From IMG/VR virus record IMGVR_UViG_3300049979_000188: a stretch of 64,000 nucleotides of DNA; one strand, given 5' to 3'. Below are positions 1 to 64,000 of the stretch, one piece after another. Made by a program: the position numbers and the translations under genes. The notes beneath the pieces are model-generated. The model worked only from the letters and a program-made list of their open reading frames with translations, did not search any database and had not been told where the DNA came from. Positions within the stretch are counted from its first letter, which is position 1. Every line of letters begins with the position of its first letter. This DNA is from a virus.

Positions 1-940
1 AGAGCCCGCGGGTTATGTTACGCGAGCCCTGCGTTTTTTTTTCTACTCGCTTCACAGCCCAATCCCACTTGTAACCATAATCACGCACAATAGCTTGGGG
101 ACACTCCCCTATAAAAGCAAAGAACTTGGCTGTATTTTCTGCGGGGCGAGGTAAATGAAGCTGTGGATTGTAGGAAGCGACCCCCTTGAACGTTTGCCGG
201 TGCTTCTGCACACGAAATGGTAGACCTAGTGTATTGAGCTTCGCAGCGAGCGCCTCACATTCATTCCACGTGAATCCATTTGTGCATAGTACAACTCGAC
301 TGTACTGATACTCCCCTTTTCCTCGGGAACGACTACTGGTAATCTTAAGCAATGTCCCATCACCAATAAACCAGTGTAGCAAAACAGTTGCTGTAATAAG
401 TAAATCAGTGGGTGGATGCTTTACCCCGTTCACGTACCATCGTTGTCGATAGTCGAGTAACTCACGGTAGAACCTAGTCTTAGCTCGAAAGGAGTATGTA
501 TCACGCAAGTTATACAATCCATTTGCATGGGTGGTAGGTGGTGTTACACGCGAGGTGATATTACCGGCACGAGCAAGTCCAAGCTCACCCAGGCGCGAGA
601 AGAGCCATTGCAAATAGCCCTCTTTCGCAGTGCAGTAAGAAAACACACCAGAGCGACTTGCTTCTTTACGCAGACTATCCCCCCACGTAATAGAACCATC
701 CCCCAGTAGTTCACCTGTCAGAATTTCATCCAACTCTGGTGTGATGGTGACATAATTAGCTGGGGCATAAGTTAGGTTCACCCCAGATGGATTAGCGAGT
801 ATCCCGTAGTGGTTAAGCCACTTCTTTACCAAGGGTACACTACCTTGGTAATATGCAGCTACGCCTCGCAAACTCAAACCTTGCGTCTGGTAGAGGTCAA
901 CTAATTCTTCTTTTAGGGGTACTTCACGTAGTTTTGGCAT
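1..940 (-). CDS. Double-motif LAGLIDADG homing endonuclease, 3' end runs off the window
   Basis: Hand-translated from ATG at 940 with no stop down to base 1 (so absent from the ORF track). Motifs EILTGELLGDGSI and LLHWFIGDGTL; N-terminal HTH-like segment; lower GC than neighbours. Confidence 0.85.
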   Translation of the reverse strand, partial: MPKLREVPLKEELVDLYQTQGLSLRGVAAYYQGSVPLVKKWLNHYGILANPSGVNLTYAPANYVTITPELDEILTGELLGDGSITWGDSLRKEASRSGVFSYCTAKEGYLQWLFSRLGELGLARAGNITSRVTPPTTHANGLYNLRDTYSFRAKTRFYRELLDYRQRWYVNGVKHPPTDLLITATVLLHWFIGDGTLLKITSSRSRGKGEYQYSRVVLCTNGFTWNECEALAAKLNTLGLPFRVQKHRQTFKGVASYNPQLHLPRPAENTAKFFAFIGECPQAIVRDYGYKWDWAVKRVEKKTQGSRNITRGL

Positions 941-944
941 AACA

Positions 945-952
945 CAAAGTTA
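945..952 (-). promoter_or_regulatory. Bacteroidota sigma70-type -7 box (TAACTTTG) 4 nt upstream of the LAGLIDADG ATG
   Basis: Matches TAnnTTTG; no clear -33 TTG partner. Confidence 0.45.
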
Positions 953-987
953 TGTATTAGTTGTCACTCTCACTAATAGGTGTTAAT

Positions 988-1019
988 AAAAAAAGTCTTC
1001 CTGGTAACCAGGAAGACTT
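988..1019 (-). terminator. Intrinsic terminator
   Basis: 12-bp stem AAGTCTTCCTGG/CCAGGAAGACTT followed by a T-run on the minus strand. Confidence 0.85.
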
Positions 1020-1038
1020 CCACTATAATAAGAAAGTA

Positions 1039-1188
1039 CTATTGAACACTGTCAGTATATTGAATACCGTCAGTATCGAGACGCAGGTAACAGGGGGGAC
1101 TATTCTTTGTCAGCTTACGCAGAATAGCTTTAGCACGAGTAGTTATACGGCGTGCCGTCTTTGGGTCATAAAGAATTACCTTTGACAT
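1039..1188 (-). CDS. 49-aa basic hypothetical protein (MSKVILYDPKTARRITTRAKAILRKL...)
   Basis: Hand-translated; lies between the promoter at 1236-1261 and the terminator at 988-1019; leader hairpin variant with loop AACGCA 24 nt upstream of ATG. Confidence 0.75.
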   Translation of the reverse strand: MSKVILYDPKTARRITTRAKAILRKLTKNSPPCYLRLDTDGIQYTDSVQ

Positions 1189-1292
1189 AATAAAACGGTT
1201 TATCATAAACGCTGCGTTGCGCTGACAAAGAAGTTTACGCAGAGCCCGGCGATAGTGTTACGCGAGCTCGGTCTTTTTTCGGGTCAGCACAT

Positions 1293-1328
1293 AAAAAAAA
1301 CCATCCACCTTACTTGGATGGTTTTTTT
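1293..1328. terminator. Bidirectional intrinsic terminator ending the leftward operon
   Basis: A8-CCATCCA-loop-TGGATGG-T7. Confidence 0.85.
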
Positions 1329-1338
1329 GACTCGTAAA

Positions 1339-1680
1339 TTACCGGTATTTGGTAACCAGGTGAAATTCTGGCTCGACGTGTAGGCCGTAGTGCTTGGCTA
1401 TCCCACGCTTGACGGCTAGCATTTGCTCGTAGCTGGGTTGCTTCAAGCAAAGGGGGCCGCTATCGGCCAGGTACTGGTCAGCCGCACTTTTAGCGATAAC
1501 CATGCCCACTACATGAAATTCACCCGACATGTAATCCACTACGGGGAAGATACCATCCAAGTGCTCGGGTAAGAGGGCCTGGTAGGGATTATCGCGCAGC
1601 TCCTCCAACGCTTCCGGGGTGGACGTATCAGCCGGCAGACTCACCCCGTAGACGAGGTATTGATTGACACTCGTGCTCAT
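1339..1680 (-). CDS. Hypothetical protein
   Basis: Packed co-directional ORF in the leftward block. Confidence 0.75.
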   Translation of the reverse strand: MSTSVNQYLVYGVSLPADTSTPEALEELRDNPYQALLPEHLDGIFPVVDYMSGEFHVVGMVIAKSAADQYLADSGPLCLKQPSYEQMLAVKRGIAKHYGLHVEPEFHLVTKYR

Positions 1681-1686
1681 GAGAAG

Positions 1687-2277
1687 TTAAGCTAAAACGG
1701 CTAATTCATTGCGAAGCGTAGCAGCCAGTTCGTAATCTTCACTGGCTACGGCCTGCAGCAAGCGCTCGTGGGTACGCGCGCGGCTCTGGGCCCGGTAAGC
1801 TGGGGTATCGTTAGGTTCCGCTTCCAGGATTTTAATCCAACCCGTCAGGTAACGGTAAACGTCCAAGGGACTTTTATAATTGGGTTGTTGAGACACCGTA
1901 ATCGTACGCCCGTACCAGGTTTTCTTTTCGTAAGTGAAGCCCGCAGTGCGTAGAATAGCCGGGTTTTCCAGAAATTCCAAGTGCACCATGTCCATGGGGG
2001 TAAGACCCGCTTCCTGAAGCTCCCGCAGGATGGCAGCCTCACTGAGTCCGGTGAGCGGGCAGTAAGTTTGTACAACAGTTTTCCAGGTATGCTTTTTGGT
2101 GGGCACCTCCTGGTTGATACGTTTCTGGAGTTCATGCTCGTTAATCCCGAGCAGGGCCTGGGCTATCAAGCCGCAGTTGCAAGCGTTTGCTTTCGTCCAA
2201 TCGTAATGAGCCGTATCATTTTTGAGCGCGTTGGCCACAACCTTGATGGCCTCCAGCAAGCGGTGTTTCTTCGACAT
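1687..2277 (-). CDS. Hypothetical protein with C-terminal UVR (UvrB/C) coiled-coil motif
   Basis: C-terminus LLQAVASEDYELAATLRNEL matches the UVR pattern. Confidence 0.7.
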   Translation of the reverse strand: MSKKHRLLEAIKVVANALKNDTAHYDWTKANACNCGLIAQALLGINEHELQKRINQEVPTKKHTWKTVVQTYCPLTGLSEAAILRELQEAGLTPMDMVHLEFLENPAILRTAGFTYEKKTWYGRTITVSQQPNYKSPLDVYRYLTGWIKILEAEPNDTPAYRAQSRARTHERLLQAVASEDYELAATLRNELAVLA

Positions 2278-2358
2278 GTGTTTAAGCTAGTTAGGTAGAA
2301 CCAGTATACGCCGAACTCACCTGGTACGTTACCAGTGAGCTCGACGTATGAGCTTGGA

Positions 2359-2874
2359 TTAAGCGGCAGCCCGGCGCATCTGCTCGATGTAGGCATCGAG
2401 GCGGTCATCCACTTCAATGGCCTCGACCAACTGGCGCTCGGGGCACACCAGGTAAGCGGGTAGGTTAAGCAACTTGACTTCCGACTTGATGTGGGCCGAG
2501 TCCCGGTAAGGCATGGGAATGACCCCGGCATCGAGCTGCTGCTCGTACCCTCCACCACTGACTTTGGTACGGCTGAAAGGAATAAACAAGACCTTATCGC
2601 CCTCAAGCTCACTGAAATGGCGGTAAACCAGTCCGTAAACCCAGGTAGCTTGGTACCAGAAGCCGCCGGGCTCGGGTTGGGTGAAGCGCATTTCCAGCCG
2701 CGGCAGGGGTAAGTGGCGTAACCAAACCGGCTCGGTGGTCAGCTCATGGGCCATCCACCTTAGCTCACTCACATCGGCTTCGTCTTCGTACTTGGCAAGC
2801 TTGGCGGAGAGCTCCTGCAGCTCTTGCTCTCGCAAATCCAAAAGCTCGGTTAATCGTTGTTCCGTATTGGCCAT
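2359..2874 (-). CDS. Hypothetical protein
   Basis: Packed ORF in the leftward block. Confidence 0.75.
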   Translation of the reverse strand: MANTEQRLTELLDLREQELQELSAKLAKYEDEADVSELRWMAHELTTEPVWLRHLPLPRLEMRFTQPEPGGFWYQATWVYGLVYRHFSELEGDKVLFIPFSRTKVSGGGYEQQLDAGVIPMPYRDSAHIKSEVKLLNLPAYLVCPERQLVEAIEVDDRLDAYIEQMRRAAA

Positions 2875-2892
2875 GGGGCTAAAAATAAAGGA

Positions 2893-3579
2893 TTAGGCGC
2901 CAAGCGCGTCGCTTTGGGTGTCAGTAGCGGGGAAACCACCAGCTTCCTGCGCCCTAAGGTGAGCCCGTAAATTGGTAATGAGTTGATTGACATCTTCGGC
3001 GCTACCTTCTTCGAGTAGCAGCTGAGCCCGCACGCGCGCACCCCTGCTTAGCAAGGGATGCGCCAGCAGCTCCTCCACGAGTACCCGCTGCTCGGGCAAA
3101 CAGCCCTCGGCAATTGCCGGAATAAGTGGCAGGCGGCTGAAATCAGGCTCCGGGCCACGCGGGATGTCAATACGCCGGTACACCTGCTGAGGAGTACGCC
3201 CTTCGAGCCACTTAGCTAGGTAATTGGAGACGAATATGCCCGGGAACCCCTCCTGCTCCTCGTCGTAACCGGCGGCGGCCAGGGCTTTAGCCAAGTACTC
3301 CATGTCTTTGAGGCGCCCAACGAGTTGGTCGTCAAAGAGACGGTAAATAACCAAATCAGCCTCCAACTGCTTGCTGTATTCTTTGTAGGCCGCCGGACTC
3401 AGGTTGTTTAGCTGCTCATCCGTAAGGTCCGAGCTACTGTCGAGGTGCGGCGGCTGTTTGAAGAGCAGAAACGGGTCGTTGGCGATAGTAAGCCCAAAGC
3501 ACCCGTCGGTCAGACTCACCCCGTTAGGAGTCGTAAAGGGTTCGCTGTGGTGGCCGGTAATCACTTCCCGGTACTGCAT
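2893..3579 (-). CDS. Hypothetical protein
   Basis: Start moved to MQYREV (3579) to avoid overlap with 3647-4120. Confidence 0.7.
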   Translation of the reverse strand: MQYREVITGHHSEPFTTPNGVSLTDGCFGLTIANDPFLLFKQPPHLDSSSDLTDEQLNNLSPAAYKEYSKQLEADLVIYRLFDDQLVGRLKDMEYLAKALAAAGYDEEQEGFPGIFVSNYLAKWLEGRTPQQVYRRIDIPRGPEPDFSRLPLIPAIAEGCLPEQRVLVEELLAHPLLSRGARVRAQLLLEEGSAEDVNQLITNLRAHLRAQEAGGFPATDTQSDALGA

Positions 3580-3646
3580 GAGGTGAATACCCGGAAAAGG
3601 GCTCCCCCAGCAAATTTCGGTGGCGAAGCAGTTAATAACGGACATG

Positions 3647-4120
3647 CTAGAAACGTGAATAAGTGGGTCGGTAAAAAGTAGCGACCAGTTTGAAAACGAA
3701 AATACCGTAGGGAATACAACCCATCCAGCCAATACCCGTCCAGGCACCAACAGGGTACCAGAGCGCGTAGACACTGCACACAATAAAGAGCAGCACGAGC
3801 GGGACCAGGCAAAAAGCTTGGCCGTAACCAAGCAAACTACTTAACACAATGAAGGGCAGCAGGACTACTACCAACCCTTGGCCAACTTCACCACTATACC
3901 AGGCTAGCAGAGAGCCCACTAACACCAGTAAGGGAAAGAGTCCGGGTATGCGCAGGGCCACGCGGCCGACGCGGTCTACGACGGGCGCTAGCAGGCGGTA
4001 GAAACCCAGCAGGACCCACCCACTAAGCAAGGCATAAACCAGCGTAATGAGCAGGATAGTAACGTAGTTGGCAACCGTAAAATCGGTAGCCGTACCGTGA
4101 AACAGTGGCTGGGTAAGCAT
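3647..4120 (-). CDS. Multi-pass membrane protein
   Basis: Several long hydrophobic stretches. Confidence 0.75.
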   Translation of the reverse strand: MLTQPLFHGTATDFTVANYVTILLITLVYALLSGWVLLGFYRLLAPVVDRVGRVALRIPGLFPLLVLVGSLLAWYSGEVGQGLVVVLLPFIVLSSLLGYGQAFCLVPLVLLFIVCSVYALWYPVGAWTGIGWMGCIPYGIFVFKLVATFYRPTYSRF

Positions 4121-4150
4121 ACCTGGTCTACGGGACGACTACCGACTCCG

Positions 4151-4387
4151 TTACTTAGCGGGGGTCACATCTTTGAGCAAGGCCTGCAGCCAGGTACGCG
4201 CGTCCCGAACACGGGTACGCGTAGGCTCAGCTGCTTTCTCAAAGGCCTCTACCGCAACGCTGATAGTGTTTTCGTCGACGCCAGCATTGCGCAGCAGCTC
4301 ACGCATGGTGATGTTTATCTGGTAGAACTCAATCTTACCCAGTTCATCGTCGACGTGGCTAAGGGCTTTTTGCTGAATGGCCATCAT
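4151..4387 (-). CDS. Hypothetical protein
   Basis: Start overlaps the stop of the HD gene by 4 nt. Confidence 0.7.
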   Translation of the reverse strand: MMAIQQKALSHVDDELGKIEFYQINITMRELLRNAGVDENTISVAVEAFEKAAEPTRTRVRDARTWLQALLKDVTPAK

Positions 4388-5181
4388 ACTTCGTGGAGGG
4401 GAAGGTTAAGTTCTGTACGGATAGCCGCAACCAGGGGCAGGAGCTGGGGGTAGCGATTGGCCACGTCGAGCTTGTACTCGAAGTCGTCTTCTTCCTGCCG
4501 GTATTGGGCCCGCATGGACTTGCTCTTGGCGCTGCCATCGTTGTTACTGACATTGGCCAGGCGGTCGCAGAGCTTGTCGTAAGTCGTAACGAGCTCCGAG
4601 GCTACCCGGTCGTAGTAGGCCTGGTCGTGACGCTCTTTGCGCGTGGCTCCCGTAGAGGAAACCATGAGCTGCGTGAAGCGGGCAATGAGCATTCCGGCGA
4701 ACTTAGCCACGTCGTTCATCGTACCGTAGCCATCCTCGATGTAGTCGTGCAGCCACTCCACCGCCACGGCAATATCACGCAACTCCTCGGGCAAGAGGTA
4801 ATCATACTGGCGGGCAACGGTAGCAGCCGCAAGCAAGTGCGTGGAATAAGGCTGATTGCCGTAAACCTGGCCGGCTCCGTCGTGGGCTCTTACGGCAATT
4901 TGCATCACGCGGCCCAAGAGACCCTCGGGGCCATCGCCATAGTCTACTTGCATGAGCAGGTCCAGCTCGGTTGGGTTATAAGCCCGCTCGATAACTGAGG
5001 CCCACTCGGCTGAGGCCCCATCGGCCGCTTTAGCGGCAATGGCCGTAGTAGTGGCAAGCGGCAGCAGATGCCAGTAGCGCAGCAGCCAACTAACGAAGCT
5101 CTTGGCGCCGGCGGGTTTAGCCAGGTAGGCATCTGCCAGCTCCGCGGCAAAGGCAATGGGTAAGGGCAGGTTATGGGACAT
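4384..5181 (-). CDS. RelA/SpoT-type HD-domain hydrolase (small alarmone hydrolase/Mesh1-like)
   Basis: Motifs AHDGAGQVYGNQPYSTHL, WLHDYIED, KLCDRLANV. Confidence 0.8.
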   Translation of the reverse strand: MSHNLPLPIAFAAELADAYLAKPAGAKSFVSWLLRYWHLLPLATTTAIAAKAADGASAEWASVIERAYNPTELDLLMQVDYGDGPEGLLGRVMQIAVRAHDGAGQVYGNQPYSTHLLAAATVARQYDYLLPEELRDIAVAVEWLHDYIEDGYGTMNDVAKFAGMLIARFTQLMVSSTGATRKERHDQAYYDRVASELVTTYDKLCDRLANVSNNDGSAKSKSMRAQYRQEEDDFEYKLDVANRYPQLLPLVAAIRTELNLPLHEV

Positions 5182-5186
5182 AGTAG

Positions 5187-5591
5187 TTAGATGACGGGCA
5201 AGCCCAGGGTGATAAGAATGCTGCGCAGCTGTGCGGCCGCCTCGCCGCGGCCCTGGGCCAGGCCACGGGCTCGGGTACTTTCCAGCCGCGAGAGACTACC
5301 CGGCTCAACGGGGCTCTCCTTCTGCTCGCTCTGCAGCAAGGCGCGCCGTAGAAGCTGCTCAACCAGTTGCTGGTAAGCGAGCTGATGGCTGAGTAAGGCG
5401 CCCACGTCACGCAGGTAATACTCGTAGTTGGTTCGCGGGGGCTGCTGCGTCCAGTCGCGGTCAGCCGGGATTTTCATTTGCGTGCGAATAGCATCCACCT
5501 TGTAGTGGATGGCCAGTAGCTCCGGGGCCGAGAGGAGCGGGCTTTGTTCAATAAGGGCTTGCATCGGCTGGAGTATGGCGTAGAACGGCAT
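5187..5591 (-). CDS. Hypothetical protein
   Basis: Packed ORF in the leftward block. Confidence 0.65.
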   Translation of the reverse strand: MPFYAILQPMQALIEQSPLLSAPELLAIHYKVDAIRTQMKIPADRDWTQQPPRTNYEYYLRDVGALLSHQLAYQQLVEQLLRRALLQSEQKESPVEPGSLSRLESTRARGLAQGRGEAAAQLRSILITLGLPVI

Positions 5592-6039
5592 CGGTGAATC
5601 GAATCAGCCAGTCGCCAGGGGTAAGGCGCGAGAAAGGCTCGTCTCGGGTGATGGCGTAGGCCTTAGCCGGCAACTCCTCCACCTGGATAATACCCGCCTG
5701 AAGCAGAAAAATGAGCATACCAGCCCGGGCCTGGGCCTCACTAGCTCCATACTCTTTAAGCTGACCGGGAAATTCACAGTACCAAGCCATCGGCCCCAGG
5801 TGGCCAACTGACTTGCCGCTTACCCAGTAAGGTGGCAGCATTTCTCCGAGCTCAGCCGCCGTAAAACCCACGCAATCGTTGCCGTGGGCATCAACTGGGG
5901 CATTGAAGCTGCTGCGGGTGTAAGCACCGGACGAACCTTCTTCAACCCAGAGGTTAACCCCATGCTGGGGGACACCGAGTGACTTTAACTGCAGTGCCTG
6001 CTCGCTGGTGCAGCACTGCTCAACGTGGTAGAGTACCAT
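5548..6039 (-). CDS. Hypothetical protein
   Basis: Packed ORF in the leftward block. Confidence 0.7.
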   Translation of the reverse strand: MVLYHVEQCCTSEQALQLKSLGVPQHGVNLWVEEGSSGAYTRSSFNAPVDAHGNDCVGFTAAELGEMLPPYWVSGKSVGHLGPMAWYCEFPGQLKEYGASEAQARAGMLIFLLQAGIIQVEELPAKAYAITRDEPFSRLTPGDWLIRFTDAVLRHTPADASPY

Positions 6040-6053
6040 GAGAGAAAAAGTAA

Positions 6054-6341
6054 TTAAGCGGTGGCAGCTGACGTCAAATACGTGGCCTGAAAGTCCTCCC
6101 AGTCCATTTCTTCGTCGTCGTTGTAGTAGTCAACCCAGCCCTCGCCTTCGACCCACATAGTCACGAAAATAGCGTTGCAGTAATCAGGGATAATGTGGTT
6201 TTCGTAGAGAAACAAGTGCTGCATGGCCAGCACGTTCATAATGCGCAGCGCATCGTGCTCGTCAGTTACCTCCACCACGAACGTCGGACAGGGCACTTGC
6301 GGCATGTGCTCCACACGGAGCTTATGGGGGACTTTTTTCAT
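6054..6341 (-). CDS. P22 gp17-like protein
   Basis: KLRVEHMPQVPCPTFVVEV...YENHIIPDYCNA...MW...WVDYY follows the P22 gp17 pattern as I recall it; unverified. Confidence 0.6.
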   Translation of the reverse strand: MKKVPHKLRVEHMPQVPCPTFVVEVTDEHDALRIMNVLAMQHLFLYENHIIPDYCNAIFVTMWVEGEGWVDYYNDDEEMDWEDFQATYLTSAATA

Positions 6342-6348
6342 GACAAGT

Positions 6349-6795
6349 TTACGTAGTGAATGAGATGCCCGTTACGAAGGGCCAGAAGTAGCGATGTCCC
6401 GTCGAGGGCAGCCCCTGGGTAAAACGTAAGTTATTGAGCAGGTGAAGAATATTCTCACCGCCGCCGGGATTAGCCGAGTGGACCGTAAAGTCAGGGGCCA
6501 GCACGTCGTGGTCGAGGCAATAGTTGACCAGCCACTTGGCGCTGTCCATGCCCGTTGGCAAGGGCAAGTAAGCCGGGTCCTGACTTAGGGGTGGATTACC
6601 TTGATGAATGCGAATGGCTCCCAAGTCGTGGTCAAACGAGAGGAAGCGCGGCAAACCGTGCTGCTCGATGTACTCGACAAAGGCATGATGAGAGCGCACC
6701 ACGACCCACGTGAAGTACGGCGTGGGCTCGGGCGTGCGCTCGTCATCAAGGTAGAGCGCCGGCTCGCTCGGGTCAAAGTGGGCGAAATCTAACAT
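6349..6795 (-). CDS. Cyclic-phosphate processing receiver domain protein
   Basis: Motifs LYLDDERTP, SFDHDLG, TGMDSAKWL, VHSANPGG. Confidence 0.8.
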   Translation of the reverse strand: MLDFAHFDPSEPALYLDDERTPEPTPYFTWVVVRSHHAFVEYIEQHGLPRFLSFDHDLGAIRIHQGNPPLSQDPAYLPLPTGMDSAKWLVNYCLDHDVLAPDFTVHSANPGGGENILHLLNNLRFTQGLPSTGHRYFWPFVTGISFTT

Positions 6796-7241
6796 ACCAA
6801 CGTGCGTTTAGGTGGGACGCCGCGGCGTCGGGCCCGGCGCTTGGGGCTATTTTTACGAAATAAACCAGTCTCTACCGCGTGGCGCACATTAGCAAGGGGA
6901 GTAACCCATTCCAGGTTAGTACGCCGGTTGTCCTGCTTGTAGCCGTTCTTGTGGTTAACCTGGGTGCGAGTTACCGGGTCAGGGTTCGGGACGAAAACCA
7001 GGGCCACCAAGCGGTGAATCAAATGCGTCACACTCACGCCATCCTCCGATAAAGCGACGGTCAGGTAACCCTCCCGGTCAGTTTGGTGGTGACGGGCACT
7101 AAGCAAACGCTGGCGGTGCGTGGTGTAGACCTGGCCCTGCGCATTGAGAAAGTAATGTGCATAGCCCGGAATGGGCCGAAAGTGAGAGTGCGCGTAGTAA
7201 AACCCCTTCTGAGAGCCGGCGTAAGGCACCTTGAGTTTCAT
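6789..7241 (-). CDS. HNH homing endonuclease (NUMOD4-like plus HNH)
   Basis: FRPIPGY; GYLTVAL; IHRLVALVF; VNHKNGYKQDNRRTNLEWVT. Confidence 0.9.
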   Translation of the reverse strand: MKLKVPYAGSQKGFYYAHSHFRPIPGYAHYFLNAQGQVYTTHRQRLLSARHHQTDREGYLTVALSEDGVSVTHLIHRLVALVFVPNPDPVTRTQVNHKNGYKQDNRRTNLEWVTPLANVRHAVETGLFRKNSPKRRARRRGVPPKRTLVC

Positions 7242-7807
7242 GTTTTCTTGTTTTTATGCGCCTTAACTAAGGCGCGATGCTTCTTGCCCAGCTCCTGCAG
7301 GTAAGCCTTTACCTGCACGGGTTCACCCAGCTCGGGTACCCACCACTTGAACATAGCTGCCGGGTAAGTATGGCCGCCACCGGCTACCCAATGAGGACCT
7401 CTACCCAGGTAATTCTGCTCGTATCCCGCATTAAACCAGCCGGCGCTCTGAAAGGGCGTGTAGACAAAGCAGCGCTGCCCATCCATGGGTGGCTCCGTGG
7501 CTGTCTCACGAGGCCGTATCAATTCCCAAGCCGGCTCCACGGCCTGCACGCGTAGCCAAAGGGCAAGCTCTGCGCTACGAATGGGGGAGATGTGGCTCAA
7601 ATAACCGGCCAGGGTCTTGCTTGTCACGCAGAAAGGCTCGTGCAAGCCTTTGCAGTGCTGGGTGTAGGTGTGCGCTTCCTTGCGAGTGTAGAAAGCAGCT
7701 TCGGTAATCGAGTCGGTATAGGTCTTACCACCGGGTAGCCAGTAGGGGGCCACCGTGGTCTCCCGATACCCCACGGCCAGGATGACATAATCTTTGCGCG
7801 CGCCCAT
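7238..7807 (-). CDS. Hypothetical protein
   Basis: Start set to MGARKDY, just after the stop at 7812. Confidence 0.65.
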   Translation of the reverse strand: MGARKDYVILAVGYRETTVAPYWLPGGKTYTDSITEAAFYTRKEAHTYTQHCKGLHEPFCVTSKTLAGYLSHISPIRSAELALWLRVQAVEPAWELIRPRETATEPPMDGQRCFVYTPFQSAGWFNAGYEQNYLGRGPHWVAGGGHTYPAAMFKWWVPELGEPVQVKAYLQELGKKHRALVKAHKNKKT

Positions 7808-7811
7808 CTGT

Positions 7812-8483
7812 TTACGCAATGGGATTGGCCAGCAACCAGGCATCCGCCTCGTGGCGCTTGCAACGGTGCGCAATCGTCACGCCGTGGGCAAAACCATTAT
7901 CGGCCTCGATGCGGTCAGCGTCCTGCTTAGGCAGAATGTAGTAGGTAAAGGTTTGGTTACGCCCAAACGGACCCTTGAGAATAACCACCGGGGCCTGGGT
8001 ATCCTGATACGCTTCAGAAAGGTAATTCAGAACTTCCTGGGACGTTGGCTGCTGGCCGGGCCCGTACTCTGTGTCAACAAGGATGAGTTTACCCAGGAGC
8101 TTAAAGTAGTCCAGCTCACCCTCGCGCACCATACCGCCGAAGGCTTCATCCAGGAAAGAGGCGGCATAGCCTGCCGTCCCATCGAGGTCAACCACCAGTA
8201 CTTGGGCGGGGGTAGCCGGGTCCAGGCAGTCACGCAGCAACGGTACTAGTCGGGCCCGCAGTTCTTCGCCACTGAAGCCGGGCTCAGCATGCATCTGCCG
8301 GGTACGCCCACCAGGCGTATCCGTGAAATCCCGAGCCACGGAGAAGTAGTGCACGCGGGGCTCGTCTACCACGAGCTCAGCTAAACTCAGGCCAGCTACG
8401 GTATGCTGGGGCTCAGGGGAGTTATCGGCTAGCACGGACAGGTGCTCCAGCAGAGTAACCGTATCAAAACGAGAAGTGGACAT
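7812..8483 (-). CDS. STAS-like (DUF4325-type) domain protein
   Basis: FSVARDFTDTPGGR...FSGEELR...VDLDGTAGYAASFLDEAFGGMV. Confidence 0.7.
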   Translation of the reverse strand: MSTSRFDTVTLLEHLSVLADNSPEPQHTVAGLSLAELVVDEPRVHYFSVARDFTDTPGGRTRQMHAEPGFSGEELRARLVPLLRDCLDPATPAQVLVVDLDGTAGYAASFLDEAFGGMVREGELDYFKLLGKLILVDTEYGPGQQPTSQEVLNYLSEAYQDTQAPVVILKGPFGRNQTFTYYILPKQDADRIEADNGFAHGVTIAHRCKRHEADAWLLANPIA

Positions 8484-8531
8484 TAACGTAAACAGGTTGG
8501 TTTCCCCTTAGTTTACGTTAATGTCCACTTC
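8473..8531. repeat. Perfect 21-bp inverted repeat covering a promoter -10 box and the downstream start codon
   Basis: GAAGTGGACATTAACGTAAAC (8473-8493) and its reverse complement (8511-8531). Confidence 0.95.
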
Positions 8532-8535
8532 CGCG

Positions 8536-9042
8536 TTACCAGGGTAAGAACCTAGCGGTGAAGTAGCGGGCCAGCTCATGCACGTAGTGCAGCTCGTGGC
8601 GGATACCAGCTTGGTCGAGCTCGTCGATGACCCAGCGCTCGTTATTGGTTTGCCAGATGTCCACCCCTTGACGAGACCAGGTATAGGGCTCATCACCACC
8701 AGGGTCCCGGTAATCAAATCCCAAGCGAGCCAGGACTTGCTCGGTGAGCAGCTCGGGGGCGGGCGCAAACCCGGTGGCATAAAGTAACTCGTCAAAAAAA
8801 GCCTCGCCGGGTAGTACAAACTCAAAGGCGGATTCATCGACATCCACCAAGGTAACGTTCCCATCCGTTGGCGTTACGTAGATGTGACGCCGACCCTTGG
8901 TGAGCAGCGTGAGGAAGGGCTCGTGGGCTACCGACTCGTGGCTTTGAAAGTAGATGTTGTTCTGCCCCGGCTCGTGGGACCAAACTGGCCAAAAGCCACA
9001 CGCCCGCATTTTAGCCTCATCAGGAAGATAGGTTACGCGCAT
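8536..9042 (-). CDS. Hypothetical protein
   Basis: Packed ORF; its TAA is part of the next promoter -35 box. Confidence 0.75.
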   Translation of the reverse strand: MRVTYLPDEAKMRACGFWPVWSHEPGQNNIYFQSHESVAHEPFLTLLTKGRRHIYVTPTDGNVTLVDVDESAFEFVLPGEAFFDELLYATGFAPAPELLTEQVLARLGFDYRDPGGDEPYTWSRQGVDIWQTNNERWVIDELDQAGIRHELHYVHELARYFTARFLPW

Positions 9043-9296
9043 TCACCCAGCTCCTTTAACTTGGCGTTGACTTCTGCCACAATAGCCTTGAGCTTGGGGG
9101 TCTCATCTTCGGCGTAGTACGTTACCTGGTTCCGCTCGACCCAGTACTTGCCCCCAAAGCCCAGGGCCCCGCCAAAGCGAAACTCGTGGCAATCGTTACG
9201 CACGTGGTGGTAGATAAAGCTTTCCCGGCAGGACTCGGGGGCGCTGACCAGTACGGCCAGTACGTCGTAGATTTTATTGGCTTGCTCCGGACTCAT
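9033..9296 (-). CDS. Hypothetical protein
   Basis: Start set to MSPEQAN. Confidence 0.7.
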   Translation of the reverse strand: MSPEQANKIYDVLAVLVSAPESCRESFIYHHVRNDCHEFRFGGALGFGGKYWVERNQVTYYAEDETPKLKAIVAEVNAKLKELGECA

Positions 9297-9525
9297 GGGC
9301 TTCTTTACTAAGGGTGATGCTAACACTGTAACCCAGTACCCCGAATACCTTGTAGAGGGTACTCAGGGTCACATTCAAGCTATTACACTCAATCTTGGAT
9401 ATTTGATTTTTCTGGACCCCAAGCCGTTCACCGAGCTGGGTTTGGGTGAGGCGCTGGGCCTTGCGGTATTCCCGTACTTTGGCACCAATAAGCTCGCGCT
9501 GGAGGGTAACTTGCTGGTCTTCCAT
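9274..9525 (-). CDS. XRE-family HTH transcriptional regulator
   Basis: IGAKVREYRKAQRLTQTQLGERLGVQKNQISKIE...TLSTLYKVF. Confidence 0.9.
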   Translation of the reverse strand: MEDQQVTLQRELIGAKVREYRKAQRLTQTQLGERLGVQKNQISKIECNSLNVTLSTLYKVFGVLGYSVSITLSKEAHESGASQ

Positions 9526-9530
9526 TGGTT

Positions 9531-9911
9531 TTAGCGCCGCTTGATGTCACCCGAGACCGTCTTAACACTACCAGCCACGGTTCCGCAGTGCACATCACCC
9601 GAGGTAGTCGTAACAGAGCCGGTTACGTTGCCTTTCACCCGCACGTCACCCGACGTATTCTCCACCGAGCCGCTGACCAGACCGCCCACCTCGACGTTGC
9701 CCGACGTAGTGCGCAGGGTGCCCACGTCACCCGTGACAATACACTGCACGCAGGTATCGACGCTGAGCGTAGCTACCGGACCGGTGATGTAGAGGTTAAC
9801 CTGCTTTTTATCCGCACCGGGCGGGAAAATTTCCCGCCCGTCGATAAAATACTGACCGTCTTTGATGCTGAGGTTATTGCCCTCAAAACTCATGTTATTG
9901 ATGGTCACCAT
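9531..9911 (-). CDS. Beta-helix repeat protein (DUF4097/bactofilin-like)
   Basis: Repeated TTSGNV / NTSGDV / TTSGDV / TVSGDI units. Confidence 0.65.
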   Translation of the reverse strand: MVTINNMSFEGNNLSIKDGQYFIDGREIFPPGADKKQVNLYITGPVATLSVDTCVQCIVTGDVGTLRTTSGNVEVGGLVSGSVENTSGDVRVKGNVTGSVTTTSGDVHCGTVAGSVKTVSGDIKRR

Positions 9912-9914
9912 ACC

Positions 9915-10373
9915 TTAGTGAAGCGAGAGGTGGGGAATGAGCTGGACAAATTCGCTGCCCTCGACTTGGTTAGGCCCGAAGCGGTCGATGGCGTACGAAT
10001 TAAAGTAGGGCGCATTAGCTGAGAAGCCCATGATGCGAATACCGGGAATCCCATCAGCGCGCGAGTTAACGGGACGCGTGGCATACCACTGGCCCTGCTC
10101 GGGCCAATCCCCGACGTGATTGAAGGGACGGTTGTCGTCGCGCTCGCAGCGTACGTACGTCAGGTGCGCGTCGTAGACGCCAATGTCGCGGCACACGAAA
10201 GGCTGGCCACAGGCCAGGAGCCGGCGCGCGTAGGCGGAGAGAAAGTATTCGTCGCGCACTACCTCGCGCGGTACGTGCATGGCGTCGGCCATGGTAAAGT
10301 CACCGGAAATTTCCCGACCTGAAGAATGCATGGGGTTCATGTGGTTAGTCATTGCTCTATACGTAATAGCCAC
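9915..10373 (-). CDS. Hypothetical protein
   Basis: Packed ORF. Confidence 0.7.
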   Translation of the reverse strand: MAITYRAMTNHMNPMHSSGREISGDFTMADAMHVPREVVRDEYFLSAYARRLLACGQPFVCRDIGVYDAHLTYVRCERDDNRPFNHVGDWPEQGQWYATRPVNSRADGIPGIRIMGFSANAPYFNSYAIDRFGPNQVEGSEFVQLIPHLSLH

Positions 10374-10684
10374 TAGGCGGCCACCCGGGCTGGGTCAATC
10401 TGCAGGGCCTGGGCCTCGCGCACGGTTTCCACAAACACCCACTCCACGCCGGCCAAGCCATTGGTGCCGTTGAGTCGCGGATGAATCTCGCCGACCCACC
10501 AGGCCGTAAAGTCGGCCACGGCCGCGGCGATAATGGCGGGCTGAAACCCGAGGTAGCGCTCTGAGCGCGGGGTGACAAGCAATGGCTTGCTCAAATCCAG
10601 GTGGGGGCTGGTGAACTCGTAGCTACTGGCTTGGTAACGCAGGGGCTTGAGGCGTTCGGCGTCGGTGAAGAAGGGAAGTTGCAT
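10373..10684 (-). CDS. Hypothetical protein
   Basis: Packed ORF, stop overlaps the next start. Confidence 0.7.
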   Translation of the reverse strand: MQLPFFTDAERLKPLRYQASSYEFTSPHLDLSKPLLVTPRSERYLGFQPAIIAAAVADFTAWWVGEIHPRLNGTNGLAGVEWVFVETVREAQALQIDPARVAA

Positions 10685-10688
10685 CGCA

Positions 10689-11219
10689 TCAGGCGGCTTG
10701 ACGTAGCAGCAAACGTAAGGGTTCGAAAAGGGGTACTAAACTAGCCAGGCCCTGGGTCACGACTTGCTCCATCACCCGGGCCTGGGAAAAGGGGAAGCTG
10801 CCTTCAAAAATATCCTCGTATCCGTCGTAGCCTTGGGCGTGGGTAATGAGCTCGGGGTGAGCCCCTAAAAAGCGGTACCAAAGGGAAATATAATACTGGA
10901 TAACCAAGTCATCCATGCTTCGGTTGCTCGTCCCCAGGGTAACCCCGTTCGGGAGCTCAAAGTAGAGCAGCTCCAGCCCAGCCCGCTGACGTTCTTTGGC
11001 CTGGCGCCAGTCCTGGGCTTTGAGTAACTGCTGGTCCGCGCTCAGAAAGACCTTGGTCGATTGGTAATGGTCTTCGATGGAACGCAGCTGCCCAAAGGAG
11101 ACGACAGGGCAAAAGAAAGGGGAGTATTCCTTGGCGCCCCTGGAATGACACTGCAACAAGCGGCGCCCCTCGGAGTCGATACGCACCCGGCCGTTATCGA
11201 CGTACTGGCTGTAGCGCAC
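10689..11219 (-). CDS. Possible NADAR-like protein
   Basis: CHSRG...YSPF...SIEDHYQSTKVF...YISLWYRFL resembles DarT1-associated/phage NADAR-like motifs from memory; ORF solid, family tentative. Confidence 0.45.
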   Translation of the reverse strand: MRYSQYVDNGRVRIDSEGRRLLQCHSRGAKEYSPFFCPVVSFGQLRSIEDHYQSTKVFLSADQQLLKAQDWRQAKERQRAGLELLYFELPNGVTLGTSNRSMDDLVIQYYISLWYRFLGAHPELITHAQGYDGYEDIFEGSFPFSQARVMEQVVTQGLASLVPLFEPLRLLLRQAA

Positions 11220-11616
11220 GGTGACGAGGCGTTAGGGGAAAAAAGAACTGGGTGAACACTTCCCAAAAGGCCTTCGCCTGGGGTAACTCCAGCAGGGTAT
11301 GCAGCAGGCTGTCGGCCAGGCCTTCCCCCAGGGAAAAGGCATCTACTTGGCGCAGGGCTTTGTGAAACTCGTGGGTACTGGTCTCACCCGTTTTGTAGTA
11401 GAGGCCTACGCGCAGCATTTTGCCAAAGTCAGCGTGCCCCACTAGCTTGATGAAAATGCTGACGCTGACCAGAAACGTGGTCTCGTCCTCCGTGTAGGGG
11501 CTATAGCGGACGGGCTCCTCGGCCCGCAGGCGTAGCTCCTGGTAAAATTGCTTGCTCAAGTCCTTATCAGAGAGCAAGCGCAATTGTTCGCGTACCTGGG
11601 TGGTATAGTCGTTCAT
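11194..11616 (-). CDS. Hypothetical protein
   Basis: First gene after the promoter at 11647-11672. Confidence 0.75.
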   Translation of the reverse strand: MNDYTTQVREQLRLLSDKDLSKQFYQELRLRAEEPVRYSPYTEDETTFLVSVSIFIKLVGHADFGKMLRVGLYYKTGETSTHEFHKALRQVDAFSLGEGLADSLLHTLLELPQAKAFWEVFTQFFFPLTPRHRALQPVRR

Positions 11617-11620
11617 ACAC

Positions 11621-11664
11621 TAAAAAAGAAATCGGCCACTTCTTTTTACGGAAAATGGCCGATT
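11621..11664 (-). terminator. Terminator-like hairpin with the promoter -10 box in its loop
   Basis: AATCGGCCA/TGGCCGATT stem followed by TCTTTTTT on the minus strand. Confidence 0.65.
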
Positions 11665-11707
11665 CACGTTACCTCTACTTGATGAGCGGTGCGGGTAGAA
11701 ACCCTTG

Positions 11708-11983
11708 CTACATTTCAATAACTTTACCGGTTTGCTTATCCCGGTAGTAATTCGTGCCATCGAGGGCGTTGTAGCCGAGGTAATCGTAGTTTTGCTTGAT
11801 ACGCACTTCCTCGCGCAAGTCACCAAAGGTGAGCGGGTTGTACTTGGCTTCAAACAGAACAACCCCGGTGATAAAAAAGGGGATAAGCACAATTAACCAC
11901 CAGCTATACTCGTGGGCCAGAAACACGAGGCCGATGAAGCCAACGGGTATAGCCAGCGGGGACCACTTAGCGAGCGTCTTCAT
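11708..11983 (-). CDS. Small membrane protein
   Basis: Two hydrophobic helices at the N-terminus. Confidence 0.75.
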   Translation of the reverse strand: MKTLAKWSPLAIPVGFIGLVFLAHEYSWWLIVLIPFFITGVVLFEAKYNPLTFGDLREEVRIKQNYDYLGYNALDGTNYYRDKQTGKVIEM

Positions 11984-11987
11984 CGGC

Positions 11988-12326
11988 TTAGAGTGTTTTT
12001 ACCCGTACGCTGGCTCCGAGCTGTACTTCCTCAAAACGCGAAGCCGGAATTTGGATGGGGTAGCGGGCAATAAGACTGGCCACCGTGGGCGACACCTTCG
12101 GGTAGGACTTGAGGCTAGTTTGCTTGATGCGCAAGGCATCGCGCTTGGTGCTGATTTCTGCAACCATTACTTTCTCCAAGCGGTCAGGCAAGTGGGTGTA
12201 CATGACTGGGACCAGACTTACCACGGCTCCGGTCTTGGGCTCCTGGCCGTAATAAGGGAGTTCGAATTCGTGGGTCGTAACCTCGGTTACTTCACGGACA
12301 GCTTCTACGTTTACCGTAACTTTCAT
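11988..12326 (-). CDS. Hypothetical protein
   Basis: First gene after the promoter at 12356-12381. Confidence 0.75.
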   Translation of the reverse strand: MKVTVNVEAVREVTEVTTHEFELPYYGQEPKTGAVVSLVPVMYTHLPDRLEKVMVAEISTKRDALRIKQTSLKSYPKVSPTVASLIARYPIQIPASRFEEVQLGASVRVKTL

Positions 12327-12377
12327 ACTGGTTGGGGATTGGTTTCAGCTTAGTTTACGCTTTCCCCGAGCCCGGCG

Positions 12378-12995
12378 TTACCGTCGGTCTAGCAAAAGTC
12401 CCAGGCTTTGCGTGTCTGCCTTGGCCAGACGCAGGTTACTGTAGGCTTTATTACCGGTGACTTCCACGCTGCCTACCCCGTGAAACAGGGCCGGGAATAC
12501 AAGCTGCTCGTCCTGCGTGGCCAGTTCACGCTCAGCCACCACCAAGCCCTCGTGACGTCCGTGGTAGACGTCGATGGCCCAGTCCTCGATAACAAAGCGG
12601 CTTTTGAGTAGCTTGTGCGGGCTATTTTGGTAGAGGAGCACCCCAGCGGCAATGGTGGTGACTTCCTCCTGCTCTTCGCGCACGAGGCCACTGCCTTTTT
12701 TGTGCGTTACCACGGCTCCCGAGTAGTTAACCCCATTGATATTGACGTAGCTACTGGGCTCGGCTCCCTGGTAGCGATAGAGGCGCACGCGCAGCTCGCT
12801 GTCCCCGTCGTCAAGCAAGTAACCCTGCCAGATGCGAATGGGCTCCACGTAAGGCTCCAGCAGCAGCAGGCGGCTCAGGATAGTTTCGTCGAGCACGTAC
12901 TTACGCTCAATCTCCAGCTTGGGGGCGATAGTTACCGGGTGCACGAGCGTGCCCAGCGTCTCAAGGGTCTGGTGGGGGTGTCGTTTGGCTACCAT
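12378..12995 (-). CDS. CYTH domain protein (triphosphate tunnel metalloenzyme)
   Basis: EIERKYV, IWQGYL, LRVR, KSRF, IDVY...GLVVAERE, EVTGNKAYSN. Confidence 0.9.
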   Translation of the reverse strand: MVAKRHPHQTLETLGTLVHPVTIAPKLEIERKYVLDETILSRLLLLEPYVEPIRIWQGYLLDDGDSELRVRLYRYQGAEPSSYVNINGVNYSGAVVTHKKGSGLVREEQEEVTTIAAGVLLYQNSPHKLLKSRFVIEDWAIDVYHGRHEGLVVAERELATQDEQLVFPALFHGVGSVEVTGNKAYSNLRLAKADTQSLGLLLDRR

Positions 12996-13007
12996 AGTAC
13001 TAGCTGC

Positions 13008-13448
13008 TTAATAAGGGCGGTGACGCTTAAGAGTAAGTGCCAGCTTAAACGTGCGCAACAGCCGCAGTAGCCGCGAGGGTTGGTAAGCTGGTACGCTGAC
13101 GGGGTCCGTGAACTGAATGACGGGCATACCGGTACCACGGTAATAGAGCCCATCCCAGAAAAGCGCCAGGTGACGCCCACTCACCCAGTGCACTTCGGCC
13201 TGGGGGTCAAAGCGGATACCCTGGCGGAGCAAAAAAGTAAGCAACTCCTTCTGCAGGCAGATGGGCACTTCACTCAGGGCCGTATAGCGCTGCAAGCCTC
13301 GGACCACCAGGTCTTGCATATAGCGGACCAAGTCCGTGAGGCTTCCCTCGTAGGTTTTATACCCCCCCACTAGCTCGACAGGCGGGGTAGCGGCGCCCCA
13401 GATGTGGACCAGGTCTTGCTGGAAGCTATGGACAACTGTATCAGTCAT
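13008..13448 (-). CDS. Hypothetical protein
   Basis: Packed ORF. Confidence 0.7.
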   Translation of the reverse strand: MTDTVVHSFQQDLVHIWGAATPPVELVGGYKTYEGSLTDLVRYMQDLVVRGLQRYTALSEVPICLQKELLTFLLRQGIRFDPQAEVHWVSGRHLALFWDGLYYRGTGMPVIQFTDPVSVPAYQPSRLLRLLRTFKLALTLKRHRPY

Positions 13449-13460
13449 ACTAGGTAGTAG

Positions 13461-14099
13461 TTAATCGAGTTGAGGTGTTTTGGGTGGGGCTTCTCCCCGC
13501 TTGATGGCCTGGTGGGCATCGCCAAGCGCAGCCTGGTACGTCTGCTGGCTACTGAAGTAAGCCGTTGGGAAATTGAGCGGTGCGGGGTGGCTTTGACGCC
13601 GGCGTAGCAACCGGTCGATTGCCGCGGCAAGTAGCGAGCCGGCCTTCATCAGCGCGCGTACCGGGTCGGCGGTGGGCTTAAAGCCTTCCACCTCCCAGGG
13701 CCAGTAACGTAGTCCTTTACGACGACTACGCTCGTAGTCAACGGGAACCTCACACTCCTCTCCGAAGACGTGGTAATCGGCAACTTCCAGGTAAGCCTGG
13801 GAAGCAACCATTAAGTCAACGTGGTTATGCTGGTCGTCGTGGGCCGCATCGTACTGGATTTGGTCACGCAAGCGCTGCGCCAGGATGAGACCGGCACCTG
13901 AGTTCTGCGCGTTAAGCAGCAGTTGCAGCTGCTTGGCCAAGGTCCGGGTGGCTTGCTGGGTCTCCCCGAAACAGCTGACATCTACGAGGAATCCCTTTAC
14001 ATATTGCCCATCGTCGGTATTGCTGAGCACATCCTGGGGCACCAAGGTGTAGAGGCGGGTACCATCAAGGTACCAGTGGTTTTGGGTCGGGTCTACCAT
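13461..14099 (-). CDS. Conserved phage hypothetical protein
   Basis: QRLRDQIQYDAAHDD...WPWEVEGFKP...LMKAGSLLAAAIDRL, a recurrent phage motif set from memory. Confidence 0.7.
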   Translation of the reverse strand: MVDPTQNHWYLDGTRLYTLVPQDVLSNTDDGQYVKGFLVDVSCFGETQQATRTLAKQLQLLLNAQNSGAGLILAQRLRDQIQYDAAHDDQHNHVDLMVASQAYLEVADYHVFGEECEVPVDYERSRRKGLRYWPWEVEGFKPTADPVRALMKAGSLLAAAIDRLLRRRQSHPAPLNFPTAYFSSQQTYQAALGDAHQAIKRGEAPPKTPQLD

Positions 14100-14659
14100 T
14101 TGACGACAATGCTGTGACGGCCAACCTTGACTTTGTAGCCGTGGTAATTGAAATAAGCCAGGTCGGCGAAAAGGTCACCCTCGCAGCGTTCGATGAGAAT
14201 ACGCAGGCGAAATTGCTTTTCAGCCAGTGCCCGTTGAAACAGTTTCTCCGTACTCGGGGAGAGTGCCTCGGGAATAGGCTTGCCATAACTGGCCTCGATG
14301 ACGTGCTTACGGGCTTCTTGGGCATTCATAGTAAAAAAGGTATGTTGATGACGTATACGTTGCCAGACATCGTTGTACTGCTCGGGCGTAAAGTGCAGCA
14401 CCGGGCGTAAGAGTTCAATGGGCACCGCCTCCGGTTCGGCCCGCAAACTGGCGTAGTCTTCCTGCATGCGACGGATAATGCCTTCCACTTGCTCGTGAAT
14501 GGTCCAGAGCTGGTTGTTGTCGCGCCGGCTGATAAACGAAGCCCGGGGCACATTACGGCCCCGGGCAATGCGTACCACGAGCTGAAGCAGGGCAATCTCC
14601 CACTGCTTGCGCGAATGACGTAGCCAGTGCCTGGGCTTAAGCCACAGAGGGCACTTCAT
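14093..14659 (-). CDS. Hypothetical protein
   Basis: Start set to MKCPLW. Confidence 0.65.
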   Translation of the reverse strand: MKCPLWLKPRHWLRHSRKQWEIALLQLVVRIARGRNVPRASFISRRDNNQLWTIHEQVEGIIRRMQEDYASLRAEPEAVPIELLRPVLHFTPEQYNDVWQRIRHQHTFFTMNAQEARKHVIEASYGKPIPEALSPSTEKLFQRALAEKQFRLRILIERCEGDLFADLAYFNYHGYKVKVGRHSIVVKW

Positions 14660-15062
14660 GGAGCGGTGGCTGAGGTGAAGTAGCCCAGCCCACAAGTGGG
14701 GCCAGGCGGGTAAGGCCGTCGGCTTCGAAGCCATTGAGCAGGTGCTGGATGGCCTGCAGCGTGGGCATGGGTTCTTGCCCCAGGCTTAAGCTTCCCGATT
14801 GGAAGTGCTGCTCGTTACCAGACCCAAAGATAATGTCGCGACGGACCTGGTTGAGGTACTGCTGAATGCCTTGAAAGCGGGTAGTCATCACCCGCAGCGT
14901 ATCGAGCGTGGAGGTATGGGCTGCTTGTACCAGCGCCAGTTGCTTGGCTGCCTCAATGACGAGTCCTACCTGGGGATTGGCGGCAATGAAATCGGGTGAG
15001 CTGAAGTTGAGAATACCCAGTTCCAGCTCCACGATGGCTTGCTCAAGAGGTGTTCTATCCAT
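14637..15062 (-). CDS. Hypothetical protein
   Basis: Packed ORF. Confidence 0.7.
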   Translation of the reverse strand: MDRTPLEQAIVELELGILNFSSPDFIAANPQVGLVIEAAKQLALVQAAHTSTLDTLRVMTTRFQGIQQYLNQVRRDIIFGSGNEQHFQSGSLSLGQEPMPTLQAIQHLLNGFEADGLTRLAPLVGWATSPQPPLHEVPSVA

Positions 15063-15669
15063 GGGTAGCGGTGGCTTCGGCCAGGACCGTAGGTTGAAGA
15101 ATATAGTTTTCGGGGCTCAGGCCAGCTGGAAACCGGCGCCGGCGCAAAAAGTCGAGGTAGAAGGGACTCATATCCCAGTCACTGCGACTCGTGTTAGTCA
15201 CCCACCCACGATTCAACCAGAACATGGACCGACGCTCGCCCATTCGCGGGTTATAACCCGTGACGTAGATTGCCGTTTGCTCGCCATCGAAAGGACGAAA
15301 TTCCCCTTCCAACTCCGTCCAAGTCTCGGGGTTGTTGCCCTGAGTAATGCGCAGTTGCAAGTAGGATGCCAACCCAGTGAGTACGCTGGGGGTGGCTACT
15401 TCTTCAAAGGGCCGCAGGACCAGGATAACCGATTCGGGGGCTGCCCATTCCACCCCTACTTCCTCGCCCGTTTCCTTGTCGTAAAAGGTGATACGCACCG
15501 GGAAAGGTGCTTCGTCCTTGCTAATGCCCGTCAGGCGGCAGCTAAGCTTCCGGCTAGAATATTTTTGCGGGTTCGTCTTGAGGCGAACTTCGGGTCGAGC
15601 CGTGACAAAGTGGGCGAGCTGGTCGAGGCTGGCGCCGAGTTTACCGTCGAGTTGTTTTTTTGTTGCCAT
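15055..15669 (-). CDS. Hypothetical protein
   Basis: Packed ORF. Confidence 0.75.
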   Translation of the reverse strand: MATKKQLDGKLGASLDQLAHFVTARPEVRLKTNPQKYSSRKLSCRLTGISKDEAPFPVRITFYDKETGEEVGVEWAAPESVILVLRPFEEVATPSVLTGLASYLQLRITQGNNPETWTELEGEFRPFDGEQTAIYVTGYNPRMGERRSMFWLNRGWVTNTSRSDWDMSPFYLDFLRRRRFPAGLSPENYILQPTVLAEATATHG

Positions 15670-15675
15670 TACTTC

Positions 15676-15900
15676 TTACTGAATGGGGTGGTCTTCCTTG
15701 AGGCGCTGCATATTCACCCCGTTGTACTTACGCCGAATATCGGCTACATTCTCACCAGGCTTCACAAAGACCGGGTACTGCTCGTAGCTAAACGTGTCGC
15801 TTACGTAGCTAAACGTGTCGCTTACCACGAACAAGTGAATAGCGCCTTCGGCCTTGCCGCGCGCCAACCACTGCTTGACTTCCTCCCGAGTAATGCACAT
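15676..15900 (-). CDS. Small conserved phage protein with in-frame VSDTFSY duplication
   Basis: Packed ORF; 21-bp tandem repeat inside. Confidence 0.7.
   Translation of the reverse strand: MCITREEVKQWLARGKAEGAIHLFVVSDTFSYVSDTFSYEQYPVFVKPGENVADIRRKYNGVNMQRLKEDHPIQ
15783..15824. repeat. Perfect 21-bp tandem duplication
   Basis: CGTAGCTAAACGTGTCGCTTA twice. Confidence 0.95.
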
Positions 15901-15909
15901 AGTAAAAAA

Positions 15910-16251
15910 TTAATAATCCCAAAAATAAGCAGCGTAGAGCTGCCCGTAGTAGGCGTGTTTACGGTCAAGTTCAACTTGGCGGCCACTACTTTTGGTCCCT
16001 TCCTCTCGACGCCGCGCCTCCCGCTGAAAGGCAATACCAGCCGCCTCGGCCATGGGCTCGGTGGAGTAAAAATACGTATTGCCCATGTAGCCGTAGTGGT
16101 AGCAAACCGCCAACTCCTTGGCCTGGTTGAAGGTGAGCTCCGCAGTACCAATAGGGCCTAGCTTCTTAGGCGTCGTGGTGAGTTTGGGCGCCATGTCCCG
16201 GTACGTGATGAGCGGCGGGGGCGTAGTAGCCGGTAGGTTTGAGTGGGGCAT
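15910..16251 (-). CDS. Hypothetical protein
   Basis: Packed ORF; may start at MAPKLTT. Confidence 0.65.
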   Translation of the reverse strand: MPHSNLPATTPPPLITYRDMAPKLTTTPKKLGPIGTAELTFNQAKELAVCYHYGYMGNTYFYSTEPMAEAAGIAFQREARRREEGTKSSGRQVELDRKHAYYGQLYAAYFWDY

Positions 16252-16256
16252 AGCAC

Positions 16257-16574
16257 TTACTGTAAATGAGCCGGGAAGGGTAAGCCGGCGAGCTCAGGCT
16301 CCAGGCGGCGTAGCTCCCGCTCGGCCTCCCCAATCTTGCGCCAGGCAATTGCCTGCAGGGCCTGCCAGATTTCGGGCTCCTCGCCCAGGGGCATGAGGGT
16401 TTTATCGGGCAAGTGCAGCTGCAGGTGGTGAATATGTGAGTAGGGCGGGTACTGGCTCGACCCAGCGGCGAGCATGGCCAGCAGCGTCTCGTTGGTACGG
16501 ATAACGAGGTACTGCCCCCACTCTTCCGTCGAGCGCATCTGGTTAAACGGTTTACGCAGGGGCAGCAGCTCCAT
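16257..16574 (-). CDS. Hypothetical protein
   Basis: Start overlaps the stop of the MazG-like gene. Confidence 0.7.
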   Translation of the reverse strand: MELLPLRKPFNQMRSTEEWGQYLVIRTNETLLAMLAAGSSQYPPYSHIHHLQLHLPDKTLMPLGEEPEIWQALQAIAWRKIGEAERELRRLEPELAGLPFPAHLQ

Positions 16575-17182
16575 TAGGCCTGAGTGGGGAAAAGGGTGGT
16601 CAAATCAGCCGCGATGTAATGGGCATTTTTAAGCACTTTCTTATCGAGCTTACGCAAAATAGCGGCCGGATACATCTCGGGAAAGAAAGGGGTACTCACC
16701 CACACTTCCACCCCTTCAGCGGCGTACTTGGCCAGCGTGTCACGCACTTCCTGCTCAGTGTGGCAAAATTTGCTCATATTGCTGGCCTGCACAATGGCAA
16801 AGCCGGGGTAAAAGGCGTCCTGCAGACCGCAAGCGAGTACCGTTCCGTCCTGGACGTAGCGCTGGTCAATACAGGCATCGAGCAACGCAATGGGGTCGTA
16901 GGCGTCCGTGTCTTTACTGGTAATAATACCACCTTCGTAGAACTTACCGTACTTGTAGTCGGCGACGTGCTTCAAGCCGGCTTTCTCGGCCAGCATACCG
17001 GAAAAGGTCCCCTCCAGGCCCATTGCCTGGGCTTTTTCAAAAAGCTCTTCGAGCTCCAGCGAAAGACGCAGCAGTAAGGTTTCCCGCGCGGGCTGCGTGG
17101 GTTCGGTCGGGACGTGCTGACCAGCAGTGGTCATAAACAGGCGCACCTGCTCAAGGGTATCGGGGACAGTTTGTATCGTCAT
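16574..17182 (-). CDS. MazG-like/PRA-PH NTP pyrophosphohydrolase
   Basis: LRLSLELEELFE, LLDACIDQRYV, IVQASNMSKFC, KVLK. Confidence 0.85.
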   Translation of the reverse strand: MTIQTVPDTLEQVRLFMTTAGQHVPTEPTQPARETLLLRLSLELEELFEKAQAMGLEGTFSGMLAEKAGLKHVADYKYGKFYEGGIITSKDTDAYDPIALLDACIDQRYVQDGTVLACGLQDAFYPGFAIVQASNMSKFCHTEQEVRDTLAKYAAEGVEVWVSTPFFPEMYPAAILRKLDKKVLKNAHYIAADLTTLFPTQA

Positions 17183-17209
17183 AGGTAGGTTTACGAAGTA
17201 AAAAATACG

Positions 17210-17254
17210 CGCGTTACCTGGGCCTGGTAAAACTTACCAGGCCCAGGTAACGCG
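17210..17254. repeat. Perfect 21-bp inverted repeat with 3-nt loop overlapping a promoter -35 box
   Basis: CGCGTTACCTGGGCCTGGTAA-AAC-TTACCAGGCCCAGGTAACGCG; T-run follows on the minus strand. Confidence 0.95.
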
Positions 17255-17255
17255 G

Positions 17256-17774
17256 CTACTGCGTGTCAGCCGCAATCAGGCAAAGGGCAACGGTGCCGGC
17301 CGCGGCCGAAAGCGCCAGCTGCAGGTCCAGGCCAGCCTGGCGGAGCTTAGCCTGCTGAAAGTGCTCAGGTTTGAGGGCATTGGCTTGGTCGAGGACCTGA
17401 CTAACCAAGGTATGGAGCTCCCGTAGATGAGCGCCCGCCGCCAGGGGTTGCTGAGCTTGAGTTTCTCGTTGAGGTAACAAGCCAAGTTGTTGTTCCAACC
17501 GGGCGTTGTCCTGGGGTAGGTGATAAACGTTCTCAGGTGCCCAGCCGCCAAAACCGCTTTCACCGCGAACAAGGATTTCATATATTTTCGTGCCTGGTAT
17601 CACAACCAGGGCCATATCTGTCCAGGACGTGAGTTGCATCATACGACCGGGGGTACCGCGGGTATAGCCATTAGCGTGAAGGCGGTTCTGTAAAGTTGCC
17701 GTCTGAGCCACCTGTTTTGACTGTACTATTAAGAGCATGGGGGCTACATGCTTGAGTAGGGTTGCAGTGTCCAT
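17256..17774 (-). CDS. Hypothetical protein
   Basis: Packed ORF. Confidence 0.75.
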   Translation of the reverse strand: MDTATLLKHVAPMLLIVQSKQVAQTATLQNRLHANGYTRGTPGRMMQLTSWTDMALVVIPGTKIYEILVRGESGFGGWAPENVYHLPQDNARLEQQLGLLPQRETQAQQPLAAGAHLRELHTLVSQVLDQANALKPEHFQQAKLRQAGLDLQLALSAAAGTVALCLIAADTQ

Positions 17775-17800
17775 TGATAAAAGGTTAAGTTGATACGTAC

Positions 17801-18985
17801 CTAAACAAGCGGCTCATCAACGGAGCCGGGTAGGGGGGTAGCCAGCATGAGGGCGCGCTTAGCGGCCTGCTTGGCCTGAATGCGGGCGCGCACCTCGGGT
17901 TGCTCGCAGCGGCGCTGCTCCGTATCACCGGCCTGGGCCATGTCAAGGCCACGCGCGTGGCAGAGCGCAGCCAGGGTAACGAGCGTGCCGCCCACCTCCT
18001 GGTGAAACTCCCCGATGGGCCGGCCAAAGACGTAGTCGACGAGCTTGAGTACGTCTTGCTTGCTCGTGCCGTTGGCCTGCAGCAACTCAATAGCTTCTTC
18101 CCCAAAGCGGAAGCCTCGCTCCTGGTAGTCCTCTGACACATCGGGCCCAAACGTTTCCTGCATCCAGGCCCCAACTCGGGCTTGGAAACCTGGCTCAGAT
18201 GCTGTCTGCTCGCTGACTAGCTCCGGTATAGTGGCTGCCCTGGCCAGGGTGGCGTGCAGCGAGAGGGCCTTGTCACGAACGTAGTCGCAGCAGTGGGCTT
18301 CGAGCAAATCCTGGTCAGTCCAGGTCTTAATTTCTTCTTCCATCAAAGCGTCCATCACCGGCCAGAGCCAGCGCATGGTAGCCGCAAGCGTGTGGGCCGT
18401 GATGGTACCCAGCGGCAGTTGCGCAGGAGATACTTGGTCTGAAGGCGAGCGCTCGCGCTTGGTATAAATGGGCTGCCAGTTCTCGGCCGGTGTATTGTCC
18501 ATTCCACCCGGCACGATGCCGTAAGGCCCCAGCCAGCCAATCTGCACCAACTCACTCGGGCGGGCCGTGGTCTGGCGACTTTCCTTACGCAGCCTGACCG
18601 CGGTGAGCGCTTGCTGCAGCAGCGAAATCTCGGTAAGGGCCGTGGTGAGCGCTTGCCGCAGCAGCGAAATCTCGGTAAGGGCCGTGGAAGCTTTCTCACG
18701 GGAGATACTACCGGGCTCGGCGTTATGCAAGTAACGCTGATTAGTTGCCCAGCGCGAGTCAAGCCGGTGCTGCATGGCCATGAAAAGGGTGTCCTCGACG
18801 AGCGGGCCGCTCAGGCTGGCCGAGAGTTCGTAGCCCGCCTTAAAGCAAGCCCAGGCCAGCGAGCCCTCGCTGGTGTACTGCAAGTCGTCGGTGGCCCAGC
18901 GTTCGGCTGTACAGGCGGCACTATATGCCGCGCGCATTTCCTCGTCCGTATGACGCAGACGGGCAGGGGGAGTCAGGTGTTCCAT
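17801..18985 (-). CDS. Multidomain phage protein with C-terminal MazG-like domain
   Basis: FQARVGAWMQETFG...RFGEEAIEL...QEVGGTLVTLAALC; internal 14-aa tandem repeat. Confidence 0.7.
   Translation of the reverse strand: MEHLTPPARLRHTDEEMRAAYSAACTAERWATDDLQYTSEGSLAWACFKAGYELSASLSGPLVEDTLFMAMQHRLDSRWATNQRYLHNAEPGSISREKASTALTEISLLRQALTTALTEISLLQQALTAVRLRKESRQTTARPSELVQIGWLGPYGIVPGGMDNTPAENWQPIYTKRERSPSDQVSPAQLPLGTITAHTLAATMRWLWPVMDALMEEEIKTWTDQDLLEAHCCDYVRDKALSLHATLARAATIPELVSEQTASEPGFQARVGAWMQETFGPDVSEDYQERGFRFGEEAIELLQANGTSKQDVLKLVDYVFGRPIGEFHQEVGGTLVTLAALCHARGLDMAQAGDTEQRRCEQPEVRARIQAKQAAKRALMLATPLPGSVDEPLV
18602..18685. repeat. 42-bp tandem repeat, 2 copies, 1 mismatch
   Basis: Encodes TALTEISLL(R/Q)QALT twice. 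Confidence 0.95.
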
Positions 18986-18996
18986 AAGGAGGGTAG

Positions 18997-19476
18997 TTAG
19001 TGATTGCTTTCCGGGTCGGATTCTTCTTCGGGTCGGAACCAGTAACCGGGGCGCTCGGTAAGACCCAGGCGGGAGGCAATGGCGTAATACCCGTCCTGGA
19101 AGAAGTGGTTGTTCTCGCGCTTGGCATGAAGGTCGAGCGTTTCAAGCGGGGCGGTCGCAAACTCAATCTGCGACCAGCTCAGCACCGGCTTATCAGGGCT
19201 CGTGGTCAACTCCACGACGGGTTTTCCGCCCTCCGGACTCAGGGTAGAGTTGACCACCGAGGCGTGGTCGTCAATCCAGACCATGGACTTTACCAGCAGG
19301 GGCGGCGTGTCGATGCCCCGGTTCGAGGCGGCTTGCTGAAGCAAAGCTTTTTGCATGACCAGGTGGCCCAGGAAGAGTTTGAGGTCACGGGCCAGGCGTA
19401 CGAAGTTTTCTTCAGTGGCCAGATTAGCCAGGTCCTGCATGGTGGCCACTTCGTGGCGAGGGGCAGCTGTTGCCAT
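18997..19476 (-). CDS. Hypothetical protein
   Basis: Packed ORF. Confidence 0.7.
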   Translation of the reverse strand: MATAAPRHEVATMQDLANLATEENFVRLARDLKLFLGHLVMQKALLQQAASNRGIDTPPLLVKSMVWIDDHASVVNSTLSPEGGKPVVELTTSPDKPVLSWSQIEFATAPLETLDLHAKRENNHFFQDGYYAIASRLGLTERPGYWFRPEEESDPESNH

Positions 19477-19482
19477 CGTAAG

Positions 19483-19692
19483 CTAAGGGGTTAAGTCCGT
19501 GCCGGGTGCACAGGGGGAGGGGGGAGTAGTAAAGCGGTAGCTTCGGCAGAAGCGAAGCACTTCCAGGCATTCCGGGCAAGTGACCTTGGCGCTGGTCAAG
19601 GGCCCCGTCATATCATCGAGGAAGCCGCAGAGCGTGGCCAGGCCGCGGGCTGGGGTAACGATGTGTACTTGGCGAGCGATACGCATATTCAT
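19483..19692 (-). CDS. Small Cys-containing (possible Zn-binding) protein
   Basis: H...LCG...VTCPEC. Confidence 0.6.
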   Translation of the reverse strand: MNMRIARQVHIVTPARGLATLCGFLDDMTGPLTSAKVTCPECLEVLRFCRSYRFTTPPSPCAPGTDLTP

Positions 19693-19697
19693 CGGCC

Positions 19698-20246
19698 TTA
19701 CTCCTTACGCTCGTAGTCGATTCCTTCTAGCAGCGTTCGCCCGTGGGAGGGCAGGGCAAATTCATTGGCTCGCAAGTAATCGAAGATGGCCACCTGGTTG
19801 CGAATGGGCGCGGGTTGCATGCGGCGCTCACCTTCCGTGGCCGTTAAGTCGAACGTGTGGGGGTTCACACTCAGGCGCAGGCGAAATCCGCGGCTACGCA
19901 TCGAGCAGCTATAGCCATCAGCTTCCACTTCGAAGCCTTTGGTCATGAACGTGAGCTCGGCGATGTGGCAAAGCGGAATGACGCCGTTCTCCAAGGGCTG
20001 GGCCAGCTGGTCGGCGGAACGCAGACGGGGTAAGAGCGCCATCAAGGCCAGCGAGCCATTGAAGACGGACTGCGCGCTGTAGTAAACGTAGTCGCGGCTC
20101 ACATCCAGGTGCAGGGCCGTCAGGGGGAAACGTTTTCCTTCCTCATTTTGCAGCTCCACGCCAGTCAGCAGGTACGGGGCCAGGACACTGGCCAGAATGG
20201 AGCCCGTATTGTTTGAACCGGTCAGACGTTTTCCGTTTACTAGCAT
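19698..20246 (-). CDS. Hypothetical protein
   Basis: Packed ORF; weak similarity to 21302-21931. Confidence 0.7.
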   Translation of the reverse strand: MLVNGKRLTGSNNTGSILASVLAPYLLTGVELQNEEGKRFPLTALHLDVSRDYVYYSAQSVFNGSLALMALLPRLRSADQLAQPLENGVIPLCHIAELTFMTKGFEVEADGYSCSMRSRGFRLRLSVNPHTFDLTATEGERRMQPAPIRNQVAIFDYLRANEFALPSHGRTLLEGIDYERKE

Positions 20247-20261
20247 AAGGGGGAGGGCGTA

Positions 20262-20753
20262 CTAAAAAGGTAAATCGTTGGCGCCGCTGCGGGCATTGTA
20301 GTCGGCTTCCAGGCTGCGGATACCCTGCATGAGCTGGTTCCACCAGTAGGTGAGGTCCGCATGACCCAGGTAAGCCGCCGGAATACCGCTTACCTGCTGG
20401 GCCAGCTGCTTGAAGTGCTTGTTGACTTCCATGAGCTGGTCCAGGCTCTGCTCCAGCTGCAAGTCGATAGTGGGCGCGTTTACCCACGGGTCGTCGCCAA
20501 ACTCAAAATCTGTCAACAGCGCCGGGTATTGCTCGGGTAGGTTAAAAACGCGCAAATCCACAGAGGGGCGCAGCTCATAGCGACCAGCCGGCAGCACGGC
20601 GTAGGTGCCCTCGTCGTAGTTGAGGAGCAGTACATTGTGCTCAGTCCACGGCTCACGCAGGGGAATGGAAGGCAGGCAGCCGGCTCGACGCAGGTTGTAG
20701 AGTACCGCCTGGCGGTCGATTTCCGAGGGTGCCTTGAGAATGATAATGGCCAT
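20262..20753 (-). CDS. Hypothetical protein
   Basis: Packed ORF. Confidence 0.7.
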   Translation of the reverse strand: MAIIILKAPSEIDRQAVLYNLRRAGCLPSIPLREPWTEHNVLLLNYDEGTYAVLPAGRYELRPSVDLRVFNLPEQYPALLTDFEFGDDPWVNAPTIDLQLEQSLDQLMEVNKHFKQLAQQVSGIPAAYLGHADLTYWWNQLMQGIRSLEADYNARSGANDLPF

Positions 20754-20826
20754 ACTGTTCTTTATTCAGCTAAGGTGAAAGCTTCGTGGAAGTCAAAGAT
20801 GTCGGTTGCCATACGAGGACAGTAGG

Positions 20827-21291
20827 CTACGCCGCGGGCCAGATAAGAGCCCCAATCTTTTGCGCTTTCTCGGTATGGCCGAGCTCTTTGGCAGAAGTGG
20901 CCTCGTAGACCAACACCGCCGTTAGCTCGTAGAGGGCCGCGTGAACCTCTACGTTAAAGGGATGCGTACCCTGAAAAAGAAAGAGGGCGTTATGCGCCAG
21001 CAGTAACGGCTCCCAGAGCGGATACTCGGGATGGAAACCTTGGCGGAACACTAACTCCAACTCCTGGAGTACTGCCGCCAGCTCACTTTCCAACGCCGTC
21101 CCACAATTAGTATAGGCTACACCCAATGCCTTTACGACAAGCGGCAGACACTCCTTCAGGCCGGGGGCCGCGTAGAGCATAGCCCGCGCATCCTGGATGA
21201 GTAGATTGGCCACGTAATAGTCACCGAGCCGATTAGCCCGCGTAGCCTCTTCGAGCTTTTCGAGGAGGGCTTGTTTTTTATCTTCCGTCAT
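20827..21291 (-). CDS. Hypothetical protein
   Basis: Start set to MTEDKKQ. Confidence 0.7.
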   Translation of the reverse strand: MTEDKKQALLEKLEEATRANRLGDYYVANLLIQDARAMLYAAPGLKECLPLVVKALGVAYTNCGTALESELAAVLQELELVFRQGFHPEYPLWEPLLLAHNALFLFQGTHPFNVEVHAALYELTAVLVYEATSAKELGHTEKAQKIGALIWPAA

Positions 21292-21301
21292 GGTAAGAAG
21301 G

Positions 21302-21931
21302 TTAGTAAGGTACGTATTGCGTTTCTTGCAGGCCCAGGGCCACATGCGCAGCCAGCAGCTGCTTACCCACATAAGCAAGCACGCCTGGCCGGTTACCCGG
21401 TCCCATGTGCAAAATCCCCGTCTCGGTCAAGTTAAACCAATAGGCTTGCTGCTGGTAGGCGTAAACCCCATCAATACCTTCTTCCTGCTCGGAGGTGGTG
21501 AGATACTCCGTATCAGCGGCCGGCGCATACGCACTACCCTTGGCCATTGTACCCAGAATAGCCCGCAGCGTAGACTCGCCTTCCATAGTACACAACCACC
21601 CAAACGGATGCAGCACCGGGGTGCACTGATGAAAAGCGTAGGAGAGATGTACCCCCGAGTCAAACAAAAATTCCCCGTCCTGCCAGCCAATCACCGCCAC
21701 CTGCAAGTTATCAGGCGTCTGAACCAGTAAGCCATACGGCAGGTAGGGGGCAGCTACTTCAAAGACGGAAGTAGCTGAAACGTTAGCAGGAGGACTCATA
21801 AGGGGAGTAGGCGTGGGAGTAACGTAGAGCCAGCGAATGTAGACAATGACGTACGCCACCACTAAGGGAATGCCCAGTGCTAGTATAGTAGCTGGGTAGT
21901 GGTGATGCAGAAAAGACCAGAGTGAATCCAC
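21302..21931 (-). CDS. Hypothetical protein with N-terminal TM helix
   Basis: Hydrophobic N-terminus, then APYLPYGL motif. Confidence 0.7.
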   Translation of the reverse strand: MDSLWSFLHHHYPATILALGIPLVVAYVIVYIRWLYVTPTPTPLMSPPANVSATSVFEVAAPYLPYGLLVQTPDNLQVAVIGWQDGEFLFDSGVHLSYAFHQCTPVLHPFGWLCTMEGESTLRAILGTMAKGSAYAPAADTEYLTTSEQEEGIDGVYAYQQQAYWFNLTETGILHMGPGNRPGVLAYVGKQLLAAHVALGLQETQYVPY

Positions 21932-22427
21932 GGAGAAGAAGTACCCCTAAAAGTCCAAAAAATAACAGTACTATTTTCCCTAAGGAAACAGGGTTGTACC
22001 CAAGGGCTTCCTAACGGGGAACCGCATGTACCTTTATACCCTTTTAGACAGTAGCTAAAATGCGCCCTGCCGCTAGCAAGAGACGGTAAATGAGTGCGGG
22101 GGCGTAAAAAGCAAGTACACCCTACCCCCCTATGTTGGGAAACATTGTTAGCCACCTGGTAGGGAATGGCTGCGTAGGGTAAACCGGGAGAGGAGAGAGT
22201 AGTACAGGGGGTGTGTAGTCCCCACATCCCCCCAATTTGTACGCAAATTTTTTTCTGGCGAATTACGCGGCCAGTATACTGGCTTACGGCGGGACAGGAC
22301 CAAGCATGAGAAAAAGAGAAAAGTATGCACTACCTAAAAAAAAGCCTGCGTCTTCCACGCGGGAAATAAAAGGACACCGGGTCACAGGATGCCAGAAGAC
22401 GCAAGAGCAGGGTAGGGCTGGAGAGAA

Positions 22428-22610
22428 TCAACGAAGGCTACGAAGGCCCGTATAAGCCATGACGATATTGAGCAGCATCGAGCCGAGCACGACTAAAAAG
22501 ACGCTCTTCTCTTCGGGCTTCTGATAAAGCATTACCAGGGCCCAAACAGCCACTAGAGGGGAGGCCACCAGGTAGAAACGAAAGAAGAGACGGAAGTTGA
22601 AAGTCGGCAT
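22428..22610 (-). CDS. Small two-TM membrane protein
   Basis: Downstream of the promoter at 22641-22666. Confidence 0.7.
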   Translation of the reverse strand: MPTFNFRLFFRFYLVASPLVAVWALVMLYQKPEEKSVFLVVLGSMLLNIVMAYTGLRSLR

Positions 22611-22878
22611 GGGGAAGGCCTGGTAAGGATACCCCTAGTTTACGGAGAACCCAGGCCCGGTGTTACCTGGACAGGGACATTCTTTTGGCAGGGCGTACTA
22701 CCGGGATAGTAGGTTCTCTTTTTTGCAACATTCTCACTAACAATGTTTTCGACATTGTTGACTACTTTCTTCTATCGGGCTTTTTCCCGACATTGTTGGG
22801 GCTGGGTGGTAACGCCGGGCTGGGCGTACGCGTATACTGGGTGTGCCTGCCACGGGGGCGGCCGCTTGTTTACCTGTA

Positions 22879-23268
22879 ATGAAGAAACTACTGCTACTGG
22901 CGGCGCTGGCCGCTCTGGCCCTGGGCTCGTGTGACCAGCACGAGGGGCAGCGGCTCTACCAATTGGTCACACGTGAGGAGGTACTGAGTACTGATACGCT
23001 GACGCAGGCCAAGATTGCCCGCTTTATTACGGAGACGACGCGGGCGGCCTCGCAGCAGATGACGGGCGGCGACTACGAGGACCCGGAGGACGTCATTGCC
23101 CAGGCGCAGGCCACGGCCTATAAGCTCTACGCCCGGCCGGTCGTTATGCTGCAGGTGGGTGAGGGTAACTTCCAGCAGGACCTGGAGCCGGCAGGCCTCA
23201 ACGCCTTTGACCGGGCGGCGTATGATTCGCTGCAGCACCGGCCCTTCGGCACGAGCATTTACCGGTAG
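22879..23268 (+). CDS. Putative lipoprotein
   Basis: MKKLLLLAALAALALGSC lipobox; start reset to 22879. Confidence 0.8.
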   Translation: MKKLLLLAALAALALGSCDQHEGQRLYQLVTREEVLSTDTLTQAKIARFITETTRAASQQMTGGDYEDPEDVIAQAQATAYKLYARPVVMLQVGEGNFQQDLEPAGLNAFDRAAYDSLQHRPFGTSIYR

Positions 23269-23282
23269 GGCCGGGTCTGGTT

Positions 23283-23540
23283 ATGAAGCGAACATTCTTT
23301 CACCCCACCCAGGCCCAGCTGGAGGTATTGGGCTTTAAGCGACAACCCAAGGCGGATACGGCTGACTGGGAGCAGGACTGGGTCTGGCCTCACGAGTACC
23401 GGCGCAACTACGACCAACGCATCTACCTCTACGAGGACGGGCGCGTTAACATCGAAGACGACGAGGTATGCGTGTTCTCGGGTACGCTGCCCGATGAGAC
23501 ATTCTTTACCCAGCTACTGGAGGCCGTTGATTTCGCGTAA
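23283..23540 (+). CDS. Hypothetical protein
   Basis: Second cistron; its stop is in the next -35 box. Confidence 0.75.
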   Translation: MKRTFFHPTQAQLEVLGFKRQPKADTADWEQDWVWPHEYRRNYDQRIYLYEDGRVNIEDDEVCVFSGTLPDETFFTQLLEAVDFA

Positions 23541-23663
23541 CGGCCGACATTGTTTTCACGTAGACTACATTGTCTGCTAGAATGTTAGCTTACAACATTC
23601 TTTTACTGCTTCAACATTGTTGCGCCCCGACAATGTTTTCCCCACATTCTTTACCCCCTGACA

Positions 23664-24173
23664 ATGTCTCCGACGTCCCATTTCAGCGTGCTGGGTGCGC
23701 TGCTTACGCCCCAAACTAATGCGACTATCGAGCAAACCCTGGCCGAGACGCGCGCGGCCTTGAGTGAACCGGCCGGACTCTACTTCGAGGGCCTGAGTCC
23801 CACGGGGCAGTACTACCTGGGTGTGCGCATCCAGGGGCGTACCATCAGTCAGCTCCTGGCCAGTCGCGGGGCACTGACGCATTTTCTACCGGTGCTCAGG
23901 CGCCAGTACCACGGTAACTACAGCCTGCTGGTTGACGTAGACTTGCTGGAGCAAGGCAGCCTTTCGGTGGAGTTTTTCCCCGACAGCGTGGCCAGTATCG
24001 TGTTGCACCAAGGGGAGAGCCATTTCCCGCAGGACACGTATGCCACGCTCGACGAGGCGCTCTATGCCTTACATCTTCAGTATGGGCAAGTAGGGGTTGT
24101 GCCAACCCCTATCGCGGTTCCGCAGCCTTCTTATCAAGGAAGCGGGCAAGCAGTGACCTCTCACACTCGTTAG
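23664..24173 (+). CDS. Hypothetical protein
   Basis: Follows the promoter at 23537 and the heptamer cluster. Confidence 0.7.
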   Translation: MSPTSHFSVLGALLTPQTNATIEQTLAETRAALSEPAGLYFEGLSPTGQYYLGVRIQGRTISQLLASRGALTHFLPVLRRQYHGNYSLLVDVDLLEQGSLSVEFFPDSVASIVLHQGESHFPQDTYATLDEALYALHLQYGQVGVVPTPIAVPQPSYQGSGQAVTSHTR

Positions 24174-24280
24174 CCTTTTACGTCAAGCACCCACGATAGG
24201 TTGCATTGCATTGGCTGCCATCGTCCTTTTTTATTTAGTAGGACCAAATACCTACCGGACGTAACGCCGGGCTCGGGGGA

Positions 24281-24320
24281 AACGTATACTGGGGGTCTTC
24301 ACCATCCAGTATACGTTTTT
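24281..24320 (+). terminator. Terminator-like hairpin whose 5' arm is the promoter -10 box
   Basis: AACGTATACTGG/CCAGTATACGTT 12-bp stem then TTT, directly before ATG 24321. Confidence 0.6.
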
Positions 24321-24986
24321 ATGCGTACCAACACGTTGCTTGCCGGTGCCCTGGGCTTTATCTTAGGGCGGGCCACGGCCCCAGAAGTACCCGCCCCTTT
24401 GGGCTACTGGGACTATGACCCAGCCCTGGGCACCTCTCGCGGGGCGCTGGAAGGTCGCCAGGCGCACGCAAAGCCGGTGGTTTCGGAGCTTAGCTACAGT
24501 GCGCAGCGTTGCCACGACTGGGCACCCTTTGCCCCGAGCAGCGTGCATAACTGGGCGCGGCGGGCGGATGGCACACCGTGGTTTCCGCGACTGGGTCGTC
24601 GCTGGCCCGATGGCCACCGGGCGGACTATCTCTACTACATTCCGGCCGGGGAGCTTATCTACTTCCGGCAGCCGGGTGAAGACCCGGTATGCCGGGAGGG
24701 CACTGGCTGGGTACTCGTGCAGGACATTCCCGGCTGGGGCTGGGAGGTAAGCGAGCCGCTGCTGGGAGACGACTTGCTGAGCGCCGTTAAGACCGTGCCC
24801 GAACCTTGGGGCCTGGACAAGGCCACGCGGGAACTGTGGGTGTGGGGTAGTAAGCATCCCATTGCCGTAACGGGCGAGGAGCTGGCCCCAGCGGGCTGGT
24901 GGGAGTCGATGCCGGAAGATGACCCGATTTACCTCTTGCAAACGCCCTGGGTGAATAGTCTGGGTTTTACACCTAGTGCCGCTTAA
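24321..24986 (+). CDS. Hypothetical protein with hydrophobic N-terminus
   Basis: Start reset to MRTNTLLAG after the promoter at 24261. Confidence 0.7.
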   Translation: MRTNTLLAGALGFILGRATAPEVPAPLGYWDYDPALGTSRGALEGRQAHAKPVVSELSYSAQRCHDWAPFAPSSVHNWARRADGTPWFPRLGRRWPDGHRADYLYYIPAGELIYFRQPGEDPVCREGTGWVLVQDIPGWGWEVSEPLLGDDLLSAVKTVPEPWGLDKATRELWVWGSKHPIAVTGEELAPAGWWESMPEDDPIYLLQTPWVNSLGFTPSAA

Positions 24987-24989
24987 TCC

Positions 24990-25187
24990 ATGAAAGACTA
25001 CCAAAACCGACTACGCCTGTTCGTCACGTATGCGCTGCTACTGGCCATTGTACTCCTGTGCGGGCTACTGTGCTGGATGATTTATTGGCAGATGGCGGGT
25101 GAACCGATTAGCTATTTTGAGCTGGCTTTTATCAGCATCCTACTTGCTTTTGCTATGTGGCAGCAAACAGACCAAGTCTACAAGTAA
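24990..25187 (+). CDS. Small two-TM membrane protein
   Basis: Two hydrophobic helices. Confidence 0.75.
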   Translation: MKDYQNRLRLFVTYALLLAIVLLCGLLCWMIYWQMAGEPISYFELAFISILLAFAMWQQTDQVYK

Positions 25188-25360
25188 CGCGGAGCCCTCG
25201 GTTTACGTATACTTCCTTCCTGATACCCCTTTCCCTTGGCCCACATTGTTCGGCCACCCAGAACAAGAATTTAACCCCCACATTGTATGTAAACGTCCCC
25301 GCTCGTAGGCGAAAGACTCTTTTCGAAGACACTCTTTGGCTGCACGTTTCTATATCCGCT

Positions 25361-25414
25361 AAAAGCCTGGTCCACACTATTCCGTAAAGAGGGGAATGTG
25401 GGCCAGGCTTTTTT
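25361..25414. terminator. Bidirectional terminator
   Basis: AAAAGCCTGGTCCACA...TGTGGGCCAGGCTTTTTT. Confidence 0.8.
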
Positions 25415-25469
25415 GCGTATGAACCCCTACGATGAGTAACGCCGGGCTCGGAGAACGCGTAGACTAGGT

Positions 25470-25823
25470 ATGGATACTAACCTCTTCGATAACACGCACG
25501 TAGCCTTGGCTGAAGTCGGCACGAGGCGTGATGCGTTGCGCCGTAAAGCGCTTTTTCAGGTAACCATGCTCGTGAGTGAGCTGGCCCCTGCTACGCTTCA
25601 GTGCCAGCTCACGACCCCCGTAAAGGAGCTTGACCACGCGTTTACGGGTCTCTCCGTAACAGTTGGCCGTGATGGCCTCTACCTAACGGCCAATCTGGAA
25701 TACGACGACCGCCCAAACTTTGCGTATCAGATTCCGGGCACTGAAATAGAAGATGCTGACCTGGCTCAGCTAACATTAGCCGTAAAACGGCAGCGGGCGG
25801 CTGAACTCGGTTTCTCTTTTTAA
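25470..25823 (+). CDS. Hypothetical protein, near-leaderless
   Basis: ATG 8 nt after the CGTA box. Confidence 0.75.
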   Translation: MDTNLFDNTHVALAEVGTRRDALRRKALFQVTMLVSELAPATLQCQLTTPVKELDHAFTGLSVTVGRDGLYLTANLEYDDRPNFAYQIPGTEIEDADLAQLTLAVKRQRAAELGFSF

Positions 25824-25846
25824 GGTAACTTTTTTTACGCTGGCTC

Positions 25847-25877
25847 TTGGTATTGTCGGGAAGGTTGCCTAGCTTTG
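25847..25877 (+). promoter_or_regulatory. Bacteroidota housekeeping sigma70 promoter upstream of the sigma gene
   Basis: TTG (25847-49), 20 nt, TAGCTTTG (25870-77), matching TTG-N19-21-TAnnTTTG. Confidence 0.6.
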
Positions 25878-26006
25878 TGTTCAGGTAACAGCGCTACTGT
25901 CAAGGAGGTACTAAGGAAAAGTAAATTTATTTTCGCTTTTTCCGTAACCTTTGTAACGCTGGGCCGTTAAAGACCTCAGAAACCAACCAACCCCCCACTA
26001 CCACGT

Positions 26007-27092
26007 ATGAACCAGTCTCCCCTGCACCAGGTAAAGGCCAGCATTTTTACGCCCAAGGGCGTACTTGCCACCGACAACTTCCCCTACGACGAGGCTACCT
26101 ACGGGGCCGTTGGCACGGACTCGGCCGAGTTGATTCAACTCTTCCACGCCCCGGCCGCTAACCCCATGCGCCAGTACCTGCACGTGGCCGTGCTCGACGG
26201 GGCCACGAAGGAAATACTGTCCGAGATTGGCGAGCTGCCGGCCGTAAAGCGTGACCGTGCCGGTAACATTAAGCCCGGCTACGGGCGTATTTCCCCCCAC
26301 TTGGTGGGCATGACCGATACGCCCGGCTTTAAGCGGAACCTCAGTGCCGAGGTACGCCGTCACACCCGTGACTTGACGGGCAAGGAGCTCAAGTACTTCC
26401 TGCAAGGGGTACTGATTAAGGGTACCTTCGACCGCGACCTTATGCAGCAGGTGATTGTGGACGCTATTCTCTACTATGCCCAGCCCGGCAAGGAAGTACT
26501 GGCCATTGAGGAAGGGGGCAAGCAAATGAGCTACTACCTGGGCATCAAGGCCAATAACATCTACGTGGACTACAAGCGTCACCAGAACGCCTACAAGCGC
26601 GGCAGTGGCAACGTGGTGAGCATCGACGCGCTGGCCGAGCGCGTAGAGGGGGCCACCGACGTGCTCGGTTTTCTGGCCGGGTCGGATTCAGCCGACATGC
26701 TCGACCTGGATGCACAGGTACTACGCCAGGCTATCTTCGGCGTGCTGGCTGATAAGCCCGACAAGCTGCGGCTTTTTGAGCTGCACCTGGAAGGGCTGAG
26801 CCCGGCGCAGATTACCGTGGCCCTGGGCTGGGGTGAGGCGGACGAGAACGGCAAGGTAGACAGCGGCCGCGCCCGCAAGTCGCTGCTGGATACACTCACC
26901 CTGCTTAAAAAGCGTCTACCGGCCCTGGCTGGGCAGCGTCCCCGGGCCAGCGCGCAGTGGGGCGAAGGTAGCGGCGAGAGTCGGGCCACGCGTCACCTGA
27001 GCAGCGCCGACTGCGAGATGGCCGCCCTGGCCCTGGAAGGGCCGGTGAGCTTCCGCGAGCGCAAACGCCTCAAAGTAGGGGCCGCCGTTTAA
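26007..27092 (+). CDS. ECF-like RNA polymerase sigma factor with N-terminal extension
   Basis: Region 2-like DRDLMQQVIV and YYLGIKANNIYVDYKRH; region 4-like LADKPDKLRLFELHLEGLSPAQITVALG...GRARKSLLDTLTLLKKRL. Confidence 0.8.
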   Translation: MNQSPLHQVKASIFTPKGVLATDNFPYDEATYGAVGTDSAELIQLFHAPAANPMRQYLHVAVLDGATKEILSEIGELPAVKRDRAGNIKPGYGRISPHLVGMTDTPGFKRNLSAEVRRHTRDLTGKELKYFLQGVLIKGTFDRDLMQQVIVDAILYYAQPGKEVLAIEEGGKQMSYYLGIKANNIYVDYKRHQNAYKRGSGNVVSIDALAERVEGATDVLGFLAGSDSADMLDLDAQVLRQAIFGVLADKPDKLRLFELHLEGLSPAQITVALGWGEADENGKVDSGRARKSLLDTLTLLKKRLPALAGQRPRASAQWGEGSGESRATRHLSSADCEMAALALEGPVSFRERKRLKVGAAV

Positions 27093-27216
27093 CTTACGAA
27101 AAACCCTGGCTCAAAAAAAGTCAGGGTTTTTTACGCCTCAGCGTAACCTTTCCTCCGGGCTGGGCGTAAAAGGACATGTAAGCGGCAACGGAGCGGCTTA
27201 CCTTACTCCTGCTGCA

Positions 27217-27555
27217 ATGGCTAAAGCTGCACAACCTAAATTTTTCACGCGTAGGGCGGCTGTCAACCCGGGCTTGCCTACTGCTAAACGCCACGTAGAC
27301 TACCTGGTTAAAGCCGCCACTCAGGCACGGGCACTGGCCTTACTGGAGCTGGTTAAAGTCCCTGGGCGCGGGCATAGTCTATATTATACCAACGCCCGTG
27401 AGTTTCGACTCTACTGGGTTACGCGCTCGACTGCGGAGGCCGATGCATCCATGCTTGAGTTGAGCTGTGATGCGCTCGAAGGTATCTGGTGGAAGCCGGA
27501 TATGGACCCGGACAGTGAGTATGTGTGCCTGTGGTATACTCCCATTACGGAATAA
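27217..27555 (+). CDS. Hypothetical cassette protein
   Basis: Own promoter and AACGGA leader. Confidence 0.8.
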   Translation: MAKAAQPKFFTRRAAVNPGLPTAKRHVDYLVKAATQARALALLELVKVPGRGHSLYYTNAREFRLYWVTRSTAEADASMLELSCDALEGIWWKPDMDPDSEYVCLWYTPITE

Positions 27556-27574
27556 ACATCCTTCGCTTACTCTT

Positions 27575-28093
27575 ATGCAAGACCCGAATTTTCAAACCCA
27601 CACACTGGCTGATAATAATCAAACCCTGGGCGCGCTGCGTAAGCTGCTCAATGAGCTAGCTGAGAAAGACCCATCCCTGGATGAGCTTAAGCTATGGCAA
27701 GGGACGGACTCGGGTGAGGGCTACCTGCGCCTGTGTACGGTTACGGTGGCCAACGCCCGCCACGTAGACTACGACGGCGACGATGCCGATGATGAAATGT
27801 TCTGCGTAGAGCCCGACGAGGAAGGACACCGGGAGGCTGATATGGGGCCTGGCTACGTACACCGAGAGCTTGACCGCCAGGGGAACCTTAACGGTTATAA
27901 GAACGTGCTGGTGCTCGGCGACCACCGCACCCCGCTTGACATTGCGCAGGCAATCACCAGCGAGCAGGAACGCCTGGCGAAACAAGCAGCTGAAAAAGAA
28001 GCGAAGGCCAAACGTGAGGCGCTTAAAAACGACCCCGAGTACCAACGCCTGCAAAAAGAGGCCAAGGAAGCACGTAAAAAATATGGTCTGTAA
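27575..28093 (+). CDS. Hypothetical protein, acidic centre and basic C-terminal helix
   Basis: Second cistron; start reset to MQDPNF. Confidence 0.75.
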   Translation: MQDPNFQTHTLADNNQTLGALRKLLNELAEKDPSLDELKLWQGTDSGEGYLRLCTVTVANARHVDYDGDDADDEMFCVEPDEEGHREADMGPGYVHRELDRQGNLNGYKNVLVLGDHRTPLDIAQAITSEQERLAKQAAEKEAKAKREALKNDPEYQRLQKEAKEARKKYGL

Positions 28094-28152
28094 GTGTAAC
28101 CTTTTCCCAGGGACCTGCGTAAAAGAACTCAGAAACCAACCTCCCCTTTCTC

Positions 28153-28545
28153 ATGGCCAAGCACCTGGAACCCGTCCCCTACGAATCGTTAATCGGCAAA
28201 CGCGTGCGCGTCTACCGCAACCTGCACAACTACGGCGGGGAGCACAAGGTCTTGTACTCGGTGCAGCACAAAGGGCTCGTGATTGCCCACGTACCGCAAA
28301 TTACCCTGGATGAGGTGAGCTTCTCAGTGCAGCCCGCTGGCCAGGCCAAGGTACGCCAAACCAAACGCAAGCAGGTCCACGCCTTTGTCAACGGAGTCGT
28401 GGCGGCACCCGGTCACGCCCTGGTGCGCAAGGTGAGCTACAACCCGTATCAGACCGATACCTTCGTGCTGGCCGGGCCGCTGGGCCAGGTGCCCGTGCTC
28501 GCGGCCGGGCGCATCAACATTACCCAGGTCGGGCTTTTTATTTAA
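28153..28545 (+). CDS. Conserved phage hypothetical protein
   Basis: Own promoter, AGAAACCAAC leader; RVRVYRNLH...KQVHAFVNG...SYNPY motif. Confidence 0.85.
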   Translation: MAKHLEPVPYESLIGKRVRVYRNLHNYGGEHKVLYSVQHKGLVIAHVPQITLDEVSFSVQPAGQAKVRQTKRKQVHAFVNGVVAAPGHALVRKVSYNPYQTDTFVLAGPLGQVPVLAAGRINITQVGLFI

Positions 28546-28636
28546 AAAAAGATTGCCCCGGCGTGTAACCTTACCGCCGGGGCCTGCGTAAAAGAACCAT
28601 CAACGGCAACGGAGCCGGGTCTCAGCTACTTTCTTC

Positions 28637-29536
28637 ATGTCTACTACCACGCAGCTTAAGCAGCTACAAGCTGAAATTGCGCTCTTACAAAATGTGCGTA
28701 ACTCGACTGAATACGTAGCATTAGAAGCAGAAATCCAGCAGCTACAAGGCCGCCTAAGGCAGGCAAAGCAGAATTACCAGGCAAGCGTAGCCGATGAAAT
28801 TGCGGCCAAGGAATCGGACATTAAGGCCCTTAAGATGCAGCAGCTTCGGGAAACCAATCCGGCTTTCCAATACTCCATACCGCTATTAAGTTGGTTTAAC
28901 CGGTGGGGACGTGGCATAGATTGGGGTCAGGGTGGGGTTCGCCTGCGCTGGGTATCCCCGAATCAAAACTGGGTGATTATCACCGCAGGTGGCGGTACGG
29001 CTGGACAAGGCACCCCAATGGGTACGGGTGCCTACTACTATGCGGCGGCGACGCACTATCTTTACCGGGTAGTAGATGGAGCTACGCACATGAACTCCAC
29101 GTCCAAATATCAGTTTTCCTTTGAGGGGCGGTTACTCAAGGCTACGAAAGAGGAATGGATAGCCTTTGCCCTCATCCAGGACGAGGGTTGCCCCTTCACG
29201 GAGAACCTGGACCGTTCAACACATGGCGGCTACCGGGTTGGAGACTACGTCTTTAACGAGATGCGTAGAACCTACGGTTTCATTTGGGAGCTGAATAACT
29301 ACCAACATAAGCCCACGGTTAGCTTCCGCGATGACCCATATTATAACCGTCCTATCGGCTACCCACTGGAACGAGTTGAAACGGTCCTACGCCTGGCTAA
29401 GCGCGTAGAGGAAATGGACTATCAAGGGATGTTTGACCTCGTCTCACCCGATGACAACCCGGCTAACCAGGCGCTGCGAGAAGTCCCCCCGACCTCTCCC
29501 CTACCCGACAAGAGCCTGGAAGGGTTTTTACTATAA
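28637..29536 (+). CDS. Hypothetical cassette protein with N-terminal coiled coil
   Basis: Own promoter and AACGGA leader; AT-richer codons. Confidence 0.85.
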   Translation: MSTTTQLKQLQAEIALLQNVRNSTEYVALEAEIQQLQGRLRQAKQNYQASVADEIAAKESDIKALKMQQLRETNPAFQYSIPLLSWFNRWGRGIDWGQGGVRLRWVSPNQNWVIITAGGGTAGQGTPMGTGAYYYAAATHYLYRVVDGATHMNSTSKYQFSFEGRLLKATKEEWIAFALIQDEGCPFTENLDRSTHGGYRVGDYVFNEMRRTYGFIWELNNYQHKPTVSFRDDPYYNRPIGYPLERVETVLRLAKRVEEMDYQGMFDLVSPDDNPANQALREVPPTSPLPDKSLEGFLL

Positions 29537-29634
29537 GGAGCAAAAGAATTTTTATTTTTACGTAACCTTTCCCGCCAGCCCGGCGTAAAAGGACCAGCAA
29601 CGGCAACGGAGCCGGGGCTTAACCAACCAGTATC

Positions 29635-30423
29635 ATGCGTACGATTGAAGAGGCAATTGCCAACCTGCTAAAAGAGAATACGGGTAGCCCAATGGGTGAC
29701 CATGCTGGCTACGCGGGCGGGCGACACTGGGAGAAAAACCAGGGTCGTAACTTTGCCTCGCAGCCCAGCTTTGTGGTGGAGGGCTACACCCGTGGGGAAA
29801 CGGACGAGGCAGGCTGGGCACCCATTCAAAACAGTGACCTGGGCTTTACCATCAATGTCTATCACTACTTGGTTAGCCGGCTGCGGGTGACTTCGGAAAG
29901 TGAAAACGAAAATGCCCTGCTGCAAACCCTGCTGCAAGCGGACCCCGACGACTTGTACGAAATCGGCTACATGCAGCAGTTTGCCACCAGCCGCAACACG
30001 GATACGGATAACTACTGCATCTGGCTGAGCCCGCTCAACACCTACAACGGCGAGTGCCTGCTGAGCCAGACGCTGCAATTCAGCATCTACGACCACGAGG
30101 GCACCAGCTTTATCGTGCTACAAATCCACGGCGGGGCCGACGTGCGCGGTGGCTATACCACGCCCCAGGTATTCGAGATTGCCAATGACGAGCGCGATGG
30201 GTTCGTGACGGGCTATATCGGCGTAGACGCTACGGCTCAGGTAGACGGCGAAACCGTACGCTGGAACTCGGAGAGCGGCTACGGCGGCTCGTTTAGGGCC
30301 GTAGACGACTCGGACGACGTGGAGGTACCCGAACTGGAACTTGAATGGCACGCCGAAACCAACACCTTCCGCCTGGCCCAAACCCACGAGGCCGTAAGCT
30401 TCTACCCCGAGTATAGCCTCTAA
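29635..30423 (+). CDS. Hypothetical acidic cassette protein
   Basis: Own promoter and AACGGA leader; LQIHGGADVRGGYT motif. Confidence 0.85.
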   Translation: MRTIEEAIANLLKENTGSPMGDHAGYAGGRHWEKNQGRNFASQPSFVVEGYTRGETDEAGWAPIQNSDLGFTINVYHYLVSRLRVTSESENENALLQTLLQADPDDLYEIGYMQQFATSRNTDTDNYCIWLSPLNTYNGECLLSQTLQFSIYDHEGTSFIVLQIHGGADVRGGYTTPQVFEIANDERDGFVTGYIGVDATAQVDGETVRWNSESGYGGSFRAVDDSDDVEVPELELEWHAETNTFRLAQTHEAVSFYPEYSL

Positions 30424-30549
30424 GCTACTAAAAAACCCTGACCCTAAAAAAGTCAGGGTTTTTTTCTATGAAGATGTAACCTTTCCCAGGGCTCTGCGTA
30501 AAAGGACATGTAAGCAGCAACGGAGCTGCTCACGCTAAAGACCCTTACC

Positions 30550-31077
30550 ATGTCTCACATCATTCGCTACCGCATTAGCCCGGCCCACTTGCTAGCTGAA
30601 CAAGCTTATAGCGCCACCTACCAAGGCAGACAACATGAACTGGCTACTGAAGTAAACCCGGCTTACCCACTGCTGGCTATTGGCTCGGGGGATACACCCG
30701 AGGATGCATACCAGTCGGCAGTTGGCCAAATCGACGGCATGGAGGATGCCCAAGGCGAGCATTTTGCTTATTCAAAACTACCCAAAGCTGGGCCTAAACG
30801 TATCGTAGGTAAAAACGAACTGCTGTCTCCCGAAGAAGCCGTAGCAACGCAATATTTTGTCTTGATTCGTTTCGCCTTGAGTGGGGGTGACGAAACGGAA
30901 AAGTCATATACGGTTAAGGTGCGCTTGACTGGGGGTCGTTGGAGCCGGTTTGCCTGGCGCATTGCTAAAGAAAAGGTAGAGGATGCGCTGGCGCATTTAC
31001 GTAAGACGCTCGGACCCCACGAGACGAAGGTGCTCGAAATAAAAGGCCCCGTGCTTGAACGTCCTACGTGGTACTAA
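30550..31077 (+). CDS. Hypothetical cassette protein
   Basis: Own promoter and AACGGA leader. Confidence 0.85.
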   Translation: MSHIIRYRISPAHLLAEQAYSATYQGRQHELATEVNPAYPLLAIGSGDTPEDAYQSAVGQIDGMEDAQGEHFAYSKLPKAGPKRIVGKNELLSPEEAVATQYFVLIRFALSGGDETEKSYTVKVRLTGGRWSRFAWRIAKEKVEDALAHLRKTLGPHETKVLEIKGPVLERPTWY

Positions 31078-31168
31078 TTTTTTTCACTTGAAACGTAACC
31101 TTTCTCCCAGCTCCGCGTAAAAGGACATGTAAAGCGCAACGGAGCACTTTACGCTAACGACCCCTACC

Positions 31169-31933
31169 ATGAAAAGCATTGAGAAGTACAAGTTCAGTGG
31201 CCTGACCATCAAAATCAAACAGGACACGGACCCCAGCAACCCGCGCAAAGAGTTTGACAACGTGGGCACACTGGTATGCTGGCACCGCAATTATGAGCTG
31301 GGCGACGAGCCCGAGTTTGGTGGGGGCCGCCGGGGTTTGCCGAGCCTGGACGCGGGTGAGTACCGCCTGGCGATGGCCGAAGTATACGACCCCGGCATTA
31401 GCGACTGGACGGATACGGCCATGAGCCGGTTGTGGGATAAAGCCCAGGCCGCTTCGAGCAGCAGCATTGGCGTGCTCACCGATGCCGAAATGCGGGCATA
31501 CGAGCTAGCGGAGTTGGAACTGCGCCAGCGGGTAGGGGAGCGGGTGCAGCGCGTACTGGATACGCACTACATCGTGCTGCCGGTCTACCTCTACGACCAT
31601 TCCGGCCTGGCCATGCGGGTAGCTGACTTTGGGGACCGTTGGGACTCGGGCCAGGTGGGCTTTATCTACTGCACCCGTGAGAAGGCCCTGCGCGAATGGG
31701 GCAACGGCGGGCTGGTGCTGAGTAAGAAACGCCGCCAGCAAGCCGTTACCTACCTGACGGGGGAAATCGAGACGTACCACGAGTACCTCAGCGGGCAGGT
31801 ATACGGCTACGAAATCAAGCGCAAGGGCGAAGGCGTGATTGACTCGTGCTGGGGCTTCTACGGCGGGGTAGACTACGTGAAAACCGAAGCCGAAGCAGCG
31901 GCTGCCTGCCTGGTAGAAACCGTTGAAGCATAA
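31169..31933 (+). CDS. Conserved phage hypothetical protein
   Basis: Own promoter and leader; LPVYLYDHSG, WDSGQVGFIY, YLSGQVYGY, DSCWGFYG. Confidence 0.85.
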   Translation: MKSIEKYKFSGLTIKIKQDTDPSNPRKEFDNVGTLVCWHRNYELGDEPEFGGGRRGLPSLDAGEYRLAMAEVYDPGISDWTDTAMSRLWDKAQAASSSSIGVLTDAEMRAYELAELELRQRVGERVQRVLDTHYIVLPVYLYDHSGLAMRVADFGDRWDSGQVGFIYCTREKALREWGNGGLVLSKKRRQQAVTYLTGEIETYHEYLSGQVYGYEIKRKGEGVIDSCWGFYGGVDYVKTEAEAAAACLVETVEA

Positions 31934-32039
31934 GGGCAATGGACCCCGCCCTAACCAGCGGGGTCTTTTTTTTGTTATTTTGTAACCTTTTCCCAGGGCT
32001 CGCCGTAAAAGGACTATCAACCAACTACTCACCCCTACC

Positions 32040-32498
32040 ATGCAAGTAACTACCACCGCCACACTGTGTGTCTTTCGTGATGCCCGAGGTAACGTGCAGA
32101 CCCGTGTACTAGCTGACTTCTACGACAACATCTGCCTAGATGGCTACGATGCCCAAGGTGTCCGCCAGTCGTATGACGACGAGGCCCGCCACATTGGGGA
32201 ATGGCTTGAAAAGCACCCCAGCCTGAACTACAAGAGCCAGGAGATAGCCGTTGTGGCCGACGTGAAGCTGCCCCGTCGGTTTGCCGATGGGGCCCTGGTG
32301 CAGCACCACGGGCTGGACGTGACGGTGATAAACTACCAAGAGGAAGCGGAGCAGTACGTGGTGGAAGTACCCGCTTATGAGGTATTCGATTTTACGGTAA
32401 AACTCAAGAACGGTCAGCCGCGCCCGGTACTGCGCGTGGAGCCAGCCAGTCAATACAAAGCACCCGAGGCCGAGCTTAACTACCCTGAAAAATACTAG
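32040..32498 (+). CDS. Hypothetical cassette protein
   Basis: Own promoter, ATCAACCAAC leader. Confidence 0.85.
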   Translation: MQVTTTATLCVFRDARGNVQTRVLADFYDNICLDGYDAQGVRQSYDDEARHIGEWLEKHPSLNYKSQEIAVVADVKLPRRFADGALVQHHGLDVTVINYQEEAEQYVVEVPAYEVFDFTVKLKNGQPRPVLRVEPASQYKAPEAELNYPEKY

Positions 32499-32590
32499 TA
32501 AAATTACGGCGAGCCTTGTAACCTTTCCCCAGGGCTCGCCGTAAAAGGACTATCAACGGCAACGGAGCCGCTTAACTAACCCCCGCTAGT

Positions 32591-33415
32591 ATGTACACCA
32601 TCCAGCAACTCACCCTCGACCAGCAAAGCCAGGCCGGTGGGCGTCAAGTACGCGTCACCTTTGCCAACGGCCAGACCTATACCGTAGCCGATGCGGGCGG
32701 GGACTACTGCTTCCAGAACCTAGCGTACTCGCTCACGGCCGAGACGCTCAACGAGAACACGGCCTTGCGCGAGGCCCTTACGGCCGTGGGTGAGTTTTAC
32801 CGCTTCTGGCTCAGCGGCAACGAGGACCCGATGGTGCTCATGCTGCGCAAGGATACCCCGGTGCTGCACGAGCTCTACGAAAGCGAGGAAACGAATAACA
32901 CGCCGGAGCAAGCGGCGGACCCTGCGCCTGGCAAAGACTATCCGTACGCCCTGGCTTGTTCTATCTTCACCACGCATAAAGACCCTGATTTGGTGGAGCG
33001 GGCACTCATTTACGAAGATGATGCGGTAGCCTTATTACGCGCAATCCGCCAGGCCGGGCTCTCGGATGCGCTTCCCGTCATCCTTGGCACGGGGGCTGAG
33101 TCGATTGAGCTAAGCATGAATGAGAAAGGGTTCTACTTCCTGACCCAAGTAGATACTACGCCTGATTCGGAGGACAAGCTTTACGCCGATGTACGGCGCT
33201 TTTGGCTGCGCCGCAAGACCGAGCCCGTGCAAGACGTGATAACGCTGGAAATTGGCGAATTTGCCGCCCTGGTGAACCGCATTAGCAAACTACGTGGCAC
33301 ACGCTCGTATCACCCCGGTGAAGATATTGAGCTTCCCATTGCGGGCGTCTTCCTAGTCAAGCGCGAGCACGCGGTAAACACCAAGCCCAAGCTCTACCGC
33401 ACCGGCTTGATTTAA
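32591..33415 (+). CDS. Hypothetical cassette protein
   Basis: Own promoter and AACGGA leader. Confidence 0.85.
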   Translation: MYTIQQLTLDQQSQAGGRQVRVTFANGQTYTVADAGGDYCFQNLAYSLTAETLNENTALREALTAVGEFYRFWLSGNEDPMVLMLRKDTPVLHELYESEETNNTPEQAADPAPGKDYPYALACSIFTTHKDPDLVERALIYEDDAVALLRAIRQAGLSDALPVILGTGAESIELSMNEKGFYFLTQVDTTPDSEDKLYADVRRFWLRRKTEPVQDVITLEIGEFAALVNRISKLRGTRSYHPGEDIELPIAGVFLVKREHAVNTKPKLYRTGLI

Positions 33416-33539
33416 GTAGTGAAACCCTGACTCCTAAAAAAAGTCAGGGTTTTTTTCTGTAAAGTTGTAACCTTCTCCCCGAGCCTGTCGTAAAAGGACA
33501 TGTAAAGCGCAACGGAGCACTTTACTAACCCTAAGCGGT

Positions 33540-34049
33540 ATGTTTAACGTTAGAACCACCACCCTGGCCAAGCGCACCCGTAATGTACTGGCCCACCTGC
33601 CGGGCTACCAGCGCCGCCAGCGCTTCGACATTACGCTGGACCTGCACCAAATCGGTGAGCAGTCCCCCTACTTCTCGGCCACGGTGAGCGGCCGCTCCTT
33701 CGGGGGCTGCAACCACGAGCTCATCCTCCGGCACTGGCCCCAGGCTAAATGCATCGTGGACCTGCACTTGTGCGACATGGACGGGGCACCCATGCACACG
33801 GAGGCCAACGCCCTCTACCACGCCCAGGCCTACCTCCACCAGCAAAAGGCCCATTACCCAGCCGCCAAGGGGCTCGACTACCTGGCTTCGCACCTACGCA
33901 TCAGCCAGGACCAGGCCCTGGACCTACTGGCTGACCTGGTAGACAAAACCCCCGACGTGCAGGCCCTGCTCATGAAGGCCTTTTGCGACCAGCAGCGCCC
34001 CCGCTGGCAGCAGGAGGCTGACCAGGCCCTGGCCTTCCTCAACGCCTAA
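33540..34049 (+). CDS. Conserved phage hypothetical protein
   Basis: Own promoter and leader; GGCNHE...LHLCDMDGAPMH...NALYH motif. Confidence 0.85.
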   Translation: MFNVRTTTLAKRTRNVLAHLPGYQRRQRFDITLDLHQIGEQSPYFSATVSGRSFGGCNHELILRHWPQAKCIVDLHLCDMDGAPMHTEANALYHAQAYLHQQKAHYPAAKGLDYLASHLRISQDQALDLLADLVDKTPDVQALLMKAFCDQQRPRWQQEADQALAFLNA

Positions 34050-34150
34050 ATCAAGTGCCCAGGCGTAAAAAACCTGGGCTTTTTTTCCCAAAAACCCTAA
34101 CCTTTTCGCCGAGACGGGCGTAAAAGGACTCAGAAACCAACCACACCCCC

Positions 34151-34564
34151 ATGTCAACGCTCACTTCCCTGGCCCCGGCGGCGGCCCTGCCGCAACCGCC
34201 GCTTACCGACCACGCCTTTGCCACGCCCCACGGGCAGCTGCTGCGCGCGCTGCGTCCCTTTCTGCGCCGCACGAGTCTGCCCTTGCTCGGGGCGGCCCAG
34301 CACCTGGCCCGGCCCTTAACTGCCCAGGTGCTCATGCCCGGCCAGGTGGGCATTTCGCTCGACGGTCGGCGCGTAAGCTTGCCCATTGGCACCCAGCTGC
34401 TGGCCACCAGCATCGCCCCCACGACGGGCTACACCCGCGTCGTAGCCACGGAGCCAGCTAGCACCCGGCCCCTGTTTGTGAGCGCCGACGTGTTGCAAGC
34501 CTCGTACGACGAGGAAGGGGCCAGCCTGCTGGAACAAGTACTCACCCGTTTACCCATCTGCTAG
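34151..34564 (+). CDS. Hypothetical cassette protein
   Basis: Own promoter (CTAAC variant), AGAAACCAAC leader. Confidence 0.8.
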   Translation: MSTLTSLAPAAALPQPPLTDHAFATPHGQLLRALRPFLRRTSLPLLGAAQHLARPLTAQVLMPGQVGISLDGRRVSLPIGTQLLATSIAPTTGYTRVVATEPASTRPLFVSADVLQASYDEEGASLLEQVLTRLPIC

Positions 34565-34567
34565 GTT

Positions 34568-34945
34568 ATGGCTACTACTGCAAGCACGCTCGTCCGCCTG
34601 CGTACGCTGGCTGAGCTCGTCGAGGACCAGCTCGCCTTCACCCCCAACACCCGGCTCGACTACTACCACCAGGCCCCGCAGCTACGGGTCTACTACGGGG
34701 TTACCCCCGTGGTCACGCTGCGCGCCGATGGCCAGCTAACCGTGACCAACGGCGGCGACTTTAGTACTGACTGCCGCGACTTCATCAACGAGCTGCTCAC
34801 CCTGCTGGGGCGGCCCGAGCGTTTCCAGGACGGACGCGAACGCGGCTGGCCTATCCTCCACGGCCCGCACCAGGGTCCGTGCGCGCTGAGCATCAGCCGC
34901 CAGGGGCAGCTGCAAATCAAGCACACCTGGCCGGCCTTAAGTTAA
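34568..34945 (+). CDS. Hypothetical protein
   Basis: Second cistron, 3 nt after the previous stop. Confidence 0.75.
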   Translation: MATTASTLVRLRTLAELVEDQLAFTPNTRLDYYHQAPQLRVYYGVTPVVTLRADGQLTVTNGGDFSTDCRDFINELLTLLGRPERFQDGRERGWPILHGPHQGPCALSISRQGQLQIKHTWPALS

Positions 34946-35040
34946 CCCAAAAAAGTTTGCCTACTACCGTAACCCTTTCTAAGGGCTCGGCGTAAAAGGA
35001 CCAGTAACGGCAACGGAGCCGCTACTAAAAACCAACCAGT

Positions 35041-35631
35041 ATGAACCACGAAGTAAATGAAGCCGCCAAGCGTATCATCGGCAACGAGGTATTTTTGAAC
35101 CTGACCGGCATGGTCTCGGCCCTGCTCGGGGATGGCCAGGAGCAAATCGACGTCTATGAGTTCGCCAACTACCGCCTGGACCCCGACAAGCTCACGCTGA
35201 GCAAAATGAAGGAACTGCTCGACGAGCAGGCGGAGAGCGGCTACGCCCGGGGCTTCGACTTCAACCCCTGGGTCATGAACCAGGACGAGCTGCGCGCCTG
35301 GGTCGAGGCGGAGGTGGGTGAAGTAGCGCTTGACGAAACCAAGGAGGCCCTGCTGGCAGCGGTAGTGGCCGAAATGGACCAGTTTGGTGATAACTACGAA
35401 AACGAGCTCCAAGGCTGGAAAAACGCCGTGAGTGAGTTGCCCGATGCCGAGGTCTATGAGTGGTGGGCCGTCTCGTCGTTCCTGGCCCGTGAGCTCGAAG
35501 AGGCAGGCGAAGTAGTCGGCGAGGCCTTCGGGGTCTTCCTCTTCGGCCGCCAGGGCACAGGCCAGGCCCTGTACCTGGATTCGACCTTCCAGGAGCTCGG
35601 CAAGGCCCGCGTAGGTGCCCAAAACGCATAA
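35041..35631 (+). CDS. Conserved acidic phage hypothetical protein
   Basis: Own promoter and leader; EVYEWWAVS...FGRQGTGQA motif. Confidence 0.85.
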   Translation: MNHEVNEAAKRIIGNEVFLNLTGMVSALLGDGQEQIDVYEFANYRLDPDKLTLSKMKELLDEQAESGYARGFDFNPWVMNQDELRAWVEAEVGEVALDETKEALLAAVVAEMDQFGDNYENELQGWKNAVSELPDAEVYEWWAVSSFLARELEEAGEVVGEAFGVFLFGRQGTGQALYLDSTFQELGKARVGAQNA

Positions 35632-35655
35632 TTCACCCGCTTTTCCCTTTACTAC

Positions 35656-35706
35656 ATGAAGTTCGCCCGAATCCGCGCTACCCGCACTACCAAGATTAAA
35701 CGCTAA
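35656..35706 (+). CDS. 16-aa basic micropeptide MKFARIRATRTTKIKR
   Basis: Hand-translated; pyrimidine-rich leader, followed by a family terminator; paralog at 37850. Confidence 0.65.
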   Translation: MKFARIRATRTTKIKR

Positions 35707-35830
35707 GCATTCCAGACCCTGACTCGTAAAAAAGTCAGGGTTTTTTTTGTGTTTGAACGTAACCTTTTTACGATACCTGCGTAAAAGGACGTGTGCTGCG
35801 CAACGGAGCCCAGCCAGTAACTTACGCGCC

Positions 35831-36307
35831 GTGGATATTTTTCAGACCATTACCCCCGAGCGGGGCATCGTCAACCACACCCGGTTTGGTGGGCAGTTGC
35901 AAGCCTACTGCCAACTCGATAAAATGGTAGAAGTTTTACCTGAGTACGGCTTTATGGACGGGGGCTGCCTTTCCTTGGCCCTGGCCTTACAAGCGCTCAT
36001 CCCCGGGAGCCAGATTTGCTTTGTCTGCACCCTGGCCATGCCGCAGCACGCAGTTTTGCGTTTACCGGCTCCCTTGCATCGGGAGGCCCTTTACCTGGAT
36101 GCTGACGGCCTGGCCAACGGTCCGGAGCTCTGCGAGAAAATGCGCACCGTGGAAAACCTGCGCGGCCGCGTATTCGTGGCCGAGCTCGACTGGCGCGAGG
36201 TTATTCCCAGCGGCATCTGCGACGGGGATAACGCCTCGGTAAAGCTACGGGAGGTGCTGCGCCCGCTGCTTACCCGCAACCCCTGTTCCCCGGCCTGGCT
36301 CGCCTAA
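35831..36307 (+). CDS. Hypothetical cassette protein
   Basis: GTG start 23 nt after the AACGGA loop. Confidence 0.75.
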   Translation: MDIFQTITPERGIVNHTRFGGQLQAYCQLDKMVEVLPEYGFMDGGCLSLALALQALIPGSQICFVCTLAMPQHAVLRLPAPLHREALYLDADGLANGPELCEKMRTVENLRGRVFVAELDWREVIPSGICDGDNASVKLREVLRPLLTRNPCSPAWLA

Positions 36308-36398
36308 TTTTTTTTCGTAAGAACGTAACCTTTTCCCCAAGTCCGGCGTAAAAAGACGCATACCAGGCAACGGAGCCTGATTACTAACTTCACCTAAC

Positions 36399-36797
36399 AT
36401 GGGAACTACCTATCTGAACCAAGTAAAGGGGCTGCGCGCCGGGGCGCTGCTCAGTATTGAGCTTGAAGAGAGTCGCCTGGGTTGCGGACACCTGAGTCTG
36501 TTTGGGCAGCCCTCGCGCCTCATTATTGACTTGCCCACGGGGGAAAAAGGCGTGGTACGCTTTATTAGCACGGGCGGTGATACGGGTGAAGACGGAGAGC
36601 TCGACGTTATCGTGGACGTGGAGCGGCGCTCTTACTTCTACCGTGAGCTTAGCACCGAGGCCCTGGCGGCTTGCGCCGATTACGCTTCGCGGATGGAAGA
36701 CATCTACCACGACGACGAGACCATCCCCGACCAGTACTACCGCCGTGATGCCCTCTTTACCGCCGCTGATAGGTACCCGGTAAAAAAGGCAGAATAA
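36399..36797 (+). CDS. Hypothetical cassette protein
   Basis: Own promoter and AACGGA leader. Confidence 0.85.
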   Translation: MGTTYLNQVKGLRAGALLSIELEESRLGCGHLSLFGQPSRLIIDLPTGEKGVVRFISTGGDTGEDGELDVIVDVERRSYFYRELSTEALAACADYASRMEDIYHDDETIPDQYYRRDALFTAADRYPVKKAE

Positions 36798-36879
36798 GTT
36801 AGTCAAAACGTAACCTTTCCTCCGAGCCCTGCGTAAAAGGACTCAGAAACCAACCCCTCACCCCTTTTTCTTCTTCTCC

Positions 36880-37323
36880 ATGTCTACTGCCGTTTCAACC
36901 CGCACCATCGCTGAACTCAACCTGGGTGACTACCCGCTGAGCCTTTCGCCCGAGCAACTGCTTTTTCTCTTTGGCGAGCAGGTGGCTATCAACGAAACCG
37001 ACCACTTCTGCCGGGTAAGCCCCACCCAGCCCCAGCTGCTGGAAGTATGGGTGAAGACGCGCGGCGATAAGAACTACGAGTTGCTCCCAGCCCACCTACC
37101 CACTGACTGGCTGCCCTTCACGGTAGACGCACGCTACGAAGACAACGACCAGCCCTACACGCAAACGGTACTGGCCACCGACGAGGCCCAGGCCAAGCGC
37201 ATCGTGCAAACGCTGGTCTACTACAGCAACCACGGTTCGGACGCAGACCCGGAGGAATTTTACGAGATGCTCGACGAGGACAGCCTGGAAGTAGCCGCTG
37301 GCTATCACAGCTACACGAACTAA
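36880..37323 (+). CDS. Hypothetical acidic cassette protein
   Basis: Own promoter, AGAAACCAAC leader. Confidence 0.85.
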   Translation: MSTAVSTRTIAELNLGDYPLSLSPEQLLFLFGEQVAINETDHFCRVSPTQPQLLEVWVKTRGDKNYELLPAHLPTDWLPFTVDARYEDNDQPYTQTVLATDEAQAKRIVQTLVYYSNHGSDADPEEFYEMLDEDSLEVAAGYHSYTN

Positions 37324-37420
37324 GTTTTTTTAGTATAAAGCGTAACCTTTCTCCCATCCCTGCGTAAAAGGACATGTACCCGGCAACGGAGCCGGGTACA
37401 CAACCCCCCTTCTCTTCCCA

Positions 37421-37783
37421 ATGGACATTACGGCCACCCCCGCCCTCACCCTGAACGTACCTGAGTTCTTTGCCCGCCTTGATTTTCAAGTGTGGCTCAA
37501 CTCCACCATCAGCTCGCTCAACGGCAGCCAGCGTGCTACCTGGCACAACCTGGGCACGGCCCCGAGCGAGTTCTCGGACACGTTCATCTACTACGAAGCC
37601 TCGGCTACCAAGGGACAGCCCGTAGCCCAGGTAGTAGCTGACATCCTGGCTGGGGAAACCCAGGTGGACGGCTCGGACTTCGATGAGCTCTTTCCCCGTG
37701 AGCTCAAGGTGGAAGTCTACAAGGCCTGCGAGTCGGTTGGCTTTTACGAGGGCATCATCCGCTTCACGAACCTCCCCGAATAA
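37421..37783 (+). CDS. Hypothetical cassette protein
   Basis: Own promoter and AACGGA leader. Confidence 0.85.
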   Translation: MDITATPALTLNVPEFFARLDFQVWLNSTISSLNGSQRATWHNLGTAPSEFSDTFIYYEASATKGQPVAQVVADILAGETQVDGSDFDELFPRELKVEVYKACESVGFYEGIIRFTNLPE

Positions 37784-37849
37784 ATTATTCGGGTAAAGGT
37801 AACCCCAGCTTTTTTTTCTTCGTATACTACCTCACCAACCTTCTTTCAC

Positions 37850-37897
37850 ATGGCTAAGATTAAAGCAACCAAAACCACCAAGACGCGCAAGCGCTAA
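37850..37897 (+). CDS. 15-aa basic micropeptide MAKIKATKTTKTRKR
   Basis: Hand-translated; only ORF between the class-B promoter at 37799 and the terminator at 37910. Confidence 0.7.
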   Translation: MAKIKATKTTKTRKR

Positions 37898-38024
37898 CTG
37901 GCCACCTGAAAAAACCTGACCCTAAAAAAGTCAGGTTTTTTTATTGCTGGGATGTAACCTTTCTCCTGGCCCTGCGTAAAAGGACATATACCAGGCAACG
38001 GAGCCTGGGTTAACCCCTACCACC

Positions 38025-38651
38025 ATGAAACTGACCCCCCACACCGTCCCGAATCTATTGGCCCTGGGTGACGAAACTGCTGCCCTGTACGCGCGCCTGC
38101 GCACAATGGTGGGTGATTTGGCCGCCTTCGGCTTCCCCGACGAAGTAATCATGCCCCTCTACACGGCAGCCGACCAGCTAAAGCACGCCACGGCAAACCT
38201 GGCGAAGAGCGGCAAAAAGCTCGTGGTTATCGAGAAAACCTTCCAGCACCGCCTGCACCTCTCAGCCCCCAATATTAAGCTGCCCACCCACTCGTTTCGT
38301 CTCGACATAGATGGCGAGGTTGAGCTCGAAGATGTACTCGAAGAAAAGGCCCGCGAGGCGTACGTGCGCTTCGATATGGCCGGACGTCGGGTGCGCCTGT
38401 ATCAGCGTCCGGTCACCACTACGGACCCCCAAGCTTGGGAAACTATCGACTACAATTACAACCTGGATACGGATGATTTCAGCGACCAGGACGACGAGCC
38501 CACGCTGATTCCCTTTGACGAGAGCCCCGTGCAAGATGAATGGATTGCCAACATTCGGTCGCAATATGGCGAAGAGATGGGGCCGAAGGAATGCTGGCGC
38601 TTAGCCGCTGACTACTACTACCAACTCAACGGCGTGCTACCAACCGAGTAA
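38025..38651 (+). CDS. Hypothetical cassette protein
   Basis: Own promoter and AACGGA leader. Confidence 0.85.
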   Translation: MKLTPHTVPNLLALGDETAALYARLRTMVGDLAAFGFPDEVIMPLYTAADQLKHATANLAKSGKKLVVIEKTFQHRLHLSAPNIKLPTHSFRLDIDGEVELEDVLEEKAREAYVRFDMAGRRVRLYQRPVTTTDPQAWETIDYNYNLDTDDFSDQDDEPTLIPFDESPVQDEWIANIRSQYGEEMGPKECWRLAADYYYQLNGVLPTE

Positions 38652-38772
38652 GTAAAAACCCTGACCCTAAAAAAGTCAGGGTTTTTTTCTGTGAACCTGT
38701 AACCTTTCCTCAGGGCTCTACGTAAAAGGAGGTGTAAAGCGCAACGGAGCACTTTACTCAAATTCCAACCAG

Positions 38773-39048
38773 ATGCAATCCATCACCAACATCAACCTGG
38801 ACGACCAACTGCGTCAAGCCGGCACGGGCCACGTCGCCGTGGTAGAGACCAAGCCGGACCCTGAGGACCGCCACGATAAGCCCAACTACGAAGTGATGGG
38901 TGCCATCCAGGCCCTACTGCAACGAGCGAACCTCGAAAGCGAGAACGGCTTCACGGTCGTCATTGATGTGCAGGGCAGCACGGAAGCAGGGCGTATCCTT
39001 CAGTGCGTCGTACTTGACAATTGCCTCGGGCCACTAGCCATTCACTAA
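38773..39048 (+). CDS. Hypothetical cassette protein
   Basis: Own promoter and AACGGA leader. Confidence 0.8.
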   Translation: MQSITNINLDDQLRQAGTGHVAVVETKPDPEDRHDKPNYEVMGAIQALLQRANLESENGFTVVIDVQGSTEAGRILQCVVLDNCLGPLAIH

Positions 39049-39090
39049 CAACTTGCCCGGGGCAACGGAGCCCCGGGCTACTATTTTTCC

Positions 39091-39426
39091 ATGAAAGATA
39101 CCCCCCGCATCCTGGCCACCTACGTGGCCCAGCGCATCGCCGAAAACGGTGACGTAGAAAACACGGGCAAGACCCAGGACTTCAACGTTACCAAAACCAT
39201 CCTCAATATGCCCGTGGCCGAGATTAAGGCCCTGGAAGACGACCAGTACGAAACCGATGCCTTGGTAGCCGAAGCCTCGCGCTGGGCGCGGGCACGCTCG
39301 CTTAAGCACCCCTTTGCCATCCGCGTGGAAGACGACCTGGCCCTGTTCTTCGAAGGGTTCGGCTGTAACCTGCTCACCCTCACCCAGGAGCAAGTGGACC
39401 GCATCCGCACGGAGCTCGGCTACTAA
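39091..39426 (+). CDS. Hypothetical protein
   Basis: Second cistron with its own AACGGA hairpin but no promoter. Confidence 0.85.
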   Translation: MKDTPRILATYVAQRIAENGDVENTGKTQDFNVTKTILNMPVAEIKALEDDQYETDALVAEASRWARARSLKHPFAIRVEDDLALFFEGFGCNLLTLTQEQVDRIRTELGY

Positions 39427-39518
39427 ACTTTTTTTCTTTTCTGCGTAACCTTTGCGCCGAGCCCTGCGTAAAAGGACCATGAAGCGCAACGGAGCGCTTC
39501 ACTACAACCCTCTTTTTT

Positions 39519-39974
39519 ATGAAAGTATCAACCACCACCCTGCGGCTCTTTACGCTAATCCATAACCTTGGCGGGAGTACTGCTTATCGCATGGAGCATA
39601 GTTTCACGGTAACTGATGTTGCTGGCAATGAGTTCACTGTGAGTGACATTGCCTGCATTGACGGTAAACTCTATGTTAACGGCCACAGCTTGCACAGGCT
39701 TGGTGAAGACGAGCTTAAGCGCCTGGCTACTTTCTTGGAAAAGAAATACGGTAAATTCCAGCGGGTAAGCCCCTACACTGTGGTAGGCGTAGACCCTGAA
39801 ACGGGCAAAGGCTACCAGCAGGTTATGTATGATTATGATGTAAACAGTGCGGCTTCTAAGCTGCTCGACATGCAGGACCTGCTTATTGCGGCCGTATACG
39901 AAGGGTATCTACCAGTGCCGTTTTTGGGTAACGATAACATGCAGCCTTACTTGACTGGCATAAATAAAGTATAG
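39519..39974 (+). CDS. Hypothetical cassette protein
   Basis: Own promoter and leader; AT-richer codons. Confidence 0.85.
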   Translation: MKVSTTTLRLFTLIHNLGGSTAYRMEHSFTVTDVAGNEFTVSDIACIDGKLYVNGHSLHRLGEDELKRLATFLEKKYGKFQRVSPYTVVGVDPETGKGYQQVMYDYDVNSAASKLLDMQDLLIAAVYEGYLPVPFLGNDNMQPYLTGINKV

Positions 39975-40069
39975 TTAAAAAAAAGTCCCTGGGGATGTAA
40001 CCTTTCCCCAGGGACCTGCGTAAAAGAACACATACCAGGCAACGGAGCCTGGACTAACTCCATCCCCAC

Positions 40070-40312
40070 ATGGCTTCTATCAAAAAACGCGCCCAGCTTG
40101 CCAAAGCTGCACTCAAGGCCTACACCGACCTCAAAGGAAAGGACGAAGGAACGGAGCCGCTACAAGACCGTACAGTTGACTTGATTGCGGACTTGCTACA
40201 CCTGGCCGCCAGCCAAGGGCTTGAGGCGGCGAGCATCTTACGCATTGCCCAGAGCCACTTTACGCATGAGCAGGAGGTTGCACTCAAGCAAGCAACAGCC
40301 AAAAATATTTAA
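40070..40312 (+). CDS. Small helical cassette protein
   Basis: Own promoter and leader; TVDLIADLLHLA motif. Confidence 0.85.
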   Translation: MASIKKRAQLAKAALKAYTDLKGKDEGTEPLQDRTVDLIADLLHLAASQGLEAASILRIAQSHFTHEQEVALKQATAKNI

Positions 40313-40404
40313 TATTTTTTCAGTTGAAAACGTAACCTTATCTCAGGGCTCTGCGTAAAAGGACATGTAAGCAGCAACGGAGCTGCTTATTAATTGCCGC
40401 CAAG

Positions 40405-40707
40405 ATGGCCGAAAAGAAAGAGTACCTCAACACCCCTACGGACCTGGGTTATACCAGCCGCACGATTGCCGCTGACGCGGTAATCCGCCACCAGGAAGAC
40501 ATTATCGAGAGCTTAAGCAAACAGTTAAGCGACGATGAACACGGGCATTATTACACCTACCGGGGACTCTTTGGCTTTAAGCTTAAAAAGCCGCAACTCA
40601 CCCTGGTTGGCCAGCATGTGAAGCTGATTATCACCCAATTTGAGCGCGGGCTCGTTTCCTTGCGTAAAGAGCTGGCGGAGTACGTGCGCGAAGATATTGG
40701 CACGTAA
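40405..40707 (+). CDS. Hypothetical cassette protein
   Basis: Own promoter and AACGGA leader. Confidence 0.8.
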   Translation: MAEKKEYLNTPTDLGYTSRTIAADAVIRHQEDIIESLSKQLSDDEHGHYYTYRGLFGFKLKKPQLTLVGQHVKLIITQFERGLVSLRKELAEYVREDIGT

Positions 40708-40749
40708 AAGCCCGGCAGGCGGGCGCAAGCGCCAAGTGGTTTACGTATA

Positions 40750-41010
40750 AAGGCCTGGCGGGGTAACTCGCTGGGCTTCTTTGCTGGGTTCTGAGCTGGT
40801 CAGCAACCCCGAACAACTGGCAGCGACGTGATTCCACGGCTCGTTCGGGTCGAGTGCTCTTAAATGCTGGGACATGGGTTTCCCCGGACTTTTTCCCGCC
40901 AGCAGCCTACTCCATACGGATTCCCCCGCTTACACGCACCCAGGTGAGAAGTCCCCCCTTACCTACCAGGCTACGCCTGTGGGGGTAAGGGGGGACTTTT
41001 TTCGCTCACC
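40750..41010 (+). ncRNA. Candidate structured non-coding RNA
   Basis: No convincing ORF; CGTATAAAGG -10-like box at 40744; several hairpins; ends in a 15-bp stem plus T-run (40949-41002). Confidence 0.35.
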
Positions 41011-41155
41011 TTCCAGCCGTTTGCCCTGCTTGCCGCATCCAGCTTGTGGTAATGGGTACAAAAGTTTTTCTGTAAAATTGGTAACCTTTTCACTGGCTAC
41101 CCCGTAAAAGGACTATCCTGGGCAACGGAGCCCGCGACCAACCAACCCCCCTACC

Positions 41156-41686
41156 ATGAAAACGTTGCTCACCCACCTGGTGCTGAATGTTAGCGCCCTC
41201 AACTCGAATACTCCCGCCCTGGTCCTTACGGCCACCAACGAGCCGGGTAGCTTCCAAGCCCTCGAAACCCTGCTCTACGGCGCAGATGGCCTCGACGAGC
41301 CCGACTACGAGACCTATCAAATCGACGTGCCCGCGCACGTTGCCAAGCTGCTCACCAGCCACCAGGCAGTGGTGGGCTACCTGGCCGCCAAGCTGGGCGA
41401 AGTAATCGGCGAGGACATTGCCTACGGCGTAGAAATCGTGCTCAAGCCCGGCGAGCAGACCAGCTACTGCTACGGCATCACCCCACCCAACGTGGCCACC
41501 TACTCCATCGACCAGGAGCAGGCCGAGGGCGAAGAGCGTCGCCCCTACTTCACCTTTCAGCAGGCACTGCACGGGGCGGAGATGCTCAAACGCCGCGAAA
41601 CCCACAACCTCATCACCATCACGCCCTACAACGCCCAGGGCGAGGTAATCGGCGATGATTACGTTTACTACGACGAAGTAAAGTAG
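41156..41686 (+). CDS. Hypothetical acidic cassette protein
   Basis: Own promoter and AACGGA leader. Confidence 0.85.
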   Translation: MKTLLTHLVLNVSALNSNTPALVLTATNEPGSFQALETLLYGADGLDEPDYETYQIDVPAHVAKLLTSHQAVVGYLAAKLGEVIGEDIAYGVEIVLKPGEQTSYCYGITPPNVATYSIDQEQAEGEERRPYFTFQQALHGAEMLKRRETHNLITITPYNAQGEVIGDDYVYYDEVK

Positions 41687-41742
41687 GCCGCACGGCAAGG
41701 AGCCAGGGGCCTATTTAGGGTCTCTGGCTAACCTGCTGTACT

Positions 41743-42309
41743 ATGACCCCTGAAACCCCCGACTTCGCCACCCAGGCGCGTGCCCTGGCCCAGGCTCTTA
41801 AGGACGTTTACCCCGACCTTTCCTTCGAGAAGGACCCCGACGCCAATACCGTCACCATCCACGCAGGTGGCCTCACGCTCGTCGTAGCCCCCATCCCGAC
41901 CGCAACCCCGCTGCAAGAGGGCACGGGCTCGTTTAAAGGCCGCGCCGGAGCCTACAAAGGAGAGGCCGCCTACGTCAATTCCGTGGGTGCCCAGCACCGC
42001 CAGGCTTACCGCGACGATAAAGCCTTCGATGCTACGGTGGACAGCCTCAAAGGGATGGATTTTGATGCGGTAGCCCCGGGCGAGATGAGCGGGGCGCAGT
42101 ACAAGGCCCTTTGTAATGCCCGCATTCAGGCCCAGAACCGCATCCGCTACGGCCAGCCCACCGACGAGCAGCGTGCCCTCTACGACCACCTGCACGAGCG
42201 CTGGGTAGCCGAGTACAAGGCCCAGCAAGCCAAGCAGGCCCAGCAGCCTGGACCCACCCTGGGCGGCAGCCAAGCCCCGGTTAACCCCAAAGGCTACGAA
42301 GGCGACTAA
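41743..42309 (+). CDS. Hypothetical protein
   Basis: Second cistron, ends at a terminator. Confidence 0.8.
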   Translation: MTPETPDFATQARALAQALKDVYPDLSFEKDPDANTVTIHAGGLTLVVAPIPTATPLQEGTGSFKGRAGAYKGEAAYVNSVGAQHRQAYRDDKAFDATVDSLKGMDFDAVAPGEMSGAQYKALCNARIQAQNRIRYGQPTDEQRALYDHLHERWVAEYKAQQAKQAQQPGPTLGGSQAPVNPKGYEGD

Positions 42310-42427
42310 GGAAGAGAACCCCGAAGAAATTCGGGGTTTTTTTACGGTTTAGTGTAACCTTCTCCCAGGGCTCGTCGTAAAAGGATACATAACCGGCAAC
42401 GGAGCTGGTTACCCAACCCCTACTACC

Positions 42428-42802
42428 ATGAAAATCCAAACCATCCTTGGCGGTCAGCTCGTTACCATAGCCGCCAAAGAGAGCCTAAACGGTTACTATC
42501 TTTACACAATAACCTCCGTAGCTACCGGGGGAACGTACACGTTTGAAGGGTCAGCCCCTAGCAACAACCATGATAACCTACGGCTAATAGGGTGGGCTGT
42601 TGCCAGTGATGCCGAACTCGGCATGGCCTCTACTTTAGAAGTATATGCGGATAGCACGGGGCGCAGCCTGGATACTACCGAGAATCAGCAAGAGGCCCAA
42701 GAGTCGTGGGAATCTTGCCAAGATTCCCTAGCGGCTTTTAAGCGCCTCGGTATGGACCCGGTTAAGGGTGAGTGCGCTAATCAGTTCACTATTCTAGCGT
42801 AA
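42428..42802 (+). CDS. Hypothetical cassette protein
   Basis: Own promoter and leader; AT-richer codons. Confidence 0.8.
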   Translation: MKIQTILGGQLVTIAAKESLNGYYLYTITSVATGGTYTFEGSAPSNNHDNLRLIGWAVASDAELGMASTLEVYADSTGRSLDTTENQQEAQESWESCQDSLAAFKRLGMDPVKGECANQFTILA

Positions 42803-42925
42803 AGGAAAAAACCTGGCCCTAAAAAAGTCAGGTTTTTTTCTTCCGTAAAAGTGTAACCTTTGACCCCAGCTGGGCGTAAAAGGACCATCAACGGCAACGG
42901 AGCCTGCGACTTCTCCCCTACCACC

Positions 42926-43345
42926 ATGTCAGCCTCTACCCATATCGACCCGCTAACGATTCCCTACGCTGAGCGCACGCCCACTACGGTTATGTTTCGC
43001 CGCTTCCCCAAAAAGGAGGGCGGCGAGGTAATCGCCCTGTTCCCTTACGAGCTCGACGATTACCAGGGCTACAAGTGCAGCTCGTACATGCACGTTGGCC
43101 AGCACGCCAGCGCCGGCTATTCAGCCATAGTTAGCTGCACGAAGCCCGCCAAGCTCACGGATGTGGATGTGGTGGCCCTGACCGCTGAATTGGAGCACCA
43201 AATCGGCTATCGGCTCGTGCCAGCCCAGATGGTAAACGCACGCCTGCTCGACAAGGCCCGCCTGGACTACCGTACGCACCTCAAACGCAGCGGGGCCGTG
43301 CCCAGCACCTGGTGGCCCGAAATTGCCCTTACGGCGGCTGAATAA
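42926..43345 (+). CDS. Conserved phage hypothetical protein
   Basis: Start reset to MSASTH; VMFRRF...VIALFP...SYMHVGQH motif. Confidence 0.85.
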   Translation: MSASTHIDPLTIPYAERTPTTVMFRRFPKKEGGEVIALFPYELDDYQGYKCSSYMHVGQHASAGYSAIVSCTKPAKLTDVDVVALTAELEHQIGYRLVPAQMVNARLLDKARLDYRTHLKRSGAVPSTWWPEIALTAAE

Positions 43346-43463
43346 GCAAATCCCCGGCCCTAAAAAAGCCGGGGATTTTTTCATGACTACCGTAACCTTT
43401 GCCCCGGGCTCTGCGTAAAAGGAGTATTCCTGGTAACGGAGCCAGGGGTTTACCGTAGCTGAG

Positions 43464-44018
43464 ATGTCCTGGACTAAGAAAAATACCACCAACCTGGGCG
43501 ACCTGCGCCGGATGCTGCATGAGCTCACCAGCGTGCGCGTACGCAACTGGGACGGGGTGATGGAGCTCCACGAGGCCCTGGCCCGTAAAAAAGCCCGCGT
43601 AGTCCATAAAGCCTGGGATGACGAAGTATACAACAACAACCCCAGGGTGTGGCCCCTGGACCTTACCGAGCTAGCTACCTGGTCCACCTACGACGCGCGG
43701 GAGTGCATCGACCTCGAATACAAGCTTCACCGCACTGGCATCCAAGTGCAGGTACAAATCTACGAGGGGCGCAACGATAGATACTTTGACCGTCCGCGCC
43801 GCAAATTTAACGCCGTGATTAACCTGCCGCTGGCTTTCCTGCGCACGGAGGCCCTGGCCAACCGCATCGACTGGGATTTTGATGCCTTGGTGGAGCACCG
43901 CCGCCACGACCAGCGCAAGGATAAGAAAGAAGCCTGGCTGGCCAAGGAGCGCAAGAAACTGCTCGAAGATAAGAGAATTTTTCGTAAATCTGTAACCTTT
44001 GCCCCGAGTTGGGCGTAA
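43464..44018 (+). CDS. Hypothetical cassette protein
   Basis: Own promoter and AACGGA leader. Confidence 0.85.
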   Translation: MSWTKKNTTNLGDLRRMLHELTSVRVRNWDGVMELHEALARKKARVVHKAWDDEVYNNNPRVWPLDLTELATWSTYDARECIDLEYKLHRTGIQVQVQIYEGRNDRYFDRPRRKFNAVINLPLAFLRTEALANRIDWDFDALVEHRRHDQRKDKKEAWLAKERKKLLEDKRIFRKSVTFAPSWA

Positions 44019-44066
44019 AAGGACCTGTAAGCCGCAACGGAGCCGCTTACCTTACTAATTCTTACC

Positions 44067-44636
44067 ATGAAAAAATTCACCGTGATGGGCCTCATGCTCA
44101 ATGAGAACGGTCCCTGGACGGGGCACATTGAAGCCCCCGATGAGGAAGCAGCCATCAACCAGGCCCAGCGTACCGTGTACGCCAATCACTACCTGCTGGA
44201 GCAGCCCGAGCTCTATCCGGTCCTGCCCGCGCACATCGTTCCCAAAGTGCTCGAAGTACTGATGGTATTCGACGGGTTCGTATACGGCATAATGGCTGAT
44301 GAGCTGGGTATCGAACGGGTCGAGCCTACCGAGCCGGCTGACTACCTGCTAACCTATCCCCATGCCACGGCCGGGGAGCTCGCCGAGTTTATCAAGCAGT
44401 GGTTCAACCAGCTGAAGAGCCCTGAGCAAGTGGTATTGGCGGAACCCATCGAGCTAAACCTGGGCGTATTCGGTGGGAGCCAGCCCGTGCGCATTATTGC
44501 CCTCACGCCCACCGGGGCCGAGGTGAGCGGGGCCGTGGAGCAGCTGGATTTGCAGCGCCTGGCCAATGTGCCGACCACCTACTATTTTAACCTCAATACG
44601 GCTGCGCTGCGTCGTATTGTACAGGCCCTGGCCTAA
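44067..44636 (+). CDS. Hypothetical cassette protein
   Basis: Own promoter and AACGGA leader. Confidence 0.85.
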   Translation: MKKFTVMGLMLNENGPWTGHIEAPDEEAAINQAQRTVYANHYLLEQPELYPVLPAHIVPKVLEVLMVFDGFVYGIMADELGIERVEPTEPADYLLTYPHATAGELAEFIKQWFNQLKSPEQVVLAEPIELNLGVFGGSQPVRIIALTPTGAEVSGAVEQLDLQRLANVPTTYYFNLNTAALRRIVQALA

Positions 44637-44757
44637 ACCCAAAAAACCCCAGCTAAAAAAGTTGGGGTTTTTTTGCGTCTCAGCGTAACCTTTGCTCAGG
44701 GCTCCCCGTATAAACCTCAGAACGCAGGCAACGGAGCCTGGGTTAACCCCTACTACC

Positions 44758-45087
44758 ATGAACCTCACTTCGTCACCTGCGCCGCACGAGACTTTTCCTT
44801 ACCTGCGTGCCTTCATGGAAGGTCGCCAGCTTGACTCCTACTCGCTGCCCTTCTTTCTGCAAGTAGTAACTGACACGGGCCGCGTGGTACCCGTCTGCGC
44901 TATTAGCTACAAGGCGTTGCCGGGTACCAGCACCAAGTACTTGCGCCTGGTCGTACCGGGGGAGGATGGGAGCCAGGTGGAGCTTAGTGCGGCTGAAATC
45001 AGCACCAAACAGTTCAAGATAGTAGCCGATGCCTTGGCCACGATGCTGGCTACTTCGCCCAGGATAACCAGTACCTCGGCAAAGTAA
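44758..45087 (+). CDS. Hypothetical cassette protein
   Basis: Start reset to MNLTSS, 22 nt after the loop. Confidence 0.8.
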   Translation: MNLTSSPAPHETFPYLRAFMEGRQLDSYSLPFFLQVVTDTGRVVPVCAISYKALPGTSTKYLRLVVPGEDGSQVELSAAEISTKQFKIVADALATMLATSPRITSTSAK

Positions 45088-45206
45088 CCAGCCTAATCTA
45101 CTAAAAACCCCAACTTTTTTAGTTGGGGTTTTTTTCACCCTTAACGTAACCTTTTCCCAGGGACCTGCGTAAAAGGACTCAGAAACCAACCCCCCCCTTT
45201 CTTTTT

Positions 45207-45956
45207 ATGAGCTACATTGCTTGCACCCCCCAGCTACTGCCAGCCCTGGCCCCCACCTCGATTGGCCTGCTCGTCGGCGACAGCGCCGTACATAGCATTG
45301 AGGCCGAGGCCCTCGGTACGACGGGCTGCATTTACCAGCACGTATACCTGCTGAGTGAGCGCCCCATCAACTCGGGCAATGTGTACTTCGACAAGGCCAA
45401 GCAGCAGGTGCTCGTGGCCCCTGAGATGGGCGCGGGCTACTTCAACCGCTACCCCGGTGACTACATCCGCGTGGAGGCCAGCACCGACCCCTCCCTGGGC
45501 CTGCCCGTGGTAAATGATACGGTCCTGGCCGCCTACGTAAAGGGCGCAAAATCAAGTCAAACGCAATTTCGCGTTTACCCTGGCACCCTGCCGGGTAGCG
45601 TGCCCGTGGTGGGCGTACGGATGCGCGAGTACACGGGCACGCTCTACAACACGGACCAGGAGCCCCGCGCCCTTACCCTGGCCGAGCTCATCGAGGTAGG
45701 CGTGGGCCAGGTTGGGTCCACTATGGCGGCTTCTGCGTTCGGCTCGGGCTACCTGCTCAACGACGGCAAGAAAAGCGCGCACCACTTCTACTCCGCGCCC
45801 GACTGGGCCATCTACGGCACCAATGAATGGGTACCCAATGAGGCGGGCCGCCTGGCGGTAAACGCTGTAATGGGTAAAGAGCACTACAAAGGGGGCGAAG
45901 ATTACCTGCCCGGCTCGATTATTATTTACAAACGAGAAGATTTTGTGGTCTTCTAA
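45207..45956 (+). CDS. Hypothetical cassette protein
   Basis: Own promoter, AGAAACCAAC leader. Confidence 0.85.
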   Translation: MSYIACTPQLLPALAPTSIGLLVGDSAVHSIEAEALGTTGCIYQHVYLLSERPINSGNVYFDKAKQQVLVAPEMGAGYFNRYPGDYIRVEASTDPSLGLPVVNDTVLAAYVKGAKSSQTQFRVYPGTLPGSVPVVGVRMREYTGTLYNTDQEPRALTLAELIEVGVGQVGSTMAASAFGSGYLLNDGKKSAHHFYSAPDWAIYGTNEWVPNEAGRLAVNAVMGKEHYKGGEDYLPGSIIIYKREDFVVF

Positions 45957-46027
45957 CGTAACCTTTCTCCCTGCCCTGCGTAAAAGGATTTACAAACGGT
46001 AACGGAGCCGTTTGTAAATCCTTTTTT

Positions 46028-46360
46028 ATGAAGACCTACCCTATCGAAGAAGAAGCACGAGTTGATTTTGAAGTGGCTAATGCACTTGAGTCAGTGGGCT
46101 ACCCCTACCGCTATGCCAGTGAAGTTCCACTTAATATCCCAACCCTGAATGCGGCACAGCGTTGGCTACGTATTGCGCGTGACCAGCACATGGAAGTAGA
46201 ATACACTGGGGATGGTTTTACCGTATCGGTACTTGGCAGCCAGTTTGGCCGCCTCTATGAGAATACGCAAAAGCCTAACAATCCAACCCGGTTTGCTACG
46301 TACGAGGACGGCCAGCGGGCTGGGGTATTGGAAATGATTAAATTAATTTCCCCCAAATAA
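46028..46360 (+). CDS. Hypothetical cassette protein
   Basis: Own promoter and 11-bp AACGGA hairpin; AT-richer codons. Confidence 0.85.
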   Translation: MKTYPIEEEARVDFEVANALESVGYPYRYASEVPLNIPTLNAAQRWLRIARDQHMEVEYTGDGFTVSVLGSQFGRLYENTQKPNNPTRFATYEDGQRAGVLEMIKLISPK

Positions 46361-46436
46361 CGCAACCTTTCTCCCAGGCCCGCGTAAAAGGACATGTAGC
46401 CGGTAACGGAGCCGGCTACACAACTTCTCCCCTACC

Positions 46437-46769
46437 ATGCATACGCAAGACCAAAAGACGCAAGCCTTAAACGCGGCGGTCAATTCTTTCTCGGCCAAAC
46501 CGGAGAGCACTGCAACCGAAGCAATGGGCGAGCTTGCCCAGCATACGTTCGAGGCTGGCTACGCCCTGGGTCGCACGCCCGAGCGCGAGTTCACCGCCGA
46601 CGAGCTCTATAAGATTCAACAGGTTCTTTTCGACCTGCGGTGGAACTGGGGCAGCTTCGCCCAAACAATGGGGCAACTGCTGCGAGCCGGTGACAGCAGC
46701 ACTCGCCAGAAGCTGGCCAAGGGGTTCCCCCACGAGTTCAGCGCCTGGCTCGAAATGGCCAGACGGTAA
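46437..46769 (+). CDS. Hypothetical cassette protein
   Basis: Own promoter (GCAAC variant) and leader. Confidence 0.85.
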   Translation: MHTQDQKTQALNAAVNSFSAKPESTATEAMGELAQHTFEAGYALGRTPEREFTADELYKIQQVLFDLRWNWGSFAQTMGQLLRAGDSSTRQKLAKGFPHEFSAWLEMARR

Positions 46770-46875
46770 GCAAAAGACCCCGTCGCCTAACGGGGTCTTT
46801 TTTTTTTAGCTACTAGTGTAACCTTTCTCCGGGCTCTGCGTAAAAGGACTCAGAAACCACCTAACCACTTTCGCC

Positions 46876-47163
46876 ATGAACGAGCACGCAACCCCCGACC
46901 TGACTAGTACGCGCATTGGCCAGGAACTACCCCTGCGGCACTTGCAAGGGGACGAGTACACCTACATCCAGAACGAGCAGGAGCTCGCCGCTACCGTAGC
47001 TGACGTGAGCGAAGACGTGCTGGCTAAGCACATCAAGGCCTACGAGAATGATACCATCACTGGGGCAATGGTGAAGGTGGGTGAGGGCTGGTACGACCAA
47101 ATCTGGCTCACCACGGATAGCGCGCCCTATCATTTAGCCTCACTTTATACCCGCGCCCTGTAA
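46876..47163 (+). CDS. Hypothetical cassette protein
   Basis: Own promoter, AGAAACCAC leader. Confidence 0.85.
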   Translation: MNEHATPDLTSTRIGQELPLRHLQGDEYTYIQNEQELAATVADVSEDVLAKHIKAYENDTITGAMVKVGEGWYDQIWLTTDSAPYHLASLYTRAL

Positions 47164-47267
47164 CCCACCCGGTTCTTTTTACGTATACAGACCATAACCA
47201 ACCCGCCCGTGTTTCTTTCGAGAGGCACGGGCCGGCTTGTCAGTACCCACTTCATTTTCTTACTGAC

Positions 47268-47564
47268 ATGACCGACCAACTCCAACTCCTGACCCTTGTA
47301 CCGCGCCAGTTTTACCTGCGCGAAGACACCCGCTACGCCTACGGCAAAGACGGGAGCGACCGCGAGCCCCTCACGCCCCAGCAGGCCCAGGAGCGCGTGC
47401 AAGAGGCCCTGCTGGCCCAGGACGTGAGCCTGCAAGACGTGGCCCCGTTCCTGGGTGCGCTGCTGGTGGGCACGCCCGCCGAGCTCCTGCTGGAAGAGTC
47501 CTACCCCCGCGCCAGCTGCGACTGCTGCAACGACCATGTAAAAGTTTTTTTGGTTGTGGTGTAA
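47268..47564 (+). CDS. Hypothetical protein with C-terminal SCDCC motif
   Basis: Class-B promoter at 47160, long leader with UUCG hairpin. Confidence 0.8.
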   Translation: MTDQLQLLTLVPRQFYLREDTRYAYGKDGSDREPLTPQQAQERVQEALLAQDVSLQDVAPFLGALLVGTPAELLLEESYPRASCDCCNDHVKVFLVVV

Positions 47565-47634
47565 CCTTCTGCTAAGGTTAACCGTAAAAGACCGTATACC
47601 GAGCAACGGAGCTCGGTATACGAGCCTTACTACT

Positions 47635-47925
47635 ATGCAAGCTGAGACTATTTTAGTAACCCCCGCACACTGGACGCTGAGTAATCTAAATGGGGTGACA
47701 ACAATGGCGGATTTTAACCGTCGCCAGAAAAACGATAAATCCCCCCGTATTCTTCGGCAAGGGACTAAGCAAGCCCGCACTAGCGGTTACGTTAGCTGGT
47801 TACGCAAAGCAACTGAGTCTGGTAAGATTGAGCTCTTACTATGGGTGGGTGCCACTAAAATGCAAGCAGTCCATAACGCGCGTCTCAGCGGCGAACCCGC
47901 CAAACAGGGTTATTCTGTAAAATAA
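47635..47925 (+). CDS. Basic hypothetical cassette protein
   Basis: Start reset to MQAET, 24 nt after the loop; AT-richer codons. Confidence 0.8.
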   Translation: MQAETILVTPAHWTLSNLNGVTTMADFNRRQKNDKSPRILRQGTKQARTSGYVSWLRKATESGKIELLLWVGATKMQAVHNARLSGEPAKQGYSVK

Positions 47926-48016
47926 AAAGTTTTTTCACTAAACGCAACTTTCTCCGAGGGCTCTGCGTAAAAGGACACATAAAGGGCAACGGAGCCCCTC
48001 GCAAACCTTCCCTACC

Positions 48017-48592
48017 ATGCAAGCTGTTATCACGAACGCGCTGCTTCAGAACGCCCGTCAACTCAACGGGATGCAGGACGAGCGCACAACTAGCGCCATC
48101 ATCCCCACCCTCGACGGCACCTACCTCATCGAGGTAGTAGGCTGGGTGATGCTGCAAAAAGTTACGGCCGGCCGCTACCGCCTCGTTATTCAGCGCGGCA
48201 CGGCTTACTTCTACAAGCCGAAAGGAAGCAAGCTCATCGTGGCCCACCACGAGAGCGTCGTGCGGATGGCCAACGGCCGGGCTGGCGACCTTAACGGCAT
48301 CAATTACCTGGGCGTAGGTAACGAGACTACCCAGGCCGCCCTGGATGCCAGCCAGCCCGAGCTGAGCCTGGGTGCGTGCTACGATATTGCGGTAACTTTT
48401 GAGCCCGGTAGCCAGCACCAAAACTACGTTATTCGCCAGCAGATAAGCAACGTAGATAACGAGGCGAAGGAATATGAGGTTACGGTTCTTTCGCCCGTTC
48501 CTGAACCAGGCAAGGTAGTGACCGTGCGCCGCAGCTTTTACAAGCTCCACCGCCAGGTGCGCGAAGATACCCGCCTGACCCTGGTCGGCTAA
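48017..48592 (+). CDS. Hypothetical cassette protein
   Basis: Own promoter and AACGGA leader. Confidence 0.85.
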   Translation: MQAVITNALLQNARQLNGMQDERTTSAIIPTLDGTYLIEVVGWVMLQKVTAGRYRLVIQRGTAYFYKPKGSKLIVAHHESVVRMANGRAGDLNGINYLGVGNETTQAALDASQPELSLGACYDIAVTFEPGSQHQNYVIRQQISNVDNEAKEYEVTVLSPVPEPGKVVTVRRSFYKLHRQVREDTRLTLVG

Positions 48593-48708
48593 TTAGATGG
48601 ACCCTGACAGGAGATTGTCAGGGTCCATTTATTTTTTCGTAAACTTGTAACCTTTGACTCCTCACCCTCGTAAAAGGAGGCAGAAACCAACTAACCCCTT
48701 TTCTTCTC

Positions 48709-49164
48709 ATGGATACCTTACTCGCTGCTGCCCCCACCGCCACTAGTTCTAACGCCGAGGCTACCTTGCAAGAGGGCCTACGCTGGCTGCGTCACCACAA
48801 TATTCCTTACTACAACGCCCAGCCAGGGAAGGTAGCGCTGCTGGGGGATAACGAGGTAAATGCGCAGCCGCTGGTGGGGCGGTTCGGTCCGTTGCGCTGC
48901 CACCAACTCACGGTAGTCGAGGCGGCTACCGGCCTGCCCCTGACTGTTACCAGCGGCACCCAGCTGTTGGCGCTGGCCGTGGACCTGACCCGGCCCCAGC
49001 CGCGTATCCTGGTGGATGCCTTGACCCCGCAGGGCCGTAAACGCGAGCTGCTGCTCACGGCTCGCCAGGCCGACCTGGCCCGGGGCGAGGACACCAACCA
49101 TTCGCTGCTGGCCGACGTGCTGGCCCGGCTGCGTGCCCTGCAAAAAGTTCGCGTTAGTCGCTAA
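48709..49164 (+). CDS. Hypothetical cassette protein
   Basis: Own promoter, AGAAACCAAC leader. Confidence 0.85.
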   Translation: MDTLLAAAPTATSSNAEATLQEGLRWLRHHNIPYYNAQPGKVALLGDNEVNAQPLVGRFGPLRCHQLTVVEAATGLPLTVTSGTQLLALAVDLTRPQPRILVDALTPQGRKRELLLTARQADLARGEDTNHSLLADVLARLRALQKVRVSR

Positions 49165-49273
49165 CCACGAAAAACCCTAACTAAAAAAAGTTAGGGTTTT
49201 TTTGGCTACCTTTGTAACCTTTCTGCGAGCCCTGCGTAAAAGGAGGCAGAAACCAACCAACCCCGCTAACTTT

Positions 49274-49561
49274 ATGTGCACCGAAACCCTGAACACCCCC
49301 AAGTGGATTACCACCGATAGTGACACCCGGCAAAAAGGCCGCCAGCTCGGGCCTGGGGTGTATGAGTTTAAGGAGCGGCGCAACGGCCAGAAGTTTCGCC
49401 GCACGGTGGTGCTGGCCGACTACTCTACCGAGCGCCAGGAATACTATATCAGCGCCTACTACGGCTCCCTGGCGAAGTTGCGCGCTGAGTTCCCCGAGCC
49501 GGAAGATGCCGACTGGTTGCTGGCTGAATGTATTTTTGAGCAATTGAGCTATTATTCGTAA
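49274..49561 (+). CDS. Hypothetical cassette protein
   Basis: Start reset to MCTET; AGAAACCAAC leader. Confidence 0.8.
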   Translation: MCTETLNTPKWITTDSDTRQKGRQLGPGVYEFKERRNGQKFRRTVVLADYSTERQEYYISAYYGSLAKLRAEFPEPEDADWLLAECIFEQLSYYS

Positions 49562-49614
49562 CCTTTTCCCAGGGCTCGGCGTAAAAGGAGGCAGAAACCA
49601 ACCCCTTACTTCCA

Positions 49615-49923
49615 ATGGAAAAGAAACTTGTATCCTGGGCCACATTCAGTAAGCAGGATGGGAAACACCTCCCGCGCAAACGGCGTGGCGACTGTGCGGG
49701 CTTTGGCGGAGTAGACGTGGTAGACCCTACTTTACGGGCGGCTGGTTATAGTCGTCGTTCGGAAGATGGTATACTGGGCTTTGATAAACCTAAAACACTC
49801 GCAAATCAACTCTTTAAAGAGTTTAGTGATGAGATAAATGGTATAGCTGTTTATCACGTAGCTCGCCACCGGGCCGATATGGATGGTTTTACGCTCAATC
49901 TTTATTTTCTTAAAAATGCTTGA
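49615..49923 (+). CDS. Hypothetical cassette protein, low GC
   Basis: Own promoter, AGAAACCAAC leader. Confidence 0.8.
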   Translation: MEKKLVSWATFSKQDGKHLPRKRRGDCAGFGGVDVVDPTLRAAGYSRRSEDGILGFDKPKTLANQLFKEFSDEINGIAVYHVARHRADMDGFTLNLYFLKNA

Positions 49924-50218
49924 CTTCACCCCCAGCACCCTGGCCCGCTTGCACAAGCAGCGCCCCAGCACCGGCAACACCCTTACTCACTCGGTGCCCC
50001 TGGGCCTGGGTAAGGCGCTCGTAAAAGGCGAGAAAAACGGCCTCTGTAATCGCAGCGCCTGCTTGAAGCCGGGCGCTACCTTTCGCCACATCGGCAATGG
50101 CCTCTACTACTGCCCCGAGTGTGCGGGGCTCATCAATTACCCCGGTGGCCAGGCCGACGCGCAGCGCCTCTTCGGCCGGCCCCTACTGTGCATGGTAGAC
50201 CCTGAAGACGCAAAATAA
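49916..50218 (+). CDS. Putative Zn-finger protein
   Basis: CNRSAC...YYCPEC; start reset to MLDFTP, overlapping the previous stop. Confidence 0.75.
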   Translation: MLDFTPSTLARLHKQRPSTGNTLTHSVPLGLGKALVKGEKNGLCNRSACLKPGATFRHIGNGLYYCPECAGLINYPGGQADAQRLFGRPLLCMVDPEDAK

Positions 50219-50306
50219 TTTTACGTAAAGCTGTAACCTTATCTGAGCGAGCTGCGTAAAAGGACACATACCGGGCAACGGAGCCCAGTACTACTACTCT
50301 CCCCAC

Positions 50307-50732
50307 ATGGTTAAGTTAACTGACACTGTACTTAAAAACCAGGCGGCTTTCCTGCTCAATACCAGCAGCAAAAACATCTACCTGGCCGCCGTACCCGCCG
50401 ATGGTGACCCGGGTGCTCTGCACTACCAGGGGCAGGTCTACGAGTTCCAACTCGACTACAAGGGCATCGTGCCCGACAGCTTGGTAAACACCGGCCGGGC
50501 CACGGTTACGATTGTGGTGAAGCGTGACTGGCTCGACGGTCGGGCCACGGCACAGGAGCTGTGCATCTTTTACGGCACGGGCACCCCGGCTGACAGCACG
50601 CTCTGGCCCGAGCAGTGGAAGCAGGTACGCACCAGCCTCAATTATTGGGAGTGGGTAGCCAAGGAGTTGCGCCTGCGCCGCGAGTACCGCGAGCGCGTCC
50701 TGCTCGACTACCCCGACATGTTTACCAAATAA
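50307..50732 (+). CDS. Hypothetical cassette protein
   Basis: Own promoter and AACGGA leader. Confidence 0.85.
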   Translation: MVKLTDTVLKNQAAFLLNTSSKNIYLAAVPADGDPGALHYQGQVYEFQLDYKGIVPDSLVNTGRATVTIVVKRDWLDGRATAQELCIFYGTGTPADSTLWPEQWKQVRTSLNYWEWVAKELRLRREYRERVLLDYPDMFTK

Positions 50733-50831
50733 ACGTAAAATAATCGGCAGCAAGTGTAACCTTGCTGCCGAGTCCTGCGTAAAAGGACCATGAAGCGCAA
50801 CGGAGCGCTTCACTTTACCCCTCCTACTCTT

Positions 50832-51218
50832 ATGGAATACAATGGCACCCACTACGGCGCAATGTTCAGCGTCTTTCAGGGCTACGTCGCGCAGCAAGCT
50901 GACCAACGCAAAAACATGGAGGATGCCTTGGTCTCCTACTTGAAAAGTGCTGAGGTGACCCGGTTCCTGGTCAGCGATGGCAACGAGCCCTGCCTGGTGG
51001 AAGTTATCCAGAATGCCCACCTCAACCCGCCCGTACTGGAAAAAGACGGCCAGCTGCACTTTATCAGCACCCAGGGGCTGCACACGGCTCAGGGCCTCAA
51101 GCCGTTGCGTTGTTTCACGGATGCCGAACTACTAGCCGTCGGTGCGTACGTGCAGCAGTGGTATCGTTACCACTACTTTGGCTACCACCAGCCCAACCCC
51201 TTTCCCAGCGCCGAATAA
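50832..51218 (+). CDS. Hypothetical cassette protein
   Basis: Start reset to MEYNG; an in-frame upstream ATG exists at 50790. Confidence 0.8.
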   Translation: MEYNGTHYGAMFSVFQGYVAQQADQRKNMEDALVSYLKSAEVTRFLVSDGNEPCLVEVIQNAHLNPPVLEKDGQLHFISTQGLHTAQGLKPLRCFTDAELLAVGAYVQQWYRYHYFGYHQPNPFPSAE

Positions 51219-51315
51219 AAAAACCTCGGGGGAACGTAACACTTCCCCCGAGCCCTGCGTATACTACCTTACCAACCGGGCACCAATGCCCACTTAACCC
51301 CCCACACCCCCTTTT

Positions 51316-51735
51316 ATGGCTGTATCAGATGTAGCCTCCGTTCTCGCCACCCTGCAAAGCTTCGGCTTTAGCGGTAAATTCCAGGCCGATGGCACCCTGG
51401 GGTTCAACCTGGCCAGCCTGGCCACCGATGAGCTCAGCAAACTGCTGGCCTTTCGCCGTAGCTACGGCCACCCCATCGCCCTCAAGCGTAGCGGCACCGG
51501 CCTGCGGGTGAGCTTCACGCCCGGCGTGGAGCCGGTAAATCAACAGGCGGTAAACTTGGAGTTCACCAAGATTATCGAGCAGGAAAAACGCCTCAGCCCT
51601 ACTGGCCAGGGCTACAATGTACACACTCTCAACGACCCCGAGTTTGTGGCCCTGGTAGACTACCAGAACTACAAGGATAAGCCCGTTACGCTCAAGCGTA
51701 GCGGCACCGGCCTGCGGGTTACGGTGGGCAACTAA
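51316..51735 (+). CDS. Internally duplicated protein (LKRSGTGLRV twice)
   Basis: Class-B promoter at 51236; 29-bp perfect direct repeat at 51481 and 51691. Confidence 0.85.
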   Translation: MAVSDVASVLATLQSFGFSGKFQADGTLGFNLASLATDELSKLLAFRRSYGHPIALKRSGTGLRVSFTPGVEPVNQQAVNLEFTKIIEQEKRLSPTGQGYNVHTLNDPEFVALVDYQNYKDKPVTLKRSGTGLRVTVGN

Positions 51736-51857
51736 GCAAGAAAACCCTGACCCTAAAAAGTCAGGGTTTTTTTATAACTCTACGTAACCTTTCCCCCGGG
51801 CTCTGCGTAAAAGGACTATAATCGGCAACGGAGCCGACTACTATTTCCCTCCGCCTC

Positions 51858-52250
51858 ATGGATTTTTCGTATCAGCACCTGGCCAACGCTTACGCCCTGT
51901 TCAACAACTACACCCAGCAAGAATACGAGCAGCGCCGCAGCATTGTTGATGCCATTGCCGGGGGCGTGCGCACCGAGCGGCTGGCCCCCTACCTGGAAAA
52001 CGGGTTGCTCTCGGTGAGCCTGCTGCACGAAAAGGCCCGGTTCTTTTTGACGGATAAGAAGCTGCTCGATTTTGGCAAGCCAGCCGAGGTGCTGGCCATT
52101 GGCGAGGACCGGGTGTATACGCCCATTGGCTACCTGAGTATGGAAAACCTCAGCAACCAAGATTTGGTGGCCGTGGCCGGGTGGGTACAGAAGATTTACG
52201 TGGATATTGAAATTGGCGAACAGGTTGGCCAGCGCACTCGTCCCAGCTAA
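51858..52250 (+). CDS. Hypothetical cassette protein
   Basis: Own promoter and AACGGA leader. Confidence 0.85.
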   Translation: MDFSYQHLANAYALFNNYTQQEYEQRRSIVDAIAGGVRTERLAPYLENGLLSVSLLHEKARFFLTDKKLLDFGKPAEVLAIGEDRVYTPIGYLSMENLSNQDLVAVAGWVQKIYVDIEIGEQVGQRTRPS

Positions 52251-52340
52251 TTTATTTTTCGTAAACTTGTAACCTTTACCCGACACCCACGTAAAAGGAT
52301 ACATAACCGGCAACGGAGTCGGTTAGTCAACTTCCCTCCC

Positions 52341-52664
52341 ATGTTAGAGTTAACCAAGCAAGCCCTGCTGAGTCGCATTTTGGGCAGTCCCCTGCGTCTT
52401 CGTAAAGCCACCCGCTTTCGCCGTAACCAGCTCAAGAACCTGGCCCGCCGCAAGGGCTACCGCCTGCTGCGCGTCTACACCCGGCACATCGGCTGGATTT
52501 ACCGCATCGAAATCCTGCCCTATCCCGGTAACGGGGAAAAGTTAATCCGCACCTACGACTACTGCAAAACCCAGGCCGCTACGGCCGCTGAGCGCCTGGC
52601 CCTGCACCTGCTGGGAAAACCCGACATTAGCTGGAAACGTAAAAAAAAGCTAGTTTCGTTGTAA
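52341..52664 (+). CDS. Basic hypothetical cassette protein
   Basis: Own promoter and leader; R/K-rich. Confidence 0.8.
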   Translation: MLELTKQALLSRILGSPLRLRKATRFRRNQLKNLARRKGYRLLRVYTRHIGWIYRIEILPYPGNGEKLIRTYDYCKTQAATAAERLALHLLGKPDISWKRKKKLVSL

Positions 52665-52736
52665 CCTTTCACAAACTACTCCCGTATAAAGTATCAGAAA
52701 GCCAGGCAACGGAGCCTGGCTTAACTTTCTAGTCCC

Positions 52737-52877
52737 ATGCTAACTGTAAGCAAAAAAACACGTAAGCGCCTTAACGCACAAGATAAACGCACCCTGGCTA
52801 TGCTCGAAGCGGTGATAAACCCCAGCCAGGAAGTACTAGAGCACATTGCGACGCTCAAAAAAGAACAGAAAGACTAA
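52737..52877 (+). CDS. 46-aa cassette protein MLTVSKKTRKRLNAQDKRTLAM...
   Basis: Hand-translated; own promoter, ATG 23 nt after the AACGGA loop. Confidence 0.8.
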   Translation: MLTVSKKTRKRLNAQDKRTLAMLEAVINPSQEVLEHIATLKKEQKD

Positions 52878-52962
52878 AAGTTGCGTAACCTTTTCCCTAC
52901 CCCTCACGTACAATAGACATCTCCCCGGCAACGGAGCCGGGGAGCTTTCCTCCCCATTGGTT

Positions 52963-53355
52963 ATGCAAGATACTACCCGCGCCGATGCTTACCTGGCGAA
53001 ACTTAATGCCCTGACTCCGGCTGAGCAAGAGGCGTACTACGCCGCGTGTGACCGGGCCAGGCAGCCCAATAACACGCTCGAAGAGTACGCCACGGCCACC
53101 AACGGTACGCGGATGAACCTGGGCTGCGCCGTGCGCATCCTGGAGCGCCGGCTGGAGGCCGCCGGGATGATGAGCCAGGTGCTGCACCCCAACCATCCCG
53201 AGCCGGGCAGCGAAGGTGCTTTGCGTACCATTGGGGACGTTATCGCCTCCATGCACAACGACCTGGATAAGCTCAGCGACGACCAGCAGCGTATCTTTAC
53301 GGAGGTGGAAGCCGGTAAGCAGTACCCCGAACGGGTACCCTACCCTACGCTCTAA
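52963..53355 (+). CDS. Hypothetical cassette protein
   Basis: Start reset to MQDTT. Confidence 0.8.
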   Translation: MQDTTRADAYLAKLNALTPAEQEAYYAACDRARQPNNTLEEYATATNGTRMNLGCAVRILERRLEAAGMMSQVLHPNHPEPGSEGALRTIGDVIASMHNDLDKLSDDQQRIFTEVEAGKQYPERVPYPTL

Positions 53356-53474
53356 CAAAAAACCCCAGCCCTAAAAAAGTTGGGTTTTTTTGTTGCCTAA
53401 ATGTAACCTTTCTCCCGGGCTCTGCGTAAAAGGACACATGCAGCGCAACGGAGCGCCGTAACAACTTCTCCCCC

Positions 53475-53912
53475 ATGCCCTCCTTTCTCGACGAACTTCG
53501 CCACATTACGGCTACGGCCCAGGAAGACACCCTGCTGGCCCAGGCCCTACTCGACCCGGCTATTCAAGCCCGTATTGAAAAGGAGCGTGCCAAGGCTCAG
53601 CCCATTGTGGAAGGGCTAATTGCAAAGGCCAAGCTGGCGGCCAGCAAAAAGGAAACCAGCTTCAAAGTGATGGACCTAGTACATGGGTACAACAGCGAAG
53701 GTTGGGTGGACATTTGCTACGACACCAGCAGCAAAAGCAAGCCTACCCGCGCCAACCTCGGCGTAAAGGCCAAGGCCGTCTACGACTACTGCACCCAGGA
53801 GCTTAAACTACCCACTCATATCAACTACCGCTACGACGGGGGCGACGGGCGTGGCGACCGCTATGACCTAACCATAAGCTGGGAACGCCAGCCCGAGCAG
53901 CCCCGCTACTAA
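53475..53912 (+). CDS. Hypothetical cassette protein
   Basis: Own promoter and AACGGA leader. Confidence 0.85.
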   Translation: MPSFLDELRHITATAQEDTLLAQALLDPAIQARIEKERAKAQPIVEGLIAKAKLAASKKETSFKVMDLVHGYNSEGWVDICYDTSSKSKPTRANLGVKAKAVYDYCTQELKLPTHINYRYDGGDGRGDRYDLTISWERQPEQPRY

Positions 53913-54003
53913 ACTTTTTTCGGGGAAAGGGTAACCTTTCCCCGAGCTCTGCGTAAAAGGACACATACCCGGCAACGGAGCCCGGTCCTACCTACTCCCT
54001 ACT

Positions 54004-54570
54004 ATGACAATCCTTTCCCAACTTGAGCATGAGCCCACCACGGCTGCTACGACCAACCTGGGGGCCTTTGTCCGCGCCTTTATCGAGTGCGGCCTGTGGT
54101 CTGAGAGCGACGAGCTCGACGGCACGAGCGAAGCCGAGGAAAACGGGGACGAAGATTTTGTGGCCCAGGACGTAGACATCGACCAGCTCAGCCAGCCCAG
54201 CCTGGCCGCGTGCATTAAGCAGTGTACCGACTTTATCGGCCTGGCCGTAGCTAACGGCCTGCTGCCCGCAGCAGTTAATACGGAGATTTACAGCCAGGCC
54301 GGGCATGATTTTTGGCTCACCCGCAACGGGCACGGCGTTAGCTTTACTGATAGAGAGCTCTACGGTGAAACCCAGCACGGGCAGGACATTAGCAAGCTGC
54401 TGGCCAGTCTTTGCGACACGTTCAGCGTATTTCCTGAGGTGGATTTTGAGCGCGGGGATGACGGGCTTATCCACCTCTACCCGCTCACCATCACCCTACA
54501 CAGCGGCTACAAGGCCCCAGCAGGTATTACGGGGATAGATGCCCTGGGTTATGCCCAAACGCACTACTAG
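54004..54570 (+). CDS. Conserved phage hypothetical protein
   Basis: Own promoter and leader; AGHDFWLTRNGHG motif. Confidence 0.85.
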   Translation: MTILSQLEHEPTTAATTNLGAFVRAFIECGLWSESDELDGTSEAEENGDEDFVAQDVDIDQLSQPSLAACIKQCTDFIGLAVANGLLPAAVNTEIYSQAGHDFWLTRNGHGVSFTDRELYGETQHGQDISKLLASLCDTFSVFPEVDFERGDDGLIHLYPLTITLHSGYKAPAGITGIDALGYAQTHY

Positions 54571-54697
54571 CAAGCAAAACCCTGACTCCTAAAAAAGTCA
54601 GGGTTTTTTTCTGGAATCTTGTAACCTTTCTCCCGGCCCTGCGTAAAAGGACATGTAAAGCGCAACGGAGCACTTTACGCTAACCCAAACCAACCCC

Positions 54698-54907
54698 ATG
54701 AAAAACGTTCTCCTGCTGCTCGCCCTCTGCTCGTTCACCAGCGTAGCTGCCCAAACCAAGCCCACACCGGCCCCGGCCCCCACCATGAGCGCGCCGAACG
54801 CTACGCGCCTCAACGAGGGTGAGTACGTGCGCGCCAAGCAAGCCCTGGCCAAACGCATGCGCGAGCTTTTCCTGCTCAACCAGCAGGCCGTGAAGGCAAT
54901 GAAATAA
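54698..54907 (+). CDS. Small secreted protein
   Basis: Signal peptide MKNVLLLLALCSFTSVAA-Q. Confidence 0.8.
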   Translation: MKNVLLLLALCSFTSVAAQTKPTPAPAPTMSAPNATRLNEGEYVRAKQALAKRMRELFLLNQQAVKAMK

Positions 54908-55005
54908 AATTTGATTTATTTTCGGGCTCGGTGTAACCTTTATGCCGAGCCCTGCGTAAAAGGACCATGAAGCGCAACGGAGCACTTCATAAAACCTCCC
55001 CCACC

Positions 55006-55596
55006 ATGCAGCGTATCCTCACCGGCCTCGAATTGGCCACCATTTTCGCCGCCATCACCTCGCCCCGTTTCGTTACCCTACGCGGCTACGAAAGCACGAC
55101 CAGCGGCGAAGTGGCCCACCACCGGGTGAACGTGGGCGTAAGCAGCGCCAGCGCCAAAAAAGCCGACGTGCTCGACTACGAAGCTGCCCTGGCTAACGGC
55201 ACGTTTGCCGACCGCCCTGAGCTGCTGGCCGCCTGCCAGCGTCTCTACGAGCGGGCACTAGCTAACCTGAGCAACGAAACCCGCAGCAACCAGTCAGCGG
55301 CTGCCAGCGAGTCGCGGGTGCACGTCGGGCAGGGCCGGGCCGTGTTCTACAACGAAACCAGTGGCGAGCTGTTCGTAGAAGGGTACAGCCTGGGTAAAGA
55401 AGTAGTGGTGCCCGGCACCTACAAGGTAGTAAAAAGCAAGCCCGAAACCCTGGCCCAAAACGCCGTTAAGAAGGAGCTTAAAATCCGCATGGACTCCTGG
55501 CGTACCTGGAAGCTCAGCGGCATCACCAGCGCCCGCGTAAACGGCGAAGAACTGGAAATTGAGCTCGCCCCGACGGGGGAAAAAATACTCGCCTAA
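55006..55596 (+). CDS. Hypothetical cassette protein
   Basis: Start reset to MQRIL, 24 nt after the loop. Confidence 0.85.
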   Translation: MQRILTGLELATIFAAITSPRFVTLRGYESTTSGEVAHHRVNVGVSSASAKKADVLDYEAALANGTFADRPELLAACQRLYERALANLSNETRSNQSAAASESRVHVGQGRAVFYNETSGELFVEGYSLGKEVVVPGTYKVVKSKPETLAQNAVKKELKIRMDSWRTWKLSGITSARVNGEELEIELAPTGEKILA

Positions 55597-55716
55597 CCAA
55601 AGGAGTCCCGGTAAAAAATACCGGGACTTTTTTTAGGTATAAACGTAACCTTTCCCCCGAGCCCTGCGTAAAAGGACCATCAACGGCAACGGAGCCGCTG
55701 TAAAAATTACATTTTT

Positions 55717-56010
55717 ATGATTACTGCCCGCGTTCAAAAAGACTTCCTCGTGGTTGCTCAGTCAACTAACACCAACAGTTTCGGCTTGCGCCAGCACGTA
55801 CTCGTGGCCCGTGACGGGGCGACCTACAAGCTGCACCTTAACTACCTGGATAAGCAGGACGAAGGTACTATCATTACGGCCAGCGTGGTTACCTTCGACA
55901 CCGGTCAAACCCGCACGGATTTCCCCAAAGGAGAAGTACCTCAGTACGTGGGTGTCGGGCCGGCTGAGGTAGTAGCTGGCTTTTGGGAGAAAGTAGTCCA
56001 AGTAGCCTAA
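55717..56010 (+). CDS. Hypothetical cassette protein
   Basis: Own promoter and AACGGA leader. Confidence 0.85.
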   Translation: MITARVQKDFLVVAQSTNTNSFGLRQHVLVARDGATYKLHLNYLDKQDEGTIITASVVTFDTGQTRTDFPKGEVPQYVGVGPAEVVAGFWEKVVQVA

Positions 56011-56076
56011 AGAAAAAAAGCCGCCTAACCAGCGGCTTTTTTGTAACTTTCTCCCCTAGCCCTGCGTAAAAGGACC

Positions 56077-56658
56077 ATGAACCGCACCACTCCCCACCGC
56101 GTCACGCCCACGAGCCGCCTGCCCAAGCAGGGCGTGCTCCCGGCCCGAATCTACAACCAGGAAAAGCTGGCCGAATGGTACCGAGCTTGCGGGGCTATGC
56201 GCGGGGACGACCGTGAGCCCGTGCTGAGTACGTACGTATTTTGCAGCTTTCGCACGGGCAAGCCCTACGCCAGCGGCTACATTGCCTTTTTCAACGGCAC
56301 GGCCAGCCGCCACCGCCGCCTGAGCGACGCGCTGGCTATGCTCGTGCAACTGGAAGAGAACTACCATCTCTACTTTGCCACCAAGCAGCGGCGGCTGCAA
56401 GACCTGAGCTTTGACCCCAAAACCCGCGAGCAAACCGACCGGGAATTGCAAGCTGCCATTGACGGGGAAGAAAACGGGTGGAGCGACCTACTACGCTACC
56501 AGCGCGAGCAACACCCCGAGGGCAAGCTCGGGGGCTGGCGTGGCGACAAGGAACGGGCGGCCCGGGCCCGTGCCAACCGCAAGGAGGAACCCGTCCGTAT
56601 CGGCCGCCACAAGCCCGGTACCTGGATAGACCAGGATGGACACTTTCGCCAACTATAA
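56077..56658 (+). CDS. Hypothetical basic protein, leaderless
   Basis: ATG directly after CGTAAAAGGACC. Confidence 0.8.
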   Translation: MNRTTPHRVTPTSRLPKQGVLPARIYNQEKLAEWYRACGAMRGDDREPVLSTYVFCSFRTGKPYASGYIAFFNGTASRHRRLSDALAMLVQLEENYHLYFATKQRRLQDLSFDPKTREQTDRELQAAIDGEENGWSDLLRYQREQHPEGKLGGWRGDKERAARARANRKEEPVRIGRHKPGTWIDQDGHFRQL

Positions 56659-56739
56659 AAGAGAACCCCGACCCTAAAAAAGTCGGGGTTTTTCTTACGT
56701 AAATGTAACCTTTTCCCAGGGTTCGGCGTAAAAGGACGC

Positions 56740-57363
56740 ATGAAGCACGAGCTGACAACCCCCGAGAGTCTCAACGCCCACATTGATACGCTAGTCGAAC
56801 TGGTGCAGGTGCTGCCCCTGACGGGCGTGAGCATCCTGACCGGCGGCAACGGCCGGGGCAAGAGCCTGGTGCGCCAGCAACTGGTGCACCCCACCAAAAA
56901 GGCCGGCCTACGCCTGGCCTCCACGTCGCTGGAAAAGCGCACCAGCAGCAACCCCGACCTGGGTTGCCTGAGCGGCATGAACCGCGACCTGGCCTGGCTG
57001 CCGAGCTCGGTGGCCACCCTCGACCAGGTAGAGGGCGTGCTTAAGGCCCGCTACGGCGTGCCCACCTACGTGGTAATTGACGAGCCCGAGCTGGGCATGG
57101 GCGAGGAAACGGTGCTGGCCCTGGGCACCTACCTCACGCAGCTGCTGGCCGAGCGGCCCGAGGCCATCGTGGGCGTGCTCATTATCACGCATAGCCGCCA
57201 GCTCGTGGCCTCACTGGCCTACGACAACTTCTACAACCTGGACGGGTACGAAACCGCCCAGCAGTGGCTCACGCGCCCCGTAGTGGCCGCCGACCTGGCC
57301 GCCCTGCGCCTGAACGCGCTGAGCGATGCGATTCAGGCCCGCAGCCGCCAGGTAGAAATGTAA
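56740..57363 (+). CDS. Small P-loop ATPase (ABC/AAA_21-like), leaderless
   Basis: Walker A GGNGRGKS, Walker B VVIDEPELG, IITHS. Confidence 0.85.
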   Translation: MKHELTTPESLNAHIDTLVELVQVLPLTGVSILTGGNGRGKSLVRQQLVHPTKKAGLRLASTSLEKRTSSNPDLGCLSGMNRDLAWLPSSVATLDQVEGVLKARYGVPTYVVIDEPELGMGEETVLALGTYLTQLLAERPEAIVGVLIITHSRQLVASLAYDNFYNLDGYETAQQWLTRPVVAADLAALRLNALSDAIQARSRQVEM

Positions 57364-57457
57364 AAAAAAAGCCCTGGGAGCGTAACCTTCTCCCAGGGCT
57401 CGCGTAAAAGGACATGTAAGCCACAACGGAGTGGCTTATACTAGCAGTTTTCACATC

Positions 57458-57733
57458 ATGGGACCATACGCCATCACCATCAACCGCAAGAAAGAGGTGG
57501 TAAACATTCCCTTCACTAAAACCATCGAAGATGGCCCGCTCACGGTGAAGCAACTGGCGAAAATAGCCGGGGAGCACCCCTTCGACGTAGAGCAGGATAA
57601 CTATGACCGCTACGTGGTCAAGGTCCACGCTACACGCCTGGAAACCGACCTGGAGCAAGCCGCACGCGTGGCTAAGGAAGAGGCGTATATGGTAGAGTAC
57701 AAGCGTCGGAAAAATAATCAGACGAAAGCGTAA
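57458..57733 (+). CDS. Hypothetical cassette protein
   Basis: Start reset to MGPYAI. Confidence 0.8.
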   Translation: MGPYAITINRKKEVVNIPFTKTIEDGPLTVKQLAKIAGEHPFDVEQDNYDRYVVKVHATRLETDLEQAARVAKEEAYMVEYKRRKNNQTKA

Positions 57734-57804
57734 CCTTTCCCCCGAGCCCTGCGTAAAAGGACAACCAGCGGGCTCAGTTGCCCGCTGGCTAACTCCCTCC
57801 CCCG

Positions 57805-57873
57805 ATGACTCAGCAACAAGCTGCCGACCTGGCCACCGCCAAGCTCGCGAAAAATAAATTGGTTTACATGTAA
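57805..57873 (+). CDS. 22-aa micropeptide MTQQQAADLATAKLAKNKLVYM
   Basis: Hand-translated; own promoter at 57730, 9-bp leader hairpin with loop TCAGTT; stop is in the next -35 box. Confidence 0.55.
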   Translation: MTQQQAADLATAKLAKNKLVYM

Positions 57874-57942
57874 CCTTGCCTAAGGCTAGCACGTAAAAGG
57901 AGTATTACCGGCAACGGAGCCCGTAATACTCCTTTCTAGCCC

Positions 57943-58209
57943 ATGAACCTCTCCCCCGCCCTGCCTGCTACCGGCTGCCTGACTACCCGCGCTTTTCACA
58001 AGCTGCAACAGGCCCACTACGACCAGGCCTGCGTCACGGCCCGCCAGAACCAGCAGCCAGCCCCCTACCAGTGGGACTACTTTTTCGGGAACCGCTTCAC
58101 CAATAAGCCCAAGCAAAACGGGTACGTGGCCTGGAGCCCGCGCAGCATCGTCCGCGCCCCGCAAAAGGAGCGGGCGCTCAACGCGATAAAGCCGCTGGGT
58201 ACCCGGTAA
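57943..58209 (+). CDS. Hypothetical cassette protein
   Basis: Own promoter and AACGGA leader. Confidence 0.8.
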   Translation: MNLSPALPATGCLTTRAFHKLQQAHYDQACVTARQNQQPAPYQWDYFFGNRFTNKPKQNGYVAWSPRSIVRAPQKERALNAIKPLGTR

Positions 58210-58296
58210 AAAAAGGAAAAAAAGTTGGTTGGTTTCTGTAACCTTTCCGCCAGCCCGGCGTAAAAGGATGTAGAAACCAACCAAACCCCTTTTCTC

Positions 58297-58872
58297 ATGT
58301 ACGAAACCCTTGCCGCCACCGCCCTCGCCGCCAACGCTAAAGAAGCCCTGGCCCACACCCTGACTAACGAGGCCCTGGTGGCCTTCCTTTTCGGGGGTAA
58401 GGCCATCTTCACCCTCTTTAACGAGCAGACGCTCACGCGCTACACCTACCTGGTCGAAAAAAAGGGGTTTGTCTTTCAGGATGCCACTACCGGGCGCGAC
58501 GTAAAGGGCACCCGCTACTGGGTTAACCTGCTCACCGGTCCCCATAATACGAAGGACTACACCTACCTGGGTTGCCTTAAAAACGAGACGGAACGCACCT
58601 TTACCCTCTCGCCTAAGTCCCGGGTAGGGGACGCGGATTTACCCAGCGTACAGGCCATTTCCTGGCTGCTCAAGCGCATCGAAGATTACGAAAAAGGCCA
58701 GCGGGAGGACGTAACGGGCGGCCCGCTCAAGTTCTACCACGCAGGCCGCTGCGGACGCTGTGGGGCGGCGCTAACGGTGCCCGAATCCATCGAAAACGGC
58801 CTCGGCCCTGAATGCACCAAGTACGTGGGCAAGGGCATCGAAAAAAAGGTGCGCCACAAACAGCTTAGCTAA
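58297..58872 (+). CDS. DUF6011-like Zn-finger protein
   Basis: GRCGRCGAALTVPESIENGLGPEC; AGAAACCAAC leader. Confidence 0.8.
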   Translation: MYETLAATALAANAKEALAHTLTNEALVAFLFGGKAIFTLFNEQTLTRYTYLVEKKGFVFQDATTGRDVKGTRYWVNLLTGPHNTKDYTYLGCLKNETERTFTLSPKSRVGDADLPSVQAISWLLKRIEDYEKGQREDVTGGPLKFYHAGRCGRCGAALTVPESIENGLGPECTKYVGKGIEKKVRHKQLS

Positions 58873-58993
58873 GTAAAAAAAGCCCCGACTACTCGGGGCT
58901 TTTTTTTTGTCTATCATGTAACCTTTCCCCAGGGCTCGACGTAAAAGGACATGTAAGCAGCAACGGAGCTGCTCACCCAACCCCTCCCCAACC

Positions 58994-59296
58994 ATGCGTA
59001 CCTTGTTCACCGCCGCCCTGCTGTTTGCCGCCACCTTCACCGCCTCGGCCGCTACGCCCCTCTCAACGCCCGAGCGCGAGGCCCTCACGCAAATTACGGT
59101 GCAGTACAAGCTCAGCGCCTGCCAGGCCCAGGACGTGCTCCCGCTCGTGCAAGCCTACGTGGCCCAGCGGGCCGAGCTCGTGGCCGCCATCTGTGGCCAG
59201 GGCAGCGAGGCCAGCCACCAGGCCCAGCTTAACGCCCTGCACGCCCGCTTTCAGCAGCGCCTGCACCAACTGCTCAAAGCTTGCCCCGAGCGCTAG
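58994..59296 (+). CDS. Small secreted helical protein
   Basis: Signal peptide MRTLFTAALLFAATFTASA-A. Confidence 0.8.
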   Translation: MRTLFTAALLFAATFTASAATPLSTPEREALTQITVQYKLSACQAQDVLPLVQAYVAQRAELVAAICGQGSEASHQAQLNALHARFQQRLHQLLKACPER

Positions 59297-59406
59297 GCAG
59301 CCGCCAGAAATACCCGCCTCATCAGCGGGTATTTTTTTAGGGTAAACGTAACCTTTGGGCCGGGCTCCGCGTAAAAGGAGGCAGAAACCAACTAACCCCT
59401 TTTTGT

Positions 59407-59763
59407 ATGTCAATCACTTCTGAGATGAGCCGCCTGGGCATACCCGGTAAAGAAAAGAGCACCACCAACGCCTGGGGCTTCGCCGGTTGGTCCGGCAAGG
59501 AATACCGGCTACCCAACGGGGCGCTGCTTTGCCAGGGACGCTACTTCTACCGCCACGCCAACCCCACCGCCTACCTGCGTCTCTACCTGCCCACGCCGGA
59601 GGGCGAGCAGCAGCCGAGCCCGCTAAGCAGCAAAACCAAAATACTGGCCTACCTGCAAGCCCTACCCGTGCCGGAGGCCGTCGTAGAGGCCCGCCTGCTG
59701 GCTGAGGCCATCGCCCTCACCAAGCCCGCCCGTCAGACGTTTACCCAGGGCCGGCTGTTCTAA
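59407..59763 (+). CDS. Hypothetical cassette protein
   Basis: Own promoter, AGAAACCAAC leader. Confidence 0.85.
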   Translation: MSITSEMSRLGIPGKEKSTTNAWGFAGWSGKEYRLPNGALLCQGRYFYRHANPTAYLRLYLPTPEGEQQPSPLSSKTKILAYLQALPVPEAVVEARLLAEAIALTKPARQTFTQGRLF

Positions 59764-59886
59764 CCACTAGCCCCGGCTTAAAAAATAAGTCGGGGTTTTT
59801 TTCTCCCCTAACGTAACCTTTCCCGCGAGTCCTGCGTAAAAGGACATGTAACCGCAACGGAGCGGTTGCCCTTACCTCTACCTGTT

Positions 59887-60270
59887 ATGCCTACTACCAT
59901 CGCTCAAATCCGCGCCCACAACACCCGCGTGGGCCACTGCTTCTTTAGCCGCCAAACCATGCGCATGTGGGGCAGCAAGGTGCTGGCCACCGTCAACCAG
60001 GGGCCGGGCGGCATCTACTTCGTCACCAGCGAAGACAACTACAACAAGACGCGTCGCGAGTTCAGCGTGCGCCGCTATGACCCCGAGACGGGCGACGTGC
60101 GCACCGCTTTCTACGGCAAGCCCTACGAGTCCAAACGTTACTCCACCCCGCAGCAGGCGCGCAGCGTGGCCACCATCCTGGCCCAGTTCGGGGAGCCCAC
60201 CACGGCCCCGGTGGAGCCGGAAGGGGAAAGCTACCCGCTGGGTCACATGCAAGGACGCGGGGCCGCCTAG
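59887..60270 (+). CDS. Conserved phage hypothetical protein
   Basis: Start reset to MPTTIAQ; HCFFSRQTMRMWGS...YFVTSE motif. Confidence 0.85.
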   Translation: MPTTIAQIRAHNTRVGHCFFSRQTMRMWGSKVLATVNQGPGGIYFVTSEDNYNKTRREFSVRRYDPETGDVRTAFYGKPYESKRYSTPQQARSVATILAQFGEPTTAPVEPEGESYPLGHMQGRGAA

Positions 60271-60394
60271 CCGCCTAAAAAACCCCATCAAAAAAAGATG
60301 GGGTTTTTTCTTCCTCGCTTGTAACCTTTCCCTACTCACCCCGTAAAAGGACTCACCAGCGGCAACGGAGCCGCTCGTAAATTTCCCTCTTCCT

Positions 60395-60736
60395 ATGGCA
60401 ACCACCACTGCCCCCGCCCCCACTACTACGGTCGATTTGCGCGACCTCGATGCCACGCTGGCCGTGCTCACCAAAGGGCTCAAGAAAAGCCGTAACTGCT
60501 TGGTGACGCGCTACGGCAACGAGCTGCTCGTCTACTTCTACAACACGGCCATTGCCAAGGTCGTAGGCGGGCAGCTTTTCCTCTTTAACGGCGGCTTTGA
60601 AACCGTCGTTACCAAGGACCGCCTTAACAAGGTGCTGGAGGTGCTGGGCTCCCCCATCCGCGTCTATAGCCAGAACTACGACTGGCACCTCTCGCCCCAG
60701 GGTACCCGGTTCCAAGAAGGGGTGCAGGTAGCGTAA
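60395..60736 (+). CDS. Conserved phage hypothetical protein
   Basis: Own promoter and leader; GGFETVVTKDRLN motif. Confidence 0.85.
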   Translation: MATTTAPAPTTTVDLRDLDATLAVLTKGLKKSRNCLVTRYGNELLVYFYNTAIAKVVGGQLFLFNGGFETVVTKDRLNKVLEVLGSPIRVYSQNYDWHLSPQGTRFQEGVQVA

Positions 60737-60785
60737 AAAAAGTCCCGGCCAGTAACGAACCGGGGCTTTTTTACGTAGCCTGGGC

Positions 60786-61202
60786 ATGTTTACTACTTCC
60801 ATCCCTTTCCCGGCCCTTACCCTGCTACGGCAGGCAGCCACGGCCGAGGGCGTGCCCGTTACGGCCTACACGCTCACCAGCCAGTTAATGGTTCTTAACA
60901 GCCTCGTAGACGCTGGCCTGGCCCAGGCTACCAGCAGCGACGGCAAGGCCGGCTACAAGGCAACAACTACTGGCCTGGCTGAGCTGGCCCGCCTCGACGT
61001 GCTACAGGATGGGGCAACGCTCATCAGCGCCACCGGCCCGGTAATGCCCGTAACAGCCCCGCCAGCCGCTCCCACGCCGCCGCCTACCCCTACGCCAGCC
61101 GCCGTAGTTACGGAAGGCGTAAACGAAGCGGACGAGGCACCCGGCGAAGAAGCCCCGGCCGCCGAGCAGGAATCGGATGAGCCCGAAGAGCCCACCAAGT
61201 AA
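60786..61202 (+). CDS. Hypothetical protein with Pro/acidic low-complexity tail, near-leaderless
   Basis: Class-B promoter at 60752. Confidence 0.8.
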   Translation: MFTTSIPFPALTLLRQAATAEGVPVTAYTLTSQLMVLNSLVDAGLAQATSSDGKAGYKATTTGLAELARLDVLQDGATLISATGPVMPVTAPPAAPTPPPTPTPAAVVTEGVNEADEAPGEEAPAAEQESDEPEEPTK

Positions 61203-61328
61203 CCCCCCTAAAAGCCCTGACGCAAAAAAAGTCAGGGCTTTTTTACGTCTAACTGTAACCTTTCCCCAGGGGTCCGCGTAAAAGGACTCATGCAGCGCAA
61301 CGGAGCGCTGCCCCTTTTACTACCCCCC

Positions 61329-61649
61329 ATGAAAAGTCTGGCCACCAAGACCCGCAACGCTATCACCAAGGAAATTAAAGAACTTGGTACTTACCACACG
61401 AGCGTACCAGTGACGGCTTTGCTTATGTCCTTGAAGCTGCACGGAGTGGTGGCCTTGGACGAAGACAATACCGAGTGGCGTGGCTTTGTAATGGGTGAGA
61501 ACAGCAGCACCATTCTGCGCCTAGCCGAGTTGTCCACCGCCTACCAGCACGCCAGCGGTGTAACGATGTACCAGCCCCTGCGTACGGCCCTGGCTTTGCA
61601 GTGGTACAAAATCAGCACCAAGTTTGAAATCAACGCGTACCTCAGCTAA
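61329..61649 (+). CDS. Hypothetical cassette protein
   Basis: Start reset to MKSLAT. Confidence 0.8.
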   Translation: MKSLATKTRNAITKEIKELGTYHTSVPVTALLMSLKLHGVVALDEDNTEWRGFVMGENSSTILRLAELSTAYQHASGVTMYQPLRTALALQWYKISTKFEINAYLS

Positions 61650-61768
61650 CCAGATTGGCCCCACGAAAATGGGGCCATCTTTTTTTCAGTTATTTCGTAA
61701 CCTTTTCCCAGGGCTCGCCGTAAAAGGAGTATGCAGCGCAACGGAGCACTGCTAAAAATTCCCCCAAT

Positions 61769-62242
61769 ATGTCAGCTACCACCACCGCCGCCCAAGACCA
61801 GCTCGCCGCTCAGCACCGCCAGGCCGCCCGCAACAACCAGACCTATACCGACCTGGCGGCCAAGCGTCTCAAGGGCCACGGCCTGACCCTGACGGACGGA
61901 GCCTATCAACAATCGGCTGAGGGCGTACTCAACAACCTACTCTACCGGGCCGTACGGGATGCAAACGCCGCCCACATGGCCGGTACCGACTGGATTGAAT
62001 CGTACGATGCCCCGCGCCCGGGCCTGCTGGCCGGAGTTGTAATCGCCCGCCTCTACAACGGGGTAGACGAAGTACTGCGCCAGCAAAAGCAATACAACGG
62101 CCAGCCCATGAAAATCGCCGAGCTCCAAAAGCTGCTCGACCTGCTGGCCCCACTGGCCGCCAGCCTGGACCCGCGCCAGGAAAGCATCGAGTCCACCCTG
62201 CGCGAAACCGAGTACCAAGCCAAGCTACGCAGCGAAGACTAA
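61769..62242 (+). CDS. Hypothetical helical cassette protein
   Basis: Own promoter and AACGGA leader. Confidence 0.85.
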   Translation: MSATTTAAQDQLAAQHRQAARNNQTYTDLAAKRLKGHGLTLTDGAYQQSAEGVLNNLLYRAVRDANAAHMAGTDWIESYDAPRPGLLAGVVIARLYNGVDEVLRQQKQYNGQPMKIAELQKLLDLLAPLAASLDPRQESIESTLRETEYQAKLRSED

Positions 62243-62368
62243 GTACCTACCAGCCCCGACCACTAAGTCGGGGCTTTTTTTTTATCTTTATACGTAACCT
62301 TTCCCAAAGGCTCCACGTATAAGGACCATGCCGCGCAACGGAGCCCGGCCCTCTTACTTTCCCCTACC

Positions 62369-63070
62369 ATGTTGTCTGCCGAAATCGCTACCGTTCGCCT
62401 CGCCCTGCTCGCTGCTGGCATTACCTCTACTACGGTACTAGCCAGCTATACCCACCTCACGCAGACCGAACAGCTACAAACTTACGAAGTAGCGGCCTGG
62501 TACACGCGTTACGAGTTGCCGGCCGGGCAAACCGTGCCCGTGTACGCGCAGCTAGAAGAGACCTACCGTAAGGGTATGCCCGCGCTCTTCTACTCGGCTA
62601 CGCTAGCCGCCGTGCAGGTCGAAGACCATTGCCCCAGCCTCTTTGGTGGCTGCCCTGTCCCTGGTAGTGCACCTAAAGTACCTACTGGTCCCGTCGCTAC
62701 TACGCGTACTATCGGCGGACACGGTACCCACTTCCCCCATTTTGCCGCTCAGCCAGGCGTGGTACTTACGCCCGAGGGCGAGCTGTTCCTGGCCCTGGTG
62801 CAACCCCTCTACGACGCGTATCTGGCCGACGTGGCGGCTCGCCAGGCGCGTATCGAGGCCCAGGCTGCCCTGGAGGCCCAACAGCTCCTGGAGGCGCGTA
62901 AACCGGCTTCTGGTGACCGTGTGCGGGTATACCATTGCGGCAAGGGTAGTAACGCCACGGTAGAGCGCTACGATGCGGGGTCTAAGTACTGCCACGTACG
63001 CACCGACCACGGCACTACTAGTATGCCCGATGTGATAAGCCTGGTTTACCTGGATGAGGTGCCCGCTTAA
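62369..63070 (+). CDS. Hypothetical cassette protein, possible C-terminal SH3/KOW-like fold
   Basis: Own promoter and leader; GDRVRVYH...ATVERYD...CHVRTD. Confidence 0.8.
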   Translation: MLSAEIATVRLALLAAGITSTTVLASYTHLTQTEQLQTYEVAAWYTRYELPAGQTVPVYAQLEETYRKGMPALFYSATLAAVQVEDHCPSLFGGCPVPGSAPKVPTGPVATTRTIGGHGTHFPHFAAQPGVVLTPEGELFLALVQPLYDAYLADVAARQARIEAQAALEAQQLLEARKPASGDRVRVYHCGKGSNATVERYDAGSKYCHVRTDHGTTSMPDVISLVYLDEVPA

Positions 63071-63163
63071 TTTTTTTTTACGTGGAGCCCGTAACCTTTT
63101 CTCAGGGCTCCACGTAAAAGGAGTATGCAGCGCAACGGAGCGCTCCTAAAAACCTCCTTTACC

Positions 63164-63445
63164 ATGTCAGTTACCACCACCACCAAAACCTGGGACCAAG
63201 CTTACAACGATTACGAGAACCTGCACCCCAACGGCCACGTAGGCTACGCCTACGAGCAACCCGGCGACAAGTGGCCCCTGGCCACCGTAGCCCTGCACAA
63301 TGCCACGCCCGAGGAAGCCGCCATCTGCGCCGAGGCCCTGGCCCACGGCGTGAACTGGGAGGCCTGGCCCGTCCACTTCACGCAGCTCAGCCACTGGGGC
63401 GGCGGCCCGCGCAAGAGCCCAACCAGCAACTACACCGGCAACTAA
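63164..63445 (+). CDS. Hypothetical cassette protein
   Basis: Start reset to MSVTT. Confidence 0.8.
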   Translation: MSVTTTTKTWDQAYNDYENLHPNGHVGYAYEQPGDKWPLATVALHNATPEEAAICAEALAHGVNWEAWPVHFTQLSHWGGGPRKSPTSNYTGN

Positions 63446-63563
63446 GAGAAGTCCCGACCCTAAAAAGTCGGGACTTTTTTATCTTTTTTTGTAACCTTAC
63501 GAGTGGACCCTGCGTATAAAGACCATGCAGCGCAACGGAGCGCCGCCCAAAACTACCACCACC

Positions 63564-63926
63564 ATGTCAGCTACTACCGCCGCCACTGCCGCCACCCCGC
63601 TCACCAACCAGTACGGTGAGGTACTTACCCTGAACCCGGCCCTGCTCGCTACCGTGCAGCAGATACCCGGTATCACCGTGCGCTTGCTCGGTGACTTGCT
63701 GCTGACCGACCTTATCAAGGCTACCCACCACGGCGCGCTGACCAATGCCAGTTCCTACCTAGAAGCCGACGTGCGCAGCCAGCAGTGGAAGACCATCCGC
63801 ACCTGGCTGGCTGCTGGCTCGATGGTGAGCTACTACTACGGCGAGCAGCTCGACGTGCTACTCGTTGACCACCGCCACGGCAAGGGCGGCCAGGCCTACA
63901 AAGGGTACAGCATGCTGAGCGCCTAA
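63564..63926 (+). CDS. Hypothetical cassette protein
   Basis: Start reset to MSATT. Confidence 0.8.
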   Translation: MSATTAATAATPLTNQYGEVLTLNPALLATVQQIPGITVRLLGDLLLTDLIKATHHGALTNASSYLEADVRSQQWKTIRTWLAAGSMVSYYYGEQLDVLLVDHRHGKGGQAYKGYSMLSA

Positions 63927-63936
63927 GCTGCCACAC

Positions 63937-63972
63937 TACGGGAACCTGCGCGAAAGGTTACGCGCAGGTTCC
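63937..63972 (-). promoter_or_regulatory. Leftward GTAACCTTT-CGTA promoter match inside a 12-bp inverted repeat
   Basis: Minus strand GTAAC-CTTTCGCGCAGGTTCC-CGTA; IR arms 63941-63952 and 63961-63972. Confidence 0.5.
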
Positions 63973-64000
63973 ACGTGGAACATAGCCATACCCCTATACC

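Follow-up and report, generated by a model that had tools for sequence, protein, structure and literature searches.

The window analysed here, 64,000 nucleotides in length, is part of a 202,851-bp viral contig. From about 27 kb onward it is an array of co-oriented cassettes, each consisting of a promoter, often a leader with an AACGGA hairpin, a small gene and a terminator; promoters of the array have the form GTAACC-N15/17-CGTA(A/T)A. Inside this promoter-dense cluster lie two very small genes with strong expression signals. These genes (peptides 1 and 2) and the features that matter for their expression are as follows.

26007 to 27092, + strand: phage sigma-like gene, used as a marker to find relatives
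34969 to 34996, + strand: putative ECF-like promoter GTAACC-N16-CGTAAA for the cassette of peptide 1, the nearest one upstream, with no terminator between
35041 to 35631, + strand: 196-aa gene upstream of peptide 1, function unassigned, with a 47%-identical homologue in the related phage L004
35632 to 35655, + strand: initiation region of peptide 1, pyrimidine-rich and G-poor, scored with the start matrix
35656 to 35706, + strand: peptide 1, 16 aa with 7 K/R
35714 to 35750, + strand: intrinsic terminator of the cassette family with T tail, its stem-loop the same as behind the L004 peptide
37799 to 37826, + strand: putative promoter of peptide 2, GTAACC-N16-CGTATA, with variant spacer and a leader lacking the AACGGA hairpin; that of the second peptide gene in phage L022 (L022b) is comparable
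37827 to 37849, + strand: leader and initiation region of peptide 2, G-free, scored with the start matrix
37850 to 37897, + strand: peptide 2, 15 aa with 7 K/R, the only ORF of a predicted transcript of about 110 nt
37907 to 37943, + strand: intrinsic terminator of the cassette family

Both ORFs are present where the initial annotation had placed them, and the motif A(R/K)I(R/K)AT(R/K)TTK is indeed common to them. Their differences had been described as R/K swaps; such swaps do occur, but the copies also differ by one I/T change and a two-residue N-terminal insertion. The alignment score of the two peptides was reached by none of 2000 composition-preserving shuffles. Among the 617 small ATG-initiated ORFs of the window, only these two combine more than 40% K+R with at most one G in the 20 nt upstream. 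As had been noted, each ORF sits just before a family terminator. It comes within 7-9 nt of the stop (35714-35743, 37907-37943), and ordinary cassette genes have terminators of this family too. Peptide 2 has its own predicted promoter, again as annotated; peptide 1 has none and follows the gene at 35041-35631 by 24 nt as a second cistron.

The starts of 52 cassette genes show no Shine-Dalgarno motif, depletion of G upstream and a preference for A at -12, -13 and -3. Bacteroidota starts display the same pattern, being devoid of SD motifs and favouring A (PMC6847099). Judged from start-site statistics only, the phage host is thus probably a member of that phylum. With a matrix built from the starts of the 52 cassette genes, the peptide 2 start, which has C at -3, falls at the 99.5th percentile among other ATGs and at the 88th among real cassette starts. 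The start of peptide 1 is weaker (97th and 27th percentile, respectively). A G-poor start of the Bacteroidota type precedes seven of the eight members of the family described below.

The initial annotation had made its reading depend on conservation in relatives, and six further members were found in four related phages. These phages were reached through the homologue of the gene at 35041-35631 and then with the sigma-like gene as marker. L004 holds the only homologue found of the former, with a 14-aa member (L004:695-739) and the same terminator as that of peptide 1 behind it. Three more phages with the same promoter type harbor the members L019:5053-5094, L022:12029-12073 and 19604-19648 (L022a and L022b), and L025:6407-6451. 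The eighth member (L224:8457-8504, here L224b) ranks at the top of 308 small ORFs. It lies on a contig of the L025 phage whose DNA was obtained after the family had been defined, which makes this member an out-of-sample one. L003 and L023 are identical copies that add no variation, and L021, with just about 1 kb of array visible, is uninformative.

The family therefore comprises eight members of 13-16 aa in five related uncultured large phages, that of the window included, and the sigma-like and flanking proteins of the relatives are only 41-47% identical to those of the window. Two copies are present in three of the five phages; the other two are known only as pieces of 1.6 and 11.6 kb. L022 repeats the layout of the window, with one copy behind a gene and one behind its own promoter, and two of the eight members (peptide 2 and L022b) have such a promoter. 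All eight stop 3-16 nt before a terminator-type hairpin. Upstream neighbours of the peptide genes vary between phages, and a 53%-identical domain is common to the genes that come after the copies in L019 and L025. The gene calls of the six assemblies examined include none of the members.

With leave-one-out scores of 15.5-34, the seven members identified first outrank all other small ORFs of the clade (553 in total), a ranking that is partly circular because these seven were picked by the K/R-plus-leader filter. In unrelated viral loci (7769 small ORFs in 0.97 Mb) the best score was 12.9, below that of the weakest member. In residue order, the L025 member does not resemble the others significantly (shuffle p 0.07-0.24). 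Within L022 and within L025/L224, the paralogues find their best-scoring partner in each other or have features in common. On these sequence comparisons, we regard both ORFs as confirmed paralogues within a family of cationic microproteins, 13-16 aa long, that belongs to this phage clade.

Several other properties of the array deserve mention. The sigma-like gene is the probable reader of the array promoters. The ECF resemblance of its product is weak (Pfam E 0.0026 for one member, SigE region 4 E 0.25), and the protein carries an N-terminal extension of about 100 aa that is absent in most relatives. In L019, L021 and L022 a GTAACC-type promoter of its own precedes the gene, which suggests positive autoregulation. 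Between positions 27000 and 64000 of the window, homologous cassette genes of L019, L022 and L025 are 31-56% identical and shuffled in order, consistent with exchange of modules through the repeated promoter-terminator units. Another GTAACC-N16-CGTATA promoter, of the variant type found at peptide 2, is followed by a GC-rich hairpin (47160-47235) before the ORF at 47268; this element may represent a small RNA or another class of leader. The gene that follows peptide 1 (35747-36307) lacks an ATG at the customary spacing from its hairpin leader. Its likely start is a GTG at about 35832, and the call in the assembly begins later. In L022, a GC hairpin with a U-rich tail (11970-12010) overlaps the stop of a DUF7178 gene right upstream of L022a, where it could attenuate the message of the peptide or lend it stability; a short GC hairpin occupies the equivalent place in L004.

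The exchange of R for K had been taken as a sign of selection on the peptide, and the six additional members, together with codon-level signs of protein selection, support this view. Five members can be compared in a gap-free register, in which the first, second and third codon positions show identities of 0.60, 0.59 and 0.41. Identical residues are encoded by different codons in 24 of 67 pairs, and 55 of 63 replacements are conservative, the pairs in both counts not being independent. Each of the five K/R swaps between the window copies changes all three bases. The other reading frames contain scattered stops, the leaders are 27-57% identical among members, and RNAalifold found no common RNA structure among them. 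The three-base swaps, the strongest divergence at third positions and the lack of a shared RNA structure argue for selection acting at the level of the peptide.

The opposite view, that there is no functional peptide and that the ORFs belong to attenuator leaders or small RNAs or occur by chance beside terminators, can refer to a weak Rfam match to Thr_leader (RF00506) at 37881-37945, with 30.7 bits against a cut-off of 55. Thr and ilv attenuator leaders also contain a short Thr/Ile/Val-rich ORF before a terminator, and the family is rich in these residues. However, the same match is obtained on a sister terminator that has no peptide (38593-38690), so that the terminator accounts for it, and the pairing of coding region with terminator arm is no better than in codon shuffles (seven rows, L224b left out). 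Moreover, a new promoter lies 49-64 nt past the stop in seven of the eight cases, L022b being the exception, so that the downstream gene is independently supplied. Unlike in Thr/ilv leaders, K and R are interchangeable; in addition, no consensus RNA structure was found, and the K/R swaps span three bases. Because there is no antiterminator pairing, because a fresh promoter follows in seven of eight cases and because the Rfam match also falls on a peptide-less terminator, an attenuator is unlikely, and we hold the entire non-peptide view for very improbable. That the peptides are translated and functional is, as far as sequence can tell, highly likely.

A translated peptide might also act without leaving its ribosome, by stalling at its own stop and thereby soaking up ribosomes or release factors, or by guarding the 3' end of its mRNA. 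All eight members end in two basic residues just before the hairpin, and the ribosome exit tunnel accommodates a peptide of this length as a whole. Known termination inhibitors, however, carry Pro-rich motifs, and the family has none. Its length and C-terminal register vary by 1-3 residues, and its stops (five TAA, three TAG) mirror the phage background. Such a nascent-chain device is therefore improbable.

Composition of the family is extreme. The consensus is M-[AS]-[KR]-[IV]-[KR]-[AVI]-T-[KR]-T-[TV]-[KR]-[TVI]-[RK]-[KR], with Ala or Ser after Met in seven of eight members and the first Met as the sole invariant residue. Of 107 residues in total, 48 are K/R (45%; 27 K and 21 R), 46 are T/V/I (43%) and 10 are A; a single one is aromatic, and a large hydrophobic anchor is lacking. 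No member contains any L, G, P, D or E, which account for 5-10% each in cassette proteins; cassette proteins contain about 10% K+R and about 10% L. Every member has 5 to 7 K/R, exchanged for each other at almost every basic column. The basic residues are spaced and not clustered (p 0.003), at the kept positions 3, 5, 8, 11, 13 and 14. GRAVY ranges from -1.4 to +0.2 (seven members), and neither a membrane segment nor a signal peptide was found in the members. A type I toxin or membrane microprotein is not supported, given the lack of a hydrophobic transmembrane segment and of Leu in any member. The idea of a conserved Thr hydroxyl serving as a phosphosite was dropped, as L224b has V/I at the Thr columns. 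With Val or Ile accepted in place of Thr, what counts seems to be the beta-branch and not the hydroxyl.

So restricted a repertoire (K/R, T/V/I and A, but no L, G, P, D or E) suggests an extended strand of cationic character. Its shape is derived from composition, as no member taken by itself shows significant amphipathic periodicity of the strand type (p 0.12-0.70). Inside the infected cell, such a peptide probably has an anionic partner, be it RNA or something else; on composition, RNA, DNA and an acidic protein are indistinguishable as targets.

One specific RNA partner had been proposed by the initial annotation, which saw in the peptides candidates for a lambda N-like factor binding the AACGGA leader hairpin. 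The peptides are short and basic, and they are encoded in the same regulon as 46 hairpin leaders, the hairpin following 46 of 69 promoters in the window. But the relatives do not bear this out. The hairpin occurs at 2 of 13 promoters in L019 (with altered loops), 1 of 18 in L022 and 0 of 15 in L224, in arrays seen in part; it is thus nearly or wholly absent where the peptide is kept, in two of these phages with two copies. The rare hairpins of the relatives (L019:10739-11200, L022:15713-15780, L224:10060-10120) have the loops AACGAC, AACGAT and AACGAA, with a TAACTCC variant in L224. Being so rare and altered there, the hairpin with its invariant AACGGA loop represents an expansion of the lineage of the window and L004. 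Arginine-rich motifs read bases through Arg specifically. In the family, Arg and Lys swap freely at almost every basic position, and members are often Lys-dominated. The likeness to lambda N, HK022 Nun, HIV Rev and BIV Tat (PMC8633718) is that all are short basic peptides capable of binding RNA; Arg predominates in those motifs, which form part of larger proteins and have a hairpin as their cognate partner, whereas here the candidate hairpin does not co-occur with the peptide. The AACGGA-binding factor is hence unsupported, and we consider it very doubtful indeed.

We propose instead the following course of events. The peptides would be expressed from the ECF-type cassette array of large phages in a probable Bacteroidota host. 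Very probably they would be translated and, as free peptides of the cytoplasm, act in trans; such a product is suggested by the occurrence of own promoters and by neighbours that change from phage to phage. After loss of the first Met, the peptide would lie extended along a phosphate backbone, held by charge rather than by reading of bases. This would agree with the free exchange of K and R, which suggests contacts to phosphates or carboxylates and not a reading of bases by Arg in particular. That second copies recur and that starts are good indicates a need for dose and hence an abundant target; two copies and strong starts would supply a stoichiometric amount. The target would be an abundant structured RNA, most likely the host ribosome, on which the peptide might work like a detached extension of a ribosomal protein, shifting translation or RNA stability in favour of the phage. 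We tentatively favour such a stoichiometric, charge-driven binder of structured RNA, with the ribosome as its most likely target. Of the other two candidates named by the initial annotation, a ribosome modulator and a nucleic-acid mimic target, the former is thus the one we prefer. In our weighing of targets, RNA and the ribosome thus come first, followed by a protein and then by DNA or a general polyanion, both of them unlikely, and the remaining possibilities taken together rank below these.

A link to the ribosome is hinted at by ribosomal proteins themselves. The N-termini of Bacteroidota uL30 (L226:1492-1671; L227:1483-1662) match the first seven residues of the peptide consensus, and two of four such N-termini score above every one of 1738 control N-termini. 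When 400 kb of one Bacteroidota genome were scored, uL30 ranked highest among 584 N-termini and a uL29 segment led the 124,036 internal windows, in a post hoc test on a region chosen to hold ribosomal genes and with scores below those of most members. The match may reflect only shared composition. We take it as a modest indication that the peptide could be built like the RNA-binding strands of ribosomal proteins, and do not read it as homology. In both the uL30 N-terminal strand and the uL29 segment, K/R are spaced by T/V/I, and a similar comparison can be made with the basic ribosomal mini-proteins bTHX, eL41 and bL38. Unlike these strands, the family is phage-encoded, free-standing and shorter; profile searches of PDB gave no match at E<=10, and no match was found in 401 Bacteroidota genomes by profile and pattern, the profile being weak (members score 15-22 bits) and used without a positive control. 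There is a precedent for early phage proteins acting on ribosomes in phiKZ014 (PMC10914614). Binding of rRNA by an early abundant phage product may be a principle common to phiKZ014, Churi gp335 (PMC10914614, PMC11849849) and our peptides; the former are full-size proteins of Pseudomonas jumbo phages, while the family has no domain and no known homology to them, and its binding is our proposal.

The same residues could serve a different purpose, if the peptide docked as a supplementary strand in the acidic groove of some host protein, be it a protease, an enzyme of defence, a subunit of RNA polymerase or a protein of cell division, and so inhibited or redirected it. The strong preference for beta-branched residues without Leu, Gly and Pro, the fixed length and the kept basic spacing (3, 5, 8, 11, 13, 14) would all suit a groove, and the likeness of paralogues within L022 and within L025/L224 is what co-adaptation to a host target would give. 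Host-takeover clusters are, in addition, rich in small protein inhibitors (PMC6873191). On the other hand, an invariance limited to the first Met and the lack of a large hydrophobic anchor are loose for a specific interface, and we consider a protein target unlikely.

Finally, the peptide might be a protamine-like binder of DNA or of polyanions in general, which coats, compacts or shields the DNA or mRNA of the phage, or else acts by titrating signals such as polyphosphate or nucleotides. With 5 to 7 K/R in 13-16 aa, their free exchange and a dose need suggested by two copies, this is conceivable, and K/T-rich basic tails are common at the N-termini of phage proteins. Yet residue order is conserved beyond composition in most pairs, more than charge neutralisation needs, and the array looks like an early host-interaction region and not a packaging module. 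We therefore judge this explanation unlikely as well, and place it after a protein target.

Searches outside the clade were negative. The peptide pattern had no match in IMG/VR, and a looser one gave 116, mostly N-termini of longer proteins or ORFs lacking the leader-plus-terminator context. The same context was missing from all pattern matches in species genomes (5) and JGI metagenomes (9), whose number is near chance expectation. The promoter-plus-hairpin motif is absent from IMG/VR and the metagenome set. Neither a close nor a cultured relative was found with the clade markers in IMG/VR and GenBank phages, and literal peptide strings yielded nothing but a surname match in paper texts. In an unrelated IMG/VR phage, a 21-aa ORF that stands alone is rich in Lys and Thr and has a strong Shine-Dalgarno site (L112:3525-3590, minus strand); we regard it as an analogue rather than a demonstrated homologue. 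The family of very small phage peptides is apparently undescribed, published smORF catalogues lying outside the comparison.

The closest organizational parallels are the SPO1 host-takeover module gp37-60 (PMC6873191) and other phage small proteins (PMC11323111), which likewise are encoded by small genes in strongly signalled cassette clusters and whose targets are mostly unassigned. Examples given in the small-protein review (PMC11323111) have 51-79 aa, far more than the 13-16 aa here; our family is duplicated and recurs across phages, and no sequence relation is known.

Taken together, genes of about 14 codons, uncalled in six assemblies, are conserved across phages whose sigma-like and flanking proteins are 41-47% identical, and have been duplicated repeatedly. 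The peptides are cheap to synthesise and the eight natural variants represent a ready mutational scan, so that their target is directly testable. Our boldest suggestion, rather doubtful as it is, is that an unmodified linear phage peptide of 14 residues attaches, free and extended like a strand, to the Bacteroidota ribosome (or another essential RNA), and that translation is re-tuned in this way. If true, the peptides would be among the smallest phage effectors known, and would represent a natural ribosome ligand unlike Pro-rich antimicrobial peptides. Should the target be the ribosome or an essential protein, they would provide a minimal ligand for the SD-independent translation system of Bacteroidota.
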